From the NCBI RefSeq assembly GCF_009914755.1, contig NC_060926.1: a stretch of 64,000 nt of DNA; one strand, given 5' to 3'. Under the pieces are notes generated by a model. That model did no database searches, was not told where the DNA came from, and saw only the letters and a list, made by a program, of their open reading frames with translations. Origin of the DNA: the human T2T-CHM13v2.0 reference genome, Homo sapiens. Of this stretch, positions 1 through 64,000 are shown in pieces; positions within the stretch are counted from its first letter, which is position 1; the number at the start of each line of letters is the position of its first letter. The translations under genes and the position numbers were made by a program.

Positions 1-2369
1 GGGGGAAGGAAAACTATACATAGGTAGAATGTGAGAAGAGAGGAGTGTGTCTGAGTGAGTCCAAAGCTAGGCATTGCAGGGATAATGTCTCCCAGTTTTG
101 GTGTTCATAGGGAACAAAAAAAAAAGTCAATAAAATCTGAAACCAAAATGTTCTGCTCTTTGGACCCCACCCTAAATTCCCCCAGTTCTCTTGACTAAGG
201 TGGTGGGGGACAATGCAGGGACCGTGTTTTGTCTTCTTGACCTAGCCGGGGGCAAAGAAGACTGAGAAGGCTGGGCAGAAGGAGGGAGTGCTACTAATCA
301 GCCTCCAAATCACAGCACAGCTGAATATGAATTTGACTTTCCACTGGCAGATTGCAATAATACCATCCTTTGGAATGCCCTTGGAGCTTCCAATTGCTGT
401 CTTTTGGTTTAGATTAAACCTTGACTTAGCTTGCCAAGTGTGAAACCCACCCGACCCTCATGCAGTGTATGTTTTGAGCTCAAATTGAACTTTATAAGGT
501 GCAAGTTAATTTGCATTTGGCAAAATGCAATTTCCTGTTTCTAAGAAAAAGGGACTTTAAAGATTTATTTAAGAGATGCAAATGGCTTCCTGGACATCAA
601 ATAGCTCTTACAAAGCAATATTTTAATAAGTTAAGTGTAAATGAATAAAAAACACATGAATCTGATTTCCCTTGAACTGCAGATGGGTTTAACAAATAGA
701 GGAGGGAAATGGCTTGGCCCTGGGACTTGGGGGTTTTCTCCTTCCAAAATGTTTAGAAAAGTAGATCAAGATGTTAGACAAACCTCTGCACACACCAGGG
801 TTCCCCAGCTCAGATTGTGTATCTCCAGAATTCATGCTCCGTAAACAAAGGGAAGGTTCCAAATCAGCTCCACTGGGCAAGTCTCTCTTACCCACTCTGC
901 TTTCTGCCTGTGCATTGCCAAATCTTCCCTTCTGCCTCTTTCTCCTCCCTCACTCAGAAATGCTGAGGCCATAGTTTCCTCACACCCTCCCCAAAGCCTT
1001 GTGCTCCATTGCTGAGACAACACAGGCATTGGAGCCGGGGGGCCGGCAGTGTGGTCTTTTCTCTCCAGTCTCATCCTCTAGTGTCTGAAGAACTCCTAGC
1101 CCAGGACTTCACTCCAATCTCAGAAACCATAAAAACACTCCCAGTCAACTGCCCTCCACACCATCTGAACAGCTTTCCTCTAGCCCATCCCTCTGAAAAA
1201 CTGAAGCCTGCCAATGGACTTGAGGCTGACTACAAGGTTACAACCCCTGCCTTTCTACTAGATGAGACTTCTTCTTAAGGGGTTGGTGGATTCTGTGGGG
1301 AAATGGTTATGCCATGCAGGCTGAAAAGACAGCTGCCCATCAATGTATGGGAAGTGGTATCTATCCTTTGGGTAGGGCTGGTGGGGGGCATTCATGGAAT
1401 CACAGAAAAAGGCAGTGGCTCTTGGGTAGAAAACCAAGTAATAAAAATGGGCCGTAAGTCAGCAAGATTCGGGATATAGGAATCAGCCCTCCTGTCTTGA
1501 CCTGGATGCCAAGGTGTCTAGGGCCGTGTGTGTGCTCACAGAGAGTGGGCAGAAATTCTAGGATTGATCACAAATTGCAGAAGAGTGACATGCCTTTGAC
1601 TCAGAGGAACTGTATGCATGGTTCTGTCTGTGATTATTTCCTTGTTGCTATCTCCTAATACTTGGAGCAGATTTGTTCAAATGTTCCATTGCATCTAATC
1701 TAGGCTATGAGCTGGAGAGGGAAGACTGGCTTGCTCTTTCTTTGGCCAGAATGACAATGGAGTAACAGTGCTCCCTGAGGTCTTCAGGATGTTGATTCCA
1801 AAACAAAACTAGAGCTGCAGATTAGTTAGAGAGGTCACCTTGAAGGTGATGAGGCATGATTTTCTTAAGGAAGTGGCACTTCCTCACAAGTAGGGAAAAA
1901 ATCAACAGTTTTTAAGGATTCTAGAAGAGGCCATTGCCCTGTTTTCTTCAACACAATTTTGCTGGCCATCAGTCACTATAGGATATCATGCTAGGCCCTG
2001 CCGGTGAGGAGCTGGGATGCTGTAGATTCAAGAAAAGAATAAGACCCAACCCCTGCCCTGGTGGACCTTATTTCTGACCAGGCATGTGCAGAATCAGGTA
2101 ACCTCCAGAGCCTTGGGTGGGACCAACAGCAAATAAATAAACAAGAAAGTCACAAAAGGCTGAGATCAGAAGGCTGCTGCTCCCCAACAGAAGAGGTGCA
2201 CAGCTTTGGCCTTAAAAGAGACTACTTTTAGACTCCTCATTTTTTCTTGCAACCATCTCCTGTAGTCTCATTGGATTTATAAGTAAAGTCCATTACCCAA
2301 ATCGTCAGCTAGCCATGAAGTTATTCAAAAGTGCTGTGTGGTACGGAAGAAGGGGTTATTGGCACACAC

Positions 2370-2545
2370 AGGTCTGGGTTCCAACACCATCTCTCACTCA
2401 CCGTGACATGCACTAGCTGTGTTATCACGGGGAAGTAAACTCCGTGGCTCAGTTTCCTCATCTGGAAAATGGGGCTAGTAATAGACTAAATGGAGCTATT
2501 AAACAAAGAAATATATGTAAAGTGCTTCTGCAAAGAACTTGGCAG
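2370..2545 (+). mobile_element. MIR SINE fragment
   Basis: MIR core ctcagtttcctcatctggaaaatgggg followed by atatgtaaagtgctt. Confidence 0.75.
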
Positions 2546-2617
2546 ACAAATGAGATAACTGACCCATAAAATCAGAATAGCCCAATGTGAAATCTAAGAT
2601 TGAAGAACTAGCTATGC

Positions 2618-2620
<3 letters not shown>

Positions 2621-2650
<30 letters not shown>
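2621..2650. repeat. (AC)15 microsatellite
   Basis: Perfect dinucleotide run read directly. Confidence 0.98.
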
Positions 2651-2652
<2 letters not shown>

Positions 2653-2677
2653 TATAAACACAAATCCTGTACATTCC

Positions 2678-3315
2678 TGTATTTGTTTCCTATTATGGAT
2701 AACAAGTTACTAGAAACTTCATGGCTTAAAACATTCCCCATTGCCTAGTTCAGAGTTTTGCGGGTCAGAAGTTCAGCACACGGTGGACTTTCTGCTCAGG
2801 CCATCGCCAAGACTGAAATCAAGGTGTCAGCTGGATGAGTTCTCTCCGGAGGTTCTGGGGCTCATTTCCAAGCTCATTCAAGTTATTCAAGTTCAAGTCA
2901 TTGTGGTTGTACGACTGCGGTCTGAATGTCTTTGCTGGCTGTCAACTGGGGGCTGCTCTTAGCTCCTCAAAGCTGCCTGCATTCTTTACCACACAGCCTC
3001 CCCTTCGCCGCATGACCCCTCCTTTGTCTTTAAACCAGCAATGAAGTACTTCCCTTGAGTCAAATTTCCTCTGTGCTTCAGATCTCTGACTGCGCCCATC
3101 TCAGACTTCTAGACCCAGATTTAAAGGGTCATATGACTAGGTCAGGCCCACCCAGACGATCTCCCTATTAGGGTAACTGATTTGGGATCTTAATTATATT
3201 TGCAAAAATCTCTCCTCAGTAAGACCTAGATTGGTGTTTGGTTGAATAACTGAAAATGATTTGCACCCAAAAGTTAGAAATTTTGAGTACTCTGTTAGAA
3301 TTCTATCTGCCAGAA
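2678..3315 (-). mobile_element. MLT1E/F-like MaLR solo LTR
   Basis: tgtatttgtttccta...ggcttaaaac...gactgaaatcaaggtgtcagctgg...cttaattatatttgcaaaaatc...ttagaattctatctgccaga resembles reverse MLT1; subfamily uncertain. Confidence 0.7.
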
Positions 3316-3399
3316 TCCCCAGAAAGAGAAAAAAAATAGAAGAATAAAGGAAGGAAGGGAGGGAGGAAGGGAGGGTAGGAGAGGAGAATCTTGTAATTT

Positions 3400-3760
3400 A
3401 CTTAAGAGATTTAAAAATATTTACATCCTCTGCCCCAGTAATTCCATACTGGAGAAGCCAAACCAAGGAATTAATATGAAATGCAGGGGGAAATGTCTTA
3501 TAAACAAAGATGTCCATTGTAGAGTTATTTATAGTAGTTAAAAAATAGAAATAACAAACGCTGAACAACAAAATATAGGTGAAAACATTTATAAAGCAGT
3601 CATGATGGAATGAAAGGGAACCACTTTAAATTGTGCTTACAAAGGTGTTTTTATTGACACTAGTAAATACTAAGCATAACAATGCTTTCTAAATATATAA
3701 AGTCATATATATTTAGTATGAATTCAACTATATAATATTAAAATATATGTAGAGAGATAT
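3400..3760 (+). mobile_element. Ancient L1M (L1ME-like) fragment
   Basis: cccagtaattccatactgg...gatgtccattgtagagttatttatagtag, A-rich. Confidence 0.5.
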
Positions 3761-3884
3761 ATATATAACATCTATCTATATAATTAGCTAGCTAGGTATG
3801 AATACAGATAGATGCAGAAAAGATAAGAAGGGAAAATATCGCAATGTTAATAGAGGTTATCTCCAGAAAGTGGAAAAACACAGG

Positions 3885-4206
<322 letters not shown>

Positions 4207-4276
4207 AGGTGATTTTTATTGGCCTTAATTTTTTTTTTTGAATTGTGGTAACATATGCAAAACATAGAATGTACCA

Positions 4277-4663
4277 TGTATTCGTCCATTCTCCTGCTGC
4301 TATGAAGAAATACCCAAGACGGGGTAATTTATAAAGAAAAGAGGTTTAATTGACTCATAGTTCTGCATGGCTGGGGAGGCCTCAGGCAACTTACAATCAT
4401 GGAGAAAAGTCATCTTAATTTGCAGCCATCTCCTACCTCTTCACAGGGCAGAGGAGAGAGAATGAATGCAAGCAGGGAAAATGTCAGACGCTTATAAAAC
4501 CATCAGATCTCTTGAGACTCACTCATTATCACAAGAACAGCATGGGGGAAACCGCCTCCATGATTCAATTACTTCCACCTGGTCCCACCCTTTACACGTG
4601 GGGATTATGGAGATTACCATTCAAGGTGAGATGTGGGTGGGGGCACAGAGCCAAACCATATCA
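4277..4663 (-). mobile_element. THE1D solo LTR
   Basis: tgtattcgtccattctc...cacagagccaaaccatatca; perfect 5-bp TSD tacca at 4272-4276 and 4664-4668. Confidence 0.9.
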
Positions 4664-4987
4664 TACCACTTTGACCATTTTTAAATGTACAGTTCAGTGG
4701 CATTAAGTACATTTGCTTTGCGCAATCATCACCACCATCCATCTCCAGAACTTTTTCGTCTTCCCAAACTGAAACTCTGTACTCATTAAATACTAGCGCT
4801 CCATTCCTCCCTTTTCCAAACCCTGGCAACCACCATTCTACTTTCTTTATATAAATTTAACTACTCTCCCTACTTCATATAAGTGGAATCATACAGTCAA
4901 TGTCCTTTTGTGACTGGCTTTACTTCACTTAGCATAATGTTCTCAAAGTTATTCCATGTTGTAACAAGTGTCAGAATAATATTCCAT

Positions 4988-5243
4988 CATGCCTGTAACC
5001 CCAGCACTTTGGGAGGCCAAGGCAGGTGGATCACTTGAGCCTAGGAGTTCAAGGCCAGCCTAGGCAACAGAGTGAGACTGCATCGCTACAGCAAAAACAG
5101 AAAAAATTAGCCAGGTGTCGTGGTGCGCTGAGATGGGATGAGTGCTTGAGCCTTTGAGGAGGTCAAGGCTGCAGGGAGCTGTGATTACACCACCACACTC
5201 CAGCCTGGGCAACAGAGAGAGGCCCTATCTCAAAAAAAAAAAA
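4988..5243 (+). mobile_element. AluJ, 5'-truncated with an internal deletion
   Basis: catgcctgtaaccccagcactttgggagg...gaggtcaaggctgcag...A tail; start of right arm missing. Confidence 0.9.
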
Positions 5244-7129
5244 ATTCATATATATATCATGTTTTCTTTGTCCATTCTTCTGTTGACAAACATTTGGACT
5301 GCCTCCACCTTTTGGCTATTGTAAATAATGCTACCATGAACATAGATATGCAAATATCTCTTGAAGACTCTGCTTTCAATTCTTGTAGATATGGACCTAG
5401 AAATGGAATTCCTGGATCATATGGTAATTCTATCTTTAAATGTCTTGAGGAACTGCCACCCAGTTTTCTACAGCAGGTATACCATTTTACACTCCTACTA
5501 GCTATGCACAAGGGTTCTAATTTCTTCTATCCTCACCAACACTTGTAATTTTTTGCTTTTTGAATAATAGCCATCCTAATGAATATGAAGCAGTATCTCA
5601 TTGTGGTTTTATTTGCATTTCCCTAATGATTAGTGATACTGAGCGTCTTTTCATGTACTTACTGACCATTTATCTGTCTTCTTTGAAGAAATGCCTATTC
5701 GGGTCCTCTGCCCATTTTTCTAATTGGATTGCTTTTTGTTGTTGTTGAATTGTAGGAGTTCTTTCATATATTCTGGATTTTAATCCCTTATTGGATATAT
5801 GATTTCCAAATATTTTCTTCCACTCTGTGGGCTGTCTGTTCACTCTGTTTATAGTATCCTTTAGTCCATAAAATAAGTTTTTTGCATATTTCAAAGTTTC
5901 CACAATAAACCTGTAGTGTTTTCAAAATAGGAGGAAACATTTTTTAAACTCTGTGATGCTTATGGAGATGTTTTTATGATATGAAGATATACATATGTAA
6001 TATAGTATTGTTAATTAAAACATGGGAAATTCAGTTATAAATGCAATCAGATATCAACAATGAAAAAAGATCAGAAGGAAAAACAATTTTGTTGTTTTCT
6101 CTGGCTGGTGAGATTGTAAGTGAAAATTTTTTCTCTGTCTACTTTTCTGTGTTTTCTAACTTCCTATAGTAAATGTGTGTTGATTTTAAATGTAGAAGAT
6201 GAAAAACAAGTATTTAAAGGGAGAAGAAGAAAACATCATGGGCATCTATCTGTGCTCTCAAGCATCAAATAAATCTTTAAACGTGCAAAGAAACACAAAG
6301 ATGTGTTTAGGCCCCTTCCCCTGTCCTAAGGGTCTCACTGCCCCTACTTTTTGGGAACAGCTCTCATTCAGGCAGGAGTGGGGCGTGGGGACCTTGTCAA
6401 CACTCATCTCCTCAGAGGCCACCTCCTCAATACACTTTTCCAGCTTATGCATCTGGTAAGGCAGAACAAAGAACAAATTTTCACAAGGGACAAAAGTTTC
6501 TAGTTCTATTTCTGAAGACAATTTCGATTGAAAACTGCTATTGCTTTTATTTAAAAAAGAATTTTCAGATGATAAACATTTTCTTTTATTAAGCTTTGCA
6601 TTCTCTCAAGGTAGGAAACTCAGCAAACACCTTCATATGCTAATTTCCAGAATGAAAGAGCAGAGATAAATGACTCCTCTTACGAAAAGAACTGTAAACA
6701 AACAGGGTCTTCACTTATGGTTTCATTACCTCTATTTAGTCTGTTCTGTGCAGCAGCCAACGTGCACCTGTCTACATATCTGAGGCGTGCATTCATGCAT
6801 TCATGCGCACTTAGCTGTGGGATTCATCACATGCTCTTCCTGGAGTCCTCAGTTGGCTCTAGGCTGTATTTGATGATCCAAGTGCAGGCTTCCTTGAAGG
6901 CAGGGAGCAGTATTTTTAAAACTGGTTGGTACAGGTTACCATCTTGAGGCCAGAGCAGTACTGCAGCTGGGTAGCCACCTGGTTGTGTGATCCTGGAAAA
7001 GTCATTTCATTTTTCTGTGGTATCGTTTTCAGAGAAAAGTCCAGAGATGTCCTTTGTCCTCCACTGAAGGACCCAGCCATTCTCGCTCTTTGTTCAGGTC
7101 TCTCTGCTCAAAACCACCTTCTGTCTAGC

Positions 7130-7360
7130 AATATCTCTCTAGCTCCCATCTCCAGCCCGACTTCATTGTTCATGACACCCATCACTTCCTGACATTATGC
7201 TACGTAATTATGTGCTTCCTTACTTATGTTCGTCTCTCCCATAGAATGTAAGGCTTTTGTCTTATTATCAACTTCTCAGCATCTAGCACAGCACCTGGCA
7301 CCTTGTAGGTGCTCAGTAAGTATTTTGGATGATGTAATACATGAATCAATCAATCAACAA
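7130..7360 (+). mobile_element. L2 3' end
   Basis: agaatgtaag...tctagcacagcacctggcaccttgtaggtgctcagtaagtatttt...gaatcaatcaatcaa. Confidence 0.7.
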
Positions 7361-8149
7361 ATCCATTATTAACTGAAGGTAGCTACTACCTCCTTCATGA
7401 GTTGGTCTGAGAATAACATGAGATTATTTTTGTGAACTTTTCAGATATTGTTCATCTTAGTATCTCCAGTGCCTCAGTCCTTGCATATAGTTAGTGGTTA
7501 GCAAATTTGGTGAATAGGTGCATAAAATAATACATAATGTATTTATTGTCAGTCAACTTCCAATCATCTTTATTAATAAATGGAAAGTGGGCAATGAATA
7601 ATGTGAAACAGAAGCGAATCTAAAAATAATTTCTGTTGGCGGGAACATATACCGTATTATTCATAGCTTGATCTCCCAGTAGCTATCAGCCCAGTCTGTG
7701 AGCCAGGAGCTGTGTACGCATTCAGCATACCTGATGACTCACTCCAGACGCTTCAAGTCCTTTTGGCCCTGTGTTCCAACAAATGTATTCATTTCCTGCT
7801 GCCTTTTGAATCATGGCCTGGCCTGAATTTCTCCATCCCTTCCCTTCAGCTCTGATTTACATGGCCTTTTCTGAGAGCCAGAGGCATCCACAAGCAGCCA
7901 GGGCCAGGGGCAGGCTCCGAGCACCAAGTCCTCTGGTGGAAAAGGCTGGAGCACCAAATGGGGGGAGACCTGGAGGGTGACTCCAGCACAGTATATTCTC
8001 CTCTGCTCAAATGTGGCTTTTCCCCAGGACCTCCAAGTCTCCTGCAGAGCAGAAAACTTCCTGGAACTCTTGGCTTTCTTCTCTTGTGACTTATTACAAG
8101 TACTGCCAACAGCCATCATTTATTTCTTGTGCCTGATTTTGCACTGTTC

Positions 8150-8280
8150 ATGGATTATCTCATTTAAGGCTCAATGTGACCCTTTGAGGTCAGTATAGTT
8201 ATTCTCCTCCTACAGATGAAAAAATGAGGTTCAGAGAGATAAGGTTTTTGCCAGGAATGCGCAGCCAGACAGTGGCCCTG
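8150..8280 (-). mobile_element. MIR fragment
   Basis: attatctcatttaag...tacagatgaaaaaatgaggttcagagag. Confidence 0.7.
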
Positions 8281-8519
8281 GATTGACCCACTTCACCATT
8301 CCTGCCCCTCATTCATTCCCTCAAAAAGCAAATATTACCCTTAGGTGGGTGTTTTGCTCAATGTCACTGGATTCTTACAGGAGGCTTTATTAGCACTTAT
8401 GAGGATATTTTCAATGTAATACTGAATAGGATTCAGTACACCAAAATTTGGGAAGAAGTTAAACAACAGACTTACCTCTGATTATGTTTTGCTCAGAACA
8501 ATATTCATGTAAATTTGTG

Positions 8520-8960
8520 CATCTAGTCAATAAATATTTATTGATTGCCTGCTCTATTTTAGGCACTAGGAATACAGCAGTGGACAAAACTGATAAATCT
8601 CCACCGAAATGTATCTTATGTCCTAGTGGAGAAACACAAAAATAGAGGCAATAGTTAAGGAAGATATTAGAAAAGGTTAGTTAGCAATACAAAAAAGATA
8701 AAGCAGGGAGGGAGAATGGGAGCCCTATGTTGGTGGGAGACATTCAAAGATGGCCTCACTGAGAAGGTGAGATTTGAGGAAAGATCTGAAAGAAGTGAGG
8801 GAGGGAGCCACACAGACGCTGGCAAGAAGAGTAGTTTAGGTAGAGACAAGCACAGGCTCAAAGGTCGTGGGGCAGAAATGTGCCTGGATTAATGGAGACA
8901 CAGCAACAAGGGCAGTGTGTCTGGAGGAGACTAGAAGATGAGGTGTAAGAGGTAAGAGGG
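8520..8960 (-). mobile_element. L2 fragment
   Basis: aataaatatttattgattgcctgc...ggcctcactgagaaggtgagatttgag. Confidence 0.75.
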
Positions 8961-9276
8961 AAGGTTACACCATGCTGGGAAGGGTCCCTGGAGAGCATGC
9001 AGGGGGCCCATGGACTGGGCTGAGAAAAGAATCACAACTGTATTTTCATATCCAGTATGACATGCATGTTGCCTTGCCCAAAACCACCCCATAGTTGAAA
9101 GTTTTTATTCAAACAAGCAACTATAACTTTCACCCTAATCAGTCTTTTAAAATATACTTTAACACACTGATTTTTAAGCATTTTAGTTGCATACTACATT
9201 AATAACAAAATGCATACATTACTATATCCAAATTTTGTTTTTTAATAGCTTAATAACTACGTTCCAATATAATTAG

Positions 9277-9620
9277 CGTTATGGACAGAATGTTTGTGTC
9301 TCCCAAAATTTATATGTTGCAGCCCTAACCCACAATGTTGTGGTATTCGGAGATGGGGCTTTTGGGACGTAATTAAGACATGAAGGTGGGGCTCTATTCC
9401 TAGGATTAATGCCCTTTGAAGAGGAGGGAGAGAGCAGAGGCCATGAAAGAATACAGCAAGGCGGCTGTCTGCAAGCCAGGAAGAGAGCCCAAACCAGAAC
9501 TTGACTATACTGGCAGCCTGATCTCAGACTTCCAGCCTCCAGAACTGCGAGAAATACATTTATTTTGTTTGTCACTCAGTCTGTGATATTTTGTTGAAGT
9601 GTTTCAAGCAGACTAAGATG
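9277..9620 (+). mobile_element. MLT1A-type solo LTR, inside a probable hAT/Charlie remnant (~8970-9740)
   Basis: cgttatggacagaatgtttgtgtctccc...gacttccagcctccagaactgcgagaaata...gactaagatg. Confidence 0.85.
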
Positions 9621-10684
9621 GTTGGTTTCCTTGGAAATTCTTTGTGTTTTTGTGCATTTTAAAACATCCTGAGAAGGGAATAAATGACCTTCATCAGACT
9701 ACCAGAGGGCTCCAGGGCACACCAAGTTTAAGAATCCCTCCTTATGGAATCTTTTGAGTCATTCCAAGAACATAGACTTTTATTCAGATTGGGAAATGAA
9801 GTGTTGGGGAGGTGAGCAGAGGCATCTTTCAAGCTGACTTAGGCCTGCCGATAGGATCACAGTAACTTCTGAGTTGAGAGTAGATTTTGGTCAAAGGCAA
9901 GAAGACCAGTTAGCAAGCTACTGCAATAATCCAAGCAAGAGATGACAGTGGCTTTGACTAAGGTGATATTTTTACTTCTCCCAAATCAAATATACACTAT
10001 GAAACGAGAGAACAAGACCAAGTATGAGAAATCACCAAGGGATTAATGCCTGCAGAGATAATTGAGAGGTGACTGCAGAGTATAGCCAGGGAAGGAGGCA
10101 GTGATTGTAGCTGAGTAGCTAGGTACTTCTTTCTGTAAATGGCAATCCTTTCATTGTAAAAACATGTAAAAAGCCATTTATGAGGTGGCCCAATTCAGAC
10201 AAACAAGACAGTGGAATTACCAGCAATTAATCCCAATTAAGTTAATTCTGAGTACCTGGGCACACCCCTCTCTCAACTCCCCACTCCTTTCCTCTTCCTC
10301 CCTAAACTCCACCTATCAAGTGAGATCGGCATTTTTCAAGATTGAACTCCTTCAAAAACAGTTCAACAGGTACAGAATAGTGGCACACTCAGCAAGGCAC
10401 AGCTGGAGAATCAAAAGTGGGGTTCCCGAGGCATACACTCACGACTGGCTACATAGCTCAAGCAAAGACATATTATGGGGGTAAACATGGAAAGCACTGT
10501 TAGGCAATGGGATCTGGGATACCTCACTGCCAGAGCAGGCTTTGCCTGGTCCTTGAGGAATGAACCATCTGGAAGCTTCCTTTAAGCAAGGGAGGCATCT
10601 TGCTCAGCTTTGTGGCTCAGTGCCTGGCTTGCAGCCACAGCTCAATGCATGGAGCTCCTGAAGGTGATATGTAAATGAATGGCA

Positions 10685-11180
10685 GTGGCTATGACCCACA
10701 AGGATCGAATCCAGCCTACTGCCTTTTGTACTGCCCACAAGCTAAGAAAGGGTCTTAGAATTTTTAAATGATTTTTTAAAAACAAAAGAAAATTTATCGC
10801 AACTACTTCTAATTTTAATTTATGAAATTCAAGTTTGATGTCCACAGTTTGTTTTATTGCTGTAGTTGTTTTGAGACAAGGTTTCACTCTTTTGCTCAGG
10901 TTCTGGTGCAAGGGCATGATCATGGCTTGCTGCAGCCTTGAACTCCTGGGCTCAAGCAACTGTTCCATCTTTACCTCCCAAAATACTGGGATTACAGGCT
11001 TGAGTAACTACATCAGCCCCATAAAATACAATTTTATTGGAACATAGCCACACTCATTTATTTACATATCATTTGCAGCTGCTTAACGAATTGAGTAGTT
11101 GTGACAGAGATCACCTGCTCCACAAAGCCTAAAATATTTACAATCTGGCCCTTTACAAAAAAAACTTTACTGCCACCTGA
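10685..11180. mobile_element. MER58B-like hAT MITE, interrupted by an Alu monomer
   Basis: ttttattggaacatagccacactcattta...aaagcctaaaatatttacaatctggccctttacaaaaaaa. Confidence 0.8.
10868..11019 (-). mobile_element. Free Alu monomer (FRAM/FAM-like)
   Basis: Single ~150-bp Alu arm: gagacaaggtttcactc...ctgggattacaggcttgag. Confidence 0.75.
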
Positions 11181-11399
11181 TCTGTGTGAATGGCTCTCCC
11201 TAGAATTGTGCAGTGCACAATCTATGCCACCAAACATGGCTGCCTTGGCCCAAGACCTTGGTCCTGGCTCGTTTGGTTTCCACATTGTGCACATCTTACC
11301 TGGGCTTAAACCATATGCCTTCTTTTTCATGGGGGACTTTGCACACACTTCTTGGACTGTGAGGAACCCTCCTACCAGGTCTTCAAACAGCAGGGACTT

Positions 11400-11665
11400 A
11401 TCCTTCAGCTCTCAGCGCAGATGCCCTCTCCTAAAAGAAGTTTTCCTCACCATTCTCTCAGTGTCATAATTTATTTTCTCCCATTTATCATTATCTGAAA
11501 TTATGTTGCCTGTGCATGTATAAACTTGCTCAAATCTGTCTTCCCCCACTAGAATGTGCACTCAGCAGATGAAGCACTTGGTCCCATCCCTGCTATATCT
11601 CTAGCACCTGGAGTAGTGCCTACCACATGGCAAGAGCCCAACAAATATTTCTCAAATGCATTGAA
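11400..11665 (+). mobile_element. L2 3' end
   Basis: tctgtcttcccccactagaatgtg...ctagcacctggagtagtgcctaccacatgg...aacaaatattt. Confidence 0.7.
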
Positions 11666-11830
11666 AAATTCTATGCCAATAGAAACCTTTAAAAATACTT
11701 AGGGACATGAGATTTTACTATATTATTCTATTTTTATACATTTTCAAAATTTTTCATTTAAAAAAATCTGCACACAGCCAGGTGTAAACTACCATTCGGT
11801 TGTAAAAGCAAAATAAAAATATTTCAAACA

Positions 11831-12163
<333 letters not shown>

Positions 12164-12728
12164 TTACAGACTTATGGCCTACAACTACTCTTCTGTATCT
12201 TTTGCCAAAACTTGGAGCTGGGTATAAGAAATTAAGAGTGTCTCACAAAAAACAAAACAAAACAGTGGAACAGGCAAGAAGGCTCTTTCAACTGCAAATG
12301 TCAAAGACTAAATTCAGACTTATTTAAGCAAAGTAAAACAAAACTGAAAAGTCCAAGGGGCACATTCCCTTCAGGTACAGTGGTATCTAGAGGTCAAAAC
12401 GCTGTATTCAGGACTTGGCCTCTCTCAGAGTGACTGGGCTGGCCTGGCTTTACTCTCAGACAGGCTCTCTGTGCTGTTGCAGCTCTCATGGTACTAGAGA
12501 GAACCATTCCCATTCCTACCAGGACTGTCATAAAGCCCCAGGAGGACTCTGGCCTAGCTTGGGTCATGTGCTCCTTCCAAACCCATCACTAGGCCAAAAA
12601 GATGCAGTCCTTGGGTCAGCCTGGGCCATGGTCAGGGAATAGAAAGTAAGGGAGTGGCAGCCAGAGCCTGCCCAACCCAAAACCCACCAACAGAACAGGA
12701 ATATTGTGATACACCACAGGAAGAAGGG

Positions 12729-15158
12729 TGTATTAGTCTGTTATCATGTTGCTGCTAATAAAGACATACCCAAGCCTCGGTAATTTATGAAGGAAAGAGG
12801 TTTAATTGACTCACAGTTCCACATGGCTGGGGGGCCTAACAATCATGGTGGAAGGTGAATGAGGAGAAAAGTCATGTCTTACATGGCAGAGGGCAAGACA
12901 GTGTGTGCAGGGGAACTCCCCCCTTATAAAACAATCAGATCTCATGAGACTTAATCACAATCACAAGAACAACATGGGAAAGACCAACCCCCATGATTCA
13001 ATTACCTCCCACCAGGTCCCTCCCATGACACATGGGAATTATGGGAGCTACCATGCAAGATGAGATTTGGGTGGGGACACAGCCAAACCATATCATTCTG
13101 CCCTTGGCCCCTTCCAAATCTCATGTCCTCACATTTCAAAACCAATCATGCCTTCCCAACAATCCCCCAAAATCTTAACTCATTTCAACATTAACTCAAA
13201 AGTCCACAGTCCAAAGTCTTATCTGAGACAAGGCAAGTCCCTTCTGCCTATGAGCCTGTAAAATCAAAAGCAAGTTAGTTACGTCCTAGATAGTATGTGG
13301 GTAGAAGCATTGGGTAAATACAACCATTCCAAATGGGAGAAACTGGCCAAAATGAAGGGGCTACAGGCCCCGTGCAAGTCTGAAATTCAATGGGGCAGTC
13401 AAATGTTAAAGCTCCAAAATGGTCTCCTTTGACTCCATCTCTCACATCCAGGGCACTCTGATGCAAGAGGTGGTCTCCCACAGCCTTGGGCAACTCTGCC
13501 CCTGTGGCTTAGGGTATAGCCCCCCTCCCAGCTGCTTTCATGGGTTGGCATTGAGTGTCTTCAGCTTTTCCAGGTGCATAGTCCAAGCTGTCAGTGGATC
13601 TACCAGTCTGGAGTCTAGAGGACAGTGGCACTCTTCTCACAGCTCCATTAGGTGGTGCCCCAGCAGGGACTCTCTGTGGGATCTTGCACCCAACATTTCC
13701 CCACTGCACTACCTTAGCAGAAGCTCTCCATGAGGGCCCTGCTCCTGCAGCAAACTTCTGCCTGGACATCCAAGCATTTCCATACATCTTCTGAAATCTA
13801 GAAATTTCCAAACCTCAATTCTTGACTTCTGTGCACCTACAGGCTCAACACCATGTGAAAGCTGCCAAGGTTTGGGGCTTGCACCCTCTGAAGCCATGGT
13901 CTGAGCTGTACCTTAGCCCCTTTTAGCCACAGCTGTAGCAGCTGGGACACGCAGGGTACCAAATCCCTAAGTTGCACACAGCGGGGGGCCTAGCCCATGA
14001 AACCATTTGTTCCTCCTAGACCTGCAGGCCTGTGATAGGAGAGGCTGCCATGAAGGTCTCTGACATGCCCTGGAGACATTTTTCCCATTGTCTTGGTGAT
14101 TAACGTTCTGTTCCTTGTTACTTATGCAAATTTCTGCAGCTGGCTTAAATTTCTCCCCCAAAAATGGGTTTTTCTTTTCTACCTCATAATCAGAATGCAA
14201 ATTTTCCAAACATTTATGCCCTGCTTCCTATTGAATGCTTTGCTTAGAAATTTCTTCCACCAGATACCCCAAATCATCTCTCTAAAGATCAAAGTTCCAC
14301 AGATCTCTAGGGCAGGGTCAAAAACCCACCAGTGTTTTTCTTTTCTTTTCTACCTCATGGTCAGAATGCAAATTTTCCAAACATTTATGCTCTGCTTCCT
14401 ATTGAATGTTTTGCTGCTTAGAAATTTCTTCCACCAGATACCCTTAATCATCTCTCTAAAGATCAAAGTTCCACAGATTTCTAGGGCAGGGGCAAAAACC
14501 TACCAGTGTTTTTGCTAAAGCACAGCAAGAGTCACCTTTGCTCCAGTTCCCAAGTTCCTCATCGCCATCTGAGACCACATCAGCCCAGATTTTATTGTCT
14601 ATATCACTATCAACATTTTGGCCAAAGCCATTCAACAAGTCTCTAGGAAGTTCCAAACTTTCCTACATTTCCCTATCTTCTTCTGAACCCTCCAAACTAT
14701 TCCAACCTCTGCCTGTTACCCAGTTCCAAAGTCACTGCCACATTTTTTGGTATCTTTACAGCAGCAACCCCCTCTGCCAGTACCAATTTACTGTATTAGT
14801 CTGTTCTCATGCTGCTGCTAATAAAGACATACTCAAGACTGGGTAATTTATAAAGGAAAGAGATTTCATTGACTCACAGTTCCACATGGCTGGGGAGGCC
14901 TCACAGTCACAGTGGAAGGTGAATGAGGAGTAAAGTCATGTCTTACATGGCAGAGGGCAAAAGAGTATGTGCAAGGGAACTCCCCCTTATAAAACCATCA
15001 GATCTCATAACACTTATTCACTATCATGAGAACAACATGGGAAAGACCCACCCCCATGATTCAATTACCTCCCACTGTGTCCCTCTCATGACACGTGGGA
15101 ATTATGGGAGCTACAATTCAAGATGAGATTTGGGTGGGGACACAGCCAAACCATATCA
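12729..15158 (-). mobile_element. Full-length THE1C MaLR provirus (LTR 12729-13095, internal 13096-14791, LTR 14792-15158)
   Basis: Two 367-bp LTRs (tgtattagt...ccatatca) flank THE1 internal sequence; perfect TSD aaggg at 12724-12728 and 15159-15163. Confidence 0.95.
14170..14513. repeat. ~171-bp tandem duplication inside THE1 internal region
   Basis: Copies 14170-14339 and 14341-14513; also seen as the repeated peptide in ORF 14093-14518. Confidence 0.95.
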
Positions 15159-15849
15159 AAGGGTTTCCCCAAAGCAAGAGATGCTGGACTGCACACAGGA
15201 CACAGGGAATGGGTCTTGCTGCCAGGTCCAGCCTTCTGACTATAGACCAGAGGAAGACAAAGACTTGTTCTGGGGTAGAGCCAGGTAGATGGGTTCCCAG
15301 CCAAAGAGTATTCAGCTCAGAACCTGTCCTTGTGTCAATCTTGGATAGTATTAGGTGACTTGGGACAAGGAACAAGGCCACTTTGCTACTCAGAACCACA
15401 GTGGAGAGAACAAAGCAAAAATTCAGTTACAGGAACAAAGTCGGTGCCAAGGGCATTTGTGGGAGAGGCCAGAACTTTGACTCAGTGTCATTCCCAGTGC
15501 TCAGGGACTGTCTTTTGTGTCTGCAGATCCAGGGCTGCGTAGACACTAAAGGAAAGAAGAGATGGAGTGACCGATGTGAGTACCTTCTCACCTGTCCAGG
15601 TTTAGGACCTGGAAGTCAGCCATTATGGGACCTCCATACATTCTACAATTTGTCCCTGGGGACAACTAAGGCAGAAGGAGTTTGAGACAGATGTGCACAG
15701 TCAGAAAGAACATGCTGGAGGCCTTAGAAAACAAAGGAGAAAGAGAGAAATAGTTTAAAAAGGAAGGAAATTGGGGTTCATTTTCTTGTTTCTCCTCTCC
15801 TGATTAGCTTTCTTTACAAGGGAGAAAGAGATGCCTTCCATACACATAG

Positions 15850-15990
15850 GTCTGTGGTTTTCTCATCTATAGAAAAGAAAGAGTAACAGCATGTACCTTG
15901 TCGGGTTATCGTATGGGATGAAGGAGATAATTCACGTAAAGCAATGAGCACAATGCCTAGCATATAGTAAGCATTTAATAAATGTTTATT
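15850..15990 (+). mobile_element. MIR fragment
   Basis: ttttctcatctatag...gtaaagcaatgagcacaatgcctagcatatagtaagcatttaataaatg. Confidence 0.75.
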
Positions 15991-18119
15991 TTTCAGGGGT
16001 TAGAGTAGTAGTGATATTAACTATGAACAGGGAGTGAATGAATGAATGAGCAGATGAATTCATTCACAGGTAGCTCACATGGCACCCTTCAAAATGACAT
16101 ATCCCTATTACTTACACAAAGCAGAGTTCCTCTTATTATTTTTCTAGTTAACCCAAAAAAAAATCCAATTTGAGCAAACTCTCCATCAGCCTCTTGTTGC
16201 ATCCTGTGCAAACGGCTTTCTTAATTAAAAGATCTTAATCACAGCACAGCTTTTCCCGCAGAGCCTTCCAGGAGGAGGCAGGATCTGCCTGGGCAGGTCT
16301 CGTGAAGCATGCAAGTGAGGGAGTCATCTACCTCTGCAGGCGCCTCGGAAAACCCACAGCACAAAGCTCTCTCTTCCCCAAATCTGTTTCCACCTTCCTT
16401 GCTAGCATCATCACTCCCCTTCTCTTTCTTACAGTCTCCATTCTCTTTGATACTCACTTTCTTTCTTCATCACCCCCCTGGCACCTCTGTTTTAGCCTCT
16501 TTCATTCTAACACTTGGACATCCCGACCTCTGTGTTTCCCTCCACCTCTTCCTCTTCCAGTGGTTCTAGGTGTCCAGGCTGGTGGCAGGTGCTGCTTCCA
16601 CAGGCTTTGGAGTTGGTTTGTATGGAGGCTCCTTCACAAACCAACATGTTGCTTGGTGGGTGATTTCATCCTTGGATAACCCTTGGGCTTCTACCTGGGG
16701 CCTTTCTTCTAGTTCTTCCTTACACAGTCTTCATACCCACACCTCTTCTGCCTCCTTCAAGACAGACCATGATGATGCTGATGGTGAGGATGATAAAGAT
16801 TGCTAAGCCCTCCCACCTTGCACAGAACACCCCCCAACCCACAGACTCTGGAAACCTCCTATGCACAGTCACATTGAGCCCTAGCTGGCCCATGACTGGG
16901 CAGTAGTTCTCAGAGCCCCAGCACCATGAATCTATTTGTATCTGCCTCCTTCTCCCTGGAAGCAGGTGGGGAAGTGCTGTGTGACCAAAACTGGGTTGGC
17001 TTTCCATGAGGCCATATTTGAATTGAATCTGTAGGATGGCTTCATTTCACATACACTGGGCCAAAGGAGTGACATGACCACAGTTTATAAAAAGGCAGAG
17101 TTTGGTCCAGATGTCCAAGAGAAGGTAGATGAACAACTAATTTGGGGAGCCTGAAACAAGGGTCAAGGTTGAAGTCACGGAGCTGGTTGTTGAGCTCTGG
17201 GATCTGGCAGGTGGGGAGGACCCACAGCCAGTTCCAGAAGGCCAGGAATGGGTCTTGATGACCTTCTCCTGTACTGATATGAATGAGGATAGGCCACCAG
17301 GGAGTGTGAGTCAGGTGCAGGGGTGAAGGAGGGGACAATATTTTAAATATAAAAAAACCAACAAAGTTCTCCTATTCCACTGTGTTTCATATATTTTTGA
17401 GCCTCAGAACCTTCTTCAAACAAAATATTGTGCAAAAGCCCCAAACAGATGTTCTCTGACTTATTTCATCATTCAGTTCATAGAGGCCTTGCCTAGCTTA
17501 TATAAGTCATCATTTTGTAGGTCAAAAATGGTAGTAGGGTGGCAATTTCATTCTGTTGGACCTAATAGAAGTGCTTCAGAATACATTTCTATCAATTTCA
17601 TATCAGCAGTAGCAGTCACACCACCACTTTTATCTCTTAAATCCAAGGAACCACAAAGTTTGCACTGAATTCACTGTCCTCTTCCTTCCGTGAACATAAA
17701 CAAACTTCCAGTGCTGGCTTGGATAGTGGTTTTCCGGTCACGACCAGAACATGATAAAAAGGTGAAACACAGGCTAGATGGAGGAAACATGAGCAGATGC
17801 TCTGAGAATTCACACTGTCCCAGAGATCAACAGGGGAAAAGTGTGAATTTGTGTAGATGTTATTTCTTTCCTGCATAGAACTATTTTCATCAGGTGGAAT
17901 TTGTGCAAGTGAATGCTTCATAATCTGGGATTGTCTCTCTATATAGAGAGATGAAAAATAGATGATGGAAAGGTGAAAAGACAACAGAAGTGGAATAAGG
18001 AGGGTTGTAGGAGGCCCTGCCCATTGCTTTAAGCCCAGATGTCCCTCAGGCTCTGGTGTGGCCCCTGGGGCTCACTGGAAGAAAACCGGGAACGCCAACC
18101 TCAGGCAGACAGAGTGAAT

Positions 18120-18580
18120 ATATTTTAGATTTTCTTTGTAATTAAACATGTCTTACATATTATACAAGCAATAAAAATTCATTGTATAATAGAGTAGAAA
18201 ATACAGATTAAAAAGAAAGATACTTCCCGTAAAGAAAATGTGAACATTTAGATACATAACATACATATATTTTTAAACAAAATCAGGGTTATACATATTT
18301 ATTCACTATAACCCTTTTTTCATTCAATAATGTATTCTGACCATGTATTCATATCAATCAATATGCCTCCACATCAATACTCTCAATTACTGTGTGATGA
18401 TTCATCGTATGGAATAAACGATCAATTATTTAACCACATGTCCACTGTTGAATGTGTAGGGGTTTTATTTCCTTTTTTATTATAAACACTATGTTGATAA
18501 AGATCCTTATATACACATCACTTATTATTTGCTGAATTATTTCCTCATAAAATTAGAATTGTTGGACCAAAATGACACAT
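18120..18580 (-). mobile_element. Ancient L1M fragment
   Basis: AT-rich; atgattcatcgtatggaataa...attatttaaccaca...tttattataaacactatg. Confidence 0.55.
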
Positions 18581-18647
18581 ACTAGGGTGGACACTGTTGT
18601 TTAGCTGACCAAGCCACCATCCACAGCCCCTATTCCAGGTAACACGG

Positions 18648-19189
18648 TGTGTTAATCACGTCTCTTATTTTCTGTATTCTGATGCTTTGATATCTGCGGA
18701 CTTGCTGATCCTGGAGGGACAGCCCCTCCAAGGGTTAGTCGATTCCTAGAGAGCATAAAGAGTGCGCCTTCAAGCATACTTTTCAGATACACACCAACCA
18801 ATCCAAAGCCACACCTCAGCAACCCCCTCTATCAGCTCTCACACCCTAGGTGATCATCTCCCTGCCCCAGTCTCCCCAGGGCCCATTACCACGCATCCAG
18901 GGATGGCCCCTATGCTCCACGGCTGGTCAAGTTATTCAAGCTAGCCCATGCCAACCCTGCTTACCCTGTGTTGCCCACTCCTTCTTGCAGGAACCACAGT
19001 AAAGGCTCTTACCCTTGGCTCTCCCTTTCCCCTCAGCCTCCTGACCAACCCCCACATGGCCCTGTGTGGCATCCCATGCCCCCTCCTCTTGGGAACTGTA
19101 ACAAGCTGTCTTTTCAATGGCAGCAGTCTCCTAATCTGTTGGCTTTATCGTACCTGAACTCTTCCATTAGCACACTATATTTTAAAACA
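18648..19189 (+). mobile_element. MER74A solo LTR (ERVL class)
   Basis: tgtgttaatcacg...ttttctgtattctgatgctttga...ccaaccaatcc...ctcttgggaactgt...tattttaaaaca; degenerate TSD cacgg/catga. Confidence 0.85.
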
Positions 19190-19659
19190 CATGACGGGGT
19201 CAGAACAGGTCTGTCCAACTCCATTTCCTTTGTGACTGGAACGGAGCCTGCAGACAGAAAGCCTGTTGTTGTGCAGTGTGTTTGGGGGTGACTTTCTCTG
19301 CAGTAACAAGGTAACAAGAGGAGGGCCTGAGCCAGAATTGGCAGTAATCGGACAGGCTTATCAATAGTTCTGTGCCCACCACCTTCTCAGGTTGCATCTC
19401 TATCTGCCCCTCCCTCAAGTGGAGGCCGTGGAACATCCTTTCCTCCCACATCTTGCCAGCTGGACTCCCATATGCAACATGGACTCCTCCCCCAATCCCC
19501 TCCAACAGGCAGACTTCTTGAACGCGCACCTTGTTGTAGCAACGAAAGTATGGCTTGAATACATGAGCATGAGCAAAAGTCAGAATATAAAGAGAGCAAA
19601 AACAATGCTTTTGACCAAACAAGTTGGTGGTATTGGAAGCAGTGCAGAAACATGATGAA

Positions 19660-19832
19660 AGCACGGGTGTTAGAGCTAGGCAACCTAAATCTAATCCAGC
19701 TCTGCTCCTGATTTTGTGAGCTTTGGAAAATTTCTTAGACTCATTGAGTGTTCCCTCATCTCTGAAATGAAAACGAAATCCTGTCTTATAAGGTTGTCAT
19801 CAGAATTGAAAGAAATCATGCATGTAAAGCAC
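19660..19832 (+). mobile_element. MIR
   Basis: ttccctcatctctgaaatg...aggttgtcatcagaattgaaagaaatcatgcatgtaaagcact. Confidence 0.7.
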
Positions 19833-20290
19833 TCTATTAGTCAGGATTTTTTCAGTTGCATAAGACCCAAATTAAGCCCCAAAGGAAATTTATTAAATCA
19901 CATAATCTGAAAGCCCAGAGTAAATTAGCTTCAGGCCATGCTGGATCCAGGGGCTCTAAGAATGGGACTAGGACTTGGCCTGTTGCACTTGGCTTGCAGC
20001 CCTTTCAGAGAAGTTTTCTGCCTATAAGGCCCAATCTGCCTCTGGAAGCCCCAAACCTGCATTTTCCCTATGGCTTGTGATGGTAGAGCAAGGGTGATTA
20101 ATCTCACAAGGGACTCAGTAAAAGTCCTAGGAAGGTTTCTGACTGGTCTAGCTTAGCTCACATGCCCAGCCCTAAATCAATCATCTCTGTGGTCAGGGCT
20201 GGCCTCGTGCCCACCTCTGGTGGGAAGAGAGGTGTACACCAACAAGAAGTCTGAGGCAGTTTCCTGAAGGTAGGGATGTTGAGAACAAAA
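19833..20290 (-). mobile_element. Old MLT1 (K/L-like) LTR
   Basis: tattagtcaggatttt..cagttgca...gcttcaggccatgctggatccaggggctc; a similar remnant lies at ~12280-12700. Confidence 0.55.
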
Positions 20291-20429
20291 CCATTTGTTT
20301 GCTACAAGTTTCAGCAGAAACTGGAATAGAATTTACTAGCTGGCACCCTTTGGACAAACTTCGGCCTGCCAACACTCTGTGTGGCTTACACACAGTGGTC
20401 AAAAATGGATACTAACCATGTCCAATAGT

Positions 20430-21060
20430 GCTGCAAGGAGGATAAATGATCACAGCTCTCATGAAGGGCAGTGTGGCAATAGCTATCTAAATTTAAAATG
20501 CATGTGCTTTTGACCCAGGAATTCCACTTCTAGGAATCTATCCTAAAACCCACTCACACGCACATAGTTCTGGGAAATAACTGCACAGATTGTTATTTAT
20601 TGCAGTACAGTTTGCGGGAGCAAAAGACTGGAAACTACCTAAATACCCACCAATAGATGATGGATTAAAGAAACTATGATACCCCAATTCAAAGGAAGCA
20701 TGGAAGTGATAAGAAAAATAAAGAAAAAAAACCTTTATGGACTGATGTGGAGCAATCTGCAAAATAATTTGTTGAGTATAAGAAGCAAAGTGCAGTATAG
20801 GGCAAACAGCATGGCCCAACTTATCTAAAAGATGGAGAAATCTGTATGTGGTGTGATGCTGGCTTTCATGTGCCCAGAAGCATTCACAAGAAACTGGTAA
20901 CCTTGGTTGTAGGCGGGAAAGAGAACAGGAGGAACAGCTCTGGGGTATATGGTGGAAGGTGGACTTCCTGCTGAATACTACCTTTGATTAATTTATATTT
21001 ACATTATATTTTGGGACTGTGTGAATATAGTACCCATTTAAAAGTAAAATAAAAACTTTA
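20430..21060 (+). mobile_element. L1ME-type 3' fragment
   Basis: ttttgacccaggaattccacttctaggaatctatcc...ctggaaactacctaaatacccaccaatag. Confidence 0.75.
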
Positions 21061-21153
21061 TTACCCCAAAAAAGGTAAAATAACAATTCATAAGGCTGAG
21101 GTTTTTATTTGGGATTCATACACAGCCTGGAATCTCAAAGGAAAAATATCTCA

Positions 21154-21530
<377 letters not shown>

Positions 21531-22689
21531 AAGAAACACAGAGGAATGATTTCCACAAGATGAAGTGAACCGGGGATGCCTTTCTGATAGGAAATTCTGT
21601 CTGGTTCTTGAAGGATGAATAAGGGCCCAGCATGTGGAGGAGGAGGAGGCGCTTCCAGCCAAGGGGAACAGCATGTGCCTAAAGCCTCAGCATTAGCAGA
21701 AAATATATCAGAGGATGAGGCTAAATTCCAAGTAGCTGGGAGTAGGGGCAAGGAGAGACAGGGAGAGTGGGCAAGGCTGGGGAGGCCAGCAGGGGTCGGT
21801 TGCCAGGAGAAGGTATCTTAGGCGGCAGGGGTCAGGCTAAGAGGAGCTACAGGTAGTTCTGTGCTAGGCAGTGTCCTGCACTGTGCCCAGCAAGGTTTAA
21901 GGAAGCCAGGTCTGGCCAAACCACAGCCTGGCGGGGGGGGGGAGCTAATGACAAAGGTGGCCAGCACCAGGGACCAAAACCACTCTCTCTTTGGTGGCTT
22001 TATCTTCTCCGGCCAGCATTTGTGGCCTTCCAGTTATAGTCTGCTGCCTTAAAAAGGAAAGCTCCCGAGGAAGAAGCCAATTACCCTGCCCCCTCAGAGC
22101 CAGCTGCATTTATCCCTCCTCCTCCAAGCCCTGGTCTGCAGTGGGCGGTGGATGGTGCCACCCAGGGCAGGAGCCTGGCCTTTTCCCCTTTGCGGCCATG
22201 GCATCTTCTGTTTCTGGAAGACACTAAATTGCGTGGCAAAGCTGGGAAGAAGCCCAGCCGTCCCGATGCCCGCCCCTCAGGCTCCAAGGCTCTCTTTGCC
22301 CTGCTCTGCCTCCTCACAGACCCTTCTTCTCACATTGTCTGTCTGCGCTTCCCATCACATCCTGTCCCAGACATGAATTACCCTGACCACAGGGGTGACT
22401 CGGGCAGCCAGATGACCCGTAGGCCCTGTGTCCCACCAGGGGTAGCGACTAAAAACAGCAGTGAGAGGTATTTCTCTCCCCCACAGGGCACCTGACTGTC
22501 AGCCGGGAAAAGCGTGCTGAGCAGAGCATCGGGAAGCAGTGAGCAGTGATTCAGAAAGGGCCTGGGACCCCCAAAATCCCATCTCCCAAGCCAGCCCCAG
22601 CTCTGCCAGGAGGCAAGCCTGGCTGGCCTGCCACCGGGGGCTTTGATGTTCTAAAGGTTCAATTTAAAAGGACTTCTCACAATAACATT

Positions 22690-23260
22690 GTATTGCTTTT
22701 TAAAAATTACATAGGTACTCCATATTGACTATTTTTAAAAATCACAATATAGAAACAAGCAAAAGAGCAGCAGAGAACCTAAAACAACCCATAATCTGGC
22801 TATCCTATAATAATTGATGTTTATTATTTTGGTATATATCCCTAAGACTTTTTTGTTTCTAAAATAGAATCATATGGCATATTTTATTTTGTAACCTGAT
22901 TTTCCACTCACTCTATCATAACCATTTTTCTATGATATGAGATAATCTTCTGTGGCATTGTGTTTGATGGGCTGGACAGAATGCGTAGTTGAAATATACC
23001 ATGGAGTATCTAACCAGCAGCCTCCTCTCCCCACTATTATTAGTTCATTCCAATTTTTTGCTGTTGTAAACAGTGCTTCAGGGAACATCCTTATACAGAT
23101 ACTTTTCATGTTTGCCCAATTACTTCCTGTATGATAAAATTCTAGAAGGGAAACTTCTGATCAAGGGGCATGTGCTATCATAGGCATTTGAATGATCTAA
23201 ATATTAGAAAGTGGATTTTCCTTATGGAACTAAATTCCACCCTAGCAGCTCATCAAAGTG
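22690..23260 (-). mobile_element. Ancient L1M fragment
   Basis: ttccaattttttgctgttgtaaacagtgct...ttctagaagggaaacttctgatcaaggggcatg. Confidence 0.55.
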
Positions 23261-26200
23261 CTATCTTCTCACCCTGAGAAGAGAGCACTAACTACAGGTC
23301 ACCCTTAGTAGCTCCTTCCTTGTCCACTACCTAACGCTTCCCCAGGTTACGGGCATTAACGCAGGTCACCCACAGCCAAGGGGCAAGATCACACGTAACA
23401 TTCCTTAGAACAGCTCTCCAAGAAAAGTTGGCTTGAGGGATTGGAATGCAAATTCAAACCATTCCCCGTGTGCAGCTGGGGTGGGAGAGTGCTGATGTTT
23501 GGGTCTGCTGAATCACGGGTATCCGTTGTGGGTCCAGAATATGCTGAGACTCCCACCAGAGACTGGAGCAGACAAAGAGAGGACCTGAAAGTCTAAGGCT
23601 TCCTTCTAGCAGAGGCTGGAAAACCTAAAGCTCTGGGCTGCTCATCTCACCTATTACACGCAAATCAGTGTCACATGTGATATAATTGGAACCAACTAAA
23701 TAAAAATTTGTGTCTACCAAGTCCGAGTCAACTTCTTCCTACCCTTCCGGTGCTTTGGAGTACGTTAAGAATCTGACCTCACGTGTAGGAACACATGTTC
23801 TATTGTTGAACAGTCGTTCCACTGGAGATGTAGCTTCCAAGCCAGCTCAGGCGGGAATCCATGTGCATACCTTGCCTAAGAGAAATATTCTTGTCACATA
23901 AGAACCTCCTATTAATCAAAAATCACATTATGGCTCCTGGAATGAAGTTTCCTTTACTACTCTTTAATAATAAGCTGAGATAAGATAAAATTAGTAATTG
24001 CACGTTCTCTTCTGATGGGAGATAATACAAAAGTGGTATAGAAATTTGACTTAAAAGAGTATATTCACTTGGCTAATAGGCTTTCATTATGCGGTCTTTA
24101 CTTATTCATTCATTACAATTTTTGCCACATATGGAAAACTTTAATTGGAAGTTACTTATTACATTGTTCCTGAGTGTTAGCTGCAGAGGAAAGTTTTCGA
24201 TAATCAAAGAAGGATGAATGCAATAGAAGCCCGGAATTTTACAGACAGTGAAACCTCCTGAAGTAGACTACCCATACCAACCTCAGGAGAGGGCTTTCTC
24301 CTCTGTAGATGACCTTCAGATAAGAGATTAAGGGCTAATTTCATATTGACAAAGCTCAGTTTCCTCAGTGGAGGAAAGGGCAGTAAATGGATGCTAAGTA
24401 ATATATTAATATGTGTATTTTATTTTACTTTATTTTATTTATAACCCACATTGCAAAAGGCAACTGACTCTCCAGTGGGACTGTGCCCATAGGCCAGGAG
24501 AACAATCAGCAGAAGCAAGGCTGTCCCTCCACTTACAGGCTAAATAACAACGTGCTTGTTTCATGAGTTATTTCCAGCTAACAGGTTATGCCATACTTGC
24601 TAGTCATTAATGCCTATTAATCAGTTAAGTCATATTTACATTGCTGACATCAGCAAGCCAAACCCAGGCAGCACTTTCACAAGGGAATATTCCTGATCAA
24701 GATACCAAGGCCAACAAACATCTAACATAACTCATGTAATTGAAGTCGAAACTTACAGGATTCATTACACAGCTTCAATGGTTCCATGGTTCACAAAATC
24801 CCTGGCTGGGGCTTGGTTCTTACCAGGGACACAACTCAAAAGATATGAACTCAGCACCAGGGGGTTCTGTGATCCAGAAAGAACAATGAGCAGCTTTGTG
24901 AATTGTGTTTCCACTGGCCCTTACTTATATTGCAAAACAGAAGCATTTGAAGCAAAATGATTTGCCCAAGTTCGTTCTTCAGCTTCCATTTTAACCACTA
25001 AAGTGAGAATGTGTTCATTTACACTTGAAAAGTATGTGTGAGCCTCATTCAATCTGTGTAGCAGCCCTACAGGGAAGGCTGGCAGGGACTTCTCACCATC
25101 ACCATCCTAGAGATGCTGAATCCCAGGGACTAGCTCAGCTGGTAAGTGGCAGCACATGGCAGGTGTCCTGCCTTCCAACTCCTCCCACCCTGCTCCAGAG
25201 TGCCAACTGCACCCACTGAGGGAGAAGCTCCACCCTAAACCAGCAAATGGCCCACTTTGAGCTGAACAGAAACGATTTGTGAATCTACTGTTCACTGCAG
25301 ATTTGACTATTCTTATTCATAGAGCTCAAATCCTTCTTCAGAGAAGATAATCTTGTGTAAAATACTTTCTCTAGCTGAGCTTGAATCTAAACTCTCCTTG
25401 CCCCTAAGGTCCCTTTAATGAAACCTCAGGAGAATGATAAAATGAGATGCAGCCATGCCTGTGCAAATTACAGTGGTTCCTCTGTCTCTCTTTTCTCCTA
25501 TATCACTACCTTTAATGAGGAACATGCCAAGAGTAGCACCTAGTCTTAACACTGACTGGTAAAAACTGCACCAAAATAGAGAAAGCATCCCACTGAGTCC
25601 ACAGGAATGGTTCACAGGAGTGTGTGCAGGAAAATCCACTGCAGCTGAGGAGGGCCTACCACACTCAGCTAAAGCCGGGTCTTGAACAACAGGAAGAGGC
25701 TACCCAAGTGGTCAAATGACAGAAAGGCATTCCAGCAGTGGGCACAGCATGTGCAAATACACAGAAGTTGGAGAAATGTTCAGCAGTTATCAGGGGAGTG
25801 GAAGGGACATTTAAAAACCCACCTGCATTCTTCAAGAACAACTCCGTGAACTCACCCCCTGGTGATGGACTATGCCAGGGCCCCATGCATGTTTACTGAA
25901 TGCAACTGACCATCATCACAGAGGTGGGCACTCGATGCCTTTGCAGCTGTAGCCTGGTCCAGGCTTAGACACCAGAGGAAGGTCATTGTGAAACCCAGAT
26001 CTACCATTTTACACCAGAGGTCCCTGGAGAACTTTTTTAACTTCTTTCTTCCTCAGTTTTCTTATTTTGAAAATGAGATTAATATCACGTGCTCCGAAAG
26101 GTGGTTCAGTTCTAAGCATTTAAAATGTCTATGAAATATCTGAAGCAAAGGCAGCAAGAGCTCCATAAGCAGCAGCTTCACTGCTATTGTGGTTACTGGG

Positions 26201-26929
26201 GATTTGCTGGGCCTGGAATGCCCTAGAGCTGCACAGACAACACCATCCATTGCACCCTTGCCTGTTGACTTTGAGTGCATAGCAGGGTCTGTTTGGTGGC
26301 AGTGCTGTTAATGAAACTGGGAGTTATTAGTCATAAATAAAAAAGATACTTTTTAGACTTTAAAGACTGCTGAGGCTGGGCTCTGCCCGTCTTGATGCCT
26401 CACTCTCTTTCACTGTCCAGAGAATCTGGACACCATCTTTTGTCTTCTCTGCTCTCCTGTATGCATGGTTCCATGTGCTTGAAGAATGCACTCTCCATTT
26501 ATTACTAGTTAGAGCCAAAAAAGAATTACAGAGGTAAGTCTGTCAGAAGGAAGAGTGATGTCACATTCCAAAGACAAATGGGAATATTGTTGAAGTGTTT
26601 GCTTTTTGGATTGACTATGCCACCCTTTTGCTACTGTACAGAATGATTGAGAATCTATAGTTCCTGTTCTCCTTCTCTCTGTCTCTCTCATGGACTTCCA
26701 CTCTTACCAATCTCTTTCAATGGGTCTTTTGAAGTAAGAAAATGAACTTTCTTTACTGCAAGGATGACGATTAACACCCACTTTCATTAACTCTCTACTA
26801 CCACTCAATAGATCCTGCCATGAACTCAAACTCAGCAGTGAAAGGTCTGTATCCTGGGAAACCTCTAAGTCTCGGGCAAATCCAAACAGTTGGGCAACCT
26901 TTCTTTGGTCCCAAGCACAACTTACGAAT

Positions 26930-27070
26930 CCCAACTCTACCACATACTGTGACCTTGGGCAAGTTGCTTACACTTTCACAGCCCCCATTTCTTAGCTGTA
27001 AAATCGTGATAATAATACCTATCACACTGTTGTGAATGCTTGTTACATAGTAGGCACTCCATAAATAAAT
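26930..27070 (+). mobile_element. MIR
   Basis: ctgtgaccttgggcaagttgctt...ctgtaaaatcgtgataataataccta. Confidence 0.75.
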
Positions 27071-27914
27071 GACAGGTGTTTTCTGTGTTTAGCATCATTT
27101 TTATCTCCCTTTTTGACTGTGGTGATGTCTTGCTGGTGAAAACTTTCACCATACCCCATGAAGAGTTCATGCGGATGCTGACTTCCAAGCATTTGTTGAC
27201 TCCAGTCTCCCAGACAAGAACACCAGCTTTCCATGTTATGTCTCCACCAAACTATTGCAGTCCTCCTCCAAAACCTTGGGCAAGAGACACTGTCCTTCTG
27301 GAAGTCTTCCTCGATTCACTCTACCTGCTTTCACTCATACTCTCATTCAGTCTTCTAGCAGGAAAAAGAAAGCACACTCAGATGGGATTCCAAAGAGACT
27401 TTAATAAAGAGACAATTCACAGAAGTGTGGCTAGGGCTAAAGGAACCACCACAGGAAATTGAGGCCCCAGGGATTAGCAATGGCAGGAAGCTATAGCCAT
27501 TCTTGGCCTGAAGGGCATAGTATTCTTAGAACCTGATGAGAGCTGGATCCAGGCTGGAATTGGCCAAACCCAGACAGAAGCAAGAGAGCAAGAAAGCAGG
27601 GAGAGGCAGTGTATACATGTTAGCATACATTGTGCCCCTGGGATAATGGGCAGAAAAGGGCAGGGGATGGATCTAGTGGTGGATACACAAATGAAGAATA
27701 ACAAGCACACCCCTGTTACCCAAGATCCAGCATTAGGTTCTATGAATGAGATAACTGGGAAGAAATATGCTCTTTGAGATACATACATTTGCCATTTGAG
27801 GATCTGTTGTCATTGCTATGGTGCAGCACTCCAATATACTCACATGTTCCTTACAAACCTTAGTCCACATCTTTTCCTTCCTATGGATTTCCTTCTAGAT
27901 TGCAGGACATTTAT

Positions 27915-28110
27915 AATCATATTTATTGAGGACCAATTATGTGCCATGCACCGTGCCTGTGCACTCTCTCTCCCTCCTCATTTGATCCTCACAATGATCC
28001 TGCGAGGTCTCACAGTCTTCATTTGAAGATGAGGAAACTGAAGCTTAGAGAAGATGAGAATCTTGCCCAAGATTACTCAGCCAGGATCCAATCCTACCTC
28101 TGACTGTAAA
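27915..28110 (-). mobile_element. MIR
   Basis: catttgatcctcacaatgatcc...gatgaggaaactgaagcttagagaag. Confidence 0.75.
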
Positions 28111-28560
28111 GCCAACAATTTGGTGTCACAAGACAAAATATTGCTGGCTTTGCTCAGGCCTTTATTATCTGGTCTGTCTACAAGTTCATTATTGGGAAAA
28201 CTACTCAGCATCCACCCACCCACAAACCTGAACCCAATATTAATGCAACAGAACACATTGACACTCTGGTATTATCTGTCCTATCATCACCTCCCCAAAT
28301 CGTGTGATTGGAGCAAACTGCACAATACACATCCTTCACCCGAACTCTCCTTCCACAGGCCTGACACCAGAATAAAGTGGAGACAAGCTTTGTCTACGGC
28401 ATGAGGGCTCAGTGGTCCAGCCCGCACAGAGAGGATGGATGGTGGAAAGGCAAGAACTGGACTTTTCAGCCTCAGCCACGAGAGGAATTTTCTACTTCCA
28501 ACTCTGATTTACAGGATGGGGAACTCTCACACAAAGGAAAGAGATTAAGAGATAGAGAAG

Positions 28561-30424
28561 TCAAATACATACAGCCTACCAAGATTGAACCATGAAGAAA
28601 TCCAAAACCTGAAGAGACCAATCACATGTAATGAGACTGAAGCCATAACAAAAAAATCTCTCGGCAAAGAAAAGCCTGGTACTCAATAGCCTCGCTGCTG
28701 AATTTTACCAAACATTTAAAGAACTAATACCAATTCTTCTCAAACTATTCTGAAAAATGGAGCAGGGGGAAATAATTCCAAACTGATTCTATGAGGCCAA
28801 TATTACCCTGATACCAAAACCAGAAAAACACACATCAAAAAAAGAAAACTACGGGTCAATATCCCTGATAAACATTGATGCAAAAATTCTCAACAAAATA
28901 CTAGCAAACTGAATTCATCAACACATTAAAAAGATTATTCATCATGACTAAATAGGATTTATCCCAGGGAAGCAAGGATGGTTCAACATACACAAATCAA
29001 TTGATATGCTCCATCCTATCAACGGAATGAAGGACAAAAATCATACAATCATTTCAATTTATGCTGAAAAAGTATTTGATAAAGTTCAACATCCCCTCAT
29101 GATAAAAACCCTCAAAAAACTTGGTGTAGAGGAAACACACCTCAATGCAATAAAAGCCACATATGACAGATCCACAATTAGTATCATACTGAATGGGAAA
29201 AAATTAATGCCTTTCCGCTAAGATCTGGAACAAGACAAGGATGCTTACTTTCACCACTGCTATTCAACATAGTACTGGGAGAGCAATCTGATTGCTAGAG
29301 CAATCAGAAAATAGAAAGAAAAAAAGGGCATCCACGTTAGGAAGGAATAAGTCAAATTATCCTTGTTTATAGACGATGTATCATCTTATATTTGGAAAAA
29401 CCTAAAAACTCCACCAAAAAAACTATTAGAACTGATAAATTCAGTAAAGTTGCAAGATATAAAATCAACGTACAAAAATCAGTATCATTACTATATGCCA
29501 ACAGTTAACAATCTGAAAAAGAAATCAAGAAAGTAATATAATTTACAATAGCTACAAATAAAATAAAACACCTAGGAATTAACCAAATAAGTGAAAGATC
29601 CCTACAATGAAAACTATGAAAAATTGATGCAAGAAATTGAAGAGGACACCAAAAAGATGGAAAGATGTTCATGGATTGGAAGAAGCAATATTGCTAAAAT
29701 GTTCATGCTACTGAAAGCAATCTACAGATTCCATGCAATCCCTCTCAAAATACAAGTGACATTCTTCAAAGAAAAAAAAAAATAGAGCAATCCTAAAATT
29801 TATATGAAACTACAAAAGACTAAGAATAGCCAAAGCCATCCTGAGCAAAAAGGACTAAACTGGAGAGATCAAACTACCTGACCTCAAGTTACACTACAGA
29901 GTCATAGTAACCAAAGCAGCATGATACTAGCATAAAAATAATAATAACAACATGGATGGAACTACAGGACATTATGTTAAGTGAAATAAGCAAGGGACAG
30001 AAAGATAAACTTCACTTGTTCTCATTCACTTGTGGGAGCTAAAAATTAAAACAATTGAACTCATGGAGATAGAGAGTAGAATGATGGTTACCAGAAGCTG
30101 GGGAGGGGAGTTGGAAGTGGAAAGTCAGGGGGAAGTAGACATGGTTAATGTGTACAAAAATATAATTAGATAGAATGAATAAGATCCAGTATTTGATAGC
30201 ACAACAGGGTAATTACAGTCAACAATAATTTATTGTACATTTTTAAATAATGAAAAGGTATAATTGGAATGTTTGTCACACAATGAAATTACAAATGCTT
30301 GAGCTGATGGATACCCCATTTACCCTGATGTGATTATTATGCATTGTAAGCCCGTATCAAAATACCTCATGTACCCCATAATTACATACACCTACTGTGT
30401 ATTCACAGACCTTTTTTTTTTTTC
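28561..30424 (+). mobile_element. 5'-truncated L1MA (L1MA2/3-like): degenerate ORF2 RT region joined to the 3' end by an internal deletion at ~29940
   Basis: Decayed ORF2 peptides ([28 protein letters not shown]; tttatagacgat at the FADD site); L1MA 3' UTR gatggataccccatttaccctgatgtgatt; TSD aagagatagagaag 28547-28560 vs aagggatagagaag 30748-30761. Confidence 0.92.
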
Positions 30425-30434
30425 AAGGTATAGA

Positions 30435-30747
<313 letters not shown>

Positions 30748-33700
30748 AAGGGATAGAGAAGCTAAAAAAAAACAAAATCCACTACCAGGTAATTCAAACT
30801 ATTTAAAAATAAGCAAGATTCTTGTGTCCACGGAAGCTTTTGGGTATGGTTCTGTGGGAAGCTGGGGAGGGAGAGAAGATGAGTTACAAGGATCCTCTCT
30901 GGCTTTAATTCTGTGAGTTCTGGAAATTAACATGCTTGCCAGCAGACCCAGCGGCCGGGGGAAGAGGCAATGGCTTGCTATTTTCAACATGCCAACAAAA
31001 GAGAAAGTTTTGCGAAACTTTCTGGGAAAGTAATATTGTCCATCTTCCAGCCTCTGAATGCACCACATCGGTTTTGAAAGCCACTCACTGTCTTCCTGGC
31101 TTTCTCTGGAGGGCCTTGCCTGTCTCACCATGCTTCTTTTTGTCTAACTGATGGCTCTCATGCTGTAGTGCAGGCGGCCCATTTTCTCTCTTCACAACCT
31201 CGTGGAGATGGAGCACAGCTGGTCCTTGCTCCTCTGGGGAATAACTTTTCAGAGGATTGTTTTAGTGGAAACACCAGGGTCCTGAGGAATTTTCCCCTTT
31301 GTTTGAAAATGAATGACTTCCTCTTAGGGCTGCTCTGAGGGGCTTCCACCTGAGTTGTGGCAACTTCAAAGGCTCCCCATGTTTCTGCTCCAGAGGCCAG
31401 GGGATGGCTGGGGCCTCCTCCTGCTGCTTCTGCCCAAGACTCAGCAGCCTCTGCCTTATACTCACCACTTGAGCGTCTAGGGAAGGGCGGTGTGCACATG
31501 TGCTGTGCTGATGGGCGTAGGTGTCTGCCTCTGCACAGATGCATACATTGGCTTGCATTTTGGAGTAGGTGTGTGTGTCCAAAACACATCACACTCTTTG
31601 CATTGTTAAGAATTAGCTTTGGAAAGCAAAGAAGTGAGAGGGGGAAACAGCATTCAGCTAAGGTCTTATATCCTCAGTTTCAGTTTGTAATAAATATTTA
31701 TGACCAAGTTACAACAAGTCCTGAAAAAGAAGCATTTAATAGAAACACAGATACTTAACCCTTGCGTTAATTACAGGCCTCTGTTGTCTTATTCAAGATA
31801 TGCTTTATGTTCATTTTTAAGCCCTTTGCAGTGATTCTTCTCTTCCTTTTCAAAAAACGTGCCTAGCAAGCAGCTGTTTTCTATATACAGCTGGATCCTG
31901 CAAGAGACAACTGTTTCTCTTTTAGCAACTTTGTCAAGCTTGATTTGAGACTAATCTGACTGCAGGTGTCAGGTAAGAATAGGACATTGGCAAGGACCAA
32001 GAACTCCATAAAAGAGGAGAGAAAGTGGCCCAGGAGCGAAGGGGCATATTGGTCAGAATGCAGGGCGATCAAGGACACGTGGGCTGAGCTGTGGATGGCA
32101 AGGATACATGCCTGGCTGCTGGCTGGCACACGGTTTCCATCATGGACTCCCCACCTGGGTCCACAGAGAAAGATGCTTGCAGGCAGAATGGCAGAGTGTT
32201 TTCATTGCCATGTCCCCAGTAACATAAAATCTCACAAACAACCTCCATAAATCACACCATGACATCTACTGGGCTTGTCCAACGCTAAACATAAGTGGAC
32301 TCTTAAGTCGAGTCTTAAGTTGTAGGCAGCACCATCACCCTTCAGCAAACATCTGTAGTTCATCTTATCTTTTGAAGAAATATATGAGTTTCACTGTCTT
32401 TTTTTTTTTAAGCCTTTTGCAGCTTCTGCTCCTTGATTTGTTTGAAGGCCATCTGCTATGTATAAAATTGGGGGTGGGGGCATGCTGTGGAAAAGGAACC
32501 ATTTGGGAGATGTAGAGGCTGGGAGAAAATGCAAACACTGCAAATGTTTTTGTCAGCTTCGGTGGACAGGCCACTTCCCTTTCTGAGCCCCCCCACCTCT
32601 TACGAGAGTTGGACTTGCGGCATCACCATTGGCTGTGGCTGAAGACTGTGCTGGTTTTGTCTTGTGGTTATTACTCTACCACTCAATATGTTCATCATTG
32701 TTCACCCCCAGTGAATACAAGAGTCCCAGCACTGGTGATTCTGAGATCTTTCAAAACCTGAGAATACACATTTGAGTTGGCCTTCAAAGCTCTTCCAAAG
32801 ATGCCCCTGGAACTGAGGGATTAAAGGGGGCAACCAGGAGTCGTGGGGGTGTTTCTCACAAGGATGGAAGGAACGTCCCAGTAGAGGGAGTGTATGTCAT
32901 GGCATAAAGTTACCACAGGGTGGTAGAAGTTGTGCGGTTGCGTGTTCTCATTCGGGCATTCTTCCCCAGGAAGCAGAGGGAAAACAGAGGGCTCAGAGGC
33001 AAAGATCCGCAGCCCCGACTCCCTGCTTCTCCTGCCTGAGCAGAGGTGTCCGAGCCAAAGCTGGCTTCAGGGAGGCACCAGATGTTTAAACACTTGACCC
33101 CTGAAATAACTGTCACCCGCTTCCACCCCTGACCATGCCCGCCAGTTTCCTTGGCCCTGACGTGGGTCAGGCAACCCACATTGCTCAAGATCCAGGGAGC
33201 AGCACTTCACCGGCTGGGAGATTAATTGAAAGGATGTGTTTAACAACTAGGGTGAGTGTTAATTTGCCATTAAAGCAAAGCGAAAACGTGATGATGATAG
33301 AAATTTTATCACACCAGCTTCTCTTCTTCACCTTGGAAGATTCCGTCCTCCTTATAATGTTGACCAAGGAGTTTCTTATAAATCCCAAGGTTCCAACAGC
33401 AAGTTTTATTTTCCCATCTGTCCCACAAGATTTAAAATGCTTTAGTAAAACTGATTAAAAGCATTTATCATTATCATCAGTATTAGCAGTATTTGTTTTG
33501 TCACCATAATTTATAGAACAGTTGTGTTAAGTTCTAACATGGTCCTTTGTGGCGTTCCTCCCACTTTTATTTCTCCCACCGCACTCCAGCCCTCAGCTGC
33601 ATAAAAATTTCAAGCGATGCATCGGGCCACAGGTTTCTAAAGTATTTTTGAGCCTCTGCCTCTGAAATGACAAATCAAAATATCAGTTTTGTTCTGAGTT

Positions 33701-36700
33701 CTAATGGAAGGCTGAGTTCTCAGGGTCCCGGTTGTATAGGGCATCCCAGCCAGGTCTGACTTTGCCACGTGGCTTTGCCCATCACAGGAAGGCAATGTGG
33801 GGACACACTGGCCCCCTTCATGTATCAAAGGGCTGTCACTTGCCCCTCACCTGAAAAACCAAACCAAGCATGGAGATTACTTTGAGCAACATCACAAATT
33901 TACCCAACCAAGTCAAGGCTACCGATTTGTGGGATAAAAAAATTTTTACCCCAAAGGGGAAAAAAAAGACCTCCTTGTCAATCATCTCCTGATTACAAGC
34001 TGAGAAAATAAACTTGCTTGCAATTGTTAGCCTCTTGGTGGAGAACTGTGGAAAAGTTGCTTAAAGGAGTGATTCAGCAATAAAAGTGGAGGGGTTTGGG
34101 GGTTACAGTAAGTTTTCCTCCCTGCCAGAGCATCGTTTTCTCCACAGCTGCCTGTGAAACATTCGTGTTGTTCTGCAATTATGGCCATGATTTGTTGGTG
34201 CACTTTTATGTAGAAGTGTCTGCATCTGTTGAGGTCTGCAGCGCTACCTCTTTGACAGTTCCAGATGTTGCGAAGATGAAATACCTCCTGCTTGAGGAAC
34301 TGTGCAACTAGGAGCCCCAAAAGATGTTCTGAATACAGTTTTAAAAGGCATCTGTCTTAAAATAATTTCAACATCTCGCTCGTCTATTTATAAGCCCCGT
34401 CGGGTGGTTTTTTGGGCCCTCCCGGACTATTTTAAGGGGCTCATTTTTACATCAAGATATTTTAACCATTGAAGTGACAAACCTCTGCCCTGTTTCTTTC
34501 TCTGCCCTGGGTTACCCATTAACTTGCCTTCTAACACCTTGCAATCTTTTTATATCAAGCATGAGACAGAAGGGCCTTTTCTTGGGGCATGAAGTGGGGA
34601 GGAGGCTGAAATACATATGCATGTGTATCCCTGGCCTGGGACAACTTAAGATTCACTGGTGAGGAAGCAACAAAAGGCCTCTGGGCCAGACTCCACTCTT
34701 CCCTAAGACCTCGTAACTCACCACACTGTCGGTTCTTAACATAGGAATGCTACTTGACCCTTACCAGGGCTTTGGAGGGATGTCTGGGCTTGAGTTTCTG
34801 CAGGTGAAAACCCATGCCCAGGACCACCCTTAGGAAGATCATTCTCGCGAGGTCTGGTGCAGACTAATGTTATTCTTGGGTCATTTAACTTCACTCTCAG
34901 GGAAGAGACGAAGATGGTGCTAAGTTGTAAATCACTCCCCTCTGGAATGGATTTGAGCCAGAACCGATTGGCCTGAGCATTCCTGCCTTGCTTGACCATG
35001 GTAAAGAGATTATGGTATGTAAAATTCAGCTAAACATAGCTTGTTTCGATTTCCTACTTTCCTGGTTGTCTGTCTTGCTATGAAAGGTTAAGACCTAGGA
35101 GGGGGAGAGAAACCCACTCTGTGGAATCCCTCTCACTCCAGGGCAATATTTCCTACTCAGATGATGTCCATACATAGCCACTGTGCGAGGCTCACAGCAA
35201 GGGAAGTTGGTCCCATCAGAGAGATATTCATAAACGTGGCCTTTGGGTTGTTTTAATTGGTCAGTCTCACAAAGCAATAAAAACAGAAGGCGTCAAACAC
35301 TGAAGCCTGCCTGTGGTGTAGTCTGAGTTTACAAATCCCTGCTCACATGTTTGCCATTTCATACAAAGGAAACTGACCTTCCCTTTTCCCTGATGTCATT
35401 AGCTGAGTCCAGAAACTGCAGTGACATCCTCTTAGCAGATCTGGTTGCCCTACTTGGGACTCTTCCTGAAATCCTTCAACCCATGTGGAAATGGTGCCTC
35501 AAGTCAAAGTCTCTCGAAATTTTCTCTTGTGATCCAAGTATCCAAGTTTAAAAAACAAATTATCTAAGTTAAAAAAAAAAAGATTTCCTTACATCTTCTT
35601 GCCCGTTTGGCCATGTAGACCACATATGCCCATCAGCCTGCTGAAAAAAGTGGGAGTTCCTAGAGATGAGAATGGTAATAATGCACACTGTCAGCATCAC
35701 TCTCTTCAAATCATTGGAAGCCCTTTTGCTTTCTGGAAAGTAAATTTGAAGCATGTGAGAGAGTAACTTCTGGCAATGGATGAGGTAAATGGTGCTCAGG
35801 CTACAGAGGCAGGTCTGCAGGTGAAAAGGCCATGGTGCCAAGACAGATGGGCCCATGCCCCACCCAGGTGCACAGAGTTGGGTGGGGGGTGGCTGCCAAC
35901 ATGGTCAGACAGATTTGAGCAAAGACATCCTCAAATTAAAGCAAATCCCTGCCTCTGGGGCCTTGTCATGCATTTGTCTTGCTGAATAAGGTAGAACCAG
36001 AAAGTAATTTTGATTAGCATTCTTCCAAGCTATTTATCATAGGAAATTACACCACTGCGTTGAAGACTGGGACTTTTACCAGCTATTCGTGGTTGCCTTG
36101 TTGTGATTTCACAGCGGGAGGCAGATGTGGCAGGCAGCAAGTCACCTTTGCTTGACTTCTACTCCGTTGACAGTTCACGTAGTAGGGCTCCTGTAAGAAG
36201 ATATTTTAAAATTACAAGCTCAAGAAAACAAACCAGAGGCGAGAGGGTCCTTCTTCTGTTTTTCTCCCCATATTAAAGGTGTCATCAGCAAAGTTTTCTC
36301 CTCTAACAGGGGAACAAATATATCAGCAAGTCCTAACTGAGAAAAAAATCTCCTCTCATGCAAGAAACAAAAGAAATACTTAAATTGAAAGGTTTACTAA
36401 GGTTGATGGAATTTTTATTAAGAATTATTTTCCATAAAAGGAAATAGCTCTGCATTAAGATGAATATTCTAAATGTGGCATTTTTATGAACTTATAAATC
36501 TGTGCATAAGCATCTTCATACAAACCCATTCTTTTTTTTTTTTTTGCAGACAATTCATTTCTTCTTCTATTTGTTCTGCCACAGATATACTACTTCCCCA
36601 GTTATCTGAGGCAGTGATATTTGCAGCTTTGTGAATTTGCTGGAATATATAGGGGGGATAAGAAATGCTCAAAATTTCTGTTGGAAGCAGGGAATGTACT

Positions 36701-37799
36701 TTTCAAAATAAGTGATGCCAAACCAACAAATTATTGGCAACTTCACCTCTTATCTGACAACCTTAGAAGAAGAGAGCCCAGTGTCTAGCACTTTTACTTA
36801 AAATACTTAGAAATTGTCATTTCTTTCCCTCATCAGAGGCTTCCCTTCACTTCTTTCCAATGGAGGATAATGAGGGCAGGATGAAAACCAGAATTGGAGG
36901 AGCTGGTCAAACTCTTCTTTCTCCAAAGAGCTAGGCTCCCAGGACATAGTGAGGACAGACAGCTTGATGCAGTTAATGTAGCCAAAACACCTGCAGTTAA
37001 GCAAGCCAAAAAAAAAAATGTGTTTTGTATCATTTCAGCAATCCTAACTGGATGCCTAAAGAGAAGCTCCTACTCTAGGTTTTCAGAATACCTGTGCAGA
37101 TAAGAGCTAAATCAGAGGTCTCAGAACCCTGCCATCTGGCTAAAATCTGAAAAATTCTATTTGTAAGCTGCATGATTCCCCAATATTTCCAAATAATTCT
37201 TCTATTTGAAAATATCTAAGGATCCCACCATTTGCATATAGATGTTTGATGTCATTCAGATGAAAAATCCAGTTTTACTGCACCTTAATATTGACTGGAT
37301 AGATTACAAACTTGTGAAGAACAACATAACCTCCTTTGTCCAGTCACCCTGGATATCTTCATGGCTGCAGCAGCCTGGCCATCTTTGGAAACCTCTGAAA
37401 GCATGAAGCATCTGCCCTGCATCTCCCAATATCTGGTGTGATAGATGCAGTGTCCAGCTACTCCTGCAGAAAGAAACAGACTCAGAATTCATCCCATACC
37501 TATGTTAGTATAAGAAAGAGAGTGCCCCATAGGGCCTAGCCAGCACTGGGCCCACAGTGAGCATTCAATAAATCCTTAGCGATGGAGTACTTATAGAAAA
37601 TCTGTGTTTGCACATAGATAGTGGCTTCCCAAGGCCCGTGCTTAGGGCTTGATGTGTCCTGTTTGGTGGGAGCCAAGCAGCTGTCTCCTGCATCTGGGGA
37701 TTTCTCACTTGGGGGAGCAAATCCTCTAAGTATTTACAACCATTTAACAACTGCTGCCTATATCCTGACACTTACCTCACAAATTTCTCTCCAACCCAC

Positions 37800-38745
<946 letters not shown>

Positions 38746-38801
38746 ATGACTGGCAAGTTGATAAGAAGAAGTAGGAATGGAAGGAAGGTTGGGGAGAAGA
38801 C

Positions 38802-38926
38802 AAGAGGGAGAGAGGAAAAAAGAAAGGGAGAGAGGGAGGAAAGGAAGGAGAGGGAAGGAGGGAAGAGGGGGAAAGAGGGAGGAAGGGAGGGAAAGAGGGA
38901 GGAAGAAAAGGGAGGAAGGGGGGAAG
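38802..38926. repeat. 125-nt pure polypurine (GA/GGAA-rich) tract
   Basis: No C or T on the + strand across this interval. Confidence 0.9.
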
Positions 38927-39354
38927 TTTCCTGGAGAGACAACAATAATAAACTCCAATACTATGTATATTCTTCACCATTTCTAAATCCAAAAATCCCT
39001 GAATCCTATATACATGACCCCCCCTTGTCCCCATGTGTTTTAAATGAATCAAGGGTGCAATGTTAACAACAATGAAGAAGAAATGAGAGGAACAGCTGGT
39101 TCTTCCATGATTGCTGGTTCATTCATTCATTCTACAAATATTCCATGTGCCAGGCCATGCGGTCACCGCTAGGGAGAAGCATGTGACCTAGCAGATGCGC
39201 AGGTGGTGGATTTCAGCTGACTCGACTTCACCATGCGACCTTGGGCAAGTTGCCCACCTGCTCTGAGTCTGTTTCCTTCTCTGTAAGGTATGGAGGTTGA
39301 ATGATCCCTAATAACCATTCCAAAGCTAATCTTCTGTTGCCTCCAAACTGTAAT

Positions 39355-39795
39355 AATAATAATAAAAAACATTATTAACTGAGCATTTAGTCTGTACAAG
39401 GTCCTATGGTGTTTCTCTATATTATCTCAGTAGAGAAACAAGGCTTGATGTGCCCTGTTTGGTGGAAGGTATATTTCTCTATATTATCTCAGTTGATTCT
39501 CAACTGGGTTGATTCTCAACTGAGATAATATAGATACTATCAATAAATGTAATTGGAGGCAGGGAGTAGAAATGTAGGAATAATATAGTATCTATATTAT
39601 CCATACTGTTATCAACTGAGGTAATAGATTCAGAATCAAATGTAATCAAATGAGGTATCGTTTGATATCTCAGTTGGGATAGGTAGAATTACCAACAGCT
39701 ATTTTGTAAACAAGGAAAACTGAAGCAAAAGAGATTAGCTGACTTGTTAATGGTCAACAAGCTAGAAAATGATGACATTGAAATTTAAACAAACA
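39355..39795 (-). mobile_element. MIR split by a ~250-bp rearranged insert
   Basis: MIR-like actgagcatttagtctgtacaagg...attatctcagttgattctca on the left; ttttgtaaacaaggaaaactgaagc...gacttgttaatggtca on the right. Confidence 0.65.
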
Positions 39796-40184
39796 TTCCT
39801 CTGACCTCACTTTGCTACAAAACCCCAGGTTGTATCATGCCCTCTAACAATTCTGGACGTGGCCAGGACGTGGTGCCAAGTCTCAGGGGCAAGACAGAAG
39901 AGGCAGAAGCACATTTAGTTCTTGTGTTTAAAGCAGGTGATTGTCTCCAAGCTTCTCTGGACTTCAGGTGAACACCTTCCTTTGGTCCTCAGAACACCTC
40001 TTCCCCACATGTATGGCTGCTTAAGAAGACTTTGAGGTCGCAGGTAGAAAAGCATGGCATCCAGAAACACAGCTTCTCCTGACCAAGGCTGTCAACAGCC
40101 ATGAACATCATCCATGAGCTGGTTTCCTCCAGGAGACAACTTCCTGTCCCAAACCTTCACTGGTTGCTTTCTGCCTCAGTCTAC

Positions 40185-40460
40185 GTCATAACTGGGTGTT
40201 CTCAAGCCAGACATGGCTGCAAATAAGTTACGTTTGGCTTGATAGCTTTTAAAAATTGGAATATATCACATAAAATCCCAGATATGGGACTTTGCTTCAG
40301 AAATTAGAAGATCTGGTTACAGATGACCTACAATCCAAGAACCAGCTGGAGCTGAGTAGGAACTGACCTTTCAAATACACATGGCTGGCCACAGGCCCCA
40401 CTGCTCCTTATTGCCGCGTATTGACCCCTATAGGCATTTGAATTTGGAAACCCCAGACTG
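40185..40460. mobile_element. MER102-like hAT element
   Basis: cacataaaatcccagat...agaagatctgg...ctggagctgagtagg...ggcatttgaatttggaaacccc. Confidence 0.65.
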
Positions 40461-40779
40461 CATAACCAAATCCAAGGCCTGGCACTCAAAGCCCTTTGCT
40501 ACCTGGACCCCAATCTCTTGTTCCAGTCAACCTAAAACTGCTGCTCTCCAGCCTTCTGGAGTGGACCCACCCGAAGGGCTCCTTTTCATTATACCTCATC
40601 TAAGGGTCCTTCTTGTCTTCCTACACTTCTACTCCCTGCCTCCAGTTGCATTGGATTCTGCATCTTTTGGCTTCCTTTTCCTTCCCTGCCCATCTGGGAT
40701 CCACACAAAAGTGTGGAAACCCTGACTCTTTTAGATCTATGCATGGAAGAACTACTGAAGAAGAACCCATTGCCTGATT

Positions 40780-40945
40780 CCTTGCTGCTACTCAAAGTGT
40801 GGTCCAAGAACCAGCTATCTTAACAATGCCTGGCAGCTGTCAGAAAGGCAAGATTCCAGACCTCCACCCCACACTATTAAAACCAAAGCTGAACTTTAAT
40901 AAGATCTTCCAGGTGAACTGGATCACATTAAAGTTTTGGCAACCC
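40780..40945. mobile_element. MER5-family hAT MITE
   Basis: gctactcaaagtgtggtcc...tttaataagatcttccaggtga...cattaaagtttt. Confidence 0.75.
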
Positions 40946-41805
40946 TCACCTACTGAAAGAATTGCAAGTCAAAGCCAGGTTCAGCCTCAGGCTCAGGTAC
41001 TCACCCATAAGCCCACTCCCTAGCTCTTCTCCAGGCCACTCAGCTTCTCCCACAGCACCAAGGTAGAACACAAAAGGCTCAGTAACAAATCCAGCAGGTG
41101 GCCCCTTTCTAATGAGGCAGAATTAAGCAGATCAGCGTCCCAGGACTGAAGGCATACAGCCACCTTTCACATGATGAGTGCCAGTCCCTGTGTGCCACAT
41201 CAGATCAGCCTTCTGACCCCAAGCCATCCAAATATCCCTGCTCTACTGCAGAGGGTAGGAACTGAGCTAGACAAAATAGGAAATGTTCTGAAACCAAGTG
41301 TGGTCATGAGCTCTGACCAACATGCAGGAACACTTGTAGATGCTGGAGATGGTCCAACACAAAGGATAGTGTGCATTACAGAGATGAAATGGAAAGGCAA
41401 ATGGGAATATAGGACCGCTGTTGCAATCATGAGATCATATGATTCCAATACTGCTTATCCCAGTGGAGGTACAGGTTAGCTCCATTGTTCAATTTAGTAA
41501 CTATTGATCAGAGAAAATGCTGTGTGCCAGGCACTGTTTCTAGGTGTGAGACAACAGACAAAAATCCATACCACCGAAGCTTACAAACTAGTGCAGGGAG
41601 ACAGACAGGAAACAAGAGAAAGAAGGATAGAAAGACAGGCAGTGTCCGTGTGCGCACATGTGCCTGTGTGTTTTGAGGTGGAGGAAGCATTCTAATCATA
41701 TGAGCAGCTCAACGTGGTGATAAGAGCCTTGAAGTGGGAATGAGGAGAAACTGTTCTTCTTTTGCACGTGAACTCATTTGACACTCATGATAATCTATGA
41801 GCTAC

Positions 41806-42005
41806 AGTGGCAGGTGTCTAGGTGGCCCTGCGACCTGCTTGCCAGTGTTCACACCCCTGTGCGTTCCCCTCCCCTTCAGTGCAGGCTGCACCTGGTGACT
41901 CGGTCTAACAAATAGAAAATGGCAGAAGTGATGGGATGTCACATCTGAAATTAGACAGTAAAAAACTGGCTCCTAAATCTCTCTCTCTCTTTCTCTCTCT
42001 CTCTT

Positions 42006-42057
<52 letters not shown>

Positions 42058-42363
42058 CTCACTCTGGGAGAGGCTGTCAGTTGTGAGCAGCCCTATAGGC
42101 CTACGTGGTGAGCACCTGATGTCTCTGGCCAATAGCCAGCAAGGACCTGAGGCCACCAATGGCCTCATGAGTGAGCTTGAAAGCAGGTCCTTCCCCAGTC
42201 CAGCCCAGGGATGACCGCAATTCCAGCACTTTAATTGCATCTTCCTGACAGATCACCCATAAGCCACACCCATATCCTTGACCCATGGACACTGTGACTT
42301 TAGAAATGTTTGTTATTCTCAACCACTAAGTTTGGGGTAATTTGTTATACAACAGGCAATACA
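41806..42363 (+). mobile_element. MLT1F-type solo LTR containing an expanded (CT)n
   Basis: aatagaaaatggcagaagtgatgggatgtcac...ccactaagtttggggtaatttgttatacaacaggcaataca. Confidence 0.8.
41978..42057. repeat. Compound (CT)n(CG)5 microsatellite
   Basis: Pyrimidine run 41978-42046 followed directly by cgcgcgcgcgc. Confidence 0.95.
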
Positions 42364-42679
<316 letters not shown>

Positions 42680-42684
42680 TTATA

Positions 42685-42830
42685 TAGGCAGGTACTTTTC
42701 TTACCTCCATTTTATAGAGGATAAAACAAGGCACAGAGAAGTAAATTAACTTGTCCAGGACATACAGCAAGTAATGCCAGGGCTGAGATTTGAACCCTAA
42801 CAGTCGGGCATCTAGAGCCCGTACAACTGA
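42685..42830 (-). mobile_element. MIR
   Basis: ccattttatagaggataaaacaaggcacagagaag...gctgagatttgaaccc. Confidence 0.75.
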
Positions 42831-43484
42831 GCAAGGCAGGATGCTGACATATTCAAGTATGGGTTTGTGCATCTGCTCCTCTAATCGGACTGTGCTCTCC
42901 TTTTCAGATCTGTGCACCTGGCACTTGGTCATTGTCCAGCACTTAGGAAGTGCTCAGCAAATGCTAGCTGAGTGAAGCCAGGAGGGTGGAAGTGAGCAGA
43001 GCTGTCCTCTTGACTCTAGCCCACCTTGCACCAGAGAAGGGAAAACAGAAGCGGTGAGGAGAAACGTCCCCCACGTCCCCATCAGCCCCTAGTCTCCTGC
43101 ATGGAGCTGGAAGCTGCGTTTTTGTTTTGTTTTGCTGGGACATACACAATCCAAGGAGAGCATGTTAGACTTGGCCCTAAGTTTAATATCCTCGATCTGA
43201 TCTCCTAATCTTTTTCAGGTGCATCTCACATTCGGAATCTTTATTTGGCTTCCAAACAGCAAGTCGTCTCTTGAACTGAAAAAATGTGACTTGTATCTGT
43301 TTATCTTTAGTAACCTCTGAAAGATATGTTTGTAACTTTATGGGAATGTTCTACAAGCCTGTTAAACAACATCTGTTCTTGTTGCTTGTACACTTTCGGA
43401 GATGGGTCTTTAGGATTTTTTTTTTTTCAAGAAACATCTAGAAAGAATTTTTTTTATTACGTTTTCATTGTTCTGGTGCAAAGT

Positions 43485-44110
43485 ACACGTGAACTCACAG
43501 CTCCCAGCCACTCGACTTTGCGGAGGGGGCTGAAAGCCTCAGTAGCGCACCCGGCCGGGAAAGGCGGAGCCGACAGCTGTCGCGGGGCGGGGCTTCCAGG
43601 GCCGGGAGGTGGAAGGCGGAGAGCGGCGAGGGCTCCGGCTCCGGACCCAGCCGAGCGCGCAGCGTGAAGCGGAGAACGCCGGGTTAGCGCCAGGCTGAAT
43701 CCTCGCTCTGACTCCTATTGCGGTGGGATGTGGTCTCTGAGTCTCCGTTTACCGATTTTACGGAATGGAACTTATAATGAACACCAGCCAACACAAGCAG
43801 AGGTTTGCCTTGAGTGACTTCTCTGAAAGTGGCACCTTTTACCATTTTTTAGGTAACAGAAACTGACCTGAGGGTGACTAAGCCCGAGATGAAAAGCTGT
43901 TAAAGGGACCTGCATGGAAGCAAACCGGTGTGCGGCGCCGAGCATAGGGTGCTGGGGGCGCCTTTTTTCTGTGCTGGCGTCCCCCACCCCCGGCTTGCTG
44001 TCCTCGTGAAACCTCGCTCCCGCACTGCAGCTGGGTCGGGAAGCCCTTCCTGGAAGCCTTACAGGGTCCTTGGTTCTGTGAAACGAAGGCAAGAAAGGGA
44101 AACCGGCCCT
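43485..44110. promoter_or_regulatory. Small CpG island / candidate promoter
   Basis: About 29 CpGs in 43501-43770 (hand count) in non-repeat DNA; GC box ggggcggggc 43584-43593; E-box cacgtg 43486-43491; second CpG cluster ~43926-44110. Confidence 0.75.
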
Positions 44111-44174
44111 GCCTGAAGGTGCTGAGTCCATGCCCTCGTGTCTTGCAGTTCCAGGAGCACCGATACATGCATCT

Positions 44175-45150
44175 TATTTTTATCTAATTAATGTAGTTTT
44201 TTGAGCAGTTTTAAAAAGGTTTACAAAAAAAATTGAGTGGAAAATACAAAGAGTTCTCATATACTCCTTTTCTCTTCTGACATCTTCTATGAGTGTAGTC
44301 GATTTGTTATGATTGATGAGCCAACGTTGATATATTATTATTAGCTAAAATCCATACTTTACATTAGCATTCACTCTTTGTGTTGTACAATCTGTGGGTT
44401 TTGACAAATGCGTAATGTCATGTGTCCATCATCACAGTAACTATACAGAACAGTTTCACTGCCCTAAAAATCCCCAATGCTCCACGTAGTCCTCCCTCTT
44501 TCCCCTCAAGCCCCTGGCAACCACTGATCTTTGTAGTATCTCCATAGTTTTACTTTTTCCAGAATGTCATATACTGTAGCTGGAATCATACAGTAAGTAG
44601 CTTTTTTAGATTGGCTTCTTTCACTTAGCAATATGCATTTTATTAATAAGTTCCTCCATGTCTATTTGTGGCCTGATTGCTCATTTCTTTTTATGGCTGA
44701 ATAATACTCTGTTATTGCAGGTAGCACATTAATTTATCCACTCACCTGCTGAAGGACATCTTAGTTGCTTCCAGGTTTTGGCAATTATGAATAAAATTAA
44801 TCTAAACATTCATGTGCAGATTTTTCTATAGATGGAATCTTTCAACTCTTTTGGGAAAATACCAAAGAGTGCAATTGCTGGGTCATATGGTAAGAGTATG
44901 TTTAGTTTTGTTTAAAAAAGAAAAAAAAAAGGCTAGACTGCCTTTCAAAGAGGCTGTACCATTTTGCAGCCATTTCCACTAGCAATGAATAAGAATTCCT
45001 ATAGAATTCCTATTGTTCCACATTCTTGTCATCATTTAGTGGTGTCAGAGTTTTGGATTCTAGTCATCCAAATAGGTGTATAATGGTATCCCATTTTTGT
45101 TTTAATTTGCAATTCCCTAATGACATGTAATATTGAATATCACATTCATC
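44175..45150 (-). mobile_element. L1MC/MD-type 3' end
   Basis: ttttgagcagtttta...tgtgggttttgacaaatgcgtaatgtcatg...cagtttcactgccctaaaaatcccc...gttttaatttgcaattccctaatgacat. Confidence 0.85.
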
Positions 45151-46476
45151 ATTTAAATAATGAAATAAAAAGAAATAAGTAAAAATGGAATTTGCCTGCT
45201 CTAAAATGTATGCTATGCCATCGTTGCTGTGTTTAGTGGACAAATATCACTGGGGATTATAAGGCTTGGGCCTCTTGGCCAAGAAAGTGGGCTTCGCTTA
45301 AGGAACAACCTGCTCATTTTCATAATTAATTGCTTGTTTTGGTTACTTTTTGCTTTAGCTACCAGGAAGCTCAAGAGGATCTCTAAAAACGGCACGGGAT
45401 TTATAGTAGATACTTCTACACACCAATTTTACCCCTTACAATCCTACTCCTATTTTCTCTTCACTCTAATTTCCTCATTTATTGGGATCTGAGAAATAAG
45501 GAAGAAATGTTAGTAATATTTAGTTAATTTAGTATTAGTAATATACAGTTTTTTGTGTGTTGGACCACATGTTGAACTGGCTTGAGCTACAAGCCCCTCC
45601 CTGAACCTAACCCAAAAGAGAGAGGCAGAAGATCCCAGAATCCATCGGAAACAGTGGGAACTCCATGAAGAGACAGAAAGTAGTTGAGTCTCATTCCAAA
45701 AACAGAAAGATTGTCTGTAGCGTCAGAAGTCTCTGGAGCCACTAATAGGTGATAGAAAATGAGAAATGATCATAAAAGAAATGAAGCAAATACATAAAAT
45801 GAGAGGAAATCTGCATGGAAAAATACTGTGTTTGCCATGGTTTGCCATGAATCACTCAACCCAATTTTGTGCACCTGAATGCCAAATAAAAAAAACAATT
45901 ACAAAACTTACCAGGAAAAGATGCAATTGTGGTTAAGTAGAAAGCATTTTATGAGCATCAGTTGTTACTATGGAGTATTTATTTGATCCTTATTTGAAGC
46001 CTTGTAAGATAAGCAGGATAAGCATCATTATTCCCATTTTACTAATAAAAAAAATGAGACCCAGGATGTCTAATTTGAAGAGGCCATTTAAATCTACCTG
46101 AGGATTCAGGCTCGACTGCCTGATCCAGGGTCCAGCAGAACAAAGGAGGAAACTTCTGAGAGATCACCTCTTAATAGGGAGTCAGCCTCTAGGGGCCAAA
46201 GGTCAGCTGCTGTAAGAGTATGAGAGGATATGGCATGACTTTGGGACTTTCTCTGCAAGTTTTGCTTGTATTAATTGGTATTATCAGTTGAACAGTGTCA
46301 CCCAACAAAGATGTTTGAGTCCCCAGTACCTCAGAATATAATCTTATTTCTTTCTCTCTTTTTTTTGTAAGCATACATTGAGAATATTTTATTAAAACAT
46401 GTTTCTTTTTCCATTGAGGCCCATGCAGCCAAATAGAGAAATCCAGCAATAAAAGGTGAATATCAGCATATATATA

Positions 46477-47118
<642 letters not shown>

Positions 47119-47194
47119 TTAAAGTGCATCATAAACTGTTTTTTCAGTGAATTGAAGACTTTGACAGAAAAAAATCTTTGTACGCGCACACTGA

Positions 47195-47511
<317 letters not shown>

Positions 47512-47961
47512 AAGAATATGTTGTTAAAACATGTTTCTTTCTTCATTGGGCCTTATGAGGCCAGAATGTGACCTTATTTCAAAATAAGGTCACTGCAGAT
47601 GCAATTAGTTAAATTAAGATTAGGTCATACTGGAGTAGGGCTGGCCCTTAATCCAGTAGAATTGGTGTCCTTATAAAGATGAGAAATTTGAACACAGAGA
47701 CAGGCACGTGGGGAGAACACCATGTGACAATGAAGGCAGAGATCAGGGTGATGCATCTAGGAGCCAAGGAATGCCAAAGATGACCAGCAACTACCAGAAG
47801 CTACAGGAGTGGCATGCAACAGACTACCCTTACAACCTCAGAAGGAGCAAACCTTATCAACATCTTGATTTTGGCCTTCTCGCCTCCAGAATTGTGACAG
47901 AACAAATTATTGTTATTTTAAGCCATTCAGTTTGTCATCTTTTGTTACAGCAGCCCTAGAC

Positions 47962-48310
47962 AGTCAGGGTATGCTGAACAGCTGTAACCAACACACCCAA
48001 GATGTGTAATGGCTCCAACACAACCAAAGTTTACAGTAACAGTCCAAGGCCAAGTTCCATTGGTGGGCACCTCTACTGCACACGGTCATTTAGACATCCA
48101 AGCTAACAGAGGGTTTGCCATCTTTAACAGTGGTTTCCCAAGACTGCCTTGGTCCTACCATTCTAGTCCATGGGAACAGAAAACAGAAGAGGTTTGATAA
48201 GCTGGCCAAAAATGGCTATATCACTTCTGGTCACATTTTCTTGAAGAGAACTTAGTAATATGGCTCTACTCAGTTGCAATAGGGACATATGCAATATGGT
48301 GCAGCTGGAG
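47962..48310 (-). mobile_element. Old MLT1 (I/J-like) LTR
   Basis: gtcagggtatgct...gctgtaaccaac...tcacttctggtcacattttcttg...agtaatatggc. Confidence 0.55.
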
Positions 48311-48900
48311 GAGAGCTAGTGATTCTTCTGCAATGATGAAAGCTGCTATTTGAAAAGGGGGCAGTGAGAGAGCTTATTTCCAGGAATGCAAAAGCCAGGG
48401 AGTTAGAGAAACAGTGTCCAACTCTTCCACCAGTCTTGAGGATAATGCAATTTAAGAGATGGATCAGGTGAAGGCTTTTGAAAAAAAGAATAGAAAACTA
48501 GGGCAAAGCAAGGGCCCTAGGAAGATGGCAAGCATCCTGCAAGGTTTAGCTATTAGAAAACTCATGGGAATGCCCTATTATTATATCCAGATGTTCTAAG
48601 GAAATTTCAACCCAACTCTGCCCCAAGGCATAGGCTCCAGAAAGAATCATCCTGCTTACAGCACCAGGCCTCTGATTCAAAGAACTTGAGAGAGAATAAA
48701 ATTAGCACAGCATAGCCAGAACTGAAGTCCTGTAAGGACCCCCATAAAGTAGACTTCAGGACCCGAGAGATTCATCAAAGGAGACCCAGTTTGTTAATTG
48801 GTTTCCTGGTAAACAGTCAAGAACCTGGGTTTGGTGGATTCAGGAGTCAGATAGAGCTGGGAATAAATCCTCCTTTATGGCTTTGAGCAACTTATGCATG

Positions 48901-49250
48901 TGTTAGGAAGGAATGTGCCCCCCTAAAATTCATATGTCGAAATCCTACCCCTCAATGTGATGGTAGGAGGTGAAAATTTTGAGAAGTAATTAGTTAATAA
49001 GGATAGACACCTCAGGAATGGAATTCACACCTTTATAAGAAGAAAAATGAGAGATGATTTATCTAGGTCATGTGAGGATACAACAAAAAGACAGCCATCT
49101 ACAAATCTAGCAGAGTTCCTTTACTAGTTATTGGATCTATTGGTGCCTTGATCTTGGACTTCCCAGCCCCCAGAACAGTAGAAAATAAAAATGTGTTCTT
49201 TAAACTACCCAGTATTGTATTATGTTTTAGCAACCCAAACTAACTAGACA
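48901..49250 (+). mobile_element. MLT1A-type solo LTR inserted in a MIR
   Basis: aaaattcatatgtcgaaatcctaccc...ccttgatcttggacttcccagcc...actagaca; TSD gcatg/gcatc. Confidence 0.85.
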
Positions 49251-50112
49251 GCATCCTCTCAGAGCATTAGTTTTCTCCAGGGCATAGAGGTGACAATAAC
49301 CAACTTGCAGGGTCACTGTGCAGGGTAAATGAAACAAAATCCATCTCAGTGGCCGTTCATTATCTTCTTTTTTCACCTCCCCTTCAATTTTGGTATAAGT
49401 GCAGTAGATTCCCGTATTGCTTACTTATAACAAAGTGTATCTAAAAGTAGACAATAGAATCAGCAGTGAGATCAGGTTTGACAGCACATTTCACACTTTC
49501 ATGTGATAGAAATGTACATCATTTCTCTGCCCACACCCTGCACCCATTACAGCCCCTGTCCTCACTCTTTTCCACCCAACAAAATTCCTTCCATTCTCCA
49601 AGGCCAAAGTTACATCCACCTCTGCTGTGAATGCTACTCAAATTTTCAAATAGAATTTGATGTTTCCAACCTTAATAAAAACTCCCTGAGGACAGGGTTT
49701 TTGTCTATTGTGTTTACTGCTATATCCTCACCAGTTGGGAAACTACCTAGTACATAGAAGGTGTCAATTTATATCTGTTAAATGAATTGATTAGTTAATT
49801 AGTTAAACTTTCTCCCCTCTGAGACCTACTCATACTACCACTATTCATTCATTCTCTCTTTCCCTCAATAAGTATCATGTTCCCATTGTGCAGGGCATTG
49901 TGGCAATGTGAGAAAGGCCATGGAAACAGATCTGCCCCCAAGGAGCTTACAGTCAATGAGAGGACACCAGACATAAACTATATGTATACATATAACAAAA
50001 ATAATGCCAGGTGGGAGCACCAATATTGCACAGGCATTGTTCAGATGAGAGAAAAGTTGCCTTCAGCTGGAGTGATGGGATGGAGGAAACATTACCAAAT
50101 ATGGGGCCCTGA

Positions 50113-50424
50113 TTTTTTGTTTGTTTGTTTTTGAGATAGGGTCTCACACTCTGTCACCCAGGCTGGAGTCTGGTGGCACGATCATAGCTTACTGCAGCCT
50201 CCATGTGCTTGGCCCTGGGCTCAAGAGACCCTCCTACCTCAGACTCCTGAGTAGTTGGGACTACAGGTGTGTATCACTATATCTGACTAATTTTTAAAAT
50301 TTTTAGTAGAAAGGGGATCTGGCTATGTTGCCCAGGCTGGTCTTGAACTCCTGAGCTCAAGCAGGCCTCCAGCCTCAGCCTCCCAAAGTGCTGGGATTAC
50401 TGGCACGAGCCACCTCATTCTGCC
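50113..50424 (-). mobile_element. AluJ
   Basis: Reverse dimer with J diagnostics; TSD gggg(t)ccctgatttt on both sides. Confidence 0.92.
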
Positions 50425-50612
50425 AGGGGTCCCTGATTTTAACACATCTGTGCTACACATCTTGTCATGTACTTTCTTGGTGACTCCTATACTGGCCCAC
50501 AACACACTGGAAACAGCATCACCCCTTCATCTTTGGGGTCCTTCACCCGACTTCCTGTGCCTACCACAGAAAAGTTACTTGAACATAGGATGATTTAAGA
50601 ATAAGGTTCTTG

Positions 50613-50698
50613 TGCCAGGCGCGGTGGCTCACTCCTGTAATCCCAGCACTTTTGGAGGCTGAGGCAGGTGGATCACTTGAGGTTAGGAGTTCAAGACC
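50613..50698 (+). mobile_element. Alu 5' fragment (3'-truncated, no tail)
   Basis: tgccaggcgcggtggctc...ggagttcaagacc then an abrupt switch to unique sequence. Confidence 0.9.
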
Positions 50699-51856
50699 TG
50701 ATAGAGCATGTCTGGGTTGCAGGAGGAAATGCATCAGAATGTCTCTCCCTTTTAGCAGGTGAATAACTTCTGGAACAATGCCAGCTCAACACAAGTCTTC
50801 ATTTTCCCCTTGAGTTTGGTTTGATGGTTTTTGTGCCAGTTCTGCTCCCAGAGCCAGAGGCTAAATCTGGAGACCTGACATTTGATTCCTACAGGTATCA
50901 TTTTCTAAGTTGCAATAGAAATACAGACATTCTCACTTGTAACTTGGCTAGGAGTACATGTGTGGATGGACATGGAAGCAAGTATGTGGAGTCTGGAAAG
51001 AACAGGCATTTATCCACAGCCACTTGATTGTTACCTTCTTGTCAGGGGCAAATCATTTTGTAACAACTGGCCCACACCCTTGTTAAACCATCCCTTGCCC
51101 AAAATTCATCTGTGCTAATTGGGCCTGAATGAAGACAAAGGTCTCAGTTAAATAACATACCGTTATAGTAGGAATAAGACTTCACAACCAAAGAATCTCC
51201 ATCAATTTTCCTGTCTCAAAAAATGCTAGCCTTCATAAATCCAGCAAACACTGGTGCATATAGAAAAAGCAATGAACTGGAAGCCAGGAAACCTGAGCCA
51301 GGCCCAGGCCCAGCTCAAGTCCTACTCAAACCCTACCTCCTCCATAATGTTGTTCTGACTTCTGTATCCTGCACCCATCTATCTTTTCTTGGAATTTTTA
51401 TTTTGCTGACAACTTGTTTCAAATGATTTTCATAATGTGTTTAGCACATGCTTTGATACACAGTTGGCCCCAGTGGGTGTTTACTCCTACTATCGTCATT
51501 ATTACCACATACCTCACCCCTGAATATATTCCTTCTTTAATTATGCTCTCAAAATATCATGTCTTACCATCTTATATTACAAAAAAAGTCTTCACTGTTG
51601 AGAGAAAGAACTTAGATCTGTACCCCTGAGTATAGACCAAATGCTTCATATTATTATTTTCTAATTTTGCTTTTCAGTTTTGAAAACATAGCAGCATATG
51701 CATGCAAGTATCTATGAGTATAAGAAGAAAATGTAGGAAAATCCTTTGTAACATCTAACATCAGTGGACCATATGGCAGACATGGCTGTAATCTTCAAAA
51801 TTCTGTCCAACAAAGAAATGTGTTAAGCAGGAATCTTTAAATAAATAAAAATAATC

Positions 51857-52271
<415 letters not shown>

Positions 52272-52629
52272 TTACAAGTATAATACAAAGGTGTGGTTGA
52301 TGATTTGTGTGACTTTTTTTAATAGAAGAGGTGACAGGGAAGTGGAGAGAAAGGTACATAGTACGAATGATCTGAGATAAAACAGACTCACATAATCGGA
52401 ATTGCTTTGAACTATCATAAGTCAATAATAATGTGAGAATGTGGAAAGGATTTGGAAGACATTTGCAAACAGGATCTATGATGAAGGGTAAAATCCTCAT
52501 CTGTATTGTTAGCCCAGAGCTGGAGAAAAGAATAAAGGGTGATGTGGCAATTTTCATCTGTGGGCAGGTAGACAGAAAATGGTGGGGATCTGTTCTCTCA
52601 CTCCATTGAGTCCCAACACGAAGTAAATG

Positions 52630-52845
52630 GTCCACAGAAAGAATTTAGGTTCAACGTCAGGATTCATTTCCCAGCCATGAGGGTTGTTAAATGCTAAAGT
52701 GGTTGACCCACAGACAGTAGGCACTTTCCTTCATTGACACTCTTTAAAAGGGAAAATGAATGAAAAAGACACTTCTGTCTGAAACAACTTAGGTGAAGTC
52801 TGCCTTGAAGCACAGGGATGCTCCATATGACCGTTGAAACCTTGT
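52630..52845 (+). mobile_element. L3/CR1 3' end
   Basis: tttaggttcaacgtcagga...atgagggttgttaaatg...tctgccttgaagcacagggatg. Confidence 0.6.
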
Positions 52846-55800
52846 GTCCTCATCATAAGTTACTAAACACACATACTTCTGTAAGTGGGACTATTCAAGA
52901 GATAACTATCACACACTTGCAAATTATACTATGCCTTGGTGCACACTACTCCCTGCAATTATCCTAGAAGGTAAATGTGTGTCTGGCATCACCAATAACC
53001 ATCACCATCAAAATATAAGCACTTTTAGGAACAAACTTCAGATTAACCAAGCTCAACAATCACCACAATGGTGTTCTGTAGTTGTCTATAGAGATGGCCA
53101 TTGCCTATTCAATTTAGCAAGTAGTGCAGGAACAAGCTGAAACTGTCCCACCTAGGCTCAATCTGCCATGCCTGGCGATGGGGGCACAGTCTTCGGTGGT
53201 GAGTACACATTGAGTGCTTACAGGTAGGAGACTCAGATCTTAGTCTTGTCTGATTCCAATCTGCTATGAGGCATCAGAGATGCCTCCTTGCTTCTCTGAC
53301 ACAGTGTTCCCACCCATGAAATGGGCTGTAAAAAAGGACTGTTGTAAATTAGGAACAGATATGGTTCTGAAAAATAATAAAGCTCAAGACAATGTGTGGG
53401 GTCATTACTGTTAAAAGTGGGTTTCACCGAAGGAGTACTCTGTTAGATAAGAAGGCACTGATTGGGTTGAACTTGCTGGCAGTCACTGAAAGTGGCATTA
53501 GGCCTGGCTAAAGGGAAGGCCAGGGTGAGTCGTTGGTTTTACAAATGCAATCAGCTCCTTGTGGATGAGCCAAGAGCATGCTCTCTTTCAGCTTTAGTAG
53601 CACACAGATTTTAGACAACAGGTCCATTTAAAGATCCTGCCCTGGTTAGCAACTGGCTGATCACTTTTCAAAGAAAATGACACCTGCATGGAATCTGAAC
53701 AGAGAAAATAATGAGGAGAAGCATTAATGACCCAATTTTCCAGCAACTCAAAAAAATCATTTCCTCACGAGAATGTGCAGCTGTGCTGGAGACTGTGATG
53801 CTTTGCTTGATTCGTATTATTATGATGATAGTTTGTGAAAACGCCCCCCGTCAGGGCCTTTTTGAGTTTTAGATCAGTAATTTGTGGAAGTAGTCCTAGA
53901 AAAATACCCATCTCCTTCTCCCACAATCTTGCCTAAGAACACTATGCGGCCTTTCTGGTCCCCCAGACTTGGTAGCAGAAAGTCATAAGGGTGAAAATGA
54001 ATTTGCCAAAATTGGACATAAAAGGGTTTGGGGGGCCATCAGGAAATACACTGTCTGTTGAGGTGGAACCAGAACCATCACATGGGCAGAAATACAAGGC
54101 TGGTGCTCACTGCCAGGTGGCAGCTGGCAGGTGGTGAGCAATTATTGGATCTTTTTGCACTTCTTTTTTCAAATTGATGTAGATACAGCAAGATGGTTTG
54201 GTGCACAAAGCAAAGGATTTGGAGATAGGAGAACTGGGGCCTGCCACAAACAGACTGGGAGACCTCTAGGCAAGCCTTCCTTTGGTTTCAGTTTCCCCAG
54301 CTACAAATAAGAGAGATTACACTAGATCAGTGAGGGCAGAGAGCGCTCTCCTCCCACGTCTGTCCAGTTGAGAAACAGTGGCTGCTCAGGCATTACATTG
54401 AAAGGGATCCTGAGGCTGCATCCAGCTCACTAGGAAAGAGTGCCGTGATCGATTCATGATGCCTGCCATGGGTGCAGATAGCAGCGGTAGACACGATGCT
54501 GTGGATTTACCATCTTTGAAGTGGACCAGTCCAGGGCCTCCCAGCATTGGATTCCAGTGGCATGAGTCTGTGAAGCCTTTATAGAGTTCATCAGAGCTCA
54601 AAAAAATAATCAACCCCCTTCCTTATGTAGACCTACCTGTAGGTTCTGCTAGTTTTAACTGCCCCCACCTCCAAATTGCTTGCTCTGAAATGCCTTCACA
54701 GGCCTTGTCCTGACTGGCTCCCATCCCCTGCACACACTTCACTCAGTCATAACCTCACCCTGTCATTTCACGTGGTCTGAGATGATACCCACCAAAAAGA
54801 TGAACAGGGGTTAATTTGTTCTCATGAAATACTGAGTAACAAAGCTACATCACATGACTGAAGGTACCTAATGTGTTATAAACAGACACAAGCTCTTGAA
54901 TCCGGAGTCCTGGATTGTAGCCCCAAACTTGCCATAAAGTTGAAGCCTCTCTCTGTCCCCCACTGGACCTTGGGCAATTTCCTCGCTCTCTCTAGACATC
55001 GGCTTCCTCATCTGAAAAGTGACAGAGAGCTAAGGTCAATGATCTCAGAAGCCTCTGGAAGGTTATGTTTGAGACTTCTCCCTAAGTCCTGAGGGTGACA
55101 TTGGGAAAGCCCATACCCAGCCCTGCTAACTCTTGGGGTCCTAATGGAATAGAAATTCAAGACTAAAGGACCACAGACGCAAGCCTGAACCCACACAGCA
55201 AGCACATGCTGTCACGCCACAGCCCATCTGAAGGACTCCAAATCCTCACTTTTCCAACCCTGGTGGGTAATCCCCCAAACCTCTCTTGTGGAGGACACGC
55301 TTGGCCTCCCTCCTTTCTCCCCACTCCCAGTCCAGACTTCCTCCCTGCCCAGCATGCCCCAAGGGGATTGAGTGGGGCTCTTCTCTAGCCTGCCTTTGGC
55401 CATCGCAGCCCAAGGTGCTGCCTCTCAGGTCTCGTTTCTACAGTGCTGTCTCCACAGAGGGGTTCCCTGAACACCTGAGTAAGCATGTTTCCAGGCAAAA
55501 GGAGCAAGTTCAGGGAGACAGGACCCTCAGGAAAAGCACGGGCTGCAGTTAGCAGATGCTTGAAAAGGGTGTAGACAATCCCAGGGCTGGCTGTGTTGCG
55601 GTGAGGGGTCAAGGCTGGCAGTGCCATAGGCCTCCCACAGCTCCCCATCTGCCACAGTTTCCCTACCCAGAGCAGCTCCTGAAAGAGCACTCTGTCATCC
55701 TTACAGAAGAGGAAAAGGCAAGGAAGAGTGACATGCAGGTGCCTGCTGCATGCCAGGTGCTGGAGTTCATGTACATCATCAAAATCATGACAACCCATCC

Positions 55801-56657
55801 AGTTGGATACTGCCAGCCCCATTTCACGGAAGAGAAGACTGGGGTCAGAGGTAAAGTGACTTCCCTGAGCATCTCCCCAGAGGACAAAGGAATCCTAGAG
55901 TGATACAATATATTCACCTATGTCGAAGGATGGGAATGATATGGGTGGGAGGAAATGGTCAAGCAATTTGGCATGACAGAATGATGCCCTTTCCAAATGG
56001 TCAGAGTGAGCCGTCCCCACTGGGCTTCTCTCTCCCTCTCCTCCACATCAGCATTGCCCTGGCTGGAGATGCACAGGCAATTGAGAAGATTATCTTAGCA
56101 AAGGATGATCTGAACAGAGCTTCTGACCCCAGGGCCTCAAGACAAGAGAAACAAATGGGCTGCAGCCACCGACCCTTTTAAAGGAGGGGCAGCCAAAAGG
56201 CCAGCCAGGACAGGGAGGAGGTGAACTCAGACCCCATGCTCTGGCCAGGAGCTGCGTGCAGCCGCCCTGGGGCTAACTGCCGCGTGCCTGAGTGAAGTTA
56301 ATAAAGTTGCATCCTAATAGTTTCCAAGGTCTCCTGGGTTTCCATTCCCAAAGGGGCCAGGCATCAGGAATGTACTTTGTTCATTTATTTTGGCAAGTTT
56401 AGCTCTGTATGCTCCTCACTGCGCTTCCTAGTCTGTTTTGCAAGCTTAATAAAGTCTTCGTAATGAGGCTCCCCTTCAGTGAGGCTGTGCAGAAGCCACT
56501 GAGAAATGGGGCAAAAGTGACAGATTTTTTCTTTTTTCTTTTTTTTATTTAAACAATTATTGTGTTTGCAAGAGAGAGAAGGACTAATGAGCCTCTATTC
56601 CATTTAGAGGCTATATTTCTCATTTCCATAGTGCATATCTCCCAGGGGCACCCCATT

Positions 56658-56855
56658 TCTATTTGATGATTTCCAAGTTGAGTTTTTACCTGGCCACTCT
56701 CAGGAAATGAGGTTCAGGGAGAAAAGACACATTTCCAAAGGCTGACAGAGGCAGTCCATGTCTATTTGATGATTTCCAAGTTGAGTTTTTACCTGGTCAC
56801 TCTCAGGAAATGAGGTTCAGGAAGAAAAGACACATTCCCAAAGGCTGGCAAAGGC
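56658..56855. repeat. Tandem duplication, 103-bp period
   Basis: Copies 56658-56752 and 56761-56855; 5 transition mismatches over 95 bp. Confidence 0.95.
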
Positions 56856-57199
56856 GTCATCCACTCAGGGGTGGCCACATCTCCATGTGGCTCCTTCAGT
56901 GTGGCTAGCTCTGTGCTAGGTGCTGAGGGAAGCCACAAAAGGAAGTGACAAGCAGACAGAGGTGGAGGCACTACCACCGCCCTCCCAGGGATGGGATGGG
57001 GTGGGTGAGGTTTATGCATAACAAACAATTAGGCAACAGCACACACAGTCTAAACCCAAGGGCTGGATTGAGTGGTACATTTGGGAAGAGCGGCTGCAAC
57101 GCACTGCAGGGAATTGACTATGGGACTAATGTTTCTCAGAGAAAGCTCCCTGGAAGAGGGTCTTGACTCTGGTCTTGAAGGAAAAAGGAAAGGAATGAG

Positions 57200-57400
57200 A
57201 ATGACCATTTGCTGAACATCATGTTAGATACATTATGTAATCCACCCACCCTATGCTATGAGTATTGAAATTATCCCTGTTTTTATAGATGGGGAAATTA
57301 AAACCCAGAGAGGTTAAGCAACTTACCCACGGTCCCACAGCAGAGTCAGCATTTAAACCCCAAATGTCCAGCTCCAAAGCCCATGCATTTCCACTCTTCC
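57200..57400 (-). mobile_element. MIR
   Basis: ttttatagatggggaaattaaaacccagagaggttaagcaacttacccacggtcccacagc. Confidence 0.8.
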
Positions 57401-57909
57401 TTAAGATTTCTGGAAAGTGTAGGGCTTGGATTAGCAGGAGAGATTTAGGAAGTTCTCAGACAGAGAGGAAAAATAAAATAGACTAAAAAATGATGAATGC
57501 TCAATCTCTAAACATCAAGGTCGAGGTGTCTGCAAACCAACTGTAAATTTTAGAAAGACCCAATTGAAGCTTGAAGAAAATGTTGTCCATCAAGGAGAGC
57601 TCTACTTTACCTGTTGTATTATTTTCCTTGATCGGCCATGACAAATGACCACAACTGGGTGGTTAAAACTATAGAATTGTATCTCCTCATAGCTCTGGAG
57701 GCCAGAGGCTGAAATTAAGGTGTGACTGGACCATCCTCCCTCTGAAGGCTCTAAAGGAGGATCCTTCCTCGTCTTTCCCAGCTCCTGGTGCCTCCTGCTG
57801 TTCCAGAGTTTTTGGCAGCATCACTCCCATCTCTGCCCCTCTCCCCACATGATCTTCTTCCCAGTGTCACTCTGTGTCTTTTTCTCTTTTATCTGTCTCT
57901 CTCTCTCTC

Positions 57910-58190
57910 TTTTTTTTTTTTTTTGAGATGGAGTCTCGCTGTGTGGCCAGGCTGGAGTGCAGTGGCGCAATCTTGGCCTCTGCCTCCCGGGTTCAAGCAA
58001 TTCTCCTGCCTCAGTCTCCCGAGTAGCTGGGATTACAGGCACGTGCCACCACACCCAGCTAATTTTTGTATTTTTAGTAAAGACGGAGTTTCACCATGTT
58101 GGCCAGGATGGTCTCGATCTCTTGACCTCATGATCCACCCACCAGAGCCTCCCAAAGCTGGGATTACAGGCATAAGCCACCATGCCCGCC
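57910..58190 (-). mobile_element. AluSc
   Basis: ggccaggatggtctcgatctcttgacctcatgatcc; poly-T tail on the left. Confidence 0.92.
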
Positions 58191-58352
58191 CTCTTTTTTC
58201 TCTTATAAGAGCACTGGTAATTGGATTTAACTCTCCCACCTCCAACCCAGAATGATCTCGTCTTGAGATCTTTACCTTAATTATGCCTGCAAAGACCCTG
58301 TTTACAGATAAGGTCACATTCACAAGCACTGGCAGTTAATACTTGGATACAT

Positions 58353-58615
58353 CAGGCCTGTAATCCCAGTACTTTAGGAGGCCGAGGCGGGCTGATCACT
58401 TCAGGCCAGGAGTTCGAGACCAGCCTGGCCAACATGGCAAAACCCCATCTCCACTAAAAATACAAAAATTAGCTGGGTGTTTTGGCGCACACCTGTAATC
58501 CCAGCTGCTTGGAAGGCTGAGGCAGGCAGAGGTTGCAGTGAGCTGAGGTCGTGCCACTGCACTCCAGCCTGGGCAACAGCATGAGACTGTCAAAAAAAAA
58601 AAAAAAAAAAAAAAA
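58353..58615 (+). mobile_element. AluS, 5'-truncated with a right-arm deletion
   Basis: TSD acttgga(t/c)acatc; ctgaggcaggcagaggttgc shows ~20 bp missing. Confidence 0.92.
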
Positions 58616-58899
58616 ACTTGGACACATCTTTTTGTGGGGACACAATTCAACCCACTACACCTGCCATGTTGAAAGGGTCACTGAATCCATTTTGAATCCC
58701 AAGTGACTGTACAGCAACCAGGTGTATGAAGCAGTTTAAGAAGGGATCAGGGACCTCCCAGTGGAGGGCAGGACATGCAGGGTAACTCCTGTGGCCTCTC
58801 CCCTGCAGCACTCGGGGTGCTGTGACTGGTCTCACCCTTGGGTGCTGCACATTCTCCTTTGCCTTCCACCTTTTGTAATGTGTTTTGGATGCATATTTT

Positions 58900-59125
58900 C
58901 AAGGCAGCATCATAGAAGAGAAAGGAATGAGCTTCGGAGTCAGATGACCAGAGTTCAAATATGTGACCTTGAATAAGTCATTCACCTGCTCTAGCCTCAG
59001 TTTCTCCAACTATAACATGGGGAAATCGTAGTCCTTCTCTCATCAGGGTGTCATAAGGATTGAGAAAATGACCCACGCAAACTCAGCAGAGGGCCTGGTG
59101 CATAGTGAGTGCTTATTAAATGTGA
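58900..59125 (+). mobile_element. MIR
   Basis: gtgaccttgaataagtca...gcctcagtttctccaactataacatgggg...gcctggtgcatagtgagtgctt. Confidence 0.8.
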
Positions 59126-59781
59126 GATCTTTATTTCACATATCCCTGTGGCTCCAGCACCTAGCCCTGCATTCAGCCTGCCTTGAGCATTAACAGATGA
59201 TGGCTGAATGGTTGTACACATAAATAGAAGCAGCTGGAGCTCTAGAATCATGAAAAGTGGTGGATGCCTTGGATTGGTTTGCTCAACCACCTTTGCTCTC
59301 TAATTCTCAGGTAACTTCCTATACTGCAGAGGACAGAAAGCCAGAAAAATCACATGAGCCAGAGTCCTTTTCAGCTGGTGTATTGGATACGGTTTTGTGT
59401 TCTGGCAATAAGACTTAGAAGGCAGAAATGAAACGAAGGCCCTTTAGGTGTTTTTATTTTCTTCCTTCCCTCCTTCTCCCCTTTTCATCCCAACCGCCTC
59501 CAACCCTGGTTAACAAAGAAAATCATGGAAATTAAGGAATGTCTACAGCAGCATTTTTGAGTCCCTCTTTCAGCTTCTTGGGTATCCAGGGACAGATAAG
59601 GCGGTGGAGGCAGCTTATTGATTCCAGTTTCCTGATACCTGGACCATGGCAGCTTCTAGGTAGCTCCAGAGGCAGTCACTTCCCTGCTGAGGGTGTTTTA
59701 TAGTGCTGTACTCAGGACCCATTCCTGGAGGCCCAGACTGGAGCCTATTCCTCCAGCCCTTCCAGTGTCTTTATAGACGTC

Positions 59782-60127
59782 TGCTATAGACTGAATATGT
59801 GTGTCTCCCAGAGAGAATTCTTATGTTAAAGTTCTAACTTCCTACATGATGGAGTTCAGAGGTAAGACCTTTGGAAGTTGGTTAGGTCATGAAGGTAGAG
59901 CCCTCGCAAAGGAGATTAGTGTCCTTCTAAGCAGGCCTCAGAGAGCTGTCTTGTCCACACAAGGACACAGTGAGAAGGCAGCCTCTATGACCCTCATCAG
60001 ACACGGAATCTGCCGGCACTTCGATCTCAGACTTTCCAGCCTCCAGAACTGTGAGAAATAGATGTGTGCTGTTTATAAGCCACCCAGTCTACAATATTTG
60101 TTGCAGCACCCCAGAAGGACTGAGATA
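59782..60127 (+). mobile_element. MLT1A0/MST-type solo LTR
   Basis: tgctatagactgaatatgtgtgtctccc...ccagcctccagaactgtgagaaata...gtttataagccacccagtcta. Confidence 0.85.
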
Positions 60128-61364
60128 GACTCGAATTCTCTCTATTAGATTTCCTTCTGCTCAAATCGTTGATATATCTATCCTTTGGCTGAAAACACCC
60201 TGTCTCCATCACTATAACACTATAGTAAATCTTGAAATAAGGTTCTGTTGAGCTGCTAACTTTGTTCTTCTTTTAAAAAATTGTTTTGGCTAGCATAGAT
60301 CCTTTGCTATTCCACATACATTTTAGAATCAGTATGTCGAGTTATACAGAAAGCTTGCTGGAATTTTGATTGGGATTTTGTTGCATGTTGCTGAAAATAT
60401 CCTGAGTGGTTTTTATTTCATGCCCTCCCTCACTGACTAACTAAGGACCCTCCTTGCCCTTTACTTCCAGGCTGTCTTCTCAATTAAGTTAGTCTATGGG
60501 TCACAAGTCAAACTAACAACAAAGACAAGAGCTGGTGTAGCCTCTTTCCAAGTCCTGAGCCATTGGGTCCAATGGACAGCTACTGAAATACACTTCCCAG
60601 CTTATTCTTGGTGATTCATGCCTCATTCCCCATTCCCCTCTCCCTTTGCCTGACACTCCATTTTTCTTCCCTCACCTGGCATCCCCACCTCCTCATAGCC
60701 CCTTCAGCCACCCACCACCTCAGCTTAAAGCTAAAGGACCTTTAAATCCACATACAGAGTTTTATTCTTTTTTGCACAAGAAAGTCAGCTCTAAACATTT
60801 TCCTCTCCCTGCAAAACTCCCTACCCCCCACAACTGCATCACCACCCCAACTCCCTGTCCAAATCCACAAAGCCACAAACACTCACCCCCAGCCCTAGAA
60901 AAAGAGATGGCTGAATCCTTCCTATTCCTGGCCTCTGAATTGCCAGCTTCTCCAGATGGGGAAATATAAAGTGTGAGGCTCCAGAAAGTTCATAAACTTT
61001 TATGCAGATTAGTTTTAGTCTGGTTTAAATTAGGCAACAAAATAGAATTTCCAGATGTTCTATTTGGAATTAACTTGGCTACAGAGAAAAGGCTACTAGG
61101 AGGAAGAGTTGGTAATAGGGTTATTTTTACATTCCAGAAAGAGAGTCACAAAAAGCATATGGAATTGATTAGAAGAGAGGAACCTGCTGGTGGGCACATT
61201 AAGAATGCTGTTCTCATTTATTCTGGTTGAGGACATGCAAAGGTGCAATGCAACACTCTCAAGCCGCTGGGGGAAAAAAAAGGCCCACTGTAGTGGTGGT
61301 TTGTCCCAGCAGTCAGCTCAAAGCAGCAAAGGTTTTTGTCTGATATAAGAAACTCTGAATATTA

Positions 61365-61500
61365 GGCCAGTGTTTCTCAAACTTTAATATGTGTGTGTGT
61401 GAATCCCCAGGGTGTCTGTTAAAATGCAGATTCTGCCGAGAGGGTGACACCAATGCTGCTGGGCCACAAGATACACCCATGGAGCAAGGCACTGGGGTGC
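61365..61500. mobile_element. MER5A-like hAT MITE
   Basis: ccagtgtttctcaaactttaat...gaatccccagggtgtctgttaaaatgcagattctg. Confidence 0.8.
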
Positions 61501-61639
61501 TCAAACAAACAGAGCTGGACAAGAAGGTTCATTCAGACCTACCATGGGCCGGACACACCTCCAAAGAGCAAAGAGGCCCAAAGAGGCAAAGAGGGAAAAC
61601 AAGAGAGTTAGGCATCATCTTACACTTTAAGAGTAAAGT

Positions 61640-62060
61640 ATAGACAGACAACTAAAGCAAAAGTCAGTAAACAAAGGATTGTAAAAATATGACTAAAAGT
61701 TATATGGAAACCTTAGGAGGGAGTGGCTAATTCCAGGGGAACTAGGGGAGGTATCAAGGAAGCCAGCTCTTGAGGACAATGACTTGTCAGAGAGGAAGGG
61801 GAAGGGCATGCCTTGTAAAAGGAACAGCATGAGCAAAGTCACAGGTGGCGTGAAGGAGCCACAGCATGTTTGAGAAACAGAGAGATGTGAGTGGAGCACA
61901 TGGTGGATGAGAGAAGGGGTTAGAAAGGAAGCCAGACAGGAAGACTCCTGTGAGGCTTGTTAGGGAGCTTGAGGTTAGAGCAAAAGAATCACTGGGCATG
62001 TTAGGAAAAAAGAGCAAGGGTGGCTTGGATTTAGGTTGAGGGTGATTATTGCAGGGGAGG
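61640..62060 (-). mobile_element. L2 fragment
   Basis: ggaacagcatgagcaaagtcacaggtggcgtga...gcatgtttgagaaac. Confidence 0.65.
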
Positions 62061-62746
62061 GAAGGGGATGCCTTTTTCCTTACTGAAGATAAGATGAGAG
62101 GACTACAGGCCTGGGTGGCAGGAACATTAGCCAACGTGAAGACAAGAAATTAGACCTGGTCCACTGCCTCTGCCTTCTCCTTTCCTGCTGAGTTTAAGCC
62201 AATCAGCTTGATGGGTTCATGGGTAGACTCAGGGCTCCAGAAACACAACAGATAGGCAGGTGTCTGGGATTCAGAAAGACAACAGAGAAGGGGAAAAAAA
62301 GAAAGGATTTCAGGGCCAGGGGAAAGGGCTGGACACTTTCATTCGTTCAACTGTGCTGGTCACCTGGATGCGGTTCATGGTATCCTCTGGGAAGTTGTTC
62401 ATGTAAGGATGAATACAGTGTAGCAAAATTAGTGCCTCCGGAGAAGTAGCCTACGTGTTGGGAAGCTGCAAGGGTAGTACCTATGCCAGCTGGGGTGGAC
62501 AGGAAGAGAAGGGAGTCAGGAGAAAGGCCTAACAGAAGTGAACTCCTGGTTGAAGTTTGAAGGACAGGTAGGAGTTAGCCAGGCCAGGAGAAGGAAGAAC
62601 ACTTTAGGCAACTGGAACAGGTAGAAACAGGAAGCATAGGGCCCTGGAGCCCCATTCAGCATGGGCAACAGGGCTGGGTATGGGTTGGGCTTGGTGGATA
62701 ATGAACGTCAGACAGAGGCTAGATCTTCAAGGGTCTGGGGTCAGAG

Positions 62747-62787
62747 CATTAACACTGGAGACTAGCTCATTAACACTGGAGACTAGC
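62747..62787. repeat. Perfect 20-bp direct repeat (21-bp period)
   Basis: cattaacactggagactagc at 62747-62766 and 62768-62787. Confidence 0.95.
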
Positions 62788-64000
62788 CTACAGTCCCAGC
62801 AGGTAGAAATTGGGCATAACAGCAGTGATTCCAAAAAGAGGACCCAGAAGCTTCTTGTGCCAGGACCACCTGAACCAATTTGCACAACCATGGCCAGGGT
62901 TACAGTGGCCTCATGAGACAGGACCAGGATCCCTCCAAGAGCACTCTTTGGTGAACACTTTTGGTAGGCGAGTGACGTCAGGGCCTGGTCACAGGGGTCC
63001 ATGGTATCATGCTTCGAGAATCGTGCCTGCTTCCACTGGAACTCCAAGATCATCGAGGGAATACACACAGAGGTGATGGGCTCTGGTGAGGATCCTTAAG
63101 CCTAAATCCCTTTCAATCACACAGATATCACCAGTATCATCAGTTGACAAAGAGGTTTAAGATTTCTGAAACTTCAGCTTGGTTGAACATCAAAAGGCGG
63201 GTGGACCATCCTGATGCATTAGCAGTTTGAAGGGGCCGGGAAGAGTGAAAATGACTAGGAATTACTATAGTGAAATGGAGGCTGGAGCAACCTAGCATGA
63301 AGATCCCACGAAGAACGGAGTGAGGCAGAGCACAGGGCAACCTGGAAAGAAGCAGTCACGACTAGCAAAGGGAGCCTGTGCATTTTGTTAGGGGTGGGAA
63401 GGGTCTCTAGAGGCCTCAACCTGGTGCGGACAGTGAGAACTAGAGGAGCAAGGGGACAATTGGCCCCTGGTCGTAGAGGAAAAAAGCTGCCAACTGCTGA
63501 GGATCCCAGCTGGAAGGAAACCCGGAGTGGATGCTGGAGGAGTGAGCCTGAAGTTTGCTCCCTGTGCCTGCACAACTGTAGGGAAGCTTCGTGAGGTGAG
63601 ATGATTCCATAGCTGAAGGAGGATCTGCCTGACACGTGTATCCAGTCCAGGGATCCCTGGAGTCAGGGGTCCTTCAGAGGGAGACACAGGCTGCCTGGAA
63701 CATGAGGTGTCCCCACTCTAGGAAGGAACATGACAGGTGGGGTCAGTGCTTGAAAGGTATGCAGATCATGCAATCACTTGGGACATGTTAACTGAGTGGG
63801 TGGGCACCTTGGTCCATTCTGCATGGAGTACCAATGCCTCCAGCAGTCCTGTCCAGCTTCAGACAAACCAGCCCAGCTAGCATAACCTCTTCTCAAATCT
63901 TCCCCATGCCTCAGATGCACTGAACTCCCGAGGGAACCAGGATCAGCACCCCAGCCTCTCCCTTTAGTTTTCTGCCACTACATACGTGGTGTCCACTCTG

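What the first reader, a model, noticed from the sequence alone, without database searches (positions are those of the whole stretch)
39410..39680. Mosaic templated-insertion scar copying DNA from both flanks plus multiple snap-back hairpins
Seen: a MIR is interrupted by ~250 bp largely made of short copies of nearby DNA. (i) tagagaaaca 39431-39440 is the reverse complement of 39410-39419. (ii) 39442-39465 matches 37646-37669, ~1.8 kb upstream, same strand, 23/24. (iii) tttctctatattatctcagt recurs at ~39412 and ~39474. (iv) A perfect 19-bp inverted repeat 39478-39496/39516-39534 overlaps a doubled gttgattctcaactg. (v) A 17-bp inverted repeat 39524-39540/39585-39601. (vi) 39546-39580 is the reverse complement of 40618-40652, ~1.05 kb downstream, 32/35. 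(vii) 39631-39646 and 39650-39658 match the reverse complements of 40645-40660 (13/16) and 40591-40599. Known: iterative short templated insertions from flanks are hallmarks of polymerase-theta-mediated end joining and MMBIR/FoSTeS template switching. Inference: a germline break repaired through roughly 8 or more template switches, old enough to have gained mismatches. Standard repeat annotation would probably not flag it.
Basis: partly seen in the sequence, partly recalled or inferred. Interest (0 to 1): 0.8.

Follow-up and report, generated by a model that had tools for sequence, protein, structure and literature searches.

The report
Old template-switch mosaic inside a MIR
A roughly 230-base patch inside an ancient MIR repeat on human chromosome 2 is stitched together from short copies of nearby DNA, a real but functionless scar of a known kind of error-prone DNA copying.

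Summary
Items ii to vi sit at the stated coordinates and are far beyond chance. Across the 3.1-Gb genome, the 24-mer's only partner with at most 1 mismatch lies 1.8 kb upstream. The 35-mer's only partner with at most 3 mismatches lies 1.05 kb downstream, inverted. The insert and both template contexts are single-copy, and homology stops sharply at the core edges.

Item vii is real and longer than reported: 39623-39645 is the reverse complement of 40646-40668, 19/23. Item i is only mildly unusual alone.

A MIR profile built without the locus shows that removing the extra DNA restores a continuous minus-strand MIR. The best reconstruction has two blocks, about 62 and 170 nt. They flank a MIR-native quasi-palindrome, CAGTTGA-TTC-TCAACTG.

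Copies of distant DNA differ from their templates at 9/82 positions, internal repeats at 1/98. A diverged internal duplicate has been partly overwritten by perfect hairpin arms. I therefore favour several rounds of template switching over one catastrophic repair.

The kind is known (germline MMBIR-type templated insertions, template-switch mutations). No primate orthologues were available, so age and order remain inferred.

The parts
39372..39431 (-). Left part of the interrupted MIR (3' region of the element, minus orientation). Its last 20 nt (39412-39431) are direct-repeat copy 1.
   Evidence: Aligns to the MIR profile/consensus only once the extra DNA is excised: HMM coverage grows from 39-129 to 39-206. 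20/20 with 39474-39493.
39431..39440 (+). 10-nt reverse complement of 39410-39419 (snap-back-like). It can also be read as a diverged copy of the palindrome arm, since 39416-39441 matches the reverse complement of 39509-39534 at 24/26.
   Evidence: (I2). Weak alone: 7/500 shuffles and 6/222 natural tiles.
39442..39468 (+). Direct copy of unique DNA 1.8 kb upstream (37646-37672), 25/27.
   Evidence: (D2). It is the only genome-wide partner with at most 1 mismatch for the 24-mer. Flanks are unrelated.
39474..39507 (+). MIR segment carrying the native quasi-palindrome CAGTTGA-TTC-TCAACTG. This is direct-repeat copy 2 and the probable original continuation of the MIR.
   Evidence: The profile favours the reconstruction that keeps 39494-39507: 18.6 bits against 11.6-13.8. 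The spliced alignment keeps 39471-39504. Of the 5 off-locus genomic hits to the 23-mer, 3 lie in MIR copies.
39508..39522 (+). Tandem copy of 39492-39506, 15/15.
   Evidence: (D7).
39516..39534 (+). Perfect inverted copy of 39478-39496, 19/19. It overlaps the tandem copy by 7 nt (TCAACTG), which could have served as the switch microhomology.
   Evidence: (I3).
39524..39540 (+). Left arm of the perfect 17-nt inverted repeat whose right arm is 39585-39601.
   Evidence: (I6).
39546..39580 (+). Inverted copy of unique DNA 1.05 kb downstream (40618-40652), 32/35.
   Evidence: (I1). It is the only genome-wide partner with at most 3 mismatches. Flanks are unrelated.
39585..39601 (+). Right arm of the 17-nt inverted repeat. 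Its last 11 nt also repeat the MIR unit TCTATATTATC.
39609..39646 (+). Diverged, gapped duplicate of 39513-39553. It holds an inverted MIR unit (39611-39626, 15/16) joined to a second inverted copy of the downstream template (39623-39645 = reverse complement of 40646-40668, 19/23).
   Evidence: 1/1000 and 0/1000 shuffles; D1, I8.
39634..39652 (+). 10-nt tandem duplication, AATCAAATGT x1.9.
39647..39665 (+). Stretch with no convincing template. The 9-mer 39650-39658 = reverse complement of 40591-40599 is borderline.
   Evidence: 18/1000. The 30-mer 39640-39669 has no other copy with at most 3 mismatches in the genome.
39666..39676 (+). 11-nt direct copy of 39485-39495, leading back into the MIR. 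TGGG is shared at 39505-39508 and 39675-39678.
   Evidence: 11/11; E = 3.6, weak alone; read from the sequence.
39678..39772 (-). Right part of the interrupted MIR (core region, minus orientation).
   Evidence: A profile of 61 MIR copies built with the locus masked gives HMM 39-129, E = 4.7e-5 on a 561-nt target.
37646..37672 (+). Upstream template, unique DNA.
40618..40668 (-). Downstream template, unique DNA. This contiguous 51 nt is represented by two overlapping copies in the insert.

Best explanation
This is a genuine, old, non-functional mutational scar. A minus-strand MIR carried a short natural quasi-palindrome (CAGTTGA-TTC-TCAACTG). Around it, DNA synthesis repeatedly left its template and resumed elsewhere, primed by a few bases of microhomology.

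The other templates were:
- the nascent or complementary strand of the palindrome itself, giving the inverted and tandem copies of the MIR unit;
- unique DNA 1.8 kb upstream, copied directly;
- unique DNA 1.05 kb downstream, copied inverted and represented twice.

The result is about 230 nt of extra DNA in two blocks, about 62 and 170 nt.

Shown: local templating, uniqueness of the templates, sharp homology edges, polarity (the insert is the derived state), and hairpin potential.

Inferred: the mechanism, which is replicative FoSTeS/MMBIR-like switching and/or synthesis-dependent end joining. Also inferred is a history of at least two rounds: an older round that brought in the distant copies and an internal duplication, and later hairpin-directed switches that made or re-perfected the exact repeats.
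For: - Templating: the 24-mer and the 35-mer each have one close partner in 3.1 Gb, both within 2 kb (reversed-pattern controls 0).
- Not a repeat family: the insert and the 201-nt contexts of both templates match only themselves. The 60-nt flanks of both cores show no similarity beyond chance (419, 53, 307 and 201 of 500 shuffles reach the observed score).
- Polarity: a contiguous 51-nt downstream template yields two overlapping copies in the insert.
- MIR continuity: excising the extra DNA raises the MIR profile score from 10.9 to 18.6 bits and extends coverage from HMM 39-129 to 39-206. A spliced alignment finds the same skips on its own.
- Hairpin seed: the 23-mer with CAGTTGA is ordinary MIR sequence. 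Of 5 off-locus hits, 3 lie in MIR copies.
- Clustering: the locus has the most repeat segments of 1718 tiles. DNA fold z = -6.45.
- Several rounds: mismatches are 9/82 external against 1/98 internal. The duplicate 39513-39553 / 39609-39646 is diverged, and the first copy differs exactly where it forms perfect inverted repeats.
- Known mechanism: human germline MMBIR-type templated insertions, some from up to five templates (PMC8421209, passages). Template-switch mutations create and re-perfect hairpins (PMC5453318, passages; PMC8794818, abstract).
Against: - No outgroup sequence was available, so the derived state, the age and the order of events are all inferred.
- The external/internal mismatch contrast is biased, because exact repeats were delimited as maximal perfect matches. 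Block 1 alone (2/27 against 0/20) fits a single age.
- The ancestral MIR is not uniquely reconstructable. A single excision of 39449-39677 scores higher against the plain consensus (75 against 70), although lower with the profile (13.8 against 18.6 bits).
- My excision boundaries were chosen after seeing the repeats.
- Junctions are mixed: 0-7 nt of overlap, but also 1-9 nt fillers with no traceable source.
- 39647-39665 has no template.
Confidence: 0.6

Rival explanations
1. One germline break or collapsed fork was repaired in a single event with about 10 or more consecutive template switches. Later substitutions hit the distant-template copies, while the hairpin arms stayed or were re-made perfect through intra-hairpin template switching or gene conversion.
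For: - Everything is packed into about 250 bp of one MIR.
- Single human germline events using up to five templates are reported (PMC8421209, passages).
- Template switching can keep stems perfect (PMC8794818, abstract).
- Block 1 by itself fits one age.
Against: - 9/82 against 1/98 mismatches.
- The duplicate 39513-39553 / 39609-39646 is diverged and gapped (33 matches in 42 alignment columns), unlike the exact repeats beside it.
- Both downstream-template copies share AATGTAAT where the template now reads AATGCAAC. This is simplest if one copy was duplicated after insertion.
Confidence: 0.3
2. The patch comes specifically from polymerase-theta-mediated end joining of a two-ended double-strand break, with snap-back and trans synthesis cycles, rather than from replicative switching.
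For: - It has snap-back-type inverted copies next to their templates and junctions with 1-7 nt of microhomology.
- SD-MMEJ and TMEJ literature describes such footprints (PMC2943611 and PMC5728401, search listing only; PMC4032859, passages).
Against: - Two templates lie 1.05 and 1.8 kb away, and no MIR sequence is clearly deleted.
- In the passages read, TMEJ inserts copy sequence flanking the deletion and usually accompany deletions.
- The two pathways cannot be separated from sequence alone.
Confidence: 0.15
3. The insert is an unrecognised old transposable element or MITE with terminal inverted repeats that landed in the MIR.
For: - It has internal inverted repeats.
- Short direct repeats lie at the block edges: 20 nt, and TGGG.
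- The whole-genome DNA search misses copies at MIR-like divergence, so old copies could be overlooked.
Against: - No second copy exists in 3.1 Gb.
- Its pieces match unique DNA within 2 kb at 83-93% identity and nothing else.
- Its inverted repeats are copies of the host MIR itself.
- It has no canonical arrangement of terminal inverted repeats plus target-site duplication.
Confidence: 0.03
4. The pattern is a chance clustering of short matches in AT-rich DNA, or an assembly artefact.
For: - The region is AT-rich.
- Items i and the 9-mer of vii are near chance level.
Against: - E-values run from 2.5e-7 to 1e-3 for five separate matches in the 64-kb window.
- The close partners are unique genome-wide.
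- The locus ranks first of 1718 tiles in number of repeat segments.
- Copies differ from their templates by substitutions, which an assembly chimera would not produce.
Confidence: 0.02

Closest known systems
Germline MMBIR-type templated insertions (MMB-TI), including complex multi-template events (Osia et al. 2021, PMC8421209; passages read)
   Same: Short inserted segments copied from nearby templates, inverted or direct, sometimes from several templates in one place. They are present in the human germline and tolerated in non-coding DNA.
   Different: That survey searched for inverted templates within 100 bp and reports up to five templates. Here two templates lie 1.05 and 1.8 kb away. There are about a dozen junctions, the scar is old, and it probably formed in more than one event.
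Short template-switch mutations, four-point model (Loytynoja and Goldman 2017, PMC5453318, passages; Walker et al. 2021, PMC7954356, passages; Monttinen and Loytynoja 2022, PMC8794818, abstract)
   Same: A quasi-palindrome is converted into perfect inverted repeats by a brief switch to the complementary or nascent strand. This fits 39516-39534 and 39585-39601, and the idea that stems are re-perfected over time.
   Different: A four-point event is one switch and return over tens of bases. It cannot account for the direct copy from 1.8 kb upstream, the two copies from 1.05 kb downstream, or the tandem duplications.
Synthesis-dependent MMEJ / polymerase-theta end joining with snap-back and loop-out synthesis (PMC2943611 and PMC5728401, search listing only; Roerink et al. 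2014, PMC4032859, passages)
   Same: Iterative aborted synthesis at secondary-structure-forming sequence, templated inserts, and junctions with one to a few bases of microhomology.
   Different: The usual inserts are short, copy sequence flanking the deletion and accompany deletions. Here there are kilobase-distant templates and no evident loss of MIR sequence.
FoSTeS/MMBIR complex rearrangements at disease loci (PMC4352052, PMC6902434, PMC5120786; search listing and abstract starts only)
   Same: Serial template switches with microhomology, inverted repeats acting as nucleation sites, and small templated insertions at junctions.
   Different: Those events rearrange kilobases to megabases. This one adds only about 230 bp and changes no copy number beyond the patch.

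Membership tests
Complex templated insertion by template switching (MMBIR/FoSTeS-type) | Inserted segments match nearby genomic templates, with sharp homology edges | tested here: met
   25/27, 32/35 and 19/23 matches to unique DNA within 2 kb. The close partners are unique genome-wide. Flanks are unrelated.
Complex templated insertion by template switching (MMBIR/FoSTeS-type) | The insert is the derived state relative to the ancestral sequence | tested here: inconclusive
   Outgroups were unavailable. Proxy evidence supports it: MIR profile continuity is restored on excision (10.9 to 18.6 bits), and one template has two overlapping copies. The boundaries were chosen after the fact.
Complex templated insertion by template switching (MMBIR/FoSTeS-type) | Microhomology at the switch junctions | tested here: inconclusive
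   Read from the sequence. Overlaps are 1 nt (39431), 7 nt (39516-39522), 4 nt (39623-39626) and 4 nt (TGGG). Other junctions have fillers of 1, 5, 5, 4 and 9 nt. No formal null model was run.
Complex templated insertion by template switching (MMBIR/FoSTeS-type) | Formed in a single event | not testable with these tools
   This needs primate orthologues. Indirect evidence leans against it.
Polymerase-theta-mediated end joining footprint | Templates close to the break (inserts copying sequence flanking the deletion), usually with a deletion | tested here: not met
   Templates lie at 1.05 and 1.8 kb, and no clear MIR deletion is seen. Only the local snap-back pieces fit.
Four-point short template-switch mutation | One switch and return giving a reverse-complement copy of nearby sequence explains the whole change | tested here: not met
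   Direct copies (39442-39468, 39474-39493, 39508-39522) and kilobase-distant templates cannot come from one such event. Individual hairpins (19/19, 17/17) do fit it.
MIR SINE (host element) | Significant match to a MIR profile on both sides of the insert, collinear across it | tested here: met
   Right side: E = 4.7e-5, HMM 39-129. The left side joins only after excision, HMM coverage to 206, E = 6e-7. That the profile built here is MIR rests on my recall of the MIR consensus. No Dfam library was available.
Transposable element / MITE insertion | Multiple copies in the genome, with terminal inverted repeats and a target-site duplication | tested here: not met
   Single copy. Sensitivity is limited to fairly close copies. 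The inverted repeats are copies of the host MIR.
microRNA precursor | Rfam family match at gathering score | tested here: not met
   Best hits were MIR5269 at 33.1 bits against a gathering score of 60, and mir-2851 at 27.5 against 85. These are generic hairpin resemblance.

The most novel reading that the evidence does not exclude
The MIR-born quasi-palindrome has acted as a long-lived, self-renewing template-switch hotspot. An old multi-template insertion enlarged it into AT-rich perfect hairpins (19 and 17 bp). Those hairpins have since triggered further rounds, so the exact repeats are young and the locus may still be unstable or polymorphic in living humans. It would be a small-scale analogue of palindromic AT-rich repeat instability, with its layered history readable from one sequence.
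Probability: 0.3. Interest if true: 0.5.

Novelty: new member of a known kind. Interest (0 to 1): 0.3.

Why it matters
It is a clear and unusually complex single-locus example, with about a dozen junctions in about 230 bp and templates up to 1.8 kb away. It shows how template switching at a small hairpin can build new sequence and perfect palindromes in neutral DNA. Tools that only look within about 100 bp, or only for one switch and return, would miss it, as would standard repeat annotation.

It has no detectable function, no gene is nearby, and the class of event is already described. Its value is as a worked example and a test case for detecting multi-template events, and possibly for recurrent palindrome instability.

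Tried and rejected
- Whole-genome DNA searches with the two MIR flanks returned only the locus itself. That mode cannot see MIR-level divergence, so I built a MIR profile from 61 copies in 264 kb instead.
- Plain blastn and single-sequence nhmmer of the flanks against the window gave only weak MIR hits.
- The Rfam scan found only sub-threshold miRNA-hairpin look-alikes.
- I searched for a source of the unexplained right end. The 30-mer 39640-39669 has no other copy with at most 3 mismatches in the genome. blastn-short of the insert against 264 kb found no further convincing template. The best off-locus hits were 15/15 and 21/23, E = 0.046, and they overlap the MIR unit.
- I tested whether the two distant matches are islands of longer decayed repeats. 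They are not.
- The near-collinear TTCTCAACTGGG / TTCTCACTTGGG match beside the upstream pair is not significant (53 of 500).
- Direct alignment of the neighbouring plus-strand MIR with the minus-strand MIR shows no significant complementarity (206 of 500 shuffles). An inverted MIR pair is therefore not an effective long palindrome.
- I attempted a unique step-by-step order of switches and abandoned it as over-interpretation. Several orders fit the data.

Full report
**What is there**

I read 39200-39900 and the two distant sites.
- 39442-39468 = 37646-37672, same strand, 25/27.
- 39412-39431 = 39474-39493, 20/20.
- A 16-nt tandem at 39492-39522.
- A perfect 19-nt inverted repeat, 39478-39496 / 39516-39534.
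- A perfect 17-nt inverted repeat, 39524-39540 / 39585-39601.
- 39546-39580 = reverse complement of 40618-40652, 32/35.

E-values in the 64-kb window run from 2.5e-7 to 1e-3 for these matches.

Item i, a 10-nt close inverted repeat, is real but only mildly unusual. It is matched by 7 of 500 shuffles and 6 of 222 natural tiles.

Item vii was not reported by blastn at E up to 50. A targeted test shows its first half is real and longer than stated: 39623-39645 = reverse complement of 40646-40668, 19/23, with 0 of 1000 shuffles reaching the score. The 9-mer 39650-39658 stays borderline (18 of 1000).

**Is it more than chance or a repeat family?**

The window's own 3.1-Gb genome could be searched.
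- The 286-nt region matches only itself and its own palindrome.
- The 201-nt contexts of both distant sites match only themselves.
- The 24-mer has 5 places with at most 3 mismatches: itself, the upstream site at 1 mismatch, and three unrelated places at 3 mismatches. The reversed-pattern control gave 0.
- The 35-mer has 2 places with at most 3 mismatches: itself and the downstream site on the opposite strand. The control gave 0.
- The 60 nt on either side of both cores show no similarity beyond chance (419, 53, 307 and 201 of 500 shuffles reach the observed score). These are short copies with sharp edges, not islands of decayed longer repeats.

I also scanned 1718 overlapping 300-nt tiles across 264 kb (the window plus 200 kb fetched). 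Of these, 91% have no local repeat of 15 nt or more within 2.5 kb. The locus tile has the most separate segments (12) and ranks 4th in covered bases. The two higher-ranking tiles inside the window, and the other high-ranking in-window tiles, fall in stretches the hub lists as masked repeats. The third higher-ranking tile lies outside the window, where I had no mask list.

Folded as single-stranded DNA, the region has z = -6.45, with 0 of 200 shuffles as stable.

One caveat applies. The genome DNA search does not detect MIR-level divergence. 'Single copy' therefore means no fairly close copy.

**The host element and the ancestral state**

I built a profile from 17 and then 61 copies of the repeat found in 264 kb, with 39330-39840 masked. 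Its consensus agrees with my recollection of MIR. That naming is recalled, because no Dfam library was at hand.
- The right flank 39680-39772 matches on the minus strand (HMM 39-129, E = 4.7e-5).
- The left flank is not detected in the present sequence.
- Removing 39432-39493 and 39508-39677 gives one continuous alignment, HMM 39-206, at 18.6 bits.
- A spliced alignment against the consensus with free long skips finds nearly the same skips on its own at a moderate skip penalty: 39407-39470 and 39505-39679. The second skip is broken only by a short 12-nt aligned block at 39644-39655, which I take to be spurious. At a high penalty it finds a single skip, 39449-39677.
- That single-skip variant scores 75 against 70 versus the plain consensus, but 13.8 against 18.6 bits with the profile. 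The ancestral state is therefore not uniquely fixed.
- Independent support for keeping 39474-39507 as MIR comes from the 23-mer that includes CAGTTGA. It has 5 off-locus genomic hits at 2 mismatches (reversed-pattern control 2), and 3 of those 5 lie in MIR copies at the matching profile position.

I conclude that this MIR copy carried a natural quasi-palindrome, CAGTTGA-TTC-TCAACTG. The extra DNA is best read as two blocks, about 62 and 170 nt, on either side of it.

**Anatomy of the mosaic**

- Block 1 runs as follows: a 10-nt inverted copy of the preceding MIR bases, the 27-nt upstream copy, 5 nt of unknown origin, and a 20-nt re-copy of the MIR.
- Block 2 starts with a 15-nt tandem copy. 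It turns through 7 shared bases (TCAACTG) into a 19-nt inverted copy.
- It continues into the 35-nt inverted downstream copy and then the 17-nt inverted-repeat arm.
- Next comes a second, diverged unit (39609-39646). This unit is a gapped duplicate of 39513-39553 (1 of 1000 shuffles). It joins an inverted MIR unit to a second copy of the downstream template.
- Then follow a 10-nt tandem, 19 nt with no template, and an 11-nt MIR re-copy that re-enters the MIR at a shared TGGG.
- The downstream template is a contiguous 51 nt (40618-40668) represented by two overlapping copies. This supports copying from template to insert.
- Both copies read AATGTAAT where the template now reads AATGCAAC.

**One event or several?**

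- Distant-template copies differ from their templates at 9 of 82 positions (95% CI 5-20%).
- The internal direct and inverted repeats differ at 1 of 98 (CI 0.03-5.6%; Fisher p = 0.006).
- This contrast is inflated, because the exact repeats were delimited as maximal perfect matches.
- Block 1 alone (2/27 against 0/20) fits a single age.
- The internal duplicate 39513-39553 / 39609-39646 is itself diverged, and the first copy departs from the second exactly where it takes part in the two perfect inverted repeats. This is the pattern expected if later hairpin-directed switches overwrote an older structure.
- The shared AATGTAAT is simplest if one copy of the downstream segment was duplicated after insertion.

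I therefore favour at least two rounds (about 0.6) over one catastrophic repair followed by stem maintenance (about 0.3).

If the 11% external divergence is neutral and shared between both lineages, the first round is tens of millions of years old. That figure uses primate substitution rates recalled from memory, and the confidence interval is wide.

**Mechanism**

The shown facts fit microhomology-primed template switching. The kilobase-distant templates and the lack of evident loss of MIR sequence fit replicative switching (FoSTeS/MMBIR) better than classic polymerase-theta end joining. In the passages I read, polymerase-theta inserts copy sequence flanking the deletion and mostly accompany deletions (PMC4032859). 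The local snap-back pieces fit either pathway. Sequence alone cannot separate the two.

**Comparison with what is known**

- Human germline MMBIR-type templated insertions have been catalogued, including complex ones from up to five templates. The tool used was restricted to inverted templates within 100 bp (PMC8421209, passages).
- Short template-switch mutations that create perfect inverted repeats from quasi-palindromes are described genome-wide (PMC5453318, passages; PMC7954356, passages). They are proposed to keep stems perfect (PMC8794818, abstract).
- SD-MMEJ snap-back papers and disease-locus FoSTeS/MMBIR papers were seen only as search listings.

The locus is thus a new and unusually intricate member of a known kind. 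It is not a transposable element, not a known RNA family, and not chance.

**Limits**

No primate or other mammalian orthologue, no second human assembly and no curated repeat library were available. Age, order of events, derived status and population state all remain inferences. I did no search for this specific locus in print. The three literature searches concerned the mechanism only.

Noticed in passing
window 39196-39313 (+), 39351-39365: A second MIR copy in plus orientation lies about 50 nt before the interrupted minus-strand MIR, tail to tail, with a (TAA)5 run between them. The two copies share no significant direct complementarity (206 of 500 shuffles).
   Followed up: partly
window 37500-37573 (+): Another MIR fragment (profile positions 138-216, the same part of the element as the insertion site but in the opposite orientation) ends about 73 nt before the upstream template 37646-37672. 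Whether this diverged inverted homology helped bring the template close was not tested.
   Followed up: no
window 39497-39508 vs 37701-37712: TTCTCAACTGGG and TTCTCACTTGGG lie almost collinear with the 27-nt upstream copy (offset 1 nt). nhmmer joined them into one 71-nt alignment (E = 0.025). The flank test was not significant (53 of 500).
   Followed up: yes
window 46400-47750, 50150-50450, 51800-52100, 57950-58700: These tiles have the highest local self-similarity in the tile scan. They coincide with stretches the hub lists as masked repeats, presumably neighbouring young interspersed repeats.
   Followed up: no
L021:1299-1321 and L022:6548-6562: Two short off-locus matches to the MIR-unit part of the insert (21/23 and 15/15, E = 0.046 in 264 kb). 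They are probably the same conserved MIR segment in other copies. This was not checked against the profile.
   Followed up: no
method note: the genome search in DNA mode on the human genome returned only the query itself for two MIR fragments. 'No other match' from that mode does not exclude old interspersed repeats.
   Followed up: yes
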